Shown here one piece after another: positions 1 through 64,000 of a stretch of 64,000 nucleotides of DNA. Numbering within the stretch: position 1 is the stretch's first letter; every line of letters begins with the position of its first letter. The position numbers and the translations under genes were made by a program. The notes below the pieces were generated by a model. That model was not told where the DNA came from. It did not search any database and worked only from the letters and a program-made list of their open reading frames with translations. Source of the DNA: Octopus vulgaris (taxonomy: Eukaryota); the NCBI GenBank assembly GCA_951406725.2, contig OX597816.1, positions 74,214,001 to 74,278,000 on the forward strand, read 5' to 3'.

Positions 1-112
1 ATCGATAGAATAAGTACTAGGCTTACAAAGAATATGTCCTGGGGTCGATTCCTTCGGCTAAAGGCGGTGCTCCAGCACGGGCACAGTCAAATGACTGAAG
101 TAAATAAAAGAA
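1..112 (+). mobile_element. SINE 3' tail fragment
   Basis: Same tail (ggcttacaaagaat...ggcggtgctccagca...gtcaaatgactgaa) as the copy at 30443-30800 and, inverted, 50345-50755. Confidence 0.8.
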
Positions 113-134
113 TATGTGTGGGCGTGTGTGTGAA

Positions 135-470
135 GGTGCATGGCACAGTGCTTAGAGCGTCTAATTCAAAATCATGAGATAGTGAGTTCGATTCCTGGAC
201 TAGTCTGTGTGTTGTGTTCTTGAGCAAGACACTTTATTTCACGTTGCTCCAATTCATTCAACTGTGGAAATGAGTTGTGACGTCACTGGTGCCATTCTGT
301 ATCGGCCCTTTTGCCTTTCCCTTGGATAACATCAGTGGTGTGGAGAGGGGAGGCTGGTATGCATGGGCGACTGCCGGTCTTCCACAAACACCCTTCTCCA
401 GATATGTACCTTAGAGAGGAACTTTCTAGGTGCAATCCCATGGTCATTCATGACCGAATGGGGTCTTTAC
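135..470 (+). mobile_element. tRNA-derived SINE
   Basis: A-box-like tggcacagtg and B-box gagttcgattcc; colinear with the copy at 30052-30360. Confidence 0.8.
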
Positions 471-739
471 CCTCTTATACACACACACACACACACACAC
501 ATGCATATATACATGTATGTGTGTATACATCACAGAATCCGAAAAACTGGCCTTATGAGTCGATGATTCAGAAAAGAGCTGTGATCTGTTTTTTTATGTA
601 TTGTGTATATATGTGTGTGTATATGATACTGATGAAAGTATGTATGTGCATGTATGCATGCATACATGTATGGCAGAATCGGTAGAGCGTCGGAAAAACT
701 ATCCTGCCATATTTGCTCTCTGCTCCTTTTCTGAAATGA

Positions 740-900
740 TCAAAAACAGATTTACAAGAATTAGACAGAAAAACTAGGAAGTTACAACGCGTAAAGCATA
801 CCGCCTTAAAAATAATACTGACATATTCTACCGACCAAGAAAGGAAGGAGACGAAGGCTTCTTAAATATAGAAAGCACCAGTGCAAAAAATTGTCTTAAC
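740..900 (+). pseudogene. Degraded non-LTR (R4/Dong-like) RT C-terminal fragment
   Basis: Translates to LQELDRKTRKL and, after frameshift, FYRPRKEGDEGFLNIE, resembling the LY.PRK.GG.GL..IE motif. Confidence 0.5.
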
Positions 901-1829
901 TACCATACTGAGAAGACCATTGTCACTGTGAATTTTATTTCCTTTTTTCCCCTTTATTTTCTTTGTTTACTTTTATATTTTTCCTTTTTTTCCTTTTCCC
1001 TCTGTCTTCCTTCCCGGTTTTCTCTATCACATGACTTTGTAAATGAAGGATCTGGTGTGTTTATTTTAATGGCCTACCAATGTATACAAAGCGTTTCACT
1101 GTCCTAGGTGTCAGGTAGACACTCGGTAAGAAATGGAAATAGAATTGAAAGAAGATGATAACAATGTTTTCAAATTTTGCCACAACGGCAGCCTTTTGGG
1201 GAAGGGGATGAGTCGATTACATCGACCCCAGTGTTCGATTGGTACGTAATTTATCGACCGCGTAAGGATGAAAAGCAAAGTCGACCTCGGCGGAATTTGA
1301 ACTCAAAACGGAGCGACGGGCGAAATACTGTGAAGGAGGCTGTAGAAAATTTATTAACAGTAATAAATAGTTTGTCCTTATCTAATACAAGCCGAAGTTA
1401 ACAAATTCATCATTCAAAATAGTTCCAAAGGAAGAGGTAATAATAACAAGTTCTACTTAGGAATTTTTAAATGAATAGCATGAGACCTTTTGGTTTTCTC
1501 TTCACTTAAATTCCTGCCTTCCTTTAGTATTCCTGTTGTTGTAGATCGATGGATAGATGTATGTATATATGTAAGTATACTGTAATGTGTTAATATGTAT
1601 GTATAATATATAATATATATATATATATTATAAAAATATGTTAGTGTTATTTAATTTCTGAACGGTTTTGCTGCCATTTGTTTATGTAGTTTGATTTATT
1701 TATCTATCAGTTTCTACTAAAATAGAGACGCGAGTAAAATTAATAATAGAGAAACGAAAAGAAAACTTTGGAAACAGCCAAAAGCGAGATAACTGAGAAA
1801 GACTTGAAAGTCAACGTAAGATCGTAATC

Positions 1830-2045
1830 ATGTAAAGTAAAGTAAATATAACAAAAAATCCAGAATCCTTGTCCGGTACTGGATCGATCCCAAAATTTAA
1901 TCAGTTCGTGCCAACTACGGGGCCAAACATTCCTGAAAGTTTCTTCTGAATCCATTCAGCGGTTCTTAAGATATCTTGTCTACGGACAAACAAACAAACA
2001 CGACTGAAAACAATACCTCCGCCTTCGCTAAGGCGGAGGCAATAA
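1830..2045 (+). mobile_element. Short non-autonomous element with 3' GC hairpin (Helentron/HINE-like)
   Basis: Ends in palindrome cctccgcctt-cgct-aaggcggagg after an acaa/acgg-type microsatellite. Confidence 0.4.
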
Positions 2046-2987
2046 TACTTTCCACTATAGGCACAGACCAGAAACTTTGGGCGAAGGGTCTAGTCGATTA
2101 TATCGACCACAGTGTTTCACTGGTACTTATTTCATCAACCCCGAAAGGATTAAAGGCAAAGTCGACCTCTGCGGAATTCGAACTCTGAACGAAAGGACGG
2201 ACGAAATGCCACAAAGCACTTCGCCCGGCGTGCTAACGATTCTGCCAGCTTGCTGCTTTTATATAACAACAACAACAGCAATAATAATAACAATTTCTGA
2301 CACCAAACTAGCAAGCGAAAGGCTCTAGTGAAGTCAACGTGAAGCTGACATCAGTGATATTAAAAAGTGAAACATAAAAGATTCTGTTTGACGCTGTGAC
2401 GTTTCTCACATTCTATCTTTTTCAAAATGATTTCTAACAAAGAACCATCTTGTCTCTTCGATATTTTTCCCATTTTCAAGTCGATAGGGTGGGATTCATG
2501 AGAGGTTTGGCGGTTATATATAAGTATTTTGTTTAGACACCAGTCAGCTTTGATTTAACAGACCCATGGTCAAAGTTATTCCAGCCACGACTATCCAGCC
2601 TTATTCTACTCAGGCGTATTGTTTCCAGGTCATATCATCCAAAGTGTCGTTCGTTTTTGCTTTTCTTTTGATTTTTAAAGTAGCAAGGAAGATTTAGCTT
2701 CTATTTCTGTCATGTCGAACGACTACGGAGAGGATCCCTGATTTGCTGTTAGCTAAGACTGTGCCAACAGCTGGTCCCAAGAGATCGATTGGAGGAAACA
2801 ATTTAGAATGAAGATTGTCAGATAGTCACAAATGCACGAATGGAGATAAGTAAGACAAGGAAGCACTTCTTCGTGAGGATGTTGAAATAAACGAAATAAA
2901 CGACTAAAGCCCTTGTATTAACAAATACAAGCGGTAATAGGCGCAATAAAATATCGATTTGTGACTCAATTACTAAGCTGCTAACAA

Positions 2988-3381
2988 GTATGTGTGTGTA
3001 TGTATATATGTGTGTATGTGTATGTATATGTGTGTATGTATGCGTATGTATGTACGCACGTATATGTGTACGTTTGTATGTATGTATGTATGTGTATGTA
3101 TGTAGATGCACGTATATATATAGGTGTGTGTATGTATATATGTGTATGTATGTACGTACCTATGTGTGTGTACGCATGTATGTATATATGTATGTATATG
3201 CACGTATGTGTATATGTATATATGTGTGTGTATGTATATATCTGTGTGTGCATGTACGAATGTGCGTGTATGTACGTACAAATGTGTGTACGCATGTATA
3301 TATGTGTGTATGTATATATATGCACTTACGTGTGTGTACGTATGTATGTATATATGAATGTACGCATGTATGTAGATGGAC

Positions 3382-3449
<68 letters not shown>

Positions 3450-3772
3450 GTCTGTGTATGTATATAAGTGTGTATGTATGTAGGTATGTATGTATGTACG
3501 TACGTATATGTGTATGTATGTATATATGTATGTACGCATGTATGTGTGTATGTATGTAGATGCACGTATATATATGTGTGTGTGTGTACGCATGTATGTA
3601 TATGCACGTATATATGTGCATGTATGTGTGTATGCATATCTGTGTGTATGTGTGCACGTACGTATGTGTGTGTACGTATGTGTATGTACGCATGTATGTA
3701 TATATGTATGTACGCATTTATATGCATGTATGTATGCGTGTGTATATATGTGTGTATATGTATGTGTGTGTA

Positions 3773-3804
<32 letters not shown>

Positions 3805-3806
3805 TG
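2988..3806. repeat. Degenerate (TG/TA)n microsatellite field
   Basis: About 800 bp of alternating purine-pyrimidine repeat. Confidence 0.95.
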
Positions 3807-3909
3807 ACACAAAATCCTCTGGTCTCAGTAAGTCTACAAACACCACGACTACCGTCTCTTCCTTGTCACAAGCCATTAAATAGAAAAGCTGTGGCATTCA
3901 TTATCGCCT

Positions 3910-3979
<70 letters not shown>

Positions 3980-4014
3980 TGGTGGTGTTGGTGGTGGTAG
4001 TAGTGGTGGTGGTG

Positions 4015-4070
<56 letters not shown>

Positions 4071-4150
4071 TATAGTAGTAACAGCAGCAGAAGCAGCAGT
4101 TGTAGTACCAACAGCAGCGGTAACGGTAGCAGTAGTAGTAGTTGTTGCTG
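3910..4150. repeat. (TAG)n/(TGG)n trinucleotide repeat
   Basis: Directly visible. Confidence 0.95.
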
Positions 4151-4263
4151 TTGGTTGCATCCCGGTCCACTTCCGATCAATAAGATCGATTCGACGGACG
4201 AGAGCGTCCCAGCCGTTATCCTGGCTTTGCCGGGGTTTTTTTCAGACTCGTTCTTCCTTTTCT

Positions 4264-4334
<71 letters not shown>

Positions 4335-4364
4335 GATGTTCCAGCCAAAAATTCTTTTCTACTG

Positions 4365-5095
4365 GAGGTACAAGGCCTCAAATTTGTGAGGAGGGGAGCA
4401 GTCGATGTAATCGACCCCAGTGTTTCACTGGTACTTAATTTATCAACACTGAAAGGATGAAAGGCAAAGTCGACATCGGCGGAATTTGAACTCAAAATAT
4501 AAAGACGGACGAAATACCTATTTCTTTAGGGGCTAAACACAGAGAGGACAGACAAAGGGATTAAGTCGATTATATCAACCCCAGTGCGTAACTGGTACTT
4601 ATTTAATCGACCCCGAAAGGATGAAAGGCAAAGTCGACCTCGGCGAAATTTGAACTCAGAACCTAGCAGCAGACAAAATACTTATTTCTTTACTTCCCAC
4701 AAGGGGCTAAACACAGAGGGGACAAACAAGGACAGACAAACGGATTAAGTCGATTATATCGACTCCAGTGCGAAACTGGTACTTAATTTATCGACCCCGA
4801 AAGGATGAAAGGCAAAGTCGACCTCGGCGGAATTTGAACTCAGAACGTAGCAGCAGACGAAATACCTATTTCTTTACTTCCCACAAGGGGCTAAACACAG
4901 AGGGGACAAACAAAGACAGACAAACGGATTAAGTTGATTATATCGACCCCAGTGCGAAACTGGTACTTAATTTATCGACCTCGAAAGGATGAAAGGCAAA
5001 GTCGACCTCGGCGGTATTTGAACTCAGAACGTAGCGTCAGACGAAATACGGCTACGCATTTCGCCCGACATGCTAACGATTCTGCCAGTTCACCG
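4365..5095 (-). mobile_element. Tandem array of four SINE segments (~180-bp period)
   Basis: gaaaggatgaaaggcaaagtcgac.tcggcg..atttgaactca repeated four times; single copies at 1180-1330, 2050-2250, 39240-39460 and 61130-61910. Confidence 0.85.
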
Positions 5096-5841
5096 CATTG
5101 TTCCGGGCAGCATATTAGATTGCATCTGTTTGCAAGGCATCAGCACTGAAGTTCAGGAGTTTTAGTGAGTTTGGAGTTAAATTCTTGAGTCCCCACTCCT
5201 CCCATATCCGCTGTGTAATTCAACACTTGCAGGGAAGCCATGAACAGCGATGGAATTCCAGAGGAATGATTTCCTAATAAAAAAAATAAAAGGACTTGGT
5301 ACAGGGATCACTGCAGACCCTCGATAGAAGGGGACACAGCAAGAACGATGCGAGAAAGATAGACGAACGGATCAAGTATGCCTGAAGTGAGGTGGCACGA
5401 ACCCAGCCGGCTCCGAAGAGCAAAGGCCACTATAGTAGCGGTGGAAAAAATAGAATGAGGAGGCAGTGCGCGTTCCTATGAGCGAGAAGCTTGAGCAAAT
5501 CTTTTAGTGACTTCATGGAATTCATTCGGATCGATATTATGAGATGCACTGTATTGTATAACTAGACGACTTCGTGCACCATGTATCCTTTTGGGTTTTT
5601 TTGCATTTACTAGATTGGTTAGAAAAGACATCAAACGAACACTTACGAAGCCATGTATATTATTTAGTAACTCTCACTGAAGGTTTATATAACATTGTCA
5701 TTTATATAGAGAGATTCCATTTTATACACCACCAAATTGTTTGAATTCTAATTTTTTCGCTTAGTGGTTACTAAAATATAATCACTGCTGCACTAACACT
5801 CCCATACCATTCTGCTTCTGGGAAGACCAACAGTTCAAAAC

Positions 5842-5901
<60 letters not shown>

Positions 5902-6061
5902 ACAGATGCATATATATGTATATATATATATACACACATACGACCATCCATGTTTGTTTTCATTCGGTTTCCTTGTATGTCTCCACTTTGACCTACCAAC
6001 TTTGACCCTCCGCAAATCCCAAATTATATTTTGGTTCGCGGGAGCAACTGCCTTTCGAAGT

Positions 6062-6114
6062 TTCATATTGTCGTTCAATGCTCGAAATGAGGAGTAGATG
6101 GACAGCCGACAACT
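6062..6114 (+). ncRNA. Permuted hammerhead-like motif, 3'-truncated by a TA tract
   Basis: UUCA-UA-UUGUCG ... CUC-GAAA-UGAG ... CGACAA-CU, then (TA)n. Confidence 0.55.
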
Positions 6115-6289
6115 TATATATATATATATATATATGTACATATATGTATGCATATATGCATATGTGTATGTGTGTGTGTGTGTGTGAGTAGATAAACTTA
6201 CTTGGAAAAGGATGCGTGGCGTTCGATCAAATAATAATATACAAATATATGCATATATACATACATATATGTACATACTATTTATGTAT

Positions 6290-6355
<66 letters not shown>

Positions 6356-6789
6356 TAAAAGTTTTAGGGGCATTTCCTTCACTTTGGTGAAGTGGAACAT
6401 TTGTCTTAGACGTCTACATGGCTAAGCCCTTTGTGGATGCAAAACCATTGGTCACTCTAGACTTAACTACATATAACTACATTACTGCCCTTTGTTTTAG
6501 AGTCTGATATGCTTTTTCGGACATATGATACACTGACGATATATATATATATATATATATAAACAAAGTGAAGTTGTAAGGTACCGCACGAGTGGAAATA
6601 TATATGAAAGAAGGTTTGAAACTGTACTTTTAAAGATGTTTATTCACTTTTTTAGAAAAAGATATAGATATGTGTGTGTGTATATATATACACTCACACG
6701 TATATATACATACATACATATGCATATATATATACTGTTGTGGAACATCTCCGTCTATCCCCTCTGTACTATTTACACACACACACACA

Positions 6790-6881
<92 letters not shown>

Positions 6882-6959
6882 CAAACAGAGATACACACTC
6901 ACACAAGCATATATACATAATTTAGAATTATCGAACAAGAAAACTCCTTTTTCTCGCAT

Positions 6960-7660
6960 GTAAGATTACAGATTCTAAAGCGGTTCAAAGTCGACGTGTT
7001 ACTGCGGTGTAATGTTATCAAAACTGTCTGCGATATACGAGGTGGGGGTGTTCTAGTTGGAGCCTCTTGACTGAACCTATAGATCACTGTCTTCGAAAAT
7101 TGGTAAGACTTCATTTTGGCAGCTGCAGGTGGGAATGTGGGATGAGAATTGTGTGGATGCCTTTTTGTCTATTGTTGCTTGTGATGTTAAAAGTGATGAT
7201 ATCTAAACATGAAAAGTTTTGCAAACGGTTATGGGAATTGAAACGTTCGTGGTATTTATAGGCAATGTTACCCGACTAATGTCAGGAAGCTCCTGTATAC
7301 ATTGATAGCTACGTTTTCCGTGAATGGAGCATTATACCAGATGACGCTTGTTTTCTCTTTTACGGTTTAGAGGTGAACGTGGAAGGCCTCCATATATACT
7401 AACATACTAGTCCCAGCCTTGTCATAACGGAGTGCCACGCTGTCAAAGAGCTCTCTATTCGATGACAAGTTGGAAAATCTTACGCTGATACTTATAGTCA
7501 GATTTCTGATTACTGCTAGAGAGTGATTGAAATGTTTACCGCGTTCTCATTGGGTTTTCTGTAGGAGCAGTATTTGCCCGTCGAACTTTTCGTTGTGGTG
7601 GTTGGTGTATCACACGCGTCTGCGACGATGAAATACCACCTTTTCCGTAGTTTTAGTTGA
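6960..7660 (-). pseudogene. Penelope-like element ORF fragment (RT thumb/linker to GIY-YIG region), degraded
   Basis: Minus-strand translation RKEKTSVIWYNAPFTENVAINVYRSFLTL...FNSHN...FSC resembles the PLE IIWFNPPFS.NV.TN motif; contains stops and frameshifts. Confidence 0.7.
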
Positions 7661-7664
7661 GCAT

Positions 7665-8045
7665 GTCCCTTAGAGGCTGACGATATGTGCATCTCTGATC
7701 ATGAGCAGAAGTAGTGGGGGAGCTTCATAGCCATGTGTTGAGAGGGATTCTTTGGGGTTTGAATAATTCACCTCTGGAAACATTGGTGTTTCGTTCAACA
7801 TCCTTAAACAACCCTTATTCAGGGACCTTTTGAGCGGGATGGGTTACTCGACCAGAAGAAAATTCTAACTGGGCCCCACCTGCAAGGTCATGTGCTGTTT
7901 ATCTTGATATGAGATCAACATGCCGCGCACATATGGTTGTGATGCATATGCCTAGTGTACCCTTATCAGACGGGTAGTCGTGATGGGTATACTGGGCTTC
8001 GTATATTTTACCCCAGTGATACTTTGATGCACTGCTCTCTCACTC
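7665..8045. mobile_element. Interspersed SINE-like repeat ending at a (GAT)n tract
   Basis: GC-richer block abutting the PLE fragment and followed by a (gat)n tail. Confidence 0.45.
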
Positions 8046-8046
8046 A

Positions 8047-8084
<38 letters not shown>

Positions 8085-8822
8085 AATAATAATGATAATA
8101 AATTATATATATAAATAGATGCTATATAGAGTGTAACGGTCAATGACTACAAAAATGCTGTCGCACTTTCCAATATAATAGAAATTGTTGACACAACAGA
8201 ACGTCGGCGTAGACGATTCGGTGTTTTTCTGAGTCGTAATTTTGTTTTTTCTGAAACAAATGAAGCCTGTGCGAGGTTGCTTGAACTGCGAAAAACAGCA
8301 GCCAAAATCTCTCGCAGATAGCACCGCAATCGCCTCGAATGAGGAAAGCATACGTCAAATAATGTGGCCCTTAATACACTGATTCTGAGTCCGAGCCAAC
8401 AAGGAATCTCCACGGGCTCATTCGACTTGCTGGACATAGCAACCGTATCGTCTTCACTTAGGAAAAGATAAATGGGTTAATGAAGTCCTACGGTCGTTCG
8501 TGTTTGTAAAAGGTGGTCACGATTGGAACGTGGTTTGATCAAGGGTCTGCATGGTCAGTGCTGACCTGGATCTAAATAACAGCAGCAAAATTTCTCTAGA
8601 GTTCACCTCGTATCGATAACATAAGTAATACTAACAGCAATTTCATTAATTAATAGAAGAGTTCTAGAGAAATTCATCAAATCCAATTATTGACGTTTCG
8701 GAGTGTTACTCTTCTTCTGAAGATGAAAAAGAGAGGGAAAGAAACAAAGAGGGGCTGCCCGACTTTTTCTAATCACAAGAGTTTCCAACCTTATATTTAC
8801 ATGCTATTATCTATAGCTTTAT

Positions 8823-8851
<29 letters not shown>

Positions 8852-8856
<5 letters not shown>

Positions 8857-9072
8857 AGGAGTGGTGCTGAAAAGTTCCTGGTTTTGAGTAAAAGAAAATG
8901 CAGGACGATCAGTTAATTGGGATTTTATTCAACATACGTCCCTCTGAGATTCACACTCTTGCAGCGGTCCTTCACATTGCTAAGCCCTGTAAAAAAAAAC
9001 ATGAAACATTGGGCCTCCAGCTAGGCCTTTCGCGACAGTCTTAAAGCCAGAAACTTTTCAGCGCCCTTCCGT
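8852..9072. mobile_element. Mariner-type MITE
   Basis: Imperfect TIRs acgaagg..gtgctgaaaagttcctggttt / aaagccagaaacttttcagcgcccttccgt. Confidence 0.7.
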
Positions 9073-9095
9073 TAACATATATACATATACACAGT

Positions 9096-9176
<81 letters not shown>

Positions 9177-9194
9177 GATTCATTCCCTAATATT

Positions 9195-9468
<274 letters not shown>

Positions 9469-10069
9469 GGAATTTATTTCCGAGTCCACAGGGGAGAGAA
9501 ATTCAATTTAGTGGTGTTAAAACGAATTTCTTACTGTATTATATAAACATATACATATATAGATATGTTTAAGAGACAGAACCACCGACAAGCAACTCAA
9601 CCAGTATTGAACGACATTATCTATGATAGAGATATATGAGATTAAATATCATCAACTTAATATCTGCAATTACTATTCTGAATCATATATATTAGATAGA
9701 CTACGCGCGTTTCAATATAACAATATAACAATCGATATTATTAAAATAGAAGGTCTCGTAATTCAATACTTTATCGATCTGACTACACTGCCAACCTTCC
9801 GGTCTGGATTATATAAAACTATTTTACTAATTACAACCTATATAGGAACATGATAATTAAAATTAAAGTTAAACGTTTAGAAATCATCGAAAGAATTTAT
9901 CTTTACTGAAAAATTAAAAATAGAAAATAGGGAATAGAAACTTTAACTTATCTTTTTGGTAAGTCCCATTACTCGCCGCGAATTAATCACGGCTACTGAA
10001 TGAACCACGTACGTTGTTCATTCAGTAGCCATGATGTATATTTGGCAGAATTAGCTTTAATTTGTCTAT

Positions 10070-10900
10070 CAAGGTACTCCTAGAAATGCTCGATGGGGTT
10101 CAAGTCGGGGCTTTGAGGTACTCACCTGAGGGATTTGGTGCATGCGTTTCTTTCTAGAAATTTGAAACTTTGCTGATGAGCCATATTCTTGAAAAAGAAA
10201 AGTGTTCTTATCCATTTTACTCATGTTGTAAATCAGAAGTCGTCCCTTTTCTAATATATTTCGGACCATCCAACAGGTTTTCCACGAAAATTAGCCCGGA
10301 TTTCCCTCCAGCCAAGACCCCCCCCCCCCCCAACAAACACACATACACCGAACCATGACTCCAATCCCGCCATTTTTCACGGTAGTTTGCAAACATTCAA
10401 CCTTCCAAGTTTCACTTTTGTCCTTCCATACATAGACTTGCCTTGAACTCAAATACTGGCAAAACATACTTTCATCCGACCATACCACAGACTGCCAGAA
10501 TTCATCTTCTTTATCCTTGTGCTCCCTACTTTTTCCCCTTGTTGATGTCTGAAATCAACGGTTTCTTTCTTGCAATTCTTCTTTCCAATCCTAGTTCTTT
10601 TCTTACAGAGTATGGCGACATTTCCATGTTGTTTGCGACTTCTCTGATTCTAATTTGGAAGTGTCTGATGATTTCTCTCTTCAGTACCCGCTTTTCTCTA
10701 TCCGAAACGATATTCGGCCTTCCAGAACGAGGTTTCACACGACAATGTTCTTCTTCTTGAAACCTTTTGTCAATATTATTAACAGTCTAGTGATTTACCT
10801 CAAAATACTTTGCTATTTCTCTGTTCGATGTTCCGCACTGATGCCATCCTATGTTTTGCCCTCGTTGAACTCGCTAATTGCTGCACTTTATTTCATTTTC
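10070..10900 (-). pseudogene. Tc1-family transposase relic
   Basis: KPRSGRP...ARKKPLIS; VWSDES...LQTTVKNGGIGVMV; frameshifted. Confidence 0.85.
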
Positions 10901-10937
10901 GTTGTGAAATAACATTTGAAGAAGTTATGTATCTGCT

Positions 10938-10984
<47 letters not shown>

Positions 10985-11815
10985 CAAATTTGTTGTTGAA
11001 AATGCACCTGAATTTGAAAAACTTGTAATCGTTTGAAATGAATTTATTTACATATATACCAAACTAGTTTCAACAAATTTTTTTGTTTATCAATGGTAAA
11101 AATTGAAGATATTAGAAAATCATCTTCGACACCTGACACATGGTACACAGAGCACCTTTTCATCCAACGTCGATTTGATGAAGAGAGTAAGCTAGTGTGC
11201 GGCACGAACATTTGATCACTATAAACGAATCGTTTGTGGAGGTCGTTCGGCAAAAGGCTGAACGTTCATACGCCGTCTTCGACGGGAGAGTCCATCATAA
11301 TATGTGTGTGTGTTTATATGTATAGTGTGTGTGCGTTTATATGTAAAATGTGCGTGCCTCTGTGTATGTGTGTGTCATTCTGTCCGTCTGTTTGTCTGTC
11401 AGTCTGTGTGTGTAATAGATAAGATTCCTTGAAAGAATATCGATGAATGTGATCACTAGCGCCAGTGAGAAATTATATTGCAAGTTATGGTCGTGTGAAA
11501 TTTAAATGGAGAACAGCTTTCACCACAGCACATCGATTGCCCTTATCAGAGAGGAGTCGAGAGACGAACCGAAGCAAGACATGTGTCAAGAAAAAAAAAA
11601 CTTCTCTTAGCGATATACCAGGGCGAAGATTATGCATTGTTTCATTATCATTGGGTTTAGAGTACTGCAGACATCGAGCGAGGATTTCTAAATTTGCGTT
11701 TGCCATATGTACACATAGATGTGCGTCTTTTGTGGGGTGTGGTGGGGAGCAAAGTGAGAGAAATGGATCTACCTATCTTTCTTTCTTTCTTTCCTTCTTT
11801 TTCTTTTTCTTTCTT

Positions 11816-11907
<92 letters not shown>

Positions 11908-11912
<5 letters not shown>

Positions 11913-13094
11913 GAAAGAAGGTTTGAAAATGCAATTCAAAAGATGTTTATTTACTTTACCGGTTTCACTCTTTGGGAAAAAGATTGTCAAAAGTAACATG
12001 TAGAAGTTTGGTTGCGTTAATTATTGGTTGTTACAAATTGCTACGTTACATATATACAGTCTTTGGTAGCAGGGACATGTTAAGGACATAAAAAAGTTCA
12101 ACAAGTTCCTTAAAATATTGGGCACAAAAGATTACTACATAAATAATCGTTCTCAAGGACATGCTTAAGATAGTTTCCAGAAGGAATTGATATTGGTATT
12201 GGTATTGTATCTGTATATTCAAACATGCACAGAATATTGGTTGACACAGAGTACTACAATCCATATAAATATACATGCTTTGGTGACAGGAGCATGTTGA
12301 GAATATAAAAAAGTTTAACAAGCTCATTGAAATAATGGGCACAAAAAATTACAGCAAATATATTATACATTCTGAAGATAATTTCCAGAAGGAATTATTA
12401 AAAAAGTTCAGTATACACGTACAGAATATTATGAGTTCAAAAAGATTTACATTATAATAGTAGTGAAGCTAAAACTGACCTGTCCGATATAGACTGTCAA
12501 AGCAGCCTATGTAAAAATCCTCTCCGTCCGAGAGCTTCACTACTATTATAATGTAAATCTTTTTGAACTCATAATATTCTGTACGTGTATACTGAACTTT
12601 TTTAATAATTCCTTCTGGAAATTATCTTCAGAATGTATAATATATTTGCTGTAATTTTTTGTGCCCATTATTTCAATGAGCTTGTTAAACTTTTTTATAT
12701 TCTCAACATACTCTTGTCACCAAAGCATGTATATTTATATGGATTGTAATACTCTGTGTCAACCAATATTCTGTGCATGTTTGAATATACAGATACAATA
12801 CCAATACCAATATCAATTCCTTCTGGAAACTATTTTAAGCATGTCCTTGAGAACGATTATTTATGTAGTAATTTTTTGTGCCCAATATTTTAAGGAACTT
12901 GTTGAACTTTTTTATGTCCTTAACATGTCCCTGTTACCAAAGACTGTATGTATGTAATATAGCAATTTGTAACAACCAATAATTAACGCAACCAAACTTC
13001 TACATGTTACTTTTGACAATCTTTTTCCAAAGAGTGAAACCGGTAAAGTAAATAAACATCTTTTGAATTGCATTTTCAAACCTTCTTTCGTATA
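11908..13094. repeat. Large inverted repeat (~560-bp arms, 62-bp spacer) inside (TA)n
   Basis: 11911-12470 is the reverse complement of 12533-13091 with scattered substitutions; mirror ORFs 12046-12342(-) and 12661-12957(+); a related end sequence occurs at 6561-6652. Confidence 0.95.
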
Positions 13095-13131
13095 TAATTC
13101 CACTCGTGCGGTACCCCACAACTCTACTTTG

Positions 13132-13181
<50 letters not shown>

Positions 13182-13265
13182 CCACACGTTTCTGTATTTA
13201 TATACATATATTTACATTTATATATTACATATACTTTGCTCGTTAAAGATATATATGTATGTATA

Positions 13266-13330
<65 letters not shown>

Positions 13331-13331
13331 G

Positions 13332-13483
<152 letters not shown>

Positions 13484-13504
13484 TAGCTACATACCTACAT
13501 ATAT

Positions 13505-14140
13505 ATGCATATACACATGCATATAAGGGTATAAGACGTCAAAACAAAAACATGGAAAACGAATTTTTTCGAACAACGAAAGAAACAAATAGAGAAACAA
13601 GACAGGCAACATAAAGAACATTCTCTTCATCAGTTGTCCCCTGTTTTATCTACTCCGCGTTTTGAACTTAGGGACAAGACGCGACTCCGTTAAAAGAGTC
13701 GTTCCTGCAAAGCAAATTTTAAAAATTGGAGATTTGCGGAGGGTTAAAGTGGTGAAAAAAAACCCAGAACAGTTAGAACAAAACAGTAAAAACAAACTGT
13801 AAGGGCTGCTAAGCCATAACGAGGTGAAGTGGTGAACACTGGAGAAACGAGCTTTGAGATGAGACAGGCAAAGCACGTCTTCGCTTTAGGAAGGAAGTGG
13901 AAGAAAGATAGATAGCCGTTGGTCACATGTGAGCAACAAGAGTCAAGGAAGAAGATGGAGGGAGAGAGGGGAACGGTGAAGGGGAGAGGAGAGAATTAGA
14001 GAAAGGGCGGGAGAGAAAAACAGAAAAGAAGAACAAGAGAGGTAGATAGAATAGAGGTAGGTTGTAGAGTGCGCATCGGAATTATTACGATAAAACTAAC
14101 TTGGAAATCGATGCGTGGCGTTCGATCTTATAATAATATA
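13505..14140 (-). mobile_element. ~640-bp non-coding element carrying a permuted hammerhead
   Basis: Same 5' motif (gaacgccacgcatc...ttccaagt.agtttat) and 3' motif (gacgtc.tgtaccc) as 49695-50335; flanked by TA tracts. Confidence 0.7.
13623..13683 (-). ncRNA. Permuted hammerhead-like motif (G12-to-A change in this copy)
   Basis: CGCG-UC-UUGUCCCU-AAG-UUC-AAAA-CGCG-GAGUAGAUAAAACA-GGGGACAA-CUGAUGA-A-GAG. Confidence 0.65.
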
Positions 14141-14169
14141 AATAATATATATATATATATGTACATACC

Positions 14170-14470
14170 TACATATATATGTATATATACATACATATTT
14201 GGGTACAGGACATCAAAAAACACGTGAACAAAATGAGAAACGAGAACATGAGTACCAAAAACATGGTAAGAAACAACTAGAGAAACGAGTCAAGCAACAT
14301 AAAGAAACATTCCCTTCATCAGTTATTTTGTTCTCACTGTCCTGTTTTTGTTACCACTTTAACCCTCCGCAAATCCCAAATTTGTTTAATTTGCTTTGCG
14401 GGAACGACTGTTTTAGCGAAGTCGCGTTTTGTCCCTACGTTCGAAACGCGGAGTAGATAAAACAGGGGAC
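14170..14470. mobile_element. Internally inverted copy of the permuted-hammerhead element
   Basis: 14325-14470(+) ends ...CAGGGGAC; 14324-14170(-) begins AACUGAUGAAGGG. Confidence 0.65.
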
Positions 14471-14521
14471 GTAAATACACCAACATCGATGGTCAAGCGA
14501 TGGGGGTGGGACAAATACAAA

Positions 14522-14564
<43 letters not shown>

Positions 14565-15172
14565 ACATACATATATATATATATTCTGAGTCGTCCAATG
14601 GATCATAATGTAATCTTTGTATTGTCCTTTGTGCACCCTGAGGATTTTCCTTCCAAAGTATTTTAAAATGCAAAATTATATATTTATATGTTTCGTAGTT
14701 TTTATTCTGGATGTGAAATGAAACAATTGTAGGTGAACATGTTAATTAATTAATCGATTAATCTGTATTGATTAAATCTCTCTGTTTTCAAACTTAATTA
14801 TATCCATTCACAAGGTTTTGGTCGGCCCGATGCTATTGTAGAAGACATTTGCTCAAGGTGTCATGCAGTGGGACTGAACCCGAAACCATGCGGTTGGAAA
14901 GCAAGCTTCTTACCGCACAGCCACGCCTAAGGGTGTATAATTCTCCATTCTTTTCCATGATGTCTTGGTTATATACTCTATATTCTGTATGAAATTCACA
15001 TGAAGTGACGGGATTTCCTTATCCAGCGAAGTACTGTTTAATTATCTATCTTAAAATATTTCTGTATACACCGTCATTCGATTCGGTTAGACAGATCTAG
15101 ATTAAATCACAGCGCTAATAAAGTACCTGCTCGAATTCCAAATCCTTATTTCTTTATGATGCATGTGTATGT

Positions 15173-15275
<103 letters not shown>

Positions 15276-16053
15276 TCGTTAGCTACTACACACATTTTTT
15301 TCTCTCCTTGTTTTTTTTTCTGTGTATCTTTCTATAGAAGAGTGTAGGCTCAAAACGTAAAAGACTTTTTTCTATTCCTGAGCGCTATACTAATACATCT
15401 GTTTGTTTGTACACCACCTGCCTTCGTCTTTTGTTTATTTTCGTAAACTTTCCCTTTATATATATATATTTCATTATATTATATGAGACGAATTGGTTTC
15501 TAAAAGACCCAAAGAGTGGCAAGTAACGCTAAGTAAGTGCTATGGACAGAGCATAGTTAAATTCTTGGTTCGATAATGATACGAGTGAGGAGTCTAATGT
15601 GAGTCTTGTATTAGCATGGATATATATATTATATTATACTATATTATATTACATTATATTATGTTATATTATAAGAGTTGTAGAGTATATAAAAATATTT
15701 TTACAAAGTGCAACATTATCTGATACACAACACGATACAGTGAATGGAGTAGACAGATATAGTCAAGATATGAAAAGTTGACAGTCAACTCCGAGTTTTG
15801 CCCACACCTACAAACACAGTATGTCCCTGTTTTAAATCTGAATCCAGAATGATATTTAACATTTAACAAACCACTCACCAACTTGTAAATAACACCCAAC
15901 TAACTTTAAGGATATTACGAAACCCGTCTTTCTACCTCATAGTCGCGATCAACAGCGGGTGGGCCGCTAAGAAGACTGTCAACTTTTAACACACACAAAC
16001 GCATACACACACACACTCACATACATAGACACGCATATGTACGTGTGTGTATG

Positions 16054-16126
<73 letters not shown>

Positions 16127-16270
16127 CATATATGTATATACATAAGTATACCTATATAGGTATATACATATTTATAATCGTTAAAGAGGACAGCGATCCG
16201 TTACACCACTTACCTAGAGTACCTAATCGCTTAGATCACTTGTGAACTAACCCCACCCCTACTTTTTATA

Positions 16271-16325
<55 letters not shown>

Positions 16326-16400
16326 GTAGGTAGATAGATAGATAGATAAACTTACTTGGAAATGGATGCGTGGCGTTCAAGCATATAATAATGTAAATAA

Positions 16401-16491
<91 letters not shown>

Positions 16492-16694
16492 TATATATAT
16501 ATATGCATATATACATACATATATGTACATACTTACATATATATGTATATATATGTGCGTATATGGGTACAGGACGTCACAAAACATAAACAACATGAAA
16601 TACGAAAACATGGAATACGAACTGTTTTATGCGAGCAACGAAAGAAACAAATGGAAAAATGAGACAAGTAACATAAAGAACGACCATTCATCAG

Positions 16695-16761
<67 letters not shown>

Positions 16762-16785
16762 TACATATATATATATATACATATA

Positions 16786-17150
16786 TAGAAGCATTATTGT
16801 TCCTAAATCTTGCAATGAGAGATATTTAGTAGCATTACTTTAAAGTAAAAGTTATTTGCCAACCTAATGTGGCAGTCCCGTTTGGGACGAATACTACTGT
16901 TGTTTAGCCCCAGGAGACATCACCTCGAGCTGGTTATACGACACACAATCTGTGTCCTTATATTTTCGAACAGAGGAGATTAGCACCCCCACCCAGCACA
17001 AAGCAGCACAGTTTCAAGGTTATTTCCCTTCGTCGACGCAGAATAACTCCTTGGCTGAGATGACGCTGCTAAAACCTTGTCTCAGCGATGGGCGAATCAC
17101 TGACAGATGTACTCATAATTATAATAATTCTTTCCAACACGTCCATAAGT
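16786..17150 (-). mobile_element. Degenerate retrozyme-like monomer
   Basis: Conserved domain (tagccccaggag...gacaca...tgtgtccttata) and decayed hammerhead UCGACGA-AGGG-AAAUAA-CCUU-GAAA at ~17003-17039. Confidence 0.55.
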
Positions 17151-17599
17151 CACAAATGACTGGAAGAGGGTACAGTCGATTTAATTGGTCCTCAAACTAT
17201 ACTTTATAGATGACCACCGAAGACTAAAAAGAACAAGGTCGATTCTGTTAATATTTCAACACAAAACTTGAGATGCATCAGTATTTCGCCCTCTAATCCA
17301 CTGTTTCCGCCATTTTGCTTAGATGGCTAAAAACCTGTAGACAAGTATGAATAAAATTTCTGGAAGTGAAATAGTAGCAGTAACGTCATGCGAAACAGTT
17401 AACCTTAATAGCATAACGTAATGATAATTGTGCAGACGTGCATGGCTGACTGTACATGAAAGAATGGGAAATATTGTTGATATAACTTTAATGACTTTTA
17501 ACTAACGATGAACTTTACATTCGTGTGTGTGTGTAATATAAGTATATATTGTAGAACGTATATTTTATATATACATACATAAATACGTACGTAATCTGG

Positions 17600-19622
17600 T
17601 TGACTGACCAAGCAGTTCCCGTTGGGCTTCCCAAAAAGAAGAAACACAAGTCCTGGGTGATGACGAAGGTTAAACGAGAACTTCGACTCAGAGATATTGC
17701 TTGGGCTGAATTCAAAAATCTAGATTCGACTGCGGCTTTTGAGGTGTACAAAACTCAACGAGACCGAGCCGTGAAAATTGAAAAGGAAGAGCGCTTCAGA
17801 TATGAATACAGAATCGCGGCAAACGCCAGTCGCAATCCAAAAACCTTCTTTGTCCATGTCCAACGGAATTCCCGCTTGAACAACCAAATTGCAACGTTGG
17901 TAGACTCAACAGGCGTATCGATTGAGGACCCTTATCAACAGAGTCAATTATTTTCCGAGGCTTTTTCAACAATTGTCAAACAAGATGATGGTCGTGAACC
18001 CCCTCCAGTTGATAGATCGGTACCTCCAACGCCTAGATTGGTCATCACTCGGGACGAAGTCGAACGCGTTATTCAAGGCCTCGATGTCAACAAAGGTCAC
18101 GGCCCTGACGGCATACACCCACAGGTTATCAAAGCGTTGGCTCTGGTCATCTGCGAACCTTTAACACTTCTATTCAATATGTCATTGGCGACGGGTGTTA
18201 TACCTGCGGACTGGAGAACAGCGATAATCTGCCCTATTTTCAAGAAAGGGAGCCGCGAAGACCCGCTTAACTGCCGACCGGTTTCCCTTACTTCAATATT
18301 CAGCAAGATGTTCGAAACCATCCTTAAGAAAAGTATGTTGCTCCACCTCCAAAACACAGCCTCTATCTCTGATTCCCAACACGGCTTCGTGCCGAAGAGA
18401 TCATGCTTCACCAACTTACTGGTAATGGAAGAATTGGTGACGCGTATCCTGGATGATGGTGATGCTGTGGACATCGTTTTATTGGACTTTGCCAAAGCTT
18501 TTGACTCGGTTAACCACCGCCTATTACTTGTCAAGCTTCAAGCATATAGTTTCCATCCGGATATTGTACGATGGGTTGGTGCCTTCCTCTCAGATCGCTC
18601 CTTCCAAGTCCAAGTTCACTGTCCGACGTCTCCAGTGCGAGCAGTGGCGTGCCTCAGGGTTCAGTGCTCGGGCCCTTATTGTTTTTAGTCTTCATAAATG
18701 ACTTGCCCGACGACCTCACGCAACACACCCTTCTATTTGCCGATGATGTCAAATTGGTCGCTCCTCGCGGTGATATAGATGATCTTCGTCGATGCCTCCA
18801 CCAAGTTTGGAGATGGACTAACGAATGGGACCTGTGTCTGAACGTGTCAAAGTGCTGTCATCTGCCTGTTGGCTCTTCTCCTGCAACTCAACTTGATTTC
18901 GAGCCGGGTCGTCTGCTGCTGGAGAGGACCGACCAGGTAAAGGACCTGGGTATCTTGGTGGATTCTTCTTTTTCGCCTTCGGCCCAGTGCATCCATGCTG
19001 CCAACAAAGCACGCGGAGTTCTGTTTTTGATTCGACGGTCATTCGGAATGCTCACAGCAGCCATATTCCTACCGCTATATGTCACGCTGGTGAGACCCAT
19101 ATTGGAGTACGGGATTCAAGCCTCTTCTCCTTATCTCCTCAAAGACGTACATCATCTCGAAAGAGTCCAGAAGCTGGCTACCTGCACGGTTCTTGATCTC
19201 AAGCATTTGTCTTATGAAGAAAGGCTGAAGACGCTCGACCTTTATTCTCTAGAAAAACGACGACGCCGTGGTGATCTCATTCTTGCTCACAACATCATAA
19301 GCGGAAAGTGTAACCTCTCGAAAGAGCTGTTCTTCACTCCTGCTTCAGAGCGTCGGCTGCGGAGTCACTCCGAAAAGCTCTATCTGCGACGATTTCATCT
19401 CAATCGAAGGAGAGGGGCTTTCTCCGTCCGGGTTGCGGATCCGTGGAATAAGCTGCCGGACGAGATAGTGAAGATGCCGACGACCGCTCGGTTCAAAGTC
19501 TCTCTTGACCAGAAATGGCCTGAACTCTTTGCATGAACACCCTCCCTGTACATAACTCCATGCCCCCCTACATGGCCTTGCTTTTTGCTTTTTGAGCCAA
19601 AAAAATTAACTTAACTCAACTT
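17600..19622 (+). mobile_element. 5'-truncated CR1/L2-group LINE, ORF2 reverse transcriptase with one frameshift near 18620
   Basis: GPDGI, RPVSLTSIFSK, QHGF, DFAKAFDSV, GVPQGSVLGPLLFLVFINDL, LFADD, FSVRVADPWNKLP; short 3' UTR with (aactt)n-like tail. Confidence 0.95.
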
Positions 19623-19739
19623 ATATATATATATATATATATATTCTGGCCAAAAATTTGGAAAGAAAAATGGAATTTCAACCAGAATACAACAGAGAGA
19701 GAATACTGTACTAACACTAACAGTAAAACATACAAAATT

Positions 19740-20601
19740 GATAAGAGACAATTTTCGCTATAGTAACAGGCAAACTGCAGAGCCTGAAGGCTCCTGGAAG
19801 GGACCTAATAGTTGGATATTGGTATAAGAAGCTGACATTTTATAGAAACTAATTGATATGTATGTTCAAAAGGACTATGGAAGGTCAGACTGGCTTGCTA
19901 CAGCAAGGACAAATCTTGTTGCCAAAAATGAAATCACCGAGATGGCAGGAGACTACAGGCCCGTTGGTTGCCTAAACATTATGTACAAACTACACAAGTT
20001 ACCTCAACCAATTCCTCCAGGACCATTGTGAGTCGAACAATATTGTGACTGAAGAACAGGCTGGTGGAAAGAAGGGAGTGTGGAGTTGTGTCGAACAGCT
20101 TTTAATAAACGAAGCTATATTGTCTGAAGTAAGAAAACAGCGTAGAAACCGTGTTACAATATGACTTGACTATAAGAAGGCATTCGACTCTATCCCTCAT
20201 TCATGGTTGTTGGAGTGCTTACACCTGGCAAAGGTATCCACCACTCTAATTGCTGCTATAGGGAGACTCACAAATGCATGGACAACTATTCTTACCATTA
20301 CAATTGCGAACAGAATAATTGTGTCTAATAGTATAGGCATTACAAAGGGGATATTCCAGGGAGATAGTCTTTCTGTACTTCTTTTCATTTTGGCACTGAA
20401 TCTATTATCGTTACTACTGCAGAAAACAAATGGTTACATGCTAGAATCTTCAACTGCTAGAAATATCAATGTAATTCATAATTTCTTTGAAGACTGGGAT
20501 TTTCAGAAAGAGAAATTGACCAGTTAGTTCGTACATTACAAGTGCAATCTGTGAGTGAAACTGTAAAAGTATGCAAGACTTTTCTCACGTTCCAAATGTG
20601 A
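19740..20601 (+). pseudogene. R4/Dong-like non-LTR retrotransposon RT relic with internal deletion
   Basis: DYRPVGCLNIMYKL, EEQAGGKKG..SCVEQLLIN, LDYKKAFDSIPHSWL, GIFQGDSLS.LLF.LALN. Confidence 0.85.
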
Positions 20602-21005
20602 ATTTGGTTGTGTTAACTACATCCCAAAGATGGAGCCTTGTATCTTTGTTGGAAACCCGCTCCCTCTTCAATGGAAGATCTATAATAATTAAAAATTGAA
20701 GAGAGACATACATCCAAGCACACAAATTAATCTATATTCCTAAGTACATTTATATACATATATCCATAAAATAATAAAGACAGCTTATCAATGAGTTATG
20801 AATAAGTAATTGTGTACCATGTTCTCCGATAGAACTTTCTTGACAACCTTATAGATAAAAAAAAACATTGATTAAAGAACAAACATCAAATTCGAGTCAA
20901 CGACTTTATGTAACACCACGCTTCCATACATTTGATCAAATAATTAAATTGGTTCTGCAGCCGTTTTGCAACTCTTGTGAACGACTAATTGTTGAGATTC
21001 CTGTT

Positions 21006-21082
21006 CATCCTGATGAGGGGGTCATCGCTGAAATGCACCGTAATCGGAACGCGGCAGTAAACTCCCGAAGTGGTTATAGATG
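21006..21082 (+). ncRNA. Degenerate type I hammerhead with long stem II insert
   Basis: CAUC-CUGAUGA-GGGGGU...ACUCCC-GAAG-UGGUUA-UA-GAUG; A15.1 replaced by G. Confidence 0.55.
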
Positions 21083-21484
21083 TGCTTTGACTTGATTTTG
21101 TAGAATTCTCTAACGCTCCTTGGACTTCAACCTCCATGGTTTTTTATGAAACGAATTTTTTGACATATTTTTAATTGAGGGAAGTAAAAACTTTTTTTAG
21201 TCGATTGATATTTTTAAAATATTTTTAAAAAGTTTTTTGCTCACCTGACACGCTTTAGTAATTCATTTTGATTATTTTTAGTTGGTTGTATACACCGCCT
21301 TGAGAGGCTGTTCTATATATTTGTATTTTTATTTGCATATATATATTTTACCTTCTGTATTTTTTATATATGTATTCTTTATATGTTAAAGGCCATGGTA
21401 GTATTTATATATGATCAAATGCATGGAGGCGTGGTGTTATATAAAGTCGTTGACTCGAATTTCATGTTTGTTCTCTAATCAATG

Positions 21485-21537
<53 letters not shown>

Positions 21538-21540
<3 letters not shown>

Positions 21541-21922
21541 AATAATAAATCTCCCAGCGAAGTATAAACAGTAGCTGCTACTGTTTATACCTCGCTCAGA
21601 GATTTATTATTGCTTGTCTACACTTTTTCGATATCAGTAACTTTTCGTCACTGGAAAAAGGATTTATATTTGCAAGAGGAGGCCTACTTTTCATCGACAC
21701 CCGATGATTGTCACATGCTGATGACGGGTCAATACCCAGAAACTCGAGTCTGTGTGTATCATAGGTTGAAGACGGGAAGGATGGCTTCCCTTTGCAAATA
21801 CTGATAGGGCACAGAAAGTATGTCAATAGCCAGCTGGAGGAGGTATCCTCCTGGGGCTACAAGCTACAGTAACATCCACCCTTATGGGGTTAGCCACATT
21901 TAAGTGGCAAATATACTTCACG

Positions 21923-21925
<3 letters not shown>
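21538..21925 (+). mobile_element. ~390-bp retrozyme-like monomer between (TA)n and (CA)n
   Basis: Contains the hammerhead at 21712-21756 and the conserved downstream domain at 21805-21860. Confidence 0.7.
21712..21756 (+). ncRNA. Type I hammerhead ribozyme
   Basis: CACAUG-CUGAUGA-CGGGU-CAAU-ACCCA-GAAA-CUCGAG-UC-UGUGUG; palindromic stem III, GUC triplet, stem I extendable (augau/aucau). Confidence 0.8.
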
Positions 21926-21960
<35 letters not shown>

Positions 21961-21965
<5 letters not shown>

Positions 21966-22162
21966 GGGACGTTCGCCTACACTCTTTTTCTCCCGTCGCA
22001 CGCCACTTCCGCTCGGCCGGCCATTCCCGAGATGACATCTCAGTGTTTGGTCTCGCCCCCCACTATGGTCGCCCACTTTCCAGGCTCCACTTGGAGCAAC
22101 GCTACATCTTCACCCTACAAACTACCACCCCACACGGACTTAACACAGCCCCCTCCTCTTGA
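21961..22162 (+). pseudogene. Penelope-like element GIY-YIG endonuclease C-terminus
   Basis: SPVARHFRSAGHSRDDISVFG...RLHLEQRYIFTLQTTTPHGLN, the typical PLE C-terminal E...I..L.T..P.GLN pattern. Confidence 0.75.
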
Positions 22163-22194
22163 GATCGGTTTTTTTTTTTTTTTTTTTTTTTCCG

Positions 22195-24950
22195 GACACA
22201 CCACCCACACACACCCACCCACCTACCTCCCACCCACCTACCTCCCACACGCCTGTTCACACACACACATACGTAGACCCATCTACGTACATACATTCAC
22301 ACATTTAATCACACACACTTACAGACACACATGCACATACACACACACATACATACATACACACACGCATACATACTTACACACACACACACACACACAC
22401 AGACATACATACACACATACACACACACATACATACGCACATACATACACACACACTCACACACACACACCGCACGTACATACTTCACACACACACACAC
22501 ACCGCACGTACATACTTCACACACACACACATGTACACATACATGTAGGCACATACATACATACATACCCACACATGCACACCCGTACACTGAATGCACA
22601 CACACATACACCTTTTTGCATCCAGGCAGCCCCCCCCTCTTTTCTGCTTTCCGGTTTTGGCTGATGGATCCTCGGTTCCCGCGTAGCGGGGCGTTCGAGG
22701 GCCTTTGCGCTCGCGCGCCTTTGCGCTCGCGCGCCTTGGCGCGCGCTGGGGGCTCGGTCGGCCCCTTTGGGCTTGCGTTGTACTGCTTGTGCGCTGTGTG
22801 CGTGAGCGCGCTTCGTGTGTGTGGGCTTGCTTCGGATGTGCGCATGCGTATGTTTGCATACATACCCACACACTCGCATGCATCCCTACCCACATACATA
22901 CACGCACACCTACTCACACACACACATACACACACACACATACCCGCACACACACACACATACATACATACACACACATACCCACTTCAGACATACACAC
23001 ACACAGACATACACCCATACACCCACACTCACACGCATACACACACACACATACACACGCACACGTACACATACACACACACACACACCTACATACATAC
23101 ATTACACTTGTATACACACACACTTACATTCATACACACACACACCTACACAGCCATACCCTCACTCAGACACACACATCTACCTACACACACACACAAA
23201 CACACACTGACACACACCCATACATACATACATCTACACACTCACGCCTACACACATACATACACACATACATAAACACACACACATACACATACACACA
23301 CATACGCACACACGCATATACTTATACACATGCACACACACACACATACATACATACACCCATATACATACACACACACATACCTACATACTCCTATACG
23401 CACATACATACACACAGACATACACACATACACACTCACACAAACATACACACACACATACTTACACACACACTCACCTGCACGCGCACACACATGCATG
23501 ACAAACACCCATACACTCACACTCACATACGCACACACCAACATAAACACGCACACGCACACACACACCTACACTCCCACACACACCTACACTCCCACAC
23601 ACATACACACGCACCTACATACACACACGCACGCATACACACGCATACACACATACATTACACACGTACACACACACCTACATACACATGCATACACACA
23701 CACACACAAACATGCACGGACACACCCAGACATACATACATACACCTATATACACACGCCCACACACCTACATACACACACATATACACACGCCCACACA
23801 GCTACATACACACACATACATACACAGATACACGGACACACCCATACATACTTACATACATACACCTATACACACACGCCTACACACCTACACACACACA
23901 TGCATACACACACACATGTACGCACATACACACACATATACGCACACACATATATACCCACACACATGCACACTCACACATACGCACATACATGCACGCA
24001 TGCACACGCGCACACCTACACGCATACACACACACACACGCACGTACACATACATACATACACACACGCATACATACACCCATACACATACATGCATCCT
24101 ACACACACATACATACACACTCACACATACATACACACACACGCACTCACTCACACACCTGTATGTTCGCGCACACACATGCACATACACACACTTCCCA
24201 CACCCACACGTACATACATACACACTCATACACATACACACACACACACACACACGGACATACATCTATGCACATACATATATACACACATACTCACATA
24301 CATTCATCGGACACACTGCCACCCAGACATACACACAGACACACTCACACATCCACACACACACATACGTACGCGCACACTCGCAGGCGCGCGCACACAC
24401 GCGCTTGCGCCGGTTCGCGCACGCATGCGCGCCGCATGCACCTCGCCCTTGGACCCGACGAGACCTCCCGCCCGTTCCTGGGATGTCGCTTGTCGTTGGG
24501 TTTTCCCACGCCCGTCTCCGCGGGACCACTCTTCCATCTTCCCCTCCGCTGGAGTCCTTTTCCTTAACCCCCCCCCCTTTTTTTCGTTACACACACGCGC
24601 ACACATATACACACATTGCTTAAACATATACATTACTCTTACACACATTCAATCTACTCGCCACTAATACTACCACGACACTGGACACACACACACACTA
24701 CTACTCAACACACGCTGGCACGTACATACGCCCCCACCCCTTCCCCTCCCTCCCTTCCTCCTTCCTCCCTTTTCTTACTACTGACCTTTGTCTGCTATGC
24801 TGCTGCTATGCTGACCACCGTCTCGCCCTACCTCACACGCCTACACACAGACGCACACACTAACACATACATATATTTTTTGTTTTTTTATCTCGCCTCA
24901 CACACACACATACACACACGCACACGCACACACTCACACATACACACACA
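22195..24950. repeat. Degenerate (CA)n field with two GC-rich islands
   Basis: About 2.7 kb CA-rich sequence; islands at ~22620-22860 and ~24370-24570. Confidence 0.9.
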
Positions 24951-25120
24951 TCTGTTGCGTTACCAACCTTGTCTCCACTCTTTTGCCTTTAAAAACCCAC
25001 TTTGCTCTTGTTATCGTAAACATCCGCCTTTCACCATGTGTAACTCCTAACACCAGTCGTTTTTTTCTCTATCTCCGTTGCCCGCTCCGGGATCTTTCTT
25101 TCTCTCTCTTCCTTCTTTAT

Positions 25121-25155
25121 GTTTCCGACGAAGAGCTCCGCTCGAAACGTCATAC
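25121..25155 (+). ncRNA. Minimal hammerhead, U4C core variant
   Basis: GUUU-CCGACGA-A-GAGC-UCC-GCUC-GAAA-CG-UC-AUAC. Confidence 0.65.
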
Positions 25156-25241
25156 CTCCCTGCTTCCATTTCCTGAGCGCCTATTAATAATAATACTGTA
25201 ATTGTTCCATTGTTGTTGTTTTTTTGTTTCCCGTTTGGATT

Positions 25242-25292
<51 letters not shown>

Positions 25293-25387
25293 ATCCAAAC
25301 AAAGAAGAACAAATAAGAAAAGACAATAACGAGAGGACGTGGTACAAGTACTGTATTATCAGACGCTCAGGGAAGGAAGTGAAGAGG

Positions 25388-25422
25388 ATTTAACGTTTCG
25401 AGCCATGCTCTTCTTCAGAAAT
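25388..25422 (-). ncRNA. Minimal (dimer-type) hammerhead
   Basis: AUUU-CUGAAGA-A-GAGC-AUG-GCUC-GAAA-CG-UU-AAAU. Confidence 0.75.
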
Positions 25423-25685
25423 AGAGGAAAGTCCAAAGGAAGGGAAGGCGGAGGAAGAAAATCGCCAACGATACACACGCGGTTACGTTTTGAATTGACC
25501 GGATGTATGTAGATAAATAGACATACAAAGACAAAAACAACTTGTTTCAATTCTACGAGAGATATGCAGTAACAGTACCAAATAGTAAAGTTTATTTGCC
25601 AACATGTGGCAACGACAATATTACTGTCTTTTAGCCCCAGAAAAACATCTTTTCCAGTTGGCTGCCGATACACAGTTTATGCTTG

Positions 25686-25744
<59 letters not shown>

Positions 25745-25751
25745 ATCTATA

Positions 25752-25823
<72 letters not shown>

Positions 25824-25844
25824 TGTATGTATGTATGTATATAT

Positions 25845-26025
25845 ATAGGGAGAGTTTACGAAAAAAACAAAAGACGAAGACAGGTGGTGTACAAAACAAA
25901 CAAATGTATTAGTATAACGCTCAGGAATAGAAAAAGTATTTTACGTTTCGAGTCTACGCTCTTCTACAGAAAGGGACACAGAAAAAACAAGGAGAGAAAA
26001 AAATGTGTGTAGTGGCTAAGATACG
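25845..26025 (-). mobile_element. Short element with hammerhead-like variant (CUGUAGA core)
   Basis: UUU-CUGUAGA-A-GAGCGUAGACUC-GAAA-CG-UA-AAA; related copies at 15275-15458(+) and 42450-42625(-). Confidence 0.55.
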
Positions 26026-26261
26026 ACAAAAAGAAATACCAGAAAATACAGGAAAGTTTAGAAAGTATAAAAATAAAGTAATGATAATAATAACAGTTTT
26101 ACGTAAAGTTCAAAGGTTTTTAGACGTCGTGGTGTATTGCAAGGAATTCTCATCAAGAGTAGAGTCCACAGTGATCCGAAGGTAGGAGAGGTGCAGCCGG
26201 AGAAGTTCGTGTGTGGTAAGAAATTACAGGATCAACATGCGCGACCACGTGAGTGTATGAG

Positions 26262-26303
<42 letters not shown>

Positions 26304-28134
26304 ATACATATACACACGTGCATAGAGTATATAAATGTATGCATTTTAATTTGTGTATGTGTGCGCCTGTGTACACGTGTCTGTGCGCGTACGTATGTGT
26401 GTGTGTGTGTGTGCATACATTTGTGGGTGTGTATAAGCTCGACCGTCGTTCTAACAGTTCTACAAATTCGCTGCCTTAAAATGTTTCCATCATTTCTTCA
26501 TTCGATAAGCGTGTAAAGTGGTTGGGTATTCCACATGCGTGTTACATATAAACCTCGAGTAGAATCATCATGCCACAATGTGCATCAAGGCTGGATCACT
26601 TATACAATTCGTATAATGGGCTTCCTCACAGTTTCCCTCGGCCCAATTTCACTCTCCACCTTTGCGTCGACTTAAGATTATGATAAATGGCATTTTCTCA
26701 ACAAACCATGTCACATAATAGGATCGAAACCGATGCCTAGTGATTGTAAGTCGGACTTCTTAAGTATTTGGCCGTTATGATTTCAAATCCTGTCTAGCTA
26801 TCCGTTGCCTTTCCTCATTTCAGGGTCGATAAAAAAAAAGTACCTGTCTAAGATGATAGGTCGGCAGAACCGCTACAGCTTCCAGCAAAATATTTTGTAG
26901 TCTTAAATATTTGTTCTGATTCTTTAAGTTGTGACGGCAAAGCCTTTCAGCGATGCTGATCCCGTGTTTTATTTTCTCAAATCTCCCACATTGACACATG
27001 ACATTATGTTGTTAAATAGACAGTATTGGCTTGTTTACTGGGGACAACTTCTGGGTGAAAACGAAAGTACCAGCGGAATCGATGCACCAAATGTTAAAGT
27101 GTACTTCGTTTACAACTTTCGCAATCAATTTGTACTGCAAGCACTACTTGTGGTGCATACGAATGGTGGTATAACTAAAAATGGGCCGGAAAGCTAGAAT
27201 CCTTCCAAGATAAAAACTTATTTCTTCAACCTAGTATTCGACAAATAAGCGAGGCTGGCGTGATCCTCCAGGATCCCCTTTGTATATACACAAATATGTG
27301 TGAGCACCCAAAGGTGCGCGTATGCATACCTAGGCGTAAGATTCGATCCACATACACATATTTAACCACTCTTATATCCAGACGTACAAACAGGTGTGCA
27401 AGTATATACACGTACCTATGAGGAGAACAAAAAAGAAGGAAGTAAGGAGAGAAAAAATTATATTCACTGCATGGGAACGCGAGTATGTACGTATACTATG
27501 ACGTAGACCAACGGTCAGCAGTATCAGCGCCAACTACCCGCTAAGAATTCAACTATTTACTCTTATTTCCCCCCCTCTTTCTTCCCCCTCTCCTTTTCTT
27601 CATTCCTATCAAGCTTATACGACTCCCACTCACACATATTTGACCTCACCCTTCTCTTTCTTCATCACCGTTTCATTTCTTCAAACCTGTTTTTTTTTTT
27701 TTCAATTCTGTTCTTGCGGCTTCACCACTCCTTTCGACTCACATCTACGGTGGGTTACCTTGGGAATCCCAAACGACAATGTAACCAGCCTGATGATTAG
27801 CGAAGTTGGGCGACCCCTCCCCTTCGTTGAGTAAATATTAGATCAGATGATCAGCTAAGAAACATGTGTAGCCTGAATTTTACTCGTTCCACTCCTTCAA
27901 TTTGTACTTTTATTCGCATTCGTAGTAACTCTAATTTTTATCCGTGAGCTATACAGAAACTTTCAGCTTATCGAATTTCCTCGTAACTGCGATATGGAAC
28001 CTTCGACGCCAATAAATTGTTATTGTTCCTGATCGTGCACTGTCCACATTTTGTTTTCTATACCTGCCAATGACTACTTGAAACTTACAAACTTCCTACA
28101 CTTGGATCCCTGGATATATGGATATATATATATT

Positions 28135-28395
28135 TCCGACCAGATCATCAGATGTTGCTACACATCGCTGGTCACAATGCGTTCGTATTGTTTTAGCCTT
28201 CGAACGACGCCACCCCGCTGGCTAAGCGAGCAGGCCAACAGAAGAAAGAGTGGTGAAAGAGTACAGCAGGGATCACCACGCCCTGCCGGAGCCTCGTGGA
28301 GCTTTTAGGTGTTTTCGGTCAATAAACACACACAACGCCCAGTCTGGGAATCGAAACCGCGATCCTCCGACCGCGAGTCCGCTGCCCTAACCACT
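28135..28395 (-). mobile_element. tRNA-derived SINE
   Basis: Reverse complement starts agtggttagggcagcggactcgcg...ggtttcgattccc (A and B boxes). Confidence 0.75.
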
Positions 28396-28403
28396 TATAT
28401 ATG

Positions 28404-28530
<127 letters not shown>

Positions 28531-28654
28531 GTTATATATATATATGTATATATATATATATGTATATATATATGTATATATATATATGTATATATATATA
28601 TGTATATATATATATGTATATATATATATGTATATATATATATGTATATATATA

Positions 28655-29717
<1,063 letters not shown>

Positions 29718-29901
29718 TATATAATTAGGGCTTAGTAAAATAAATTACTTTGCCACATACTGAACCGTATTTTAGTAATTTATTTTACTAAGCCCTAATT
29801 ATATAATGTAATATTTTGAATTCGCCTTAAATGGTCCTTTTACATACTGAACACTACTTGGTGAAATTGATTAATAACTAATTAATTTTACCCTCAATTG
29901 T

Positions 29902-29957
<56 letters not shown>

Positions 29958-30050
29958 ACAATTGAGGGTAAAATTAATTAGTTATTAATCAATTTCACCA
30001 AGTAGTGTTCAGTATGTAAAAGGACCATTTAAGGCGAATTCAAAATATTA
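29718..30050. repeat. AT-rich fold-back element plus inverted duplication across a TA tract
   Basis: gggcttagtaaaataaattact / agtaatttattttactaagccc; 29809-29905 is mirrored at 29954-30050; same family at 49419-49670. Confidence 0.85.
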
Positions 30051-30051
30051 T

Positions 30052-30356
30052 GGAGGCGCATGGCTCAGTGGGTAGAGCGTCGAGCTTACGATCGTGAGGT
30101 TGTGAGCTCGAATCCCGGACCGGGCTGCGTGTTGTGTTCTTGAGCAAGACACTTTATTTCAGGTTGCTCCAGTTCACTCAGCTGTAGAAATGAGTTGCGA
30201 CGTCACTGGTGCCAAGCTGTATCGACCTTTGTCTTTCCCTTGGATAACACTGGTGGCGTGGAGAGGGGAGGCCGGTATGCATGGGCGACTACTGGTCTTC
30301 CATAAAACAACCTTGCCCAGACTTGTGCCTCAGAGGGTAACTCTCTAGGTGCAAAC

Positions 30357-30360
<4 letters not shown>
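30052..30360 (+). mobile_element. tRNA-derived SINE, truncated by (TA)n
   Basis: ggaggcgcatggctcagtgggtagagcg...ctcgaatccc; colinear with 135-470. Confidence 0.85.
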
Positions 30361-30442
<82 letters not shown>

Positions 30443-30445
<3 letters not shown>

Positions 30446-30800
30446 CGCAGGAGTGGCTGTGTGGTAAATAGGTTGCTAACCAACCACATGGTTCTGGGTT
30501 CAGTCCCACTGCGTGGCATCTTGGACAAGTGTCTTCTGCTATGGCCCCAGGCCGACCAATGTCTTGTGAGTGGATTTGGTAGACGGAAACTGAAAGAAGC
30601 CTGTCGTATATATGTGTGTTTGTGTGTCTGTGTTTGTCCCCCTAGCATTGCTTGACAACCGATGCTGGTGTGTTTACGTCCCCGTAACTTAGCGGTACTG
30701 GGCTTACAAAGAATAAGTCCCGGGGTCGATTTGCTCGACTAAAGGCGGTGCTCCAGCATGGCCGCAGTCAAATGACTGAAACAAGTAAAAGAGTAAAAGA
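30443..30800 (+). mobile_element. tRNA-derived SINE
   Basis: ggcgcaggagtggctgtgtggtaa...ggttcagtccc; other copies at 14795-14930, 48015-48418, 50345-50755 and 62055-62218. Confidence 0.85.
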
Positions 30801-31574
30801 TATATGTATGTATGTATGTATGTATTCATGTTGTGTGTGTGTCTGTGTCTGTATTCGACGGTCCTTCGCATAGTTTCCGTCTACCGTATTTAGTGACAAG
30901 GCTTTGGTCGACCCGGAGCTATAGTAGCAGACATTTACCCAAGGTGGCAGGCAGTGGGACTGAACACGGAACCACGTGGTTACTAAGCAAGCTTTTTAAC
31001 CACTCGGCTATACCAGTGCTTATACATATAAAATAATTATGCGTCACAGGCTAGAGATATTTGTAATACATATAATATAACTTAGCTTTCTTCACTCGAA
31101 ATTTGTATGAATTCCATACAAAAGCCGGAAATTAAACAAAGCATTTTGATATGAAAGACTCTATAAGTCCTACTTTAAGGCTAAGAGAGTATTCCTGTGC
31201 ATTGAAACATGAGGATTCACCAACGAAAGATCTTATCTGTATCATTAGATCTCATTTGTGTTCTAAAAAATAGCTTTATTTCCGTGTTTTATGAGAAAAT
31301 AGCTTAACTCACCCGTTGTTTTATATTTATCTTCTTTAGTTTCACACACCATTGATAGAATATCTTTTTTATCTTGTATCTTTTACATGTTTCAGTCATT
31401 AGATTGCGGCCACGCTGGGGCACCGCCTTGAATTTTAAGTCGAATAAATCGATCCCAGTACTTATGTTTTGAGCCTGGTCTCTTTTGCTAAACCGCTAGC
31501 TTACGTCAACACACTAAAACTGGTCGTCAATCGGGGTGGGGATAAGATATACAAACACACAATTTTGTGTGTGT

Positions 31575-31666
<92 letters not shown>

Positions 31667-31669
<3 letters not shown>

Positions 31670-32923
31670 ATATAATAAAACAGAGTTTGTTTGTGTGTCT
31701 GTATGTTCTTTATGGATTCGAAAACTGATATGCCGATTTTCACGTATGAGGTGCCAAAAGATTCAGTAATCTTACGGCTACCAAATAAACTGTTTTTTGC
31801 ACAACAACTCTATTTTACAAGAATAACCTCGGAAATGATGTCGGGTCGCAAAGTTTTGAGGTCTTTAGCTAAGGGAGGCAAATCTGCCTGAACAATCTTA
31901 AAATACATCGATTCTTACCCGAGAATTAAACTTCGAAGATATACCATCAACTTTATTAGTATTATTAGTAGATAATCTTTTAATGTGAAGTATGTTTGTC
32001 TGCGTTTTGTTTAGCCCAGAGTTACCTCTGATGTAGCAGACCCATCGGATAGTTTCTTTTTCTCCCTGAAATACTGTATCTTTTGATGAAAGGGTGCTTT
32101 AAGAGAAATTTGGCTGCTATTTGTAGTAGCTCAAGTTACCACAGAGACACCAGTGTGCGTCCGTGTGTGTGTACGTGCGTGTTTTGTTGTGGTGAAAAAA
32201 TACTTTTGCTCAAAACATTTTGCACAATAATTCTTAAAGAAATCTGGACATCTTTCTTACTGCTAACCATTCAACTTCAAATTACAATTGTTAATTGTTG
32301 GAAGTCAAGTAGACTGAGATGTACATATAGTGTTATCATATAGAGTGGAAGTTCAATACGAAGTTTTGAACTCATTATCTTGTGGTTAATAACCCATTAT
32401 CTTAAATTTGAAGCAATCAAATCTTCAAACATTATTTTACTGGATTTAATCTTTCTACTGATGGAGTATCACCTTCAAAAATTTAATTGATCGTAATGAC
32501 CTCACTACGTATTTCAATCTGGCATTTATTTTATAGATCTCTGCTTGATGAACTGCTAACTTTGAGACATAGTGGGACACAATACTCGATTTAACAACAA
32601 ATGTAAACACACACATATGTGCAAGAATGACTGTGTGGTTGAGAAGTTTGCTCCCCAACCACGTGGTTTTACGTTCAATCCCTCTGCATGGTACCTTGGG
32701 CAAGTGTTTTCTACTATAGCCCTAGGCCAATTACAGGCTTGTGACTGAATTTGGTAGACGGAAACTGCAGCATTGTTCCTCAAAAGATTACCGAAAAACA
32801 TGTTTATAAAGAGTTGTTTGCTTCATACCCCTTGTATACCGATTCTGTCTGTAAGAAAGGAACAAATAATACAATGTCGCTGTAGATCATAACACTCGGG
32901 CAACGCCGGGATGCATTGCTAGT
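31667..32923 (+). mobile_element. Probable non-autonomous Helitron with nested repeats
   Basis: 5' cttatataataaaa plus gt microsatellite; 3' hairpin ctcgggcaacgccggg followed by CTAG-T. Confidence 0.55.
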
Positions 32924-34933
32924 ATGCGTGTGTGTGTGTGTGTGTGTGTGTGGTTTGTATGTACGTATGTATGTATGTATATATGTATGTATTTATGTAT
33001 GTGTATATGTATATATAGAATATATAATGAGTTTTTATCGACTAACTTAAAGTAATAGATATGTACTGTAAGTGCTCAATTGGGTTTAACCACTAAAACT
33101 CGAGTTTGAACTGCAGTTGAAAGTGTGGAGTTGAGACTGTATATCAGAGGCGGCTAGAAGTGGTTTTCCCTTGAGTAGGTAGATATAGATTAATGTAAAA
33201 ACGAAAATTCAAAATGTTTGGCAACGCTTGAAAAAAATATTTAATTCAGTTAAAGAATATAAACATACAGAGTCCCTTACAGCTGTTTCTATCATAGCCA
33301 AGCATGTGGAACATCGTATTGGGTAAGGATTCCATAAGTTGAATAATCTGAGTATTCCGTCATCAGAGAGGGAGGAGTCAGAGAGATGCAAATAAGAGGG
33401 AATATCCCCAACCGAAGATATTAGTATACTCCAGTTTGTTAGAAGGATCAGAGTAAAATAGGTGGTTCCATGGTCGAATAAATAATACATTTATGGGTAA
33501 TGTCTGTTAGCAGTTTCAAATGAGAATCATTATCATCATCATCATCATCATCATCATCATTTAATGTTCGTTGTCCTGCTGCCATGGGTTGGACTGTTTG
33601 ATCAGGGCTGGCAAGCTGGAAGGCTGCACCAGGCACAAGTCTGTTTTGGTAGGGCTTCTACGACTGGATGCCCTTCCCAACGCCAACCATTCCGTGTAAA
33701 TGGTGTTTTTACGTACTACCGGCACGGGTGCCAGTTACGTGACACCAGTATCTGTCTAAGCACGACATAATGCCAAAGGTCTCGATCATCTGTTATTGCC
33801 TCCGTGAGGCCCAACGCTCGAAAAGAGCTTTTTATGTGCCCCCGGCACAGGTGCCAGTTACGCGACAGCGGCAATGGTCACATTGCCTCCGTGAGACCCA
33901 ACACTCAAGAATGGCAAGGAATTGTGGAAGTTACCTGTTCCAATTTTGAAAAGAGAATGAATGGGGATTGAATAGGAATATTATACTACAAGTGCGGAGA
34001 GAAGACGGACAGGTAGATTGTATGTTTATATTCCTATCTAAATTAAATGTTTTTACACTAATCTATATCACACACACACACACACACTAGCTGAATATCC
34101 CGTCGTCACCGAGTAATTTTCACAATAGAATGCCTTGGCGTACTTTTCGAATAAGTTGGTTTTTCTCTGTTTTGACGGGGATCTTTCAAATTTTTTTCCC
34201 ACTACACCCTTGTAAATGATGGTGGGGGAAAGCTTTTTATGAAAAGAATTCTTGAAAATTTATGAATTCCCCCTTTCCTCACTCCCTTCATGTCTGATTT
34301 TGTCCATTTTTTTTTACATTACGCACTCAAAAACAATGGTAGATGCCTTTTCTGTAAAGAAGAAAAAAAATTTGGAAAATTTATGAATTCGTTCAACCTC
34401 CTCCCAGACTCGGTACCGACTGTAGCCAGTTTATTTTCGTATTTTGTACTTAAAAACGACTAGAGAAGACTTGAAGGTTAAAAATAGTTTTGGGAAATTG
34501 GAGATCACTATTACAATCTCCATTTCCTTTATTTTCAAACTAAAAATGAAACGTAATTTAAAAACAATAATGAAATCATTTTGGAGTTTTTTTCATTAAT
34601 CCCGTCCCTAAATAAATCCGAAAATTTCGGCTTTTTTCGAAATTGTTTTAAAAGTACAAACAGTCCGATCAGCAATTCGTTTCTGTGTCTAATTTCAAAA
34701 TACTTTTCAGACGGAAAGGTGTGTGATTTGAGGGAGATTTTGCTGTTGTTTCCAGCACATCCCACGACCACCTGGCACCTTCCTCGTTTCTTTGTCACAT
34801 TGACATGTATTGAAGTTTTTCAATATTTTTCTCCCCCATAAACATATTTTATGTAATGATGGTCCGTTGATGGGATCTAAGCAACAACAAAAAGTTTGCA
34901 GTTTAAATGTTTAGCCCTCACCCTACATCAAGC

Positions 34934-34977
<44 letters not shown>

Positions 34978-35193
34978 AAAACCATATTTACTAACAGAAA
35001 AGTATGCTATTAAACTAAATTATCTTTGACATATCTTTTTTTGAATCACTCTACCACCCTAATGAAATTCTTTGCACACATGCATACACACATACTGACA
35101 AACACACGCACACACTCAGTATGAGCGAAACACTTTTATAGAGAGTGTGAGAAACATCAAATGTTAGGGTTTACATATAATGAAATGAGAATA

Positions 35194-35225
<32 letters not shown>

Positions 35226-36639
35226 AATCTGTAGAAAGTATACACAGTATACAATAAGACAAAGAAGGGCAGCATACATATATACTATACAATAATAAAA
35301 ATAGGAAGGGGTGATAGTGATGTGGCCCTCCTGACACAGGAGGAAATAACGATAACGATGATGATGATGATGATTTTGGTACAGAGCCACTAGTTTTTGA
35401 GGGGTAGAAGAAGTCGATTCCATCGATTGCAGTACTTGATTGATACTGTTTCATCAACCATGGTAAGATGAAAGGCAAAGCTGACCTCGGTAAGATTTGG
35501 ACTAAGAGCGTTAAGGAGCTTGAAGAAATCTAGTTAAGCATTTTGTCTTATAAAACTATAAAACTAATGGTGTTGAACTGTAAACGTTATGCGTCACCAA
35601 ACTAGCTAGAAACTATTTCGAGACATTTATATATCTGAATAAATATTAATTTTAGCAAAACCTGAATCATGTTTCTGCGAACGATTTAGCATTGTACATA
35701 TGTCCAGCTAGTCGCGTCATGAGGCGGAAGTGAATAATTTATGCGGATTTAATATGTAAGCGGAAGTCAAGTTATAATGTATTAAAATTTGATGAAACTT
35801 CATAGGTACTCGATTCACCTATATTCTTTGGCAGTTGATTCGCTAGAACGCATCAACAAACACTGCAATAACTATTTTTAAAGCTGTAAATACAAATAGT
35901 CTTCAAAATATATTACGGAAATAGATTCTGAAAGGAAAAGCTATGATAAACCATGAATTAACGAAAGCGGAGTTTTGTAGCTAAAACATTAAATCTGCAA
36001 AACACAATTAATTGTCCTACAATTTCATCTTATATAATGTTCTTTCTGAATTGTTGACCTCCTTGTTCTTTGATTCAAGAATTTCTTCCCTATTACAACG
36101 ACATTCTGTGGATTTAAAGACTGCATCATGTATATTCCCAGCCCTAAGACCCACAAGAGAAAGTGCTGCCGAAAAGTTCCCTGGTCTTCCCTCTCGCCAT
36201 TCTCTCTCAACGTAAAAAAAGCCCTTCCCATGCATGTTTTTACCTGCATTGGGAAGGGCTTTTTTTTTTTAGATTAGTAGATAAGCATTTTATACAAGGT
36301 CATAGTTAGAGGAAAATATTCAAAGGACATGATTTAAGAGCCTTGTATATCTGTGCGCTTTGTATGAAAAACGTATCAGTGAGTACCCTAAGGCCTCGGG
36401 CAAACGTAAGACACTCGTGTAAAGTTTACAGTGACAATTCAGTAAATGGCCAATGCAGTGCAGAAGACGTGAACAACGAAGCAGAAGTGGTGTTGTCTAA
36501 CAACAATGATACACATAAAAAAGTAACGGTGCAACTGAGAGATCCTTTAAGACAAGACTAAATAATCACGTCTCCTCTTTTAGAATCAAAATGAGGTGCA
36601 ATGTTACAACGTTAGCCAGTTATATATAAATCAACTGAA

Positions 36640-37570
36640 AATTGCTAGAACGATCTGGACAACGCATTGTAAAATTTGTTTGGTGAAAAAGAGAATCGTT
36701 GTAAGAATATTTACACCATCCGGGTGCTTTCCTGCACTCAAAAAGCAAAATATTTGGATGTTGTACTCATGAGCAAAAATTTGTACGACGTCCACAGATG
36801 GCTGCAGGTTGTTTACTGAGATTATACCTTTGACAAAAGCAAAGGTACACAAATGGATGAAGAAGTTTAAAGGGGAAACCAACACTGAAGACAAACTATG
36901 CAGTGGGAGCCCATCAACTACAACCACTGACACGAATCTCCAATGAATGGACGAATTGATTTGTGCAGACAGACGACTCACAATCTGTGAGTTTCTGGCA
37001 TAACTGAGCTGTGGTCAGAATGAATTGATGAAGATGATGGAAGATTTTGGGTATAAAAAAAAGTGTGTAAAGTGGGTTCCTTGGTAGTCGACACCCAGTT
37101 TGAAGAACAAAAGCATAGAAAACTGTTTTGATCTGCTGGAAACGTATGAACCTAATGAACATTTTTTTCTTATCTTGTAGCAGAAACTTTATGATCTGGG
37201 AGCGAAAGGTCACTTTAAGAAAAGCCATCATACCTCTTCTCTAAGGTTTAAAATGTTCAAAAGCTCACGAATGGCGCAAAAAATCAAGAGGACTGTTTCA
37301 AGGGTGATAACGGTGTCATTTTCCTTGGTTTTCTGGATGTACCGCGACCAGTGGCAGCTACATATAAATATTAAAAATGCTTAGAGTGGAAGAGACTGAA
37401 AAAGAATATAGAAACGATCCATAGTCACCAAAACAGTCCATGACCATTTTGCAAACAAGGCTGACCAACGGTCCTCCAGCCACTGTACAGCCCAAATCTG
37501 ACGCCCACCAATTTGTACCTGTTTGGTTCAATGAAAGACAGTCTTGAGGGGGATCAACGATTTGACACTG
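36640..37570 (+). pseudogene. Mariner transposase relic
   Basis: KVHKWMKKFKGETNTEDKLCSGSP; LYSPNLTPTNLYLFGSMKDSLEG (decayed YSPDLAP motif). Confidence 0.8.
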
Positions 37571-38079
37571 TCACGTTCCGTGCCACATAAAAGCACACGT
37601 GTTGGTGCCACATACAAAGCATTCAGTACAATCTGTGAAGTGGTTGGCGTTAGGAAGAGCATCCAGCAGTAGAAATTATGCCAAAACAATGGAACTTGGT
37701 GCGGCTCTTGGCCGTATCAGCTCCTGCAAAACGGTCTAACCCATGCCAGCATGGAAAACGGATGTTAAATGATGATGATGAGGAGGATGATATGAAGACG
37801 TGCACATCCCTTCATATGTCATTGAGCGTCCCACAACCCGAAGTTATCTCATCTCTCAAACTGCTGCCGGTCTTTTGGGATTCTTGACAAAAGAATCCCT
37901 TCTGACTTTTCCTCCTTCGACGATTCCATAAGACACCCCTGTCACTCACTTTCTACCCAACTCCACTCTACACACCGTAAATCCCCCTCTAGAAATACCC
38001 TTTTCCACGCTATTAGATTCATCACCATGTACACGTTTAGTTAGTAATCAAAAGTTCGTCCGTAGTTGTCGACGATGGT

Positions 38080-38490
38080 CATGGACATTACATGGAAGAT
38101 GGAGACGGATCATAGTGCGGTCAATCAGTCCGATGTGTGCTCAGAAGGCTCTGTCGCAGGTCGGACACTAGTGGTCAGTTGGGACTGAAGACAAGGAATT
38201 ATCTCTGGACTTGCGCAGTTCGCGTTTTCTTTATGCCTCGTAATCCTGTTCTATACATGGGAGAGGACACCTCTGTTGGTGCAGCTTCGCCAGGCAGTGA
38301 GGTTTTGTGTTTGCATTTCCCAGGTGTCAGGGTTGATTTCAGAGCTCTTCAGCGAGGCTTTGAGTGTATTCTTGAATTTTTTTTCAGTCCACCTTGCATG
38401 CACTTGCCTTTTACCATTTCACTGTAAAACAGCCCCTTGGGGAATCTCGTGTCAGGCATTCGAACAGAGTAGCCTTCCCACCTGATTTAC
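38080..38490 (-). pseudogene. RTE-clade LINE 3' fragment
   Basis: RMPDTRFPKGLFYSEMVKGK and KKFKNTLKASLKSSEINPDTWE...AWRS. Confidence 0.75.
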
Positions 38491-39516
38491 ATTGTCCTCA
38501 GCTGTGTGCAAATGCACCGGACACGTTTACACCAAGAGAGAAAGTACTTCCAATCGCTTAAAACAAGCAAATCCAGCGTCCCTGAACAATTTCTTTTTCA
38601 TTATCATTAAACAATGTAAAAAACACTCTTCAATCTCTCTTTCTTTCTCTCTTCCACCTTTCTCTCTCCCTCTCTTTCTCTTCCCTCCTTCTCTCTCACT
38701 ATTCTTTACAAAAAAAGCAAATTCGTTCGGAAGACAATAATATATTTGCAATGATTCCACCATTCATACTCACTCACTGATTATCTCTTTATCCAGTCAG
38801 ATTTAACTCACATTCCCTGTTTAACAGTGTAAAAAGATCACACTTATCACACAGTCAACCCTGCTTTCGCATTCACCGACCGGCCGTCTATTTTCACTTA
38901 TTATTTATTTCAACTCTTTACTCACATTCTTTATTCAAATATCACTTCACTTCGATCACCACTTCGTGGACATCTGTTACCAGCTGCCTTCCCAGTTTTC
39001 CAGTCAACCAGCCAGCCAGCCAACGTACCAACCTCCCACACTACCAATCTACCAATTTACCAATAATACAACAGCAACAGATGGTTCAAAACACCTCATT
39101 AATAAAAACGTTATTTAAAACGCAATGTTTACTAAAAATTTATTTTGTCATTAAAATTGGAATAGTTTTGTGTTCCTTAATTAACTGAGATAAGCTTTTT
39201 AAAAAATCAATATTTATCATATTATTATTACACATTATTGAGGTTTCTAACTGGCAGAATCGTCAGCACACCACGCCGGGCAAAATGCTTAGTGACATTT
39301 CGTCCGTCTATCGTTCTGAGTTCAAATTCCGCTGAGGTCAACTTTGCCTTTCATCCCTTCCGGTGTCGATTTAAAGAAAAAAGTACCAGTTGGCACTGGG
39401 GTCAATGTAATCGACTATTCACCGGCACTACCTCCTCCGATTTTCAAGCCTTGTGCCTATAACGGAAAGAAGTCTTATAATACATTATTAATTTTTTAAA
39501 AATTGTGTCCATAAAC

Positions 39517-39602
39517 TAGAATGTTACCCGTCTCATGACGGGTAACTTTGACATAAAATTGTGCCCATAAACTAGAATGTTACCCATCTCATGACGGGTA
39601 AA
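39517..39602 (-). mobile_element. Tandemly duplicated Helitron-like 3' end
   Basis: Two copies of ttacccgtcatgaga(c/t)gggtaa-cattCTAG on the minus strand, 56 bp apart. Confidence 0.55.
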
Positions 39603-42084
39603 TTTGGCAGTATACTTTTACCATCATGAAGAAATATGGTATATACAGTAATACATCACTTTATGAGGACCCGATTTACTAGATCCCGGGTTTACAAGTT
39701 TTATTTTATTATAAATTTTTGAAGCACATGATCCAAATTGTAAACGAAGGCCAAAAGTTTCTGCCACCATAACAAATGCTTCTGCATGTTACCGAGAAAT
39801 TTACAGAGAGCGACTCTAGCCTTGTATATTAAGAAGAAATCTACAAGTCTGTCTATGAGTGCTTGTGGCTTGGCAATCGCGTCTACAAGCGATGGTGTGC
39901 GCGAGTCTAGTGCAAGTGAAAGTGATTCAGAAACAATTATAATTACTCTTTTACTTGTTGCAGTCATTTGACTGCGGCCATGCTGGAGCACCGCCTTTCC
40001 TAGACGAAAATGAAGTGCACGCAGAGACAGTCACAACTGCGTCTTCTGTTGTCAAAGAAATGCCGTCAGTGTTGAAGAGATGGAGTTTTGATTATTTTCG
40101 ATAATGAAGGGCGAACAAAGAAGGAAAAGGACAATATTTATACTCCGTTGTAGACGCAGACTTGGCTGTGTGCTTAAGAAACTCGCTTTGTAACCCTGTA
40201 GTTAAGGGTTCAGTCCCACCTCGGCTAAGTTTTTTTTTTTTTTCACTAAAGTCTCGGAAAAACCAATGCCTTGTGAGTAAATTTAGCAGATGGAAAGTGC
40301 GTGGAAGCCTAGTGTCTGCGCCTGTGTATTTGTGTTTGTCATCCCACCTCTTTGAAAAGCGGTATTGGTTTGTTCATGTCCCCGTAACTTGGCGTTTTGA
40401 CAAAAGAGAATAATTGAATAAGTACCAGACTTTAAAAAAAAGTTTTTGAGTTAAGCTGTTCGACTAAAACCCTTCGGGGTGGTGGCCCAGTATGGCCACA
40501 GTCCTTTGACTGAAACCCTTAAAAGATAAAAGATATTTCACAGTAATACGCTGCTATTACAATATTATACACTATTACACAATAAAATATTGTTACAATA
40601 ACTTTATTATAATAAACAATAACCTAATTATAAATTTTGTAAAGCATGGTTTCATATCGGTTTGAAATGTGCTGTAATCAACTCTTTTTTTTTTAAATTT
40701 GAACCTAAAACAAAAAAATATTTAAAATACAACAAAACAATCAATAAATAACAATATGAATAAATATGGTGACCCTGAATTCAATAGTTTTAGAATAAAT
40801 TCAATCAATAAAATGTGTATGATCAGTTAAAAGACATCTGTTACATCAAGCTGGGTCACCTTTAATATTTCAGCAGACGACATCCCTGACAATCAACCCC
40901 TCTTCCTTCTCCTCTTTCTCTGAGCTTCTTTACTCACCACCACCACTACCACCATCAACCATCCCTTGCTACTTCTCTCTCACACTCTCTCTCTCTCTCT
41001 ACCTCTCTCTCCTACTCACTCACTCACTCTTTCTTTCTGTCTCTATTTCTTTCCCTTCGATTTTCGCTATCATTCCTTTCTCCTCCCACTCCTCTCTATT
41101 CTAGTCTTTCAGTCTACTTCCCCCCCCCCCACCGTTATCTCTTCCCCGCCTCCTCCAACTCTTCTTCATTTGCTATTCTTCCTACTTCTCTCCCTCCCTC
41201 TCCAAATGTACCATATGTGCCATTGTCTTTCAAATTATCTCTTACCACTTTCCTATTGAAATCTTTTTTTAATTTTTTTCCCCTGTCATTTTGTTTGTTT
41301 TCCTCTATCTCAGCTCCGGATCGAACGAAATGTGTTTATTTTTCGAGTATTCCTTTTACATTTAAAGCGACTTTTCAGTACCCCTCCCCACTCTCTCTCT
41401 CTACATATATACACACACGTATGTGTGTGTTTGTGTGTGTGTGTGTCTTTTATATCATGCCGTATAATACTTTTGCCAGCCCATCCTTCCCCAGTAACAC
41501 TGCCATTTCTTTACTTTAGAAAACGTTATCGTGAACTCTCAACCAAGGGAATTCAGCAGGTGTAGGACGGTTTATCTCCACGAACAGACTTAACCTGATG
41601 TCGGTAACGTAATAGTTCACCGTTAAAGAAACCTTTATCAATAGCCGAAAGTCACATTAAAAAAAAAACGAACAAGTAAATAAATACACAAATAAGTAAT
41701 ACAAAAATTAATTAAGCATAATATTTTTACTTGGAATTAATTAATGGGGACGTAAACAAACCAACACTGGATGTCACACAGTGGCGTGGGGGATAAACAC
41801 ATACACACATGTACATGCGTGTGTATCTGTATTTATACATACATGTGTGTGTATATATATTTATTATTATTATCATCATCATCATCATCATCATCATCAT
41901 TATTATTAAAGCTGCAACAACAACACAAGAAACTGCTACTCAGAGGTTCACGTTCTTGTTCATCGGGTAGTTCTTGATCACAACTGTTCGACGAACGGGA
42001 ACGTGAAACTCCGAGTAGCAGTTTTTTGTGATGTTCTTGCAGCTCTGATGATAATAATAAAGCATGTGTTGAAACATATTTTGT

Positions 42085-42350
42085 TGTGTCTGAGGAGAAT
42101 CGTTTTCCTTTAGTGCCTTATTATTTAACACACTCACCGATTTCCACTCATTTACTTAATTATTTTCGTTGCGTCTTGCAACATTTTCAATAGTCGAGCT
42201 CAGATAACGGACAAAGTCAACGACTATTGAAAAGTTTGTAAGACGCAACGAAAATTTTTAGAAAAATTAATAAGTAAATGAGTGGAAACTGAACCGGTGA
42301 GTGTGTTAAATAATAAAGCACTAAAAGAGAATGACTTTCCCCAGACACAA
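42085..42350. repeat. Imperfect inverted repeat element (~110-130-bp arms, 24-bp spacer)
   Basis: ttatttaacacactcaccg...ttttcaatagtcg / cgactattgaaaa...cggtgagtgtgttaaataa. Confidence 0.85.
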
Positions 42351-42359
42351 CACACACAA

Positions 42360-42451
<92 letters not shown>

Positions 42452-42869
42452 CACAAAAAAAAACAAAAGACGAAGACAGGGGTGTAGACAACAGACAGAT
42501 GTATTAGTATAACGCCCGGGAAGTGAAAAAGTCTTTAACGTTTCGAGCCTATGCTCTTTCACAAAAAGGAACACAGAAAGAAACAAAGAGAGAAAATAAA
42601 GAATGTGTAGTGGCTAGCGATCTAGGAATAGAAAAAAATGGGACAAGAACGCAAAGCATCCAAACAGATGATACAAAAAAGGGACAGACGGGTCATTCAG
42701 AGTTTTCTTTCCTCAGTCGAGTTGCAATTTCGGCTGGTTATACTCGAAATTGCTCCAATCTGGCCAGCCCCAAAGAAAAACTAAGCTAACAGCACTAGAT
42801 TCCTTGGAAAGCAACGAGTGTATACGAAAACAAGGACGGAAAAAACGGAGAAATGGTACACAAAAAAAG

Positions 42870-43185
42870 GAGCACTCCATCGGTTACGACGACGAGGGTC
42901 CCAGCTGATAGGATCAACGGAACAGCTTGCTCGTGAAATTAACGTGCAGGTGACTGAGCAATCCACAGACACGTCTACCCCTAACGTAGTTTCACAGGGA
43001 GATTTAGCGTGATACAGACTGTGACAAAGCCGGCCCTTTGAAATACAGGTACAACTCATTTTTGCCTGCTGAGTGGACTGGAGCAACGTGAAATAAAGTG
43101 TCTTGCTCAAGGACACAACGCGTCGCCGGGAATTGAACTCACGACCTTACAATCGTGAGCCGAATGCCCTAACCACTAAGCCAAA
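42870..43185 (-). mobile_element. tRNA-derived SINE
   Basis: Reverse complement starts tggcttagtggttagggcattcggctcacgat...gagttcaattccc. Confidence 0.8.
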
Positions 43186-43604
43186 TGCAAATAACAGGAC
43201 ATTAACAACAGGTGTCTTTTGACTAAGGACGAATTAAATTAAGCTGGCGTGTGTGGAAGTGAAGCCTTACGGCAGGGGCATAAGGGATGACAGGCATGGG
43301 GAGAAATATAGATGTTGCATGGATGCTAGTCGAACGAAGAAAGGTCGAAGGATTAAAATATTTTGGCGACTTAAATAAGAGTTTGACTGTTATATCCAGC
43401 ATGTAGACATACTTAGTATATCCTTTGATTAATTTTAATCCTTCAGCTATTTAATGCTTTTGTTTTTGGTGGGCCTGCAACCGCCTATCTTATTGATTCT
43501 GTTATTATCATTTTTAAATTGTTACACTAGATAATAATAGAGCCAATGATATCGTCGCAAATTTTTTCCCGTGAATTAGTTTTTCCTCGTGAATTATTTG
43601 CTCC

Positions 43605-43758
<154 letters not shown>

Positions 43759-44098
43759 GGAGCAAATATTATTATCTAGTGTAACACATATATAGCTAAT
43801 TCATATAAACGAATAATAAAATAAAACAGACAACAAGAGGACGCTCGGTGAAAAGAGAGTTTGACATTCCCATTGCGAGCCTAGCTCTTCGTCGGAAAGG
43901 AGAAAAGAAAAAGGCCAAAGAAGGAAACGAAATCGCCATTAGCATGTGTGTAGCTACATTGCCGAAGCGACTGAAAGTAGAAAGACATAGAGAAAGTGGC
44001 TTCATGGGACAGGAGAGTGCCACGATGGTCAGTGTGTGTGTGTGTGTGTGCGTATGACGGGGTTGGAATGTATGTGTGTATGAGTGCATGTGTATGTC

Positions 44099-44144
<46 letters not shown>

Positions 44145-44179
44145 TACATACATACATACATACATACATACATACATAC

Positions 44180-44247
<68 letters not shown>

Positions 44248-44385
44248 ATGAGGTAGTTTTAGTGAAGCATTGTGAGGTATAACTTCAAAGAATGCACTTG
44301 TGTAAGGCCAGAACATTGCGAGAAGGTACAAAGTAAACAACAAAATGAAAAGAAAACAGAATACCGTTGCAGTTTTACTTTGTAT

Positions 44386-45200
44386 TTCTATATTTCGGGG
44401 TGAAAACCTCTTCTTCAGGACATTCGGAAAAGCGGTGGTTGGAAAAAGTCTGTGGCTAATGTTTGTGTGAGGGGAGGAAGAAGGAAGGTGATATGCGCTG
44501 ACCGTTGTTGCTATCGCAACCAGAGGGTTTCCATAATTCGGAGATAGGCCTATTGCGTTGAGTTGGCTTGATGCAAACTTTGAAATTCCGGGTTTGGTAC
44601 TTCCTAAGGTGTTTCTTTATCGAGGTGTCTGTCTGCATATCCTCCTTTATTCGGATGTGTAGTTTTCTGGTGGTGTTCCCTATGTAGGCTGTTCCAAGTT
44701 TATTGCAGACTACCTCGTATGCTACATAGGCCCTCGATCATATTTTGATGTCGTTGATGGGGCGGATGGTGAGTGTGCACCCCACGGTGCCTTCTGTGGT
44801 ATTTATCCTGGACAGAATTTTCCCTAGAGATGGACCGGTGTGTACCAACTTTATGGTAAATCCCTCCCCGCGGATGGCATGTTGGATAGCTGCTGTTGTT
44901 CTGTCGTCGAAGCAGAGCAGCCTAATGAAGCACTTTTCTGGTCTGATGTTATGGGCTTTTTTGTGTTGTTTACCCGCTTTTGTGTTTCGCGCATGCAGTC
45001 GTTTATCTGCAAATGGTGGATAGCCTTTGTGCGCTTAGTTCCTGAGGAGCCGCTTGGTGTTGGTGGCTGCGTCTGTCTCTTATGTTTGTGATTTTCTGTA
45101 TATATGCGGCTTTTACTCTGGTGGGCAGGGCTGATTCGTAATGTACGAACAGATTCCTACTGTTGGCAATATGTGTTTTTGTGGGGTCCGGGAGCGGCAG
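44386..45200 (-). mobile_element. Penelope-like element relic: GIY-YIG region plus downstream minimal hammerhead (44386-44421)
   Basis: YVAYEVVCNKLGTAYIGNTTRKLHIRIKE; GUC-CUGAAGA-A-GAGG-UUUUCA-CCCC-GAAA-UA-UA-GAA. Confidence 0.8.
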
Positions 45201-45586
45201 ACGGAAGGGCCGCGTCGGGCGGTACACATTCGAGCCACGCTAGTGGATTGATCGCAATGCATTGTGGGATATAACATCGACAAAATAAACAGTCAATCTC
45301 AATGTCAGTTTTACAATGCTACTGTTACTAACATTGCCCCATTTGATTTTTATGGTGCTTACATACGTCTGAATGAGTCGTTCTCAACTGGGCTCCATAT
45401 GACCCCTATGATCTCTATAAGATTTTGGGAGTTCACGCAAGCAGTATATTAAGGGTTCGTGTAAAAAAATTTACATAAAATGTAAGAAACAGCTGGGTTT
45501 CTTTCTCCGACATTTAACATAGTTCAACCTACATAAGTTAATGCGTGAAAAGTAAAAAATAAATTTTGAAAGCGGTATCTATAAAC

Positions 45587-46311
45587 CAGTGGCGGCTCGT
45601 AGATAAAGTTAGTGGGGGTGCTGCTTCAGAAAATTTTCAGCCGTTGTTTTAATATTGTGTAAAAGGAAACAAACATATAAAAAGAAAATTCACACATAAA
45701 CTTGATCGGTTCGCGTTTTAGCCACTGCCGAGTAGTGTGTTTAATTTGTTCACAGAACACCGCCGCGAATTCCCCCTTGTTTTTCAAAAATCCCTACTAA
45801 ATTACAAAATAAGGAAGGGAAATGTGCCCTATTTTTCAAATCCTGACATCTACACTGAAGCTGGAAGTAGGATAATAATCTAATTCTACACTTTATCACA
45901 TTCAAGAATATAAACATGTTTTTAAGCACAACACTCGCGGAGTCAAAAAGAAACTACCTTTCATACGGCACTGTCGTTCACGCAGTGCACTCTCTCTCTC
46001 TCTCTCTCTCACTCACTCACTCTCCCTCCCCCCCTCTCTCTCTAGTGTGAAGTTTCCTATATCGGACAAGTAAGCATGCGCACAACAGCCAAACACCACG
46101 TCGCTGGAACTGTGAAGTGCACAGTTCTATGCAAGGATTTTTGTATTTTTTCATAAACTAGGGGATGGTTTCTAACATTAAGCTTAAGGATTATATAATG
46201 TACAAGTATAAAGAAAGAATTAAAGAAGAAAGGACTCATTATATTGAATGTTATCGATAATATCGAGTGGAAATAGGGAGTGCTGCAGTTCCTCTACACG
46301 AGCCACCACTG
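45587..46311. mobile_element. Non-autonomous hAT-like element
   Basis: TIRs cagtggcggctcgt / acgagccaccactg; flanks ctataaac / ctataagg (decayed 8-bp TSD). Confidence 0.7.
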
Positions 46312-46319
46312 CTATAAGG

Positions 46320-46980
46320 CTAGTTTGATTTTGTAGGCCCCGTAGATGAGCTGCTTGTGGACAATGGTACTGCGTTTCGCTCGGAGGTGCTGAGGGAAAT
46401 GCTCGACAAGTGACATGTTAGCCGTTTCTTCAGAGCAGCATACCGGCCAAGTGGCAATGGAGTTGTGGAGAGGCATCATCGCACCATCAATACCACAGCA
46501 GAGAGGGGCCACATCTCACCGTTCGAGGCCGTTTTTTGGTATAATATGTCGCCCAGATCAGGACAGGCTGAGGAGACGGTTCCACACAGGGCAATATTCA
46601 AGTACGAGTGGAGACATCCATGTACTGCATCGCCGCAACCCACAGAAAAGAAAGAGCATGCCTTGGTGTAGGTCAGAGAAGTCTGGGTTAAACCCCCAAA
46701 AGCGTGGTGCACATCACAATGAGGAAAGGGGACAATTCAAGGAACAATGTCTCCGTAGATGGCACGCCATGTCATATTTTGGATGTGCGCAGGATCATCA
46801 CTGCGTCGAAGAATGGAGCCAACAGTAATGGACAAGAGGATGAAGCCGACAGTAAAATGCCAGAGACTGAGGCCATCCTGAAGTCCCTCGGTGGCTGCAG
46901 AGGGAACTGTGCCCTCCTCACTGGTTGGCTGATTATGAGACAAGTTAAGGTGTATGGTCAGGGTTGAGAAGAGGGCGTGG
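46320..46980 (+). pseudogene. Gypsy-type LTR retrotransposon integrase relic
   Basis: ELLVDNGTAFRSE...AAYRPSGNGVVERHHRTI...AVFWYN; purine tract near 46960-46978. Confidence 0.8.
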
Positions 46981-47979
46981 GCAGGTAGGTTGAATGATCT
47001 TCAGATCAGCGGGCGTGTGGTGTTATCAGCCAGGCTGTGTTGTAGAGAAGGACCGGAAATGATAGGGTGTGCATGTCCTGTCGGAAGTGCGGCCTGTAGG
47101 TCCCACCGGAAGGGTCACGGTGGGCATGCGGGGTCGGCGAGGCATGGGCGGTCAGTTGGCAGTGGACAGCGTACGAGAGCAGACCTGTTAGACGGTACGG
47201 CGGCAGACAGAGCATGTGGACGGTGTGAGTGACCCTTCCAGATAGACAGGTAAGACCACCGTAATTCTCTCGCTGCTTCCGTCTTTTCCTCCTTCACATC
47301 AGAGTTTTTAAACATCGAATGGCTGTTGGGGTCCACCAGAGTAAAATAGTAACCAAAGGGGTCCATAGGTTAAAAGAATGGTAGAAAACCACTAATCTAG
47401 AATGGACTGAGTCGTTGAGAGTTAATGCTACAGGTCCCATCGACTGCTCTCGGTTTGAGAAAGGAAGGTAGATATGTAAATAAAAAAACAAAACAAATTG
47501 ATATCGTAATGTTGAAGTGACTTTTGTCGATATTAGACTTTTTTTGACTATGTAGCATTTTCCATCGTTTTATGGTTACGAATCCATCGAAGTATGTTTG
47601 GAATAAGACGTCAACAATAAATGCTAACCAAAAATGTACACAAACGCACATTTGAAGGAGCCGAAACGAATAAGTGAAGCCAGTTTATTACTATTTCAGA
47701 AGTACAATAAAAGTTGTTAAAAACCAAAGTAACACTACAGATTGGTCAACAACGTATAAAGATTTGTTGAACGACAATCATAAAACTGTCATCTGCCGGA
47801 GTAAATGATAAAAGATTAAAAAGAGACACTTGCTGAGATTCGAGTCATAAGCGTTATATGTAAAGTGGGTTTTCTGTTGGAACGCACAGATAAATACGAC
47901 AGTCATATTGTTTTTGATGTTGGTGTTGCCGTTGTTTTGATTTTTAACTGTTGGTAAGGAGTGGGAGTATTCTATATGA

Positions 47980-48011
<32 letters not shown>

Positions 48012-48265
48012 TCTTTTAGTTTTTTTAATTGCTTCATCATTTGACTGCGGCCACGTTGGAGCACCGCCATACTGGAGCAACGCCTTTAGTCGAGAAAATC
48101 GCCCCCAGTACTTATTGTTTGTAAGCCTAGTATTTATTCTATCGGTCACTTTTGCCGAACCGCTATGTTACGGGGACGTAAACACACCAGCATCGGTGGT
48201 CAAACGATGGTGGGAGGGCAAACACAGACACACAAACATAAACACACACACACACACACACATAC

Positions 48266-48641
48266 GACAGGCCTCTTTCAGTTTCCGTTTACCAAATCCA
48301 CTTATAAGACTTTGGTCGGCCCGAGAAGACACTTGCCCAAGGTGCCACGCTGTGGGACTGAACCCGGAACCATGTGCTTGGTAAGCAAGCTACTTACCAC
48401 ACAGCCACCCTTCCGCATATATATCATGTGCTTGGTAAGCAAGCTACTTACCACACAGCCACCCTTCCGCATATATATATATATATATATATGCGGAAGG
48501 GTGGCTGTGTGGTAAGTAGCTTGCTTACCAAGCACATGGTTCCGGGTTCAGTCCCACAGCGTGGCACCTTGGGCAAGTGTCTTCTCGGGCCGACCAAAGT
48601 CTTATAAGTGGATTTGGTAAACGGAAACTGAAAGAGGCCTG

Positions 48642-48643
<2 letters not shown>
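48266..48643. repeat. Inverted duplication of a SINE segment centred on a TA tract
   Basis: 48266-48418 is mirrored at 48491-48643 including copy-specific changes; extra 45-bp direct duplicate at 48426-48470. Confidence 0.9.
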
Positions 48644-48696
<53 letters not shown>

Positions 48697-48700
<4 letters not shown>

Positions 48701-49365
48701 AAATATTGAGTTTCTAAATCTCTCGTAGAGAGGTGTACGGTGGTGGAGCGATATACTGTCAATCTAACAAGAACGTGACAGTAGGGGGTACACCACCGTT
48801 ATATAGCCCTAGGAGGCATCGAACGCCTCCTGACAGCTTCGACACATTTTATCCTGTGTCCTTATATACACATACGAAGGGGAGACAAACACCCCCAACC
48901 GCCGGAACTGCATCTAGGGACACCGTGTTTCAGGATCATTGTCCTTCATCGGCCTAGAGTAGCAGACACCGGTCAGCTGGTGATATCTGTCTCGACTTCG
49001 TATTCGTATATATCTATAGTCAGTGAAGTCTATTCACTGATTATCAACATAAGAAATATTGAGTTTCTAAATCTCTCGTAGAGAGGTGTACGGTGGTGGA
49101 GCGATATAATGGTTGTATACTGTCAATCTAACAAGAACGTGACAGTAGCGGGTACACCACCGTTATATAGCCCTAGAAGGACAATGATCCTGAAACACGG
49201 TGTCCCTAGCGGCGGTTGGGGGTGTTTGTCTCCCCTTCGTATGTGTATATAAGGACACAGGATAAAATGTGTCGAAGCTGTCAGGAGGCGTTCGATGCCT
49301 CCTAGGGCTATATAACGGTGGTGTACCCCCTACTGTCACGTTCTTGTTAGATTGACAGTATACAA

Positions 49366-49368
<3 letters not shown>
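48697..49368. mobile_element. Retrozyme-like array: ~353-364-bp unit, ~1.35 copies (-) joined to a partial inverted copy (+)
   Basis: Direct repeat 48697/49050; inversion junction at 49176/49177; flanked by (TA)n. Confidence 0.9.
48913..48958 (-). ncRNA. Type I hammerhead, U4C core variant
   Basis: UCUAGG-CCGAUGA-AGGA-CAAUGA-UCCU-GAAA-CACGGUG-UC-CCUAGA; perfect 6-bp stem I and 4-bp stem II. Confidence 0.8.
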
Positions 49369-49425
<57 letters not shown>

Positions 49426-49694
49426 AAAGGGCTTAGTAAAATAAATTACTTTGCCACATACTGAACTCATTAGAAATAGTAGCTAAAAAAACTTTTTTAA
49501 AACTATTTCTAATACTTAAAGAAAATCTCTCTCGTGGCAAAGTAATTTATTTTACTAAGCCCTTTTATATAATGTAATAATTTGAATTCGCCTTAAATGG
49601 TCCCTTTGCATACTGAATACTTGGTGAAATTGATTAATAATTAATTAATTTTACCCTCAATTGTTGAAATTATATATATATATATATATATTAT

Positions 49695-49856
49695 CTAGTA
49701 TTTATTACTGAACTGAACGACATCCATTTCCAAGTAAGTTTATTTTCGCCTTTTTGATGCGACTCTCTTCATATACTGTTTTCTTCCTTCATCCTTCTCT
49801 AATTCCTATTTCTCCCCCTTCCTCATTCACCGTTTTCTATTTGTCTGTCTGTCTCC

Positions 49857-49898
<42 letters not shown>

Positions 49899-50335
49899 GC
49901 TCACACATGACCATCGTTCATCTTTCTTTTCCTACACGGACGTTCAAAGGACTGGACGTTTTTTCCCCTCTCTCTTCTCTCTTTTCTCTTTTCAAAGAAA
50001 ATATTTCTCCCAGTGTTCACTATTTTCCTCTCGTCTTGGTCTAACGATCGTCCATGTTTATTTTCGTTCGGTTTCCTTGTATGTCTCCATTTTCATGTTT
50101 TTGTTCCCAACTTTGAACCTCCATAAATCCTAAATTTTATTTTAGAATTTATGGGAGCAACTGTCTTTGAAGACTCATATTGTCTTTGAATGCTCGAAAT
50201 GAGGAGTAGATAGACAGCCGATAACTGATGAGGCGTGCTTTCTTTGTGCTTGTCCCGTTTTCCAGTTTTTTCGCATTGTTTATATATTTCCAACCGTTTG
50301 AACAGTTGGTGACGTCCTGTACCTATATATGCATA
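49695..50335 (+). mobile_element. ~640-bp non-coding element carrying a permuted hammerhead (50174-50236)
   Basis: CUCA-UA-UUGUC...AUGCUC-GAAA-UGAG-GAGUAG...GAUAA-CUGAUGA-GGCGU; same termini as 13505-14140. Confidence 0.7.
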
Positions 50336-50754
50336 TATACTCTCTTTACTCTTTTACTCTTTTACTTGTTTCAGTCATTTGACTGCGGCCATGCTGGAGC
50401 ACCGCCTTTAGTCGAGCAAATCGACCCCAGGACTTATTCTTTTGTAAGCCCAGTACTTATTCTATCGGTCTCTTTTGCCGAACCGCTAAGTGACGGGGAC
50501 GTAAACACGCCAGCATCGGTTGTCAAGCAATGCTAGGGGGACAAACACAGACACACAAACATACACACACATATATATATATACATACATATATACGACG
50601 GGCTTCTTTCAGTTTCCGTCTACCAAATCCACTCACAAGGCTTTGGTTGGCCCGAGGCTATAGTAGAAGACACTTGCCCAAGATGCCACGCAGTGGGACT
50701 GAACCCGGAACCATGTGGTTAGTAAGCAAGCTACTTACCACACAGCCACTCCTG

Positions 50755-51147
50755 TATCGCCCGGCGTTGCTCGGGTTTGTAAGGGAAATAACTATATAAG
50801 CATTTTTAGAGATGTAAAGTATAATAGCCATCTCAATATGGCTAACCACAAAGGGGGGAGGGGGTTACTGTAGCTTTTTACGTTCTGAGATTTAATAATA
50901 AATTTTTAGAGAGTTACTTCCCTTATATATGCCAAAAGTGCATTAAAAATGGGAAAAATTGATGGTAAATTATTTTTAAAATCGTAGACTCATCGTAAAC
51001 GCGCGCTAATACCCAGAAGGGCTCGATATGAATCACGACTATAAGATACCCGGATTTGGTTAAACTGCACCGCAAAATGTGGGAGTAGTTAGGAATCTAA
51101 ATCGTTGGAGACAGACAGCACACAACCTTACTTTTATATATAAAGAT
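50755..51147 (-). mobile_element. Non-autonomous Helitron-like element
   Basis: Minus strand begins TCtttatatataaaa..tgtctgtc and ends cccgagcaacgccggg (same hairpin as near 32895). Confidence 0.6.
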
Positions 51148-51187
51148 ATATATATACATATATACATATACATGTATACATACATAT

Positions 51188-51685
51188 ACGAGAGACGTTC
51201 AATAAATAATGCCCCTGACCCACTTGCACTTGTTTGATCTAGCTGAAATTTTCCGTGTGCAATTATTTATATCTCTATAGATTACGTGGTAAATTACAGC
51301 TCTGAACTAATTGTGGTTTCTGATTTACAGGTGTTTGAACTGAGTCAAGTGTGAAATGGAGCCTGTTAAGTGTCGAGCAGTGATCCGGTTTTTTGTATTT
51401 GAAAGGACGCACACCACGGGAGACTTTTGATGAAATGAAAGTAACTTATGGTGATGATGTTCCATCATATGACCTTGTAAAACGCTGGCATCGTAAATTC
51501 AAACATGGTCGGAAACTCTGTGGAAACAGCTCCCAGATCTGGTCGCCCCCTTCTGTTATTGATGAGGCATCTGTCCGTCAAGTTGAGGCTGCCATTTTGG
51601 AAGATCGACGCATAACTATTCGTCAAATAGCCCATGAGGTCAAGATTAGTACCGGGTCTGTGGAAACTATCATTCATGACCATAA
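51188..51685 (+). pseudogene. Mariner transposon 5' fragment (TIR plus HTH domain)
   Basis: TA-cgagagacgttcaataaataa end; MEPVKCRAVIRFLYLKGRTPRETFDEMKVTYGDDVPSYDLVKRWHRKFKHGR...EDRRITIRQIA. Confidence 0.85.
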
Positions 51686-52118
51686 TAGTTCCCTCTGTAG
51701 GTCTCCGACCATGCTGGAGCATTGCGTTAATTTGTTTCCTTTCAGTTCTGTTGCCGCTTTATGACTGGAAATCGGTCCATGGTTGAGTTTATAGCAGCTG
51801 ATCTTCCCCGAGTGCATCCTTGAATGCTCGGCTGGTGTGGTATCGTCCTTAGGAGTTTGTCCAATGTTTTGTTTTTAATGCTTCAGTAGAGGTCTCTTTC
51901 ATATTTCTGATTTCGTTCGGTTGGCAGTTGAACAATTGAGGGCCTCTAAATACCAGACTGGTACAATAGTTTTCCTCCGAACCCGCGGGGAATGGATACT
52001 TCTTGGTAAGTCAGGTGCCATCCTAATCAAAACCACGCCACCAACATTTCTTACCGAAGGAAGAAATACTCGGAAACGAGGAAGAGTCACGATGTGTGTG
52101 TGTGTGTGTGTGTGTGTG

Positions 52119-52805
52119 CAGGGCCGGCTCAAGGTACTGGCAACTCGGGCAATCATCCGTGGTGCCATGTGCTTTTTACTCTACATTTTCAGTTTTTCTC
52201 TTTGTGATAGATTTTTTTAAAATTATCCTTGTAAGGGCACCGACAACCCTTGGGCCGGCCACGAAATTTTTTCCCACGAGAGTTCCGGATCCCAGTTATA
52301 AACTCATTTGCTTACAGCCAATCAGAGCTCAACTATCAAACTAATTTATGAGCACATAACAAGTGATGGGCGATAAGATAAGGTCACTTAGTTAAGGAAT
52401 GACCATGTTTCTTTTCTCTTTTAAGAATGCTTGTTGTTCTTGTTCTTCTTTCAACCATGGCTGCCTCTGTGTAGTTATTTGTGTTGTTGTTTACTTTGTA
52501 AAACTGTTTGGGGAGAGGGTTACTAGCACATCACCCTCTACCCACATTTTCCCCATCCACATCTTTACCATATGGGGCCCTAACAAAATCCGATAATAGG
52601 TATAGATGTAAATCTGTTTAATTACTTGTCTCCTTCTAAAATCAGGCATAACTTGGCGATCGGTCGTCATGAGTTTTCTTGGTGGAGTGTGCTTGTTGTC
52701 TTGACAACAAGGTCAAGGTGAGCTCTGATTGTCTGTGTGAGTAAATGAGTTCATTACTGGGGCCTGGAACACTTGTTGGGGAAAAAATTTCGCAGGCCGG
52801 CCCTG
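52119..52805. mobile_element. hAT-type MITE
   Basis: TIRs cagggccggc / gccggccctg; subterminal gaaattttttccc / gggaaaaaatttc. Confidence 0.7.
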
Positions 52806-53261
52806 TGCACGCGCGCGCACGTGTGTGTCTTCTCTTTCTCTCTTTTTAATTTAGAATACTTTTTGACTGACCACCTGCTTTGTAGCAAGATTGTGAAAGA
52901 ATTTTTTCTTGTTTTGTACGACATCCTTTAAATCATAGGTGGGGCGGTCCAGGTGGTCGCTGGTGCCTAAGAGGAAAGGGAGGCGTTGGGAGGAAGGCGG
53001 TAAATTGGGGTCGCTATGAATTTATTATAATATTATTATTGTATTGTATACAAATTATATAATATATTAAATATAAAATGATTCAAAGTATATATAAATT
53101 AGTAAAATATAGAATTTTTATTTATACATAAAAATAGGGGTGGGGCGCTGAGGGTCTTAGGATGGTGGCCCAAAAAGTTCGACAACCTTTGTTTTAAATC
53201 TTAAGAATGTCTTGCACATTTTTATTGTCCCAGACATCGCGATCATTTGTAGTGCATGAAT

Positions 53262-56035
53262 CAGGCCCGTAGCTACGGGGTGGGGGGCTATGGGGTGTTC
53301 GGCACCCCCAGTTAGAATCTCAGCCCCTCCACCCCAGTATGAGAATTTGTTTTATCCACTTTTGAAAGAAAAAGAAAACAAAAACAAAAGAAATGACAGT
53401 TACTGATTAAGAAATTGGGAGAATTGTGCAATAAGTAATAAAAAAAAAGAAAAATTAAATATGTGAAGTTTCAAATTCAAAACCACTGAACCTGCCAAAT
53501 ATTATGAAGAGATTATCTCCCTTGTAAATTCTTGATCTGCCATGCAAGCAATATCTGAAGTCGCTAAAGATGCAATAAATTGAATTTCTTTTGATTTAGT
53601 AGTTAGTGCTATGAAAATATGGATAGATTAGAGCTGTTTGTTGTAGCTGTAATTGTTGTCGCAGAATTGGCTGCTGACCCGGTCATCAACTGTGGGTTGA
53701 ATTTAAGGACTGGCTGACGCTGGGTCAGTTGTTGTGGTGGTGGTGATGCTCGTGATGGCGACGTCAGTGCTGGTGATTGTCCTTGTTGCTGTTGAAAAGT
53801 AGGTGAAGAATTGTGGCCGTAGTTAGAGATTTATGGTAGTAAACGCATCACTACACACACATATATATATATATAATAGTGTAATGAATAAAATATATGC
53901 ATACATACATACATATATGTACGTACCTACATCTAATATACATGCATATATAAATATATATACGTGAGTACAGGACACCACAAATAGACGTAGAACTCAA
54001 CGAGAAACGAAAACGTAAAAACAAGCATGGAACGGACCATTTTTTTACAACGAAAAAACAGAGTACGAGACAAACTACACAAGGAAAAAACCCCTTCATC
54101 AGCTGTCCCTAGTTCAACTCCAGCGTGTTTCGAAGGTGAGGACAGAACACGACTCGTCGAACTAACCCTTCCTGCGAAAGAATTAAATAAAATTACTTCG
54201 CAGAGGGGTAAAAACAAGGAAAGAAAAAAATGTGACACAAACAGGACGTAAAAACGATACAAATAAAATTACAAAATAAAATACAAAATAAAAATACAAT
54301 TACAAAAAATACAAAAACAGAAATAAAAACAAACAAGAAAACAAACGAAGAGGGCCTTTTTTTGGCCTAGACGAGGAAGATTCTAAGAGCGTAAGAAAAA
54401 CCGTGTGTTTACAGTTAGGAGGCCGCAGGCAAAAGGAAGTAGTCAGCCGGCTGTGAGAGAGATGGGGAGGAGTGAGTGAGAGAGAGAGAGAGGAAGACAA
54501 GTGGCTGAGAGAGAGATGAGGAGGAGTGGGAGAGAGAGAGATAGGGAAAGAAGGGAAGGTCAGAGACGGACATTAAAAAGTCTAGTCAGAGAAGATTATT
54601 TATTCGCGAAAAAGGAGAGAAAATTTTTGAAATTTCCCAAAATATACTACATTCAGGAAGTATTTTACAAGTGAGAACTTTCACTGAATAATTTTTCTTA
54701 CACTTTGAACAAAGTTAATACTGAAATTATTTTGTGTTTAACTAAAAAACCATAACTTTGAAGAAATTGAAAAAAAAATTGCTTGAACCGAAATCTCTTT
54801 CGAGTTTAATTTTAAAATACATAAATTTTAAGAAATTGTTACTCAATTAATTATTGCGAATATCGGTGCCCAAAAATAATGAATCACAACCGAAAAAGAG
54901 AACTGAAGCAATCATTGCTGAATTTCCTATCAGATTCATCTAATAATGCTAAGCAGAAGAGAATTGCAAACGAAGTTTCGCAGCTCAAGGGAGGTCTTGC
55001 AAAGTCTTTGACACCCTCGTTGGACGCTCTCGGACAGGTCGACTGCCAAACCAGTGCAGCCAGTTCTAGCAAAGTTTGATACAAAAATTTATGGAAATCA
55101 GAGACGTGACTTCTCATCAAGCAGGTATACTAATCGTTTATGGTTAGAGTATTCTCTTTCAAAGAAAGCCTTGTTTTGTTTTGCTTGTCGGCAATTAAAT
55201 ACTTCTGCTCAAGCTGATACTTGTTTTAGTAAAAATGGATATTCTAATTGGCATTATGCAAAAGAAAAAAAAAACAAAGGTTTAAATAAGCACACAAACT
55301 CTGCATCCCATATCTAAGCTATGTTGACATGGAAGGAACGCCAACAATGTTTATCCATAACATCCATGTCTTCAATCTTGCAAAATGATCAGTTGAGCAA
55401 AAATCGTTATTATATCAGTTCCATTGTTGATATTGTTCATTTAATTTGTGCAAACGAATTGCCTTTTCGAGGAAACGAAAATGAAGCTTTTCGGGAACTT
55501 TATTCGGAAGATGATACGTAACCTTGTGGTCTTTATTTGAAATTATTCCAGTACACATTAGAGAAAGACTCAAAGCTAATGGAATGTTACAGCATGATTC
55601 CAAAAAATGCGACCTACACCTCCGCAGCAATGCAAAACGAAATCATCGAATTGTTGATAAGACACACTGTCAGCCTCGTGCTCGATGTTTATTTGAAATT
55701 ATATAAAAATAATGTTTAAAGATTTGGCTGTTATCTCTAGCATGTAGAATGTGCTTGTTGAAAATAATTTTTTTAATATTGGAGTCGATACATTCGACTA
55801 AAAATTCTTTGAGGTGATGCCCCAGCATGGCCTCAGTTTAATGTTTGCAACAAGTAAAATGAAAATAAAAACGAAATATATCAGAAGTTTTGCCCAGGAT
55901 AGGCGTCAAGAAATGTGAAAAAATAAACGGAAAAAATAACCGAAAAATATAAGCATGGGGCTTTTGTCCACTTTCACACTTTTGTCCGTACCCCTGTTCA
56001 GCACCCCCAGTTGCAATCGGCTGGCTACGTGGCTG
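53262..56035 (+). mobile_element. Degenerate hAT transposon with nested insertions; transposase relic ~55050-55700 (TTF zinc finger/DUF4371-like)
   Basis: TIRs caggcccgtagc / gctacgtggctg; flanks gcatgaat / gtatgaag; WLEYSLSKKALFCFAC, ELPFRG, NATYTSAAMQNEII. Confidence 0.75.
54091..54151 (-). ncRNA. Permuted hammerhead-like motif with all core nucleotides intact
   Basis: CGUG-UU-CUGUCCU-CAC-CUUC-GAAA-CACG-CUGGAGUUGAACUA-GGGACAG-CUGAUGA-A-GGGG. Confidence 0.7.
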
Positions 56036-56983
56036 GTATGAAGTAAGGATTTGCGTTCTCTCTATCTGTATGTATGCGTGTATGTATGTATCTATGCATG
56101 TATGTATACACACAAACACACACATAGAAATTTGGCACAAGGTATATCTACACGAGAAAACATTAATACATATATCTTCCGCGTTACGAAAGCGCATTAC
56201 CCATAATTCATTTCCCCATAACTTATCTTGTTCATTGACGTTTAATTTATATGAAAGTCATCGGGGGGGGGGGGATAAGTTTCACATTACGTAGCTTCGC
56301 ATTGTGTCATGATTTCCACGGTTGCAATGCTTCCACTATGCGACTGTTGCTTAAAAAACAAAACGAGCTTTTAGGGCATCAAGTCATTTTATAACGATAT
56401 ATTGAACCAATCGGTTTTTGGGGGGTATTGTTTGCCACAGAAGACAAGTTGGTAGCGTTTATCTTTAATTCATTAAACTGTTTATCTTTTATCTTGTCAC
56501 ATATGGTTGTAGCAATGTGGAGTTTGTCAATGAAGATATACTTCAAAAGTATGCGTTACCTTTGCCAAAGTAGATGGCTCAGTTAATGCTGTGTAGTCTC
56601 ACTGCGGCTGTGAGAATAATAACTGAACCAAATTCACAAACAATTAACTGTAATATTTATTGCCAGACGTAACGATATTCGGTGTTGGCTTCCCGCTACT
56701 ATCTTTCATTATTTACTTGTTTCTTCACTAAACTGCGGCCATGCTAGAGCAAACCCATAAAGGGGTTTTAATCTAACTAATCAACCCCAGTACTTACGTT
56801 TTTTTCTATAAGTTTGGTACTAAATTTCTTTTCATTCGCAGAACCTCTAAGTTACGGCAACGTAAACAAACCAATACCGGTTATCAATTGCTAGGAAGGG
56901 ACAAATACAGATACAAAAACACTCACATGCATACGCGCGCATCTATACACCGTCTTCGTCTTTTTTTTTTTTTTGTGAATTCT

Positions 56984-57026
<43 letters not shown>

Positions 57027-57188
57027 TACACATATATATATATGGCAGTGCTCCAGCATAGCCACAGTCATTGGACTGAAACATAAAATAAAAGAATATG
57101 TACACTCGCACATACGCAGATTGATCTATCTATCTATCTATCTATCTCTAGTTTTTTTTTAACAAGAAACCATTCAGTAGCATGAATT

Positions 57189-57261
<73 letters not shown>

Positions 57262-57318
57262 CTATCTATCTATCTCTAGTTTTTTTTTAACAAGAAACCA
57301 TTCAGTAGCATGAATTGG

Positions 57319-57380
<62 letters not shown>

Positions 57381-57385
<5 letters not shown>

Positions 57386-57872
57386 TACATTAAAAGGCTT
57401 CTAAAAGAAGAAGTGAGTACTAGATACACAAAAGTTGGATAAATTCAGTGAAATGAAAATTAAAAACGTTTACAAACTCGGTTCATCTTATAAAACCTTT
57501 AATAATAATCTTGCAAGTATGAAAATTGGTCCTTAAGTTATATTTTGTTTATAACAGCTACTTATCATCATGTTTACACTGGAGGCTATCATATTTATTG
57601 GATTAATTTACAAATTCATCTTATAAAAGTTAGAGAAAGCAAATTAGTAGAGTCGCACATGCTTCTATTGATATGCACTTCTAGAATAACAGGTTGCTTA
57701 CTGAAGAATCTGACCTGAGCAGATAAATTATATTTAATGCTGAAAAAGACGAAACTGCAGTATAAGATGAACCGAGTTTGTAAACGTTTTTAATTTTCAT
57801 TTCACTGAATTTATCCAACTTTTGTGTATCTAGTACTCACTTCTTCTTTTAGAAGCCTTTTAATGTACTTAT
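57381..57872. mobile_element. Hammerhead element with ~112-bp terminal inverted arms
   Basis: 57381-57492 is the reverse complement of 57761-57872; hammerhead at 57697-57766(+). Confidence 0.85.
57697..57766 (+). ncRNA. Type I hammerhead with long stem II insert
   Basis: CUUA-CUGAAGA-AUCU...AGAC-GAAA-CUGCAG-UA-UAAG; palindromic stem III. Confidence 0.7.
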
Positions 57873-58552
57873 ATATGAATAACATATAGCCTATGGCTAA
57901 AATGTCTTTTGTACTAGATCACCGGCGATAATAATTTATTTTATCGCATTTTGACTATGTTTACGTATATATATATATATATATATATAAACGGCAAAAT
58001 GTCTGTGTGTGTGTGTGTGTATCCTTTATACAAATCCACAATTTTTCAGTTAGAGGGCTCGCACTTTCTATGGTCATTCAAAACCGTCCAAGGGTGGTCG
58101 TGCACATCTTTACATTTCCCCAGTCACCCCGCAAAGCCATTAAAAAATCAATAGAAGTGACTTTTTTGTGAATTTTCTATCCAAAACCTAATCAAAATGC
58201 CTGAAACTTGATATGGCAATTGAATGCCAGCTAGCTGTATGTGATTGGTCGGAGATTTGGACAGTACTCGCATATATGTGCGCACGCGCGCAGCTGTATA
58301 TGCATGCACTAGCACTATGACCCGGAGTGTCATGATGATTCTGCTTGAGAACTATGTTAATGGTACACATGTCTGTGGAATACTCAGTCACATATACACT
58401 GATTCAATGAGACTGGCAAGCCAGTAGATTGAAGCAGTGAACCCTCAATGGTTAGAAATTCTAACCATTCTTCAAAAAGTCTGTAATCTGAATTTCATAT
58501 AGACTTCATAGACTTCCTTAGAAATCCTGCAAATTAAACTGTTTCACATATA

Positions 58553-59045
58553 ATCACCACTACCACTACCACCACCGCCACTGCCACTGTCACTTTCACA
58601 ATCACCACCACTACCACTGCTACCCACACCACAATCGCCGCCACCACCTCCATGCTGCCACCATCACCACTGCTACCCACACCACAATCACCACCACTAC
58701 CTCCATGCTGCCACCACCACTACCACTGCTACCCACACCACAATCGCCACCACCACCTCCATGCTGCCACCATCACCACTGCTACCCACACCACAATCAC
58801 CACCACTACCTCCATGCTGCCACCACCACCACTGCTACCCACTACCACCATCACGCTCCCACTACCACCACAGCCACCACCACCACCACTTCCATGCTGC
58901 CACCATCACCACTGCTACCCACACCACAACTACCACCATCATCACCATTGCTACCCACAGCACAATCACCACCACCACCACCACACTCCCACTACCACCA
59001 TGGCCACTGCCACTGCTACCCATACCACAATCATCACCCCCACGA
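58553..59045. repeat. CAC-rich minisatellite (~54-bp unit)
   Basis: cctccatgctgccaccatcaccactgctacccacaccacaatc repeated about 7 times. Confidence 0.9.
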
Positions 59046-62000
59046 CCAGCCTTTGGACATTTCTGCCTCAAGTAAGACTCATAAGGTTGATTACTCAGTT
59101 TTCATGGCACATAAGTAACCAAGATCACAACATTCTCCACTGACTGGGACATTGGTTCATTGGAGGGTTATTCATTTGCAGTGGAGCAGGACAGAGTAAC
59201 ATAAAATGAAGCGTTTTGCTCAAGAACACAACACAACACCCAGTCCAGGAATCGAAACCACAATCTTACAATCATGACTCCAATACCTTAGCTACTAGGT
59301 CACACGTCTGTTATAATAAATAATACACAGTGGATTAGAATTTCCCTCGTTTTCAATGTTTAGGAAAGACGAATGTGTATAATTTGTAAATTAATCCAAT
59401 AAATATGATAGCCTCCAGTGTAAACATGATGATAAGTAGCTGTTATAAACAAAATATAACTTAGGGACCAATTTTCATACTTGCAAGATTATTATTAAAG
59501 GTTAAATGGCAAAAATTTGTGTTTAAATTCCTTTCAATTTTACTCTGTAACCGTCACAACCCAATGCATTACACAGTTTAGCAAATACAATATTTTTCTT
59601 CATATTATTATTATCGTCATTTTGTTTCTAATCTCGACTAACATCGGTGACTTCAACAACAGAAATGAAGGGACGCAATTGTATATACACCAACGGTTGT
59701 TGTGTGGAACAGTCTAATATTTAAGTGAATAATATACTTTTGTGCTGTTTTGTACAAGATGGGCGTCATCAAACTGAGAACTAAAATACTTCTTTTTTAT
59801 CTTCTTTATTTAAGATGGTAGAGATTAGTTCTAAATGGAATGATGCCTAAGATACCTTACATAATTTAATTCAGCTCTTCTCCATTCAGGGTTCAAACCT
59901 TACCAAAGTTGACTTTGCCTTTCAATTTCTTGGGGGTCATCATTACAATCACCACCACCATCATCATCATCATTGTTTGTCCACTTTTAATACTGACATG
60001 AGTTGAATGGCCCAAGTCAATCCTTCTTCAGAGTCACTGTCCCCCTAGACGGAGTAACTATCCTCCAAACTGGAGTATGGACTCCTTGATGGGTTCCACT
60101 CAAACATTCCATGTCTGGCATGGTTTCTGTCGCTGGACGTTCTTCCTGACACTAACAGAGTGTATCAAGATATATGGCATGTTGATGTATAAGACCCACC
60201 CATGTAAAAAGCACTGGTAATGGTACCACATAAAAAGCACTGGTAATATTACCACATACAAAGCATCAGTGATGGTACCACATAAAAAGCACTGGTGATG
60301 GTGCCATGTAAGAAGCACTCAGTACACCCTGTAAAGTAGTTGGCATTAGGAAGGACATCCTGCTGTAGAAACCTTGCCAAAACAGACTATGGAACCTGGA
60401 GTGGACTTTGGCTTTGCCAGCTCCTGCCCAACCATTCAACCCAGGGCAGCATGGAAAATGGACATTAAATGATGATGATGATGATGATTGGAGTGCATTT
60501 TATCATGGCACCAGCACTTGAGAGGTTGTCATGTTCTTTACAAGAATTGAAGATCCTTCTCTATCTTCATTCGCCAACCACTGAGTACATTTATTGTGGC
60601 ACCAGCACTAGAGAGTCTACCTTATTTGATGAAAGGCACTAAAAAGACATCTCTTACCCTGGAAAACATAACCAAAAGGATGAAATGAAGGGAGATTGAT
60701 GACCATGAGGGTGAAATAAGAGAGAGTAAGGATAAGATAGAGTAAGTGAGAATAAAAGTTAGCATGAGTGTAATGAGGGAAACAGTAATAAGATGGTAGG
60801 GGAAGGAGTAATAGGAGAGAGACAGTGATGGTAACATGTTGGTTGTTGGTAAGGTGGTTGAATAGCCCTATGTTGGGATTGTGATTAACAGGATGCTGGG
60901 TGTCTATGAAAAATCACATGGGGGAGAGATAAGGATTTAGATAGAGTAGGTTGATGGTAGGAGATACTGAATATGGACAGATCAGATACATTAGATCACG
61001 TATGTTGTAGCAGCAAAGGATGATACATCTTGGCATGTTGATTCCAGACTCATGTAGCAGTCATAGCAGTTGATGTCATGTTGTAGAATATGCTACTACA
61101 AAAATGCCAAAACATGTAATATTTATATCTTGGTTTCAAATTTTGGCACAAGGCCAGCAATTTTGGGAAAGCGGGTAAGTCAATTACACCAATCCCAGTA
61201 ATGAACTTGTATTTTATCAACCGCCAAAAGAATGAAAGACAAAGTCAACCTTGGTGGAATTTGAACTCAGAATGTAAAGACAGAAGAAATGTCAAGCATT
61301 TTGCCTGGTGTGCTAATGATTCTGCCATCTTGCCACCTTAAATATTCTTTTCTACCCTGGGCACAAGACCCGAAATTTTGGGGGAGGTGGGGGGCAATCG
61401 GTTAGATTGACCCCAGTACACAACTGGTACTTAATTTATTGACCCCGAAAGGATGAAAGGCAAAGTTGAACTCAGAATGTAAAGACAGATGAAATAACGC
61501 TAAGCATTTCGCCCAGTGTGCTAACGTTTCTGCCAGCTTGCTGCCTTATAATATACTTACATATTGCAATGCGTTTTGTCTCTGGAAACCGTTGTGTCTT
61601 ATCCTCCTTAGTAATCCCTACCATAACTCACAGTTAATGTAATGATCACCATGACCATCACCTCTCAAAAGCTAATATAGCTGTGTTTGTAAGGTGGCAA
61701 GCTGGCAGAATCGTTAGCATGCCAGGCGAAATGCTTAGTAGTATTTCATCTGTCTTTACGTTCTGAGTTCAAATTCCACTGAGGTCGACTTTGCCTTTCA
61801 TCTTTTTGGGGAGTCAATAAATTAAGTACCAGTTGTGTACTGGGGTCAATATAATCCACTGGCCCCCTTCCCAAAACTTTTCTGGCCTTGTGCCTAGAGT
61901 ATAAAAGAATATAGCTGTGCTTGTGAATTCCTGACCGACTGACTTATGCCAGTGTTAGGCTAAACCTTGCAGACCAGTTTAATGACATTAATAACAATTA

Positions 62001-62282
62001 CATATTTGACATATATATATATATACACATTATACACACACATATATATATATATGATGGGCTTCTTTCAGTTTCCGTCTACCAAATCCACTCACAAGTC
62101 TTTGGTTGGCCCGAGGCTATTATAGAAGACACTTGCCCAAGGTGCCACACAGTGAGACTGAACCCAGAACCATGTGGTTGATAAGCAAGCTACTTACCAT
62201 ACAGCCACTCCTGCGCCTATATATATATATTTATTTATATATATATATATTTATTTATTTATTTATATATATATATATGTAT

Positions 62283-62351
<69 letters not shown>

Positions 62352-62392
62352 AGAGTGTTGTAGTTTGCTTGAAGCATTGTGTATTCTTTGTA

Positions 62393-62640
62393 AAGAATAA
62401 AATGTTTTGAATAACACAACAATGCACTATAATAACAACAATGAACTATAATAACTGTTGTAATTTAATCTGATATAATATTTCGGAATATAAAAATTCC
62501 TTCTTCAGATATCCATCAATTCCTAGGGATATCTGAAGAAAGAATTTTCATATTCGGAAATATCATACCAGACTATGGATGATTAAATTACAACAGTTAT
62601 TATAGTCCACTGTTGTGTTATTCAAAACACATTATTCTTT
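62393..62640. mobile_element. Inverted-repeat element with two back-to-back minimal hammerheads (62472-62513 minus, 62528-62569 plus)
   Basis: Minus: GAUAU-CUGAAGA-A-GGAAU-UUUUAU-AUUCC-GAAA-UA-UU-AUAUC; the plus copy is more diverged. Confidence 0.75.
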
Positions 62641-62654
62641 ATATATATTTTTAT

Positions 62655-62709
<55 letters not shown>

Positions 62710-63214
62710 ATAGGATTAGCTCGTATACGAGTAGGTATATATTTGTAAAAAATGAAGTTCGAAAATGCTGCTATATTATACAATTTTTAATTTTTATATA
62801 TACATTATAACATGTTTCAGTTCCTGAAATGAACCTTATCAAAAAAAGTTATATATAAAAAAAGACAGCTCATGCCGTCAAACACAAGAAATTCATTTAT
62901 AATACACAACGGAGTCAGACATCTTAGAGTTCATGTATAGTTGATATATAGTTTGAAGTAAGTTCATTCATGCTATATGCTCAAAGTGTTCGATGCAGTG
63001 GCCCACGGTGGCGATACGTATTCAATACAAAAAACAGATCAAAGTGGTGGAAAGCAGTCAATACAGAAGATTGATGTTTCCGAAAGAGCGAGGAATTCAT
63101 TTTTACCTTAAGCAATTGTGATGACCCATGGTGGGTGTTCGCTGGGTGGTTCTAGTGAGTCTTGTGAATTGCTCGGTTTTATAATGCCTGTTAGGTGGTC
63201 AGTCCAGCGTAGCG

Positions 63215-63550
63215 TGACGTCATCAACGTTTTGACCAATCGTTTCGTTAGGTGGCTTTAGTCAAGCAGAACGGGACGTCATCATCATTTTGACCAATCGC
63301 TGTATTATAACTGCCTCTTGTCTGTTTCCTGTTTTGACCAGTCGCTTCGTTAGTCAAGCAGAACGGGACGTCATCCAGATTCTGCCCAATCACGACTTAT
63401 AGCTACATTAGATCTGCCCCTGTCTGTTCTTGTTAGGTGACTAGTCAAGCAGAAAAGGACGTCATCAATATTCTGACTAATGACTGTCCCCTGTTTGTAT
63501 CCTGTCCATTCTAGCAGAACTAGACGTCATCAACTTGTTGACCAATCAGA
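63215..63550. promoter_or_regulatory. Array of five GACGTCA + CCAAT-like modules 3' of a Penelope-like ORF
   Basis: gacgtcatc-N5-6-tt.tg(a/c)c(c/t)aat at ~63216, 63274, 63368, 63458, 63523. Confidence 0.35.
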
Positions 63551-63716
63551 ATCGGGTCTGACCCTTAGCTGTATCGTATGTATCAGGGTCAGATTTGCAC
63601 GAAAGAATTTTTTTCCCTTTTTTACTAAGGTATATTTCCGTCAGTGCGAGTGTCTGTTTAAGGTAGCGGCCATGGTGGAATTTTGCTTCTCCTTTTCGGA
63701 GGACTTATCTTTTGTT

Positions 63717-64000
63717 TTAGTATTCCTGGCCCAGGGTGTTTAAACTTGGTCTAAATTTTTTTATGAAATATAGTTCTTTATTTTGGCGTTGTGTGAAGGT
63801 TGCGTTGTCACTGAATTTATAGAGCGGGTTAGTTGTAAATTTCGGATTTACATTTCCAGCACATCTATCTATGTGTCCGCTGACCGGTATTTTGCGGTAA
63901 TCAGGGTTTCTAATTTGTGATTTATGCACCGCCATCCTGTTACGTAAGCTATTTTTTGTATGGCCTATATACTGCCTATTGCAGCCTGCGCATGTTATGA
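63717..64000 (-). CDS. Penelope-like element GIY-YIG endonuclease C-terminus (open to the window edge)
   Basis: ITCAGCNRQYIGHTKNSLRNRMAVHKSQI...VSGHIDRC...RQNKELYFIKKFRPSLN. Confidence 0.85.
   Translation of the reverse strand, partial: ITCAGCNRQYIGHTKNSLRNRMAVHKSQIRNPDYRKIPVSGHIDRCAGNVNPKFTTNPLYKFSDNATFTQRQNKELYFIKKFRPSLNTLGQEY

What the first reader, a model, noticed from the sequence alone, without database searches (positions are those of the whole stretch)
13505..14140. ~640-nt non-autonomous element family that hosts the permuted hammerhead
Seen: 13505-14140(-) and 49695-50335(+) share a layout: 5' motif gaacgccacgcatc...ttccaagtaagtttat, a pyrimidine-rich tract, a ctttaaccctccgcaaatc block, the permuted ribozyme, a U-rich tract, and a 3' end gacgtc.tgtaccc next to TA repeats. 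Partial copies occur at 5940-6245, 14170-14470, 16345-16696 and 53960-54600. There is no ORF, no Pol III box and no TIR. Inference: a Penelope-dependent, microsatellite-targeting RNA parasite; at least six diverged copies in 64 kb implies a high genomic copy number.
Basis: partly seen in the sequence, partly recalled or inferred. Interest (0 to 1): 0.7.

Follow-up and report, generated by a model that had tools for sequence, protein, structure and literature searches.

The report
Gene-less retroelement with rewired hammerhead ribozyme
A roughly 700-letter non-coding repeat with thousands of copies in this animal genome is built like a Penelope-type jumping gene without its gene and carries a likely self-cutting hammerhead RNA with its strands out of order and its core opened, the same wiring seen at the tail of Naiad retroelements, whose enzyme likely copied it.

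Summary
The family is real: three subfamilies, 2,685-4,546 first-look candidates each in a 2.8-Gb genome, roughly 38,000 segments extrapolated from 7 hits. The '3' end' is followed by a conserved TA-like linker that belongs to the unit, and the '5' motif' is the Penelope-type tail, found after the linker and often ending a copy. The unit closes on itself (644-882 nt) and inserts as 5'-truncated, partial-tandem or 5'-inverted copies next to (TA)n, as Penelope-like elements (PLEs) do. It carries a hammerhead-like fold in S-G-C strand order, but stem II is completed by an extra upstream strand, so it is not plain type SGC; covariation spans four families. 5' ends pile up just after the predicted cut (19 versus 1). 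The same fold sits 3' of decayed Naiad reverse transcriptase; intact Neptune-like elements share nothing with it. The focal copy has lost G12. Cleavage, expression, circles and the current mobiliser are untested. The scan reported this ribozyme before, in this and other genomes.

The parts
14326..14470 (+). inverted 5' piece of the focal insertion (unit positions -103 to +42 from the predicted cut); holds the S and G blocks but stops before CUGAUGA
   Evidence: (L001)
14201..14324 (-). upstream direct repeat (pseudo-LTR-like): starts about +40 at CUGAUGA, U-rich tract, gacgtc.tgtaccc motif
14128..14200 (-). conserved TA-like linker; part of the unit, not target DNA
14090..14127 (-).
13885..14065 (-). 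pyrimidine-rich body, non-coding
13740..13743 (-). 5' strand of helix IV (pairs with the nucleotides after A9)
13705..13739 (-). hairpin P, inserted between helix IV and stem II; covaries between subfamilies
13700..13704 (-). extra upstream strand that supplies 10.1-10.5 of stem II
13670..13698 (-). helix IIIb 5' strand, GA-rich internal loop, stem III strand, GUC triplet (H17 = 13678, predicted cut between 13678 and 13677), stem I 5' strand
13641..13668 (-). stem II 11.x strand, GAAA block (reads AAAA in this copy), stem III and IIIb 3' strands
13623..13640 (-). stem I 3' strand, CUGAUGA (13633-13627), helix IV 3' strand
13400..13620 (-). U-rich tract, gacgtc motif and linker running into (TA)n; the exact 3' end cannot be resolved in the microsatellite
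49695..50335 (+). subfamily B copy (H17 at 50179, CUGAUGA at 50225)
53890..54554 (-). subfamily C copy with intact core (H17 at 54146, CUGAUGA at 54102)
16345..16696 (-). short copy starting at CUGAUGA and ending after the tail
5940..6241 (.). B-like piece 5940-6117(+) stopping at CUGAUGA, facing an inverted linker-tail end 6190-6241(-)

Best explanation
This is a high-copy non-coding repeat whose unit closes on itself and whose copies show Penelope-type truncations, partial tandems, inversions and tails; it is likely a non-autonomous retroelement whose RNA is likely trimmed by a predicted core-opened, non-circularly permuted hammerhead and was likely copied into (TA)n by a Naiad-type enzyme. 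Shown: unit order tail > pyrimidine body > ribozyme > U-rich tract > TA-like linker > tail; two preferred 3' ends (linker end, tail end); compensatory changes in stems I, II, III, IIIb and hairpin P; a step in 5' ends at the predicted cut; the same fold 3' of Naiad reverse transcriptase (RT). Inferred: read-through transcription of a partial tandem; cleavage after the NUH triplet sets the RNA 5' end. The fully cut product (cut to tail, about 290 nt) gives the many short copies. Partly uncut or circularised RNA gives the 1-1.5-unit copies. A PLE GIY-YIG/RT protein nicks (TA)n and primes at the linker or tail end. Which autonomous family moved the youngest subfamily is open.
For: Copy number. 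Closed unit and tail. PLE hallmarks as listed in PMC8557442 section 6: upstream direct repeats reaching the ribozyme or 3' part in 4 of 30 A and 3 of 30 C loci; 5' inversions in 4 of 30 A and 4 of 30 C loci; TA-rich DNA after 26 of 30 C ends. No same-strand PLE protein hit upstream in 0 of 90 loci; the 3 loci with hits are antisense. Fold: all core positions are the commonest letter in four families, and a stems-I/III descriptor gave 45 of 120 copies against 0 hits in 3.84 Mb of shuffles. The stem II partner is upstream: Watson-Crick fraction 0.82-0.93 versus 0.19-0.40 for the downstream strand, best of 90 offsets in all four families, with covariation inside subfamily A (Fisher p=0.0075). Helices P, II and IV: 91% of cells paired, 0 of 500 shuffles reach this (12 copies). 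5' starts: 19 (17 loci) at +1 to +25 versus 1 at -25 to 0 (binomial p=2e-5). Naiad link: 7 of 20 long Naiad 3' loci have same-strand Naiad RT, and 5 of these keep the ribozyme block downstream.
Against: There is no cleavage or expression data; the runs laid were contigs only. Only 4 of 30 A and 7 of 30 B copies pass the descriptor, and the focal copy lacks G12. Helix IV shows no two-sided change among A-C and is 3 bp plus wobbles in Naiad; hairpin P did not pair in Naiad at the register tried. Stem I discriminates families weakly (cross-family pairing 48-97%). The Naiad of this genome is decayed (longest frame among Naiad-like hits 292 aa; copies 88% alike), whereas subfamily C is 96% alike. 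BLAST found no sequence shared between the element and the Naiad 3' end beyond the fold and a short CATCC(A/T)TTT-like word near the end (seen by eye). Nested folding does not recover the fold (z from -2.5 to +0.85); this is expected for pseudoknots but gives no support.
Confidence: 0.75

Rival explanations
1. The same non-autonomous element, but mobilised, at least lately, by the young Neptune-like PLEs of this genome; the Naiad-type ribozyme would be an inherited passenger.
For: At least two Neptune-like families have intact 775-781 aa frames; one has copies 99% alike. They also end in (TA)n with optional tails. Subfamily C (96%) is more homogeneous than the Naiad remnants (88%).
Against: No sequence similarity or S-G-C core was found at their 3' ends. 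One family carries a canonical type I-like hammerhead instead.
Confidence: 0.3
2. The copies are truncated 3' ends or pseudo-LTRs of an autonomous PLE not yet found, rather than an independent element.
For: 5' truncation is the rule, and Naiad copies here are mostly bare 3' ends. The genome searches score only the best 40-150 candidates.
Against: Full units run upstream into their own linker and 3' part. 0 of 90 loci have a same-strand PLE frame upstream, against 7 of 20 for the Naiad 3' end (those 20 were chosen for reaching further upstream).
Confidence: 0.1
3. The fold is a hammerhead-derived, non-catalytic RNA structure (an RT-binding or template-switch signal), and 5' ends pile up because RT stalls in it.
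For: The core is broken between A9 and G10.1, which PMC10085705 assumed does not occur. Many starts lie at +13 to +25, inside the knot. Copies with sequence on both sides of the site exist, so cutting is incomplete at best.
Against: Every catalytic position and the NUH rule are kept across four otherwise diverged families (H17 = C, A, U, A). Starts end sharply at +1 to +3, with none in -24 to 0 (A) or -62 to +1 (C).
Confidence: 0.12
4. It is a plain type-SGC hammerhead, with a short G-U-rich stem II formed by the nucleotides after CUGAUGA.
For: 2-4 pairs, mostly G-U, can form after one extra nucleotide.
Against: Watson-Crick fraction 0.19-0.40 with no convincing covariation, against 0.82-0.93 with covariation for the upstream strand.
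Confidence: 0.08

Closest known systems
Non-LTR retrozymes of animals (PMC7229834, passages seen; bioRxiv 10.64898/2026.07.22.740005, parts 1-3 of 5 read)
   Same: Non-coding, ribozyme-bearing unit that closes head to tail, at high copy number; proposed to be non-autonomous PLE derivatives.
   Different: Those carry type I hammerheads in 150-450 bp tandem repeats. Here the unit is 644-882 nt, mostly inserted as 0.3-1.5 units with inversions and tails, and the ribozyme is non-circularly permuted, so type I descriptors miss it.
Naiad PLEs and non-autonomous PLEs such as MRC1 (PMC8557442; passages, section 6 and supplement look-ups)
   Same: 5' truncation, partial tandems, 5' inversion, 30-40 bp tail, (TA)n bias. 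The octopus Naiad 3' end carries the same fold.
   Different: No ORF. No alignable sequence shared with the Naiad beyond the fold. The paper reports Naiads as lacking canonical hammerheads and flags only 'half cores'.
Type-SGC hammerhead ribozymes, HRIMA-1 and variants (PMC10085705; parts 2-5 of 8 read, supplement not read)
   Same: S, G, C block order; same core nucleotides; short link from stem I to stem II.
   Different: Block C is broken: stem II uses an extra upstream strand, with helix IV and hairpin P between A9 and G10.1. Stem III is extended through a GA-rich loop. It lies in an animal genome, whereas the paper found SGC forms in no genome of a known organism.

Membership tests
non-autonomous PLE | no coding capacity | tested here: met
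non-autonomous PLE | 5' truncation and partial tandems (pseudo-LTR) | tested here: met
non-autonomous PLE | inverted truncated copy at the 5' side | tested here: met
   4 of 30 A and 4 of 30 C loci; the raw C count of 15 is inflated by the palindromic TA linker
non-autonomous PLE | optional 30-40 bp tail and (TA)n target | tested here: met
   15 of 30 C copies end after the tail and 15 at the linker end; 26 of 30 are followed by TA-rich DNA. The A tail is about 38 nt, the C tail about 60 nt.
non-autonomous PLE | 3' sequence shared with an autonomous partner | tested here: inconclusive
   none with Neptune-like families; only the fold and a short word with Naiad
non-LTR retrozyme | head-to-tail units each with a ribozyme | tested here: met
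   two full ribozyme regions in L021 and L074; unit spacings; long arrays not seen
non-LTR retrozyme | type I hammerhead | tested here: not met
   S-G-C order with opened core; no Rfam match at gathering score
non-LTR retrozyme | expressed as linear and circular RNA | not testable with these tools
   only contigs of runs guessed to be RNA were on offer
type-SGC hammerhead | S-G-C block order with conserved core and NUH | tested here: met
type-SGC hammerhead | CUGAnGA directly followed by its stem II strand (unbroken block C) | tested here: not met
type-SGC hammerhead | helix joining the far ends of stems I and II | tested here: inconclusive
   no common helix of that kind seen by eye; the strand concerned pairs in IIIb instead
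type-SGC hammerhead | site-specific self-cleavage | not testable with these tools
   indirect only: step in 5' ends
tRNA-derived SINE | tRNA head or Pol III A+B boxes | tested here: not met
   (box patterns recalled)

The most novel reading that the evidence does not exclude
A viroid-like circular-RNA retroelement class that parasitises Naiad proteins and is processed by a hammerhead architecture outside the published six-permutation scheme (four strands, core opened by a junction). Non-circularly permuted hammerheads (this form in cephalopods, plain CSG in nematodes) are the ribozymes that Naiad elements were reported to lack.
Probability: 0.5. Interest if true: 0.85.

Novelty: new variant of a known kind. 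Interest (0 to 1): 0.7.

Why it matters
It would extend retrozymes to a ribozyme form that standard hammerhead descriptors and Rfam miss, so a large class of animal repeats may be uncounted. It offers a direct bench test of two published statements: that Naiads lack hammerheads, and that the CUGAnGA-stem II block cannot be interrupted. The step in 5' ends at the cut site bears on the open question of what hammerheads do in the PLE life cycle.

Tried and rejected
Rfam gave only TA-driven microRNA false matches among the 150 of 197 rows shown for the window and none at gathering score on four loci.

Circularly permuted types II and III were rejected by eye, because no hairpin stem I or adjoining GAAA fits. 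Plain SGC was my first reading and was dropped. Helix IIIb for Naiad was mis-registered (49% paired) and redone. Five loci with indels were dropped (L013, L029, L038, L039, L059); 22 of 29 Naiad loci could be anchored. L062 was left out of the unit lengths because its second motif belongs to another copy. MAFFT put subfamily B two columns off in the S block, so one search covers only helices IV, P and II on 12 of 90 copies.

Neptune-like families as sequence donors were rejected. RNA evidence: no RNA holder listed; two read lay-ups were contigs only and could show neither ends nor circles. One search queried the wrong flank and gave nothing usable. Repbase and Dfam could not be searched, so the repeat may already be catalogued under a name.

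Full report
Observation. The two named copies align end to end (E 1e-23), and the four partial copies are recovered. The genome has 2.8 Gb in 227 contigs. I infer an octopus from its size and from the by-eye match of one repeat end to the published Naiad_Obim and Naiad_Ovul ends. Searches with the three window subfamilies gave 4,546 (A), 3,361 (B) and 2,685 (C) first-look candidates, of which 40 each were scored. In 81 loci fetched for other reasons (511,543 bases) there were 7 segments. That extrapolates to about 38,000 genome-wide, with a wide range on 7 counts (roughly 15,000-79,000, my arithmetic); the window is about 8 times denser. Median identity among the best hits is 89% (A), 87% (B) and 96% (C); best-hit selection biases these upward.

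The unit. The gacgtc.tgtaccc motif is followed by a conserved TA-like linker word in 88 of 133 occurrences, and by the '5' motif' within 330 nt in 39. Of 92 fuzzy matches to the '5' motif' (some are chance), 53 lie downstream of the 3' motif; 37 of those stop there and 16 continue into the body. In subfamily C, 15 of 30 copies end after this motif and 15 at the linker end, and 26 of 30 are followed by TA-rich DNA. This fits the optional 30-40 bp tail described for PLEs (PMC8557442 section 6). Spacings between repeated motifs give units of 674-775 nt (A, 6 loci), 644-705 (B, 2) and 810-882 (C, 3) (L062 left out). Upstream direct repeats reaching the ribozyme or 3' part occur in 4 of 30 A and 3 of 30 C loci, and true 5' inversions in 4 of 30 each. 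The focal insertion spans about 13400-14470: an inverted piece (-103 to +42 from the predicted cut), a direct repeat from +40, the linker, the tail, then one full unit. There is no ORF, tRNA head or A+B box pair.

The ribozyme. Along the chain come the cleavage block, then GAAA, then CUGAUGA, the order called SGC in PMC10085705 (parts 2-5 of 8 read). All core positions are the commonest letter in A, B, C and the Naiad end; H17 is C, A, U and A respectively. Stem III pairs 87-97% within families and 38-95% across them; stem I pairs 90-97% within and 48-97% across (114 of 119 loci). A descriptor matched 4, 7, 21 and 13 of 30 copies and nothing in 3.84 Mb of shuffled window. I first read it as plain SGC. 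Earlier scan notes suggested an opened core, which I then tested. The five nucleotides before GAAA pair best, of 90 offsets, with a strand 21-26 nt upstream of H17 in all four families (Watson-Crick fraction 0.82-0.93 versus 0.19-0.40 for the strand after CUGAUGA). One pair covaries inside subfamily A (counts 8, 1, 3, 9; p=0.0075). The nucleotides after A9 pair instead with a strand further upstream (helix IV, 4-6 bp in A-C), with a 7-bp covarying hairpin P between. Stem III continues through a GA-rich loop into helix IIIb. In the Naiad the loop has a kink-turn pattern (recalled consensus: 3-nt bulge, then GA/GA) in 22 of 22 anchored copies; it is less regular in A-C. Against: helix IV has no two-sided change in A-C, hairpin P did not pair in the Naiad at the register tried, and nested folding gives no support. 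The focal copy has A at G12; the copy at 54146(-) is intact.

A genomic trace of cutting. Loci were picked by sequence downstream of the ribozyme only. Of 68 segments, 19 (17 loci) start at +1 to +25 from the predicted cut and 1 at -25 to 0; none start in -24 to 0 (A) or -62 to +1 (C). Six more start at +36 to +58 and 42 further upstream (p=2e-5 by segments). BLAST ends are imprecise by a few bases, and RT stalling could contribute, but the sharp upstream edge fits a template that ends at the cut.

The partner. A GIY-YIG search found abundant C-terminal-endonuclease, Neptune-like PLEs (my classification from the cysteine linker and domain order) with intact 781-aa frames, and a second family of 775 aa. 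Neither shares sequence or an S-G-C core with the element. A different repeat end with the same fold (1,134 candidates) lies downstream of same-strand RT remnants in 7 of 20 long loci, 5 of which keep the CUGAUGA block. It matches by eye the published octopus Naiad ends, one of which the authors flagged 'HHR_half_core'. This Naiad is decayed (longest frame 292 aa among Naiad-like hits; 150 of 2,566 candidates scored; copies 88% alike). That suits A and B but leaves the mobiliser of C open. None of 90 element loci has a same-strand PLE frame upstream. I read 30 Naiad consensus 3' ends by eye in the supplement (about 300 nt each). Two octopus ends show this fold, one squid end shows part of it, six nematode ends show plain type CSG with compensatory changes, and 21 showed nothing I could fit. 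This was not computed.

Mechanism. Shown: anatomy, covariation, end distributions and the Naiad link. Inferred: a read-through RNA is cut after the NUH triplet; fully cut RNA yields short copies; uncut or circularised RNA yields copies with sequence on both sides of the site; a PLE protein primes on nicked (TA)n at the linker or tail end. Expression, cleavage and circles are untested.

Comparison and novelty. It works like a non-LTR retrozyme (PMC7229834, passages; bioRxiv 2026.07.22.740005, parts 1-3 of 5) but fails the type I test. It meets the structural tests for a non-autonomous PLE, with the partner unresolved. It fails the unbroken-block-C test for type SGC. Searches found no paper describing this element or this wiring. 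Subscription papers, Repbase, Dfam, the supplement of PMC10085705 (not read) and the preprint's supplements (closed) may bear on that. The scan reported the ribozyme before in this and other genomes, and at 54091-54151 of this window. What this report adds is the corrected element boundaries, the tail, the closed unit and the age mismatch with the Naiad.

Noticed in passing
window 63720-63998 (-): 3' end of a young Neptune-like PLE frame (93 aa, 100% identical to an intact 781-aa copy); the element continues beyond the window (L131).
   Followed up: partly
L255:3280, L132:5301, L135:5716: Canonical type I-like minimal hammerhead in the 3' repeat of the 775-aa Neptune-like family; two of the three copies read CCGAAGA instead of CUGAAGA.
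   Followed up: no
L124:1268-2704, L251:5284-6645(-): Two Neptune-like families have a 450-480 aa upstream frame overlapping the RT frame, suggesting a two-ORF or frameshift layout.
   Followed up: no
PMC8557442 supplement: Six nematode Naiad 3' ends fit type-CSG hammerheads by eye, a permutation known from only two metagenomic sequences in PMC10085705.
   Followed up: partly
PMC8557442 supplement: Bivalve and hemichordate Naiad 3' ends share other conserved motifs that may be further structured RNAs.
   Followed up: no
window 28482-30050 and 48433-48530: Long inverted repeats centred on (TA)n (568 bp arms at 88%; near-perfect shorter arms), typical of foldback insertions.
   Followed up: no
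window 17555-19533 (+): Two overlapping frames of 377 and 328 aa with RT-like motifs (recalled), probably a broken LINE.
   Followed up: no
Subfamily A sequence was laid in contigs of four coded organisms, so the family likely predates their split.
   Followed up: no

Follow-up and report, generated by a model that had tools for sequence, protein, structure and literature searches.

Introduction

Hammerhead ribozymes with a non-circular order of their strands have been described (Eckert et al., 2023; PMC10085705). In type SGC, of which HRIMA-1 and a variant were validated for cleavage, stems I and II are linked by about 3 nt and one U is bulged out after A9. This type was reported from metatranscriptomes and from no genome of a known organism. 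Type CSG was previously known from two metagenomic sequences; its block C is intact and it opens after block G. That study took it explicitly for granted that CUGANGA cannot be parted from its stem II strand.

In the Naiads, a group of Penelope-like retrotransposons, canonical hammerheads were found to be lacking and only unexplained motifs, HHR_core and HHR_half_core, were flagged (Craig et al., 2021; PMC8557442). This lack was read as a sign that Penelope-like elements need no hammerhead. Other Penelope-like elements carry minimal type I hammerheads (PMC4209133); these and the ones of non-LTR retrozymes (bioRxiv 10.64898/2026.07.22.740005) have the canonical circular order and a short stem III, unlike the octopus motif described below; as in this motif, each terminal repeat or tandem unit has one ribozyme and a bulge at the 5' end of stem II is tolerated. 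The words SGC and pseudoknot were not found in the 2026 preprint, and a search of the literature on Naiads, cephalopods and other Penelope-like elements yielded no paper on non-circular or split-core hammerheads.

Hammerhead-like copies in the window

The window analysed is a stretch of 64,000 nt from Octopus vulgaris, in which an earlier note had listed five copies of a hammerhead with strands in the order A, C, B. All five are present at the positions given there, with stems I and III as described and the order S-G-C; the cyclic order C-G-S of types I, II and III is not found. A scan for both cores together with stems I and III gave three sites in the window; in 60 shuffles the mean was 0.03. 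The note was thus right that the order is non-circular, but this order was not new, as it is that of type SGC (Eckert et al., 2023; PMC10085705). Its statement that models of types I to III miss the motif also held: among the Rfam matches listed for the window (150 of 262) there was no hammerhead, only microsatellite-driven miRNA matches below the gathering scores.

Only two of the five copies, at 54091 and 50174, have a whole core. The former is intact and lies on the minus strand in a non-autonomous Penelope-like repeat of subfamily A (53861..54562), which ends in a TA-rich tract and was delimited by the extent common to other genomic copies and by the anatomy of the family. The latter, of subfamily C (50100..50260, plus strand), has a decayed tail and helix W and mismatches in stem I. 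In the copy at 13623 (subfamily B, 13594..13758, minus strand) G12 is changed to A and it is therefore predicted to be dead. The copies at 14423 (subfamily B, 14348..14470, plus strand) and 6062 (C/D-like, 5996..6117, plus strand) stop, respectively, before CUGAUGA and before CUGAUGA is complete; the first of these adjoins an inverted 3' piece of the same subfamily that contains CUGAUGA (14282..14327, minus strand). A sixth copy, absent from the earlier list, belongs to the distant family P (42704..42813, minus strand) and has the same architecture with X3 deleted. Genome-wide, about 15,000 matches to the core pattern were found versus 159 in controls.

A core probably opened between A9 and G10.1

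By covariation, the motif almost certainly contains the helices W, H, II, X, I and III. In the intact copy, read 5' to 3' on the minus strand, the layout begins with W5 (54204..54208), a far-upstream strand that pairs with the bases directly after A9, followed by hairpin H (54172..54203), which takes up all of the space between W5 and G10.1 and leaves no linker bases, and by the 5'-most strand of stem II, G10.1 to 10.5 (54167..54171, helix Z). After X5 (54156..54165), one strand of the helix that connects stem I to stem II, block S comprises the 5' strand of stem III with U16.1 (54147..54151), H17 and the 5' strand of stem I, 1.1 to 1.7 (54139..54145). H17 is a U in a GUU triplet (54146), with the cut predicted on its 3' side by analogy with hammerheads and from the pile-up of 5' ends. 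A short linker leads to block G, with the 11.5 to C11.1 strand of stem II (54132..54136), G12-A13-A14-A15.1 (54128..54131) and the 3' strand of stem III (54124..54127). Then X3 (54109..54118), the 3' strand of stem I (54103..54109), C3-U4-G5-A6-U7-G8-A9 (54096..54102) and the tail W3 (54091..54095) follow. The one unpaired H after U16.1, the covariation of stems I and III and the short covalent connection of stem I to stem II all agree with the earlier drawing. The 14-16-nt linker of that drawing is not single-stranded: it is X3 and pairs with the 5' flank as helix X; and what was drawn as a stem II strand is W3, which pairs with W5.

In 192 copies the downstream stem II of the earlier note was Watson-Crick in 301 of 951 cells (655 with G-U), whereas the upstream partner was so in 825 of 950 (869 with G-U). 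These counts overstate the number of independent events because the copies are related; as independent units one can count about six lineages in the octopus genome and three other animals. For the covariation tests near-consensus rows were chosen. Lineage N was left out of these tests because its rows stood out of register upstream in the alignment of the whole set, and helix X because from group to group its register is shifted by one column; group F (four copies) was dropped as a mixed cluster, and group N2 is contaminated with N copies. The upstream stem II was paired in 97.9% of 95 cells, three of its five pairs had changed on both sides, none of 500 shuffles scored as high and slid registers reached only 27-44%. 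RNAalifold, unaided, picked W, H and the upstream stem II. The interval between W5 and G10.1 is a single hairpin without linker in seven of eight group consensuses, two variants of the subfamily B consensus being treated separately, and within B one pair was kept as C:G or G:C in 21 of 26 scorable copies (p 0.0017). In family P, of unrelated sequence, five to six of the six upstream pairs were present in 12 of the 13 untruncated copies among 20, and more than two downstream pairs in none of 34 rows. The 10.1-11.1 pair closes stem II with the upstream strand and fails to do so with the downstream one.

Stems I and III adjoin the core and show covariation. Stems I and II are connected at their outer ends by helix X, of 5-10 bp across the consensuses and 10 bp in subfamily A (in C and D its computed register is uncertain). 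Next to the core, helix W has only 3-4 bp in N and B, and it starts with two mismatches in most P2 copies. The core letters C3 U4 G5 A6 N7 G8 A9, G12 A13 A14 A15.1, U16.1 and H17 are found in all eight group consensuses and stay fixed while these are 53-85% identical; G never occurs at H17. Within the core N7 alone varies, in family P, and it is a free position of the hammerhead core. Intact cores were counted in 32/35 A, 19/34 B, 31/42 C and 29/36 N copies, and the core letters are also present in P rows. A register pairing G8 and A9 with the 11.x strand, inspected by eye, is possible in subfamily A and lost in C.

The strand before GAAA has its partner upstream, and the partner of the bases that follow CUGAUGA lies further upstream still, so that a four-way junction interrupts the backbone between A9 and G10.1. 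In this junction W would stack with H, and stem II would rest on the core, so that G10.1-C11.1 would still lie on top of the G12-A9 pair. The whole is best explained, with good confidence, by a hammerhead in non-circular order that also has its core interrupted between A9 and G10.1.

The motif shares with type SGC the order of the three blocks, all core letters, the short link between stems I and II and a helix that joins the strand preceding stem I to the strand following 10.x; X would correspond to the joining helix of the published SGC and CSG ribozymes. In SGC, block C is unbroken, with at most one bulged base, and the stem II strand follows CUGAUGA. In the octopus motif no stem II strand follows CUGANGA within 0-2 nt; the 10.x strand comes from upstream of block S, and helices W and H are inserted. 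This core split differs from published SGC, while the order of blocks was already known. Type CSG, known from two sequences (Eckert et al., 2023), has the same cyclic order of blocks, and the split-core form is this cycle opened inside block C. Whereas SGC came from metatranscriptomes, the octopus motif occurs in thousands of copies in animal retrotransposons.

Lineage N and the Naiads of other animals

Lineage N is the 3' UTR of a Penelope-like element already published, the Octopus Naiad: it matches by eye the 3' ends of Naiad_Obim and Naiad_Ovul, and a C-terminal remnant of reverse transcriptase precedes it at 14 of 30 loci and at 7 of 20. This remnant gave a weak match to RVT_1 (E 2e-4, below the Pfam cut-off), and a separate Pfam run on the C-terminal pieces gave no meaningful match; the N-terminal GIY-YIG endonuclease is taken from the published consensus (PMC8557442). 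In lineage N the motif is thus shown to sit near the 3' end of Naiads, and it appears to be the ribozyme that they were reported to lack, with cutting as a prediction.

When the 3' ends of 25 published Naiads were viewed by eye, non-circular hammerheads were seen in 12, and no motif was resolved in the other 13. The split-core SGC form occurs in coral, acanthocephalan, squid and octopus Naiads, and full CSG motifs in those of nematodes and a spider (seven records). Read by eye, the W-H-II-X layout recurs in other letters in the coral and the acanthocephalan Naiads, as it does, though with mismatches, in squid.

Non-autonomous tandem units

The motif is also carried by non-autonomous tandem units of about 800 nt, in subfamilies A-F and family P. 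These are non-coding units of roughly 750-830 nt with one ribozyme each; in one locus (L011) tandem copies are 816 nt apart, and among 100 places four same-strand pairs were separated by 744-832 nt. No open reading frame attached to A-F or P was found in flanks of 1.5-2.5 kb, and the pieces of reverse transcriptase near some copies belong to other LINEs or lie on the opposite strand. A-F and P share the ribozyme layout, TA-rich ends, truncation, inversions and tandems. Naiads likewise have (TA)n targets, 5' truncation and inverted and tandem copies (PMC8557442), but A-F and P differ from them in being non-autonomous and in their 3' ends; they may derive from Naiads. Their mobilization by Naiads is probable.

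5' ends of copies and the predicted cut

From the analogy with hammerheads we strongly expect the RNA to cut after H17. The 5' ends of genomic copies pile up just 3' of this site, which is an indirect sign of cleavage in vivo. In family A, 19 of 57 copies at risk have their 5' end at -2 to +23; upstream the count was 2 of 38, downstream 3 of 60. For A, B, C and N pooled the count was 29/107 at the site versus 5/78 upstream (p 2e-4) and 8/115 downstream (+24 to +49); without A it was 10/50 versus 3/40, short of significance (p 0.13). In family P, 6 of 20 copies begin at -3 to +13. Most of these ends sit 5-23 nt 3' of the predicted site and off the site itself; together they span about 25 nt, and several are inversion junctions. 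A reverse transcriptase might either run off the cut end or read through an uncut or ligated junction.

Other readings of the same helices

An active form that is a strand-swapped dimer keeps all helices, and we regard it as unlikely though the most serious of the alternatives. Helix X, an internal loop, stem III and a big terminal loop would form a rod, whose loop would dock on the junction of a second copy, as tandem copies or paired terminal repeats would provide. Both strands of X continue into stem III, and the AGUA/GAA loop in B, C and D, which we take to be a loop E-like motif, would favour a straight rod. The nested fold predicted as W, H, X and III leaves the S-G loop free; by energy, the 126-nt copy alone folds modestly better than shuffles (z -1.7), pseudoknots being beyond the method. 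Tandem copies do exist, as given above, and other hammerheads of Penelope-like elements are thought to work as dimers (PMC4209133). On the other hand, the published SGC and CSG ribozymes, which have this joining helix too, were cut during transcription from single-copy templates (PMC10085705). As both X strands enter stem III via an internal loop, a monomer would need a sharp bend. A dimer would alter the folding route and not the assignment as a ribozyme.

It is improbable that the fold was derived from a hammerhead and kept, without catalysis, as a signal for protein recognition or packaging, at which the reverse transcriptase stalls or switches template and so produces the pile-up. The spread of the ends over about 25 nt, with inversion junctions among them, would suit this idea, and a precedent test of a break between A9 and G10.1 was not found in the literature. 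Yet all catalytic letters stay the same from lineage to lineage and from phylum to phylum, N7 and H17 alone varying and within the allowed set, and the edge of the pile-up is at the predicted cut and not where the enzyme first runs into the structure, at its 3' edge (8/115 at +24 to +49).

A plain type SGC as drawn in the earlier note, with a bulge after A9, a short downstream stem II and W plus the upstream stem II as an off state, is very improbable: a U is bulged at the same spot in published SGC (PMC10085705), G-C and G-U are possible at the first two downstream positions in all eight A-N groups and the fourth pair is standard in 7/8 consensuses with a covariation score above 499 of 500 shuffles, but the downstream stem II is 72.6% paired, is equalled by 41 of 500 shuffles and surpassed by a slid register (85.3%), has just two pairs in N, is impossible in family P and also, as judged by eye, in the Naiads of coral, acanthocephalans and squid, where the tails pair with W5 instead, and the re-coded published SGC descriptors gave no match in the window and two in 384 loci. 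With or without the bulge, this stem II was rejected by covariation and by the pairing in family P.

Implications for Naiad biology

In the split-core hammerhead that we favour, stem I would belong entirely to the 3' product, and the two products would be clamped together by III, X, II and W (about 25 bp in the 54091 copy). Products that are held together would allow the cutting of tandem transcripts into unit-length RNAs, whose ends re-form the ribozyme and can ligate to circles; for circle formation itself we consider the chances even.

Taken more widely, we lean slightly towards the reading that Naiads of several phyla use active non-circular hammerheads, and that in the form of cnidarians, acanthocephalans and cephalopods a four-way junction splits the catalytic core between A9 and G10.1, which places this form outside the six permutations regarded as possible. 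It would work as a cut-and-rejoin unit, since its products stay clamped together, making circular templates, and would be present in more than ten thousand copies in this genome. The split core breaks the assumed tie between CUGANGA and its stem II strand, and ribozyme searches therefore need a fourth block. If true, this would answer the gap left by Craig et al., who found no canonical hammerhead in Naiads, and would extend the range of non-circular RNA permutations, so far a few hundred sequences from metatranscriptomes, to animal genomes, in thousands of copies.

Strand order and copies

The earlier note had described five copies of a hammerhead with its strands in the order A-C-B, a topology with which it was not familiar among natural hammerheads. 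All five stretches were present in the window at the positions described. The core was whole in two of them, whereas one carried G12 replaced by A and two ended before CUGAUGA. Eckert et al. (2023; PMC10085705) split the hammerhead into the blocks S (III-U-H-I), G (11.x-GAAA-III) and C (I-CUGANGA-stem II) and reported the S-G-C order, to which A-C-B corresponds, as natural and cleaving. Since SGC was already published, the provision that the note made for prior literature applies to the strand order, which is known. In the published SGC hammerheads about 3 nt link stem I to stem II, a further helix connects the outer ends of the two stems, and CUGANGA is assumed never to lie more than 1-2 bases from its stems (PMC10085705). 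Their descriptors, re-coded here, gave no site in the window and two in 384 loci fetched from the genome. A scan of the window for the two core motifs in the order S-G-C, together with stems I and III, gave three sites (54102, 50225 and 42716), whereas 60 shuffles averaged 0.03.

The noted copies belong to one large repeat family. The pattern for its subfamilies A-F matched 8055 times in the genome searched (2.8 Gb, 227 contigs) versus 156 times for the reversed control, a count that is somewhat high because, by eye, 24 of the 30 loci examined first proved to be genuine members. The patterns for lineage N, a Naiad 3' UTR, and for a distant family P gave 724 and 7131 matches (control, 3 and 0); N was present at 16 of the 20 loci checked. 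In other repeats, at loci L094, L096 and L118, CUGAUGA precedes a stem and then CGAAA, which is the canonical order, and it seems that this genome also has ordinary hammerheads resembling type I.

Stem II is formed with an upstream strand

From the fetched loci 196 distinct copies were collected and then grouped; 192 copies in eight groups were used, group F being dropped as mixed and group N2 including some N copies. Each group consensus was searched for the best upstream partner of the strand preceding GAAA and of the tail following A9. The pre-GAAA strand had a perfect partner of 5-6 bp located 20-25 nt upstream of U16.1 in the group consensuses (GAAGG:CCUUC in A, A2 and E; GAGCA:UGCUC in C and D; GACACC:GGUGUC in N). 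In subfamily B the fourth pair occurs as C:G and G:C, matched in 21 of 26 scorable copies (p 0.0017), which represents one evolutionary event, with other letters in 8 of 34 copies. The post-A9 tail pairs with a segment further upstream than the stem II partner, forming helix W (CCCCU:AGGGG; GACCCU:AGGGUC; CCA:UGG in N, with the first pair flipped from U-A to A-U). Exactly one hairpin, H, with zero linker bases separates the 5' strand of W from the stem II strand in seven of the eight groups as run. The long stretch from stem III to stem I, described as a linker in the earlier note, forms helix X with the segment that follows the upstream strand of stem II. In B, C and D an AGUA faces GAA in the loop between X and stem III, which we take to resemble a loop E motif; it does not occur in A or N.

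Scored over 19 real A-E copies close to their consensus, the helices W, H, II, III and I together had 93.6% of cells paired, and 17 of the 29 pairs showed changes in both partners; none of 500 shuffles reached this score and slid registers gave 37-45%. Stems I and III of the earlier note hold within this set. Its stem II, taken from the strand after CUGAUGA, does not: it was 72.6% paired, was reached by 41 of 500 shuffles and paired better in a slid register, although its covariation score nonetheless beat 499 of 500 shuffles. The upstream stem II alone was 97.9% paired in the same copies. In unselected copies its outer three pairs were standard in 511 of 569 cells, versus 289 of 569 for the downstream alternative, and RNAalifold predicts W, H and the upstream stem II unaided. 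The real structure differs from the drawing in the note and from published SGC.

Under the split-core reading, helix X connects the strand preceding stem I with the one following 10.x, just as the joining helix does in the published SGC and CSG ribozymes; this is a consistency check that the earlier model lacked. CSG hammerheads are known from two sequences (PMC10085705), and the octopus RNA represents the same cycle, opened inside block C. As a structure the split-core hammerhead is well supported; that it is a ribozyme is probable.

An independent lineage

Family P, noticed in repeat flanks (L365-L384), is a distant second repeat family with the same split-core hammerhead. Its copy in the window (42704-42813, minus strand, site 42716) misses the 3' strand of X. 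The letters differ in every helix while the layout is the same. In a sample of 20 copies taken in genome order 13 were untruncated, 12 of which form 5-6 of the six upstream stem II pairs. Helix W measures 5-7 bp, most P2 copies having two mismatches at its start; P1 and P2 show covariation in stem I, N7 is A, G or U, and H here too runs up to the base preceding G10.1. A downstream stem II exceeded two pairs in none of 34 rows (one row duplicated). The predicted hammerhead in P is possible only with a split core.

Relation to Naiad elements

The 5' ends of the copies are ragged, whereas their 3' ends are fixed and lie in TA-rich tracts. Copies have inverted neighbours and occur as head-to-tail units of about 750-830 nt with no reading frame. 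This anatomy fits Penelope-like elements. Such elements can hold introns; a GTAAGT resembling a 5' splice site lies near the start of units of A, B, C and P (L011:375, L073, L041 and L231).

Craig et al. (2021; PMC8557442) described the (TA)n-targeting Naiad clade as being without canonical hammerheads and left HHR_core and HHR_half_core motifs in Naiads unexplained. Lineage N represents the 3' ends of the published Naiad_Obim and Naiad_Ovul (PMC8557442). It lay 0.5-1.4 kb downstream of a C-terminal reverse transcriptase (RT) remnant in 14 of the 30 loci selected with that piece of protein, and 0.7-2.4 kb downstream in 7 of 20 weaker loci; one longer remnant contained RT motifs and a weak RVT_1 match. 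A-F and P gave no attached reading frame, and their link to Naiads is inferred because they share the ribozyme and the manner of insertion.

Of the 54 Naiad consensuses (PMC8557442, File S5), 25 were inspected over their final 600 nt, by eye only. A split-core SGC with W, H, II and X was recognized in Obim, Ovul, the coral Amil (W 8, II 6, X 10 bp), the acanthocephalan Plae (W 5, H 8, II 6, X 9) and, with mismatches, the squid Esco. Full CSG motifs, with GUC or GUU triplets and a joining helix of 9-14 bp, were seen in the nematode Naiads Parc, 1-3_Nbra, Hcon and Hpol and in the spider Smim. Naiad_Ptep and Naiad_Lpol have S-G-C order, stems I and III and hairpins between the blocks; stem II was not made out, and they are possibly further variants. 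In 11 of these 25 3' ends no hammerhead was made out.

Besides these elements, the window contains a LINE-type reverse transcriptase at 17555-19536 (plus strand; two frames split by a frameshift), near-identical pieces of which occur in L208, L210 and L215. At 29817-30042 and 48433-48530 (TA)n tracts form the centres of long, near-perfect inverted repeats, and further inverted duplications with identical contexts on both strands lie at 12297-12402 (reverse near 12601-12706) and 62458-62583.

5' ends near the predicted cut

If RT sometimes copies RNA already cut after H17, the base before the predicted cut, copies are expected to start at or just 3' of the site. Copies were sampled by the 3' motif alone in genome order (the first 70 of 865 A and the first 20 each of 919 C, 423 B and 211 N). 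In A, 19 of 57 copies reaching +23 had their 5' end within -2 to +23, compared with 2/38 in the next 26 nt upstream and 3/60 downstream. Pooled A, B, C and N gave 29/107 at the site versus 5/78 upstream (p 2e-4) and 8/115 downstream (p 6e-5); B, C and N without A gave 10/50 versus 3/40 upstream (p 0.13). Among 20 P copies, whose selection required sequence beyond about +13, six begin between -3 and +13 and one at -12. A few 5' ends fell on the site to within one or two bases of TA microhomology; the majority lay 5-23 nt inside and would need some trimming. Template switching at the structure could also produce such ends. An RT stall is expected at the 3' edge of the structure, where no excess of ends was seen. 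The excess is taken as an indirect sign of the predicted cleavage. About two thirds of the copies read through the site, which implies that uncut or rejoined templates must also serve.

Proposed fold and possible function

Judged by the known hammerhead structure, losing no more than the A9-G10.1 link would leave the G12-A9 pair, the A9 phosphate and G10.1 all in place. Bulges of one base are frequent at this step (PMC4209133) and allowed by the published SGC descriptor (PMC10085705), and engineered ribozymes retain cleavage when stem II is shortened to a single pair or a linker (PMC544870). In the octopus RNA A9 would run into W, the 5' strand of W straight into H, H into G10.1 and C11.1 into G12, a connectivity that would make a four-way junction, in which W would stack on H and the core on stem II. 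The folded RNA may be a monomer or else a dimer with swapped strands.

In the literature covered, with few subscription papers among it (PMC3088659, PMC13725137, PMC10162972 and bioRxiv 10.64898/2026.07.22.740005 included), we found neither non-circular hammerheads in any animal genome or retroelement, nor one as the missing Naiad ribozyme, nor a core opened between A9 and G10.1.

Once the RNA is cut, stem I would lie entirely within the 3' product, and III, X, II and W would hold the products together. A unit excised from a tandem transcript would have ends that rebuild the ribozyme and could ligate into a circle, which could be the template for partial tandem insertions.
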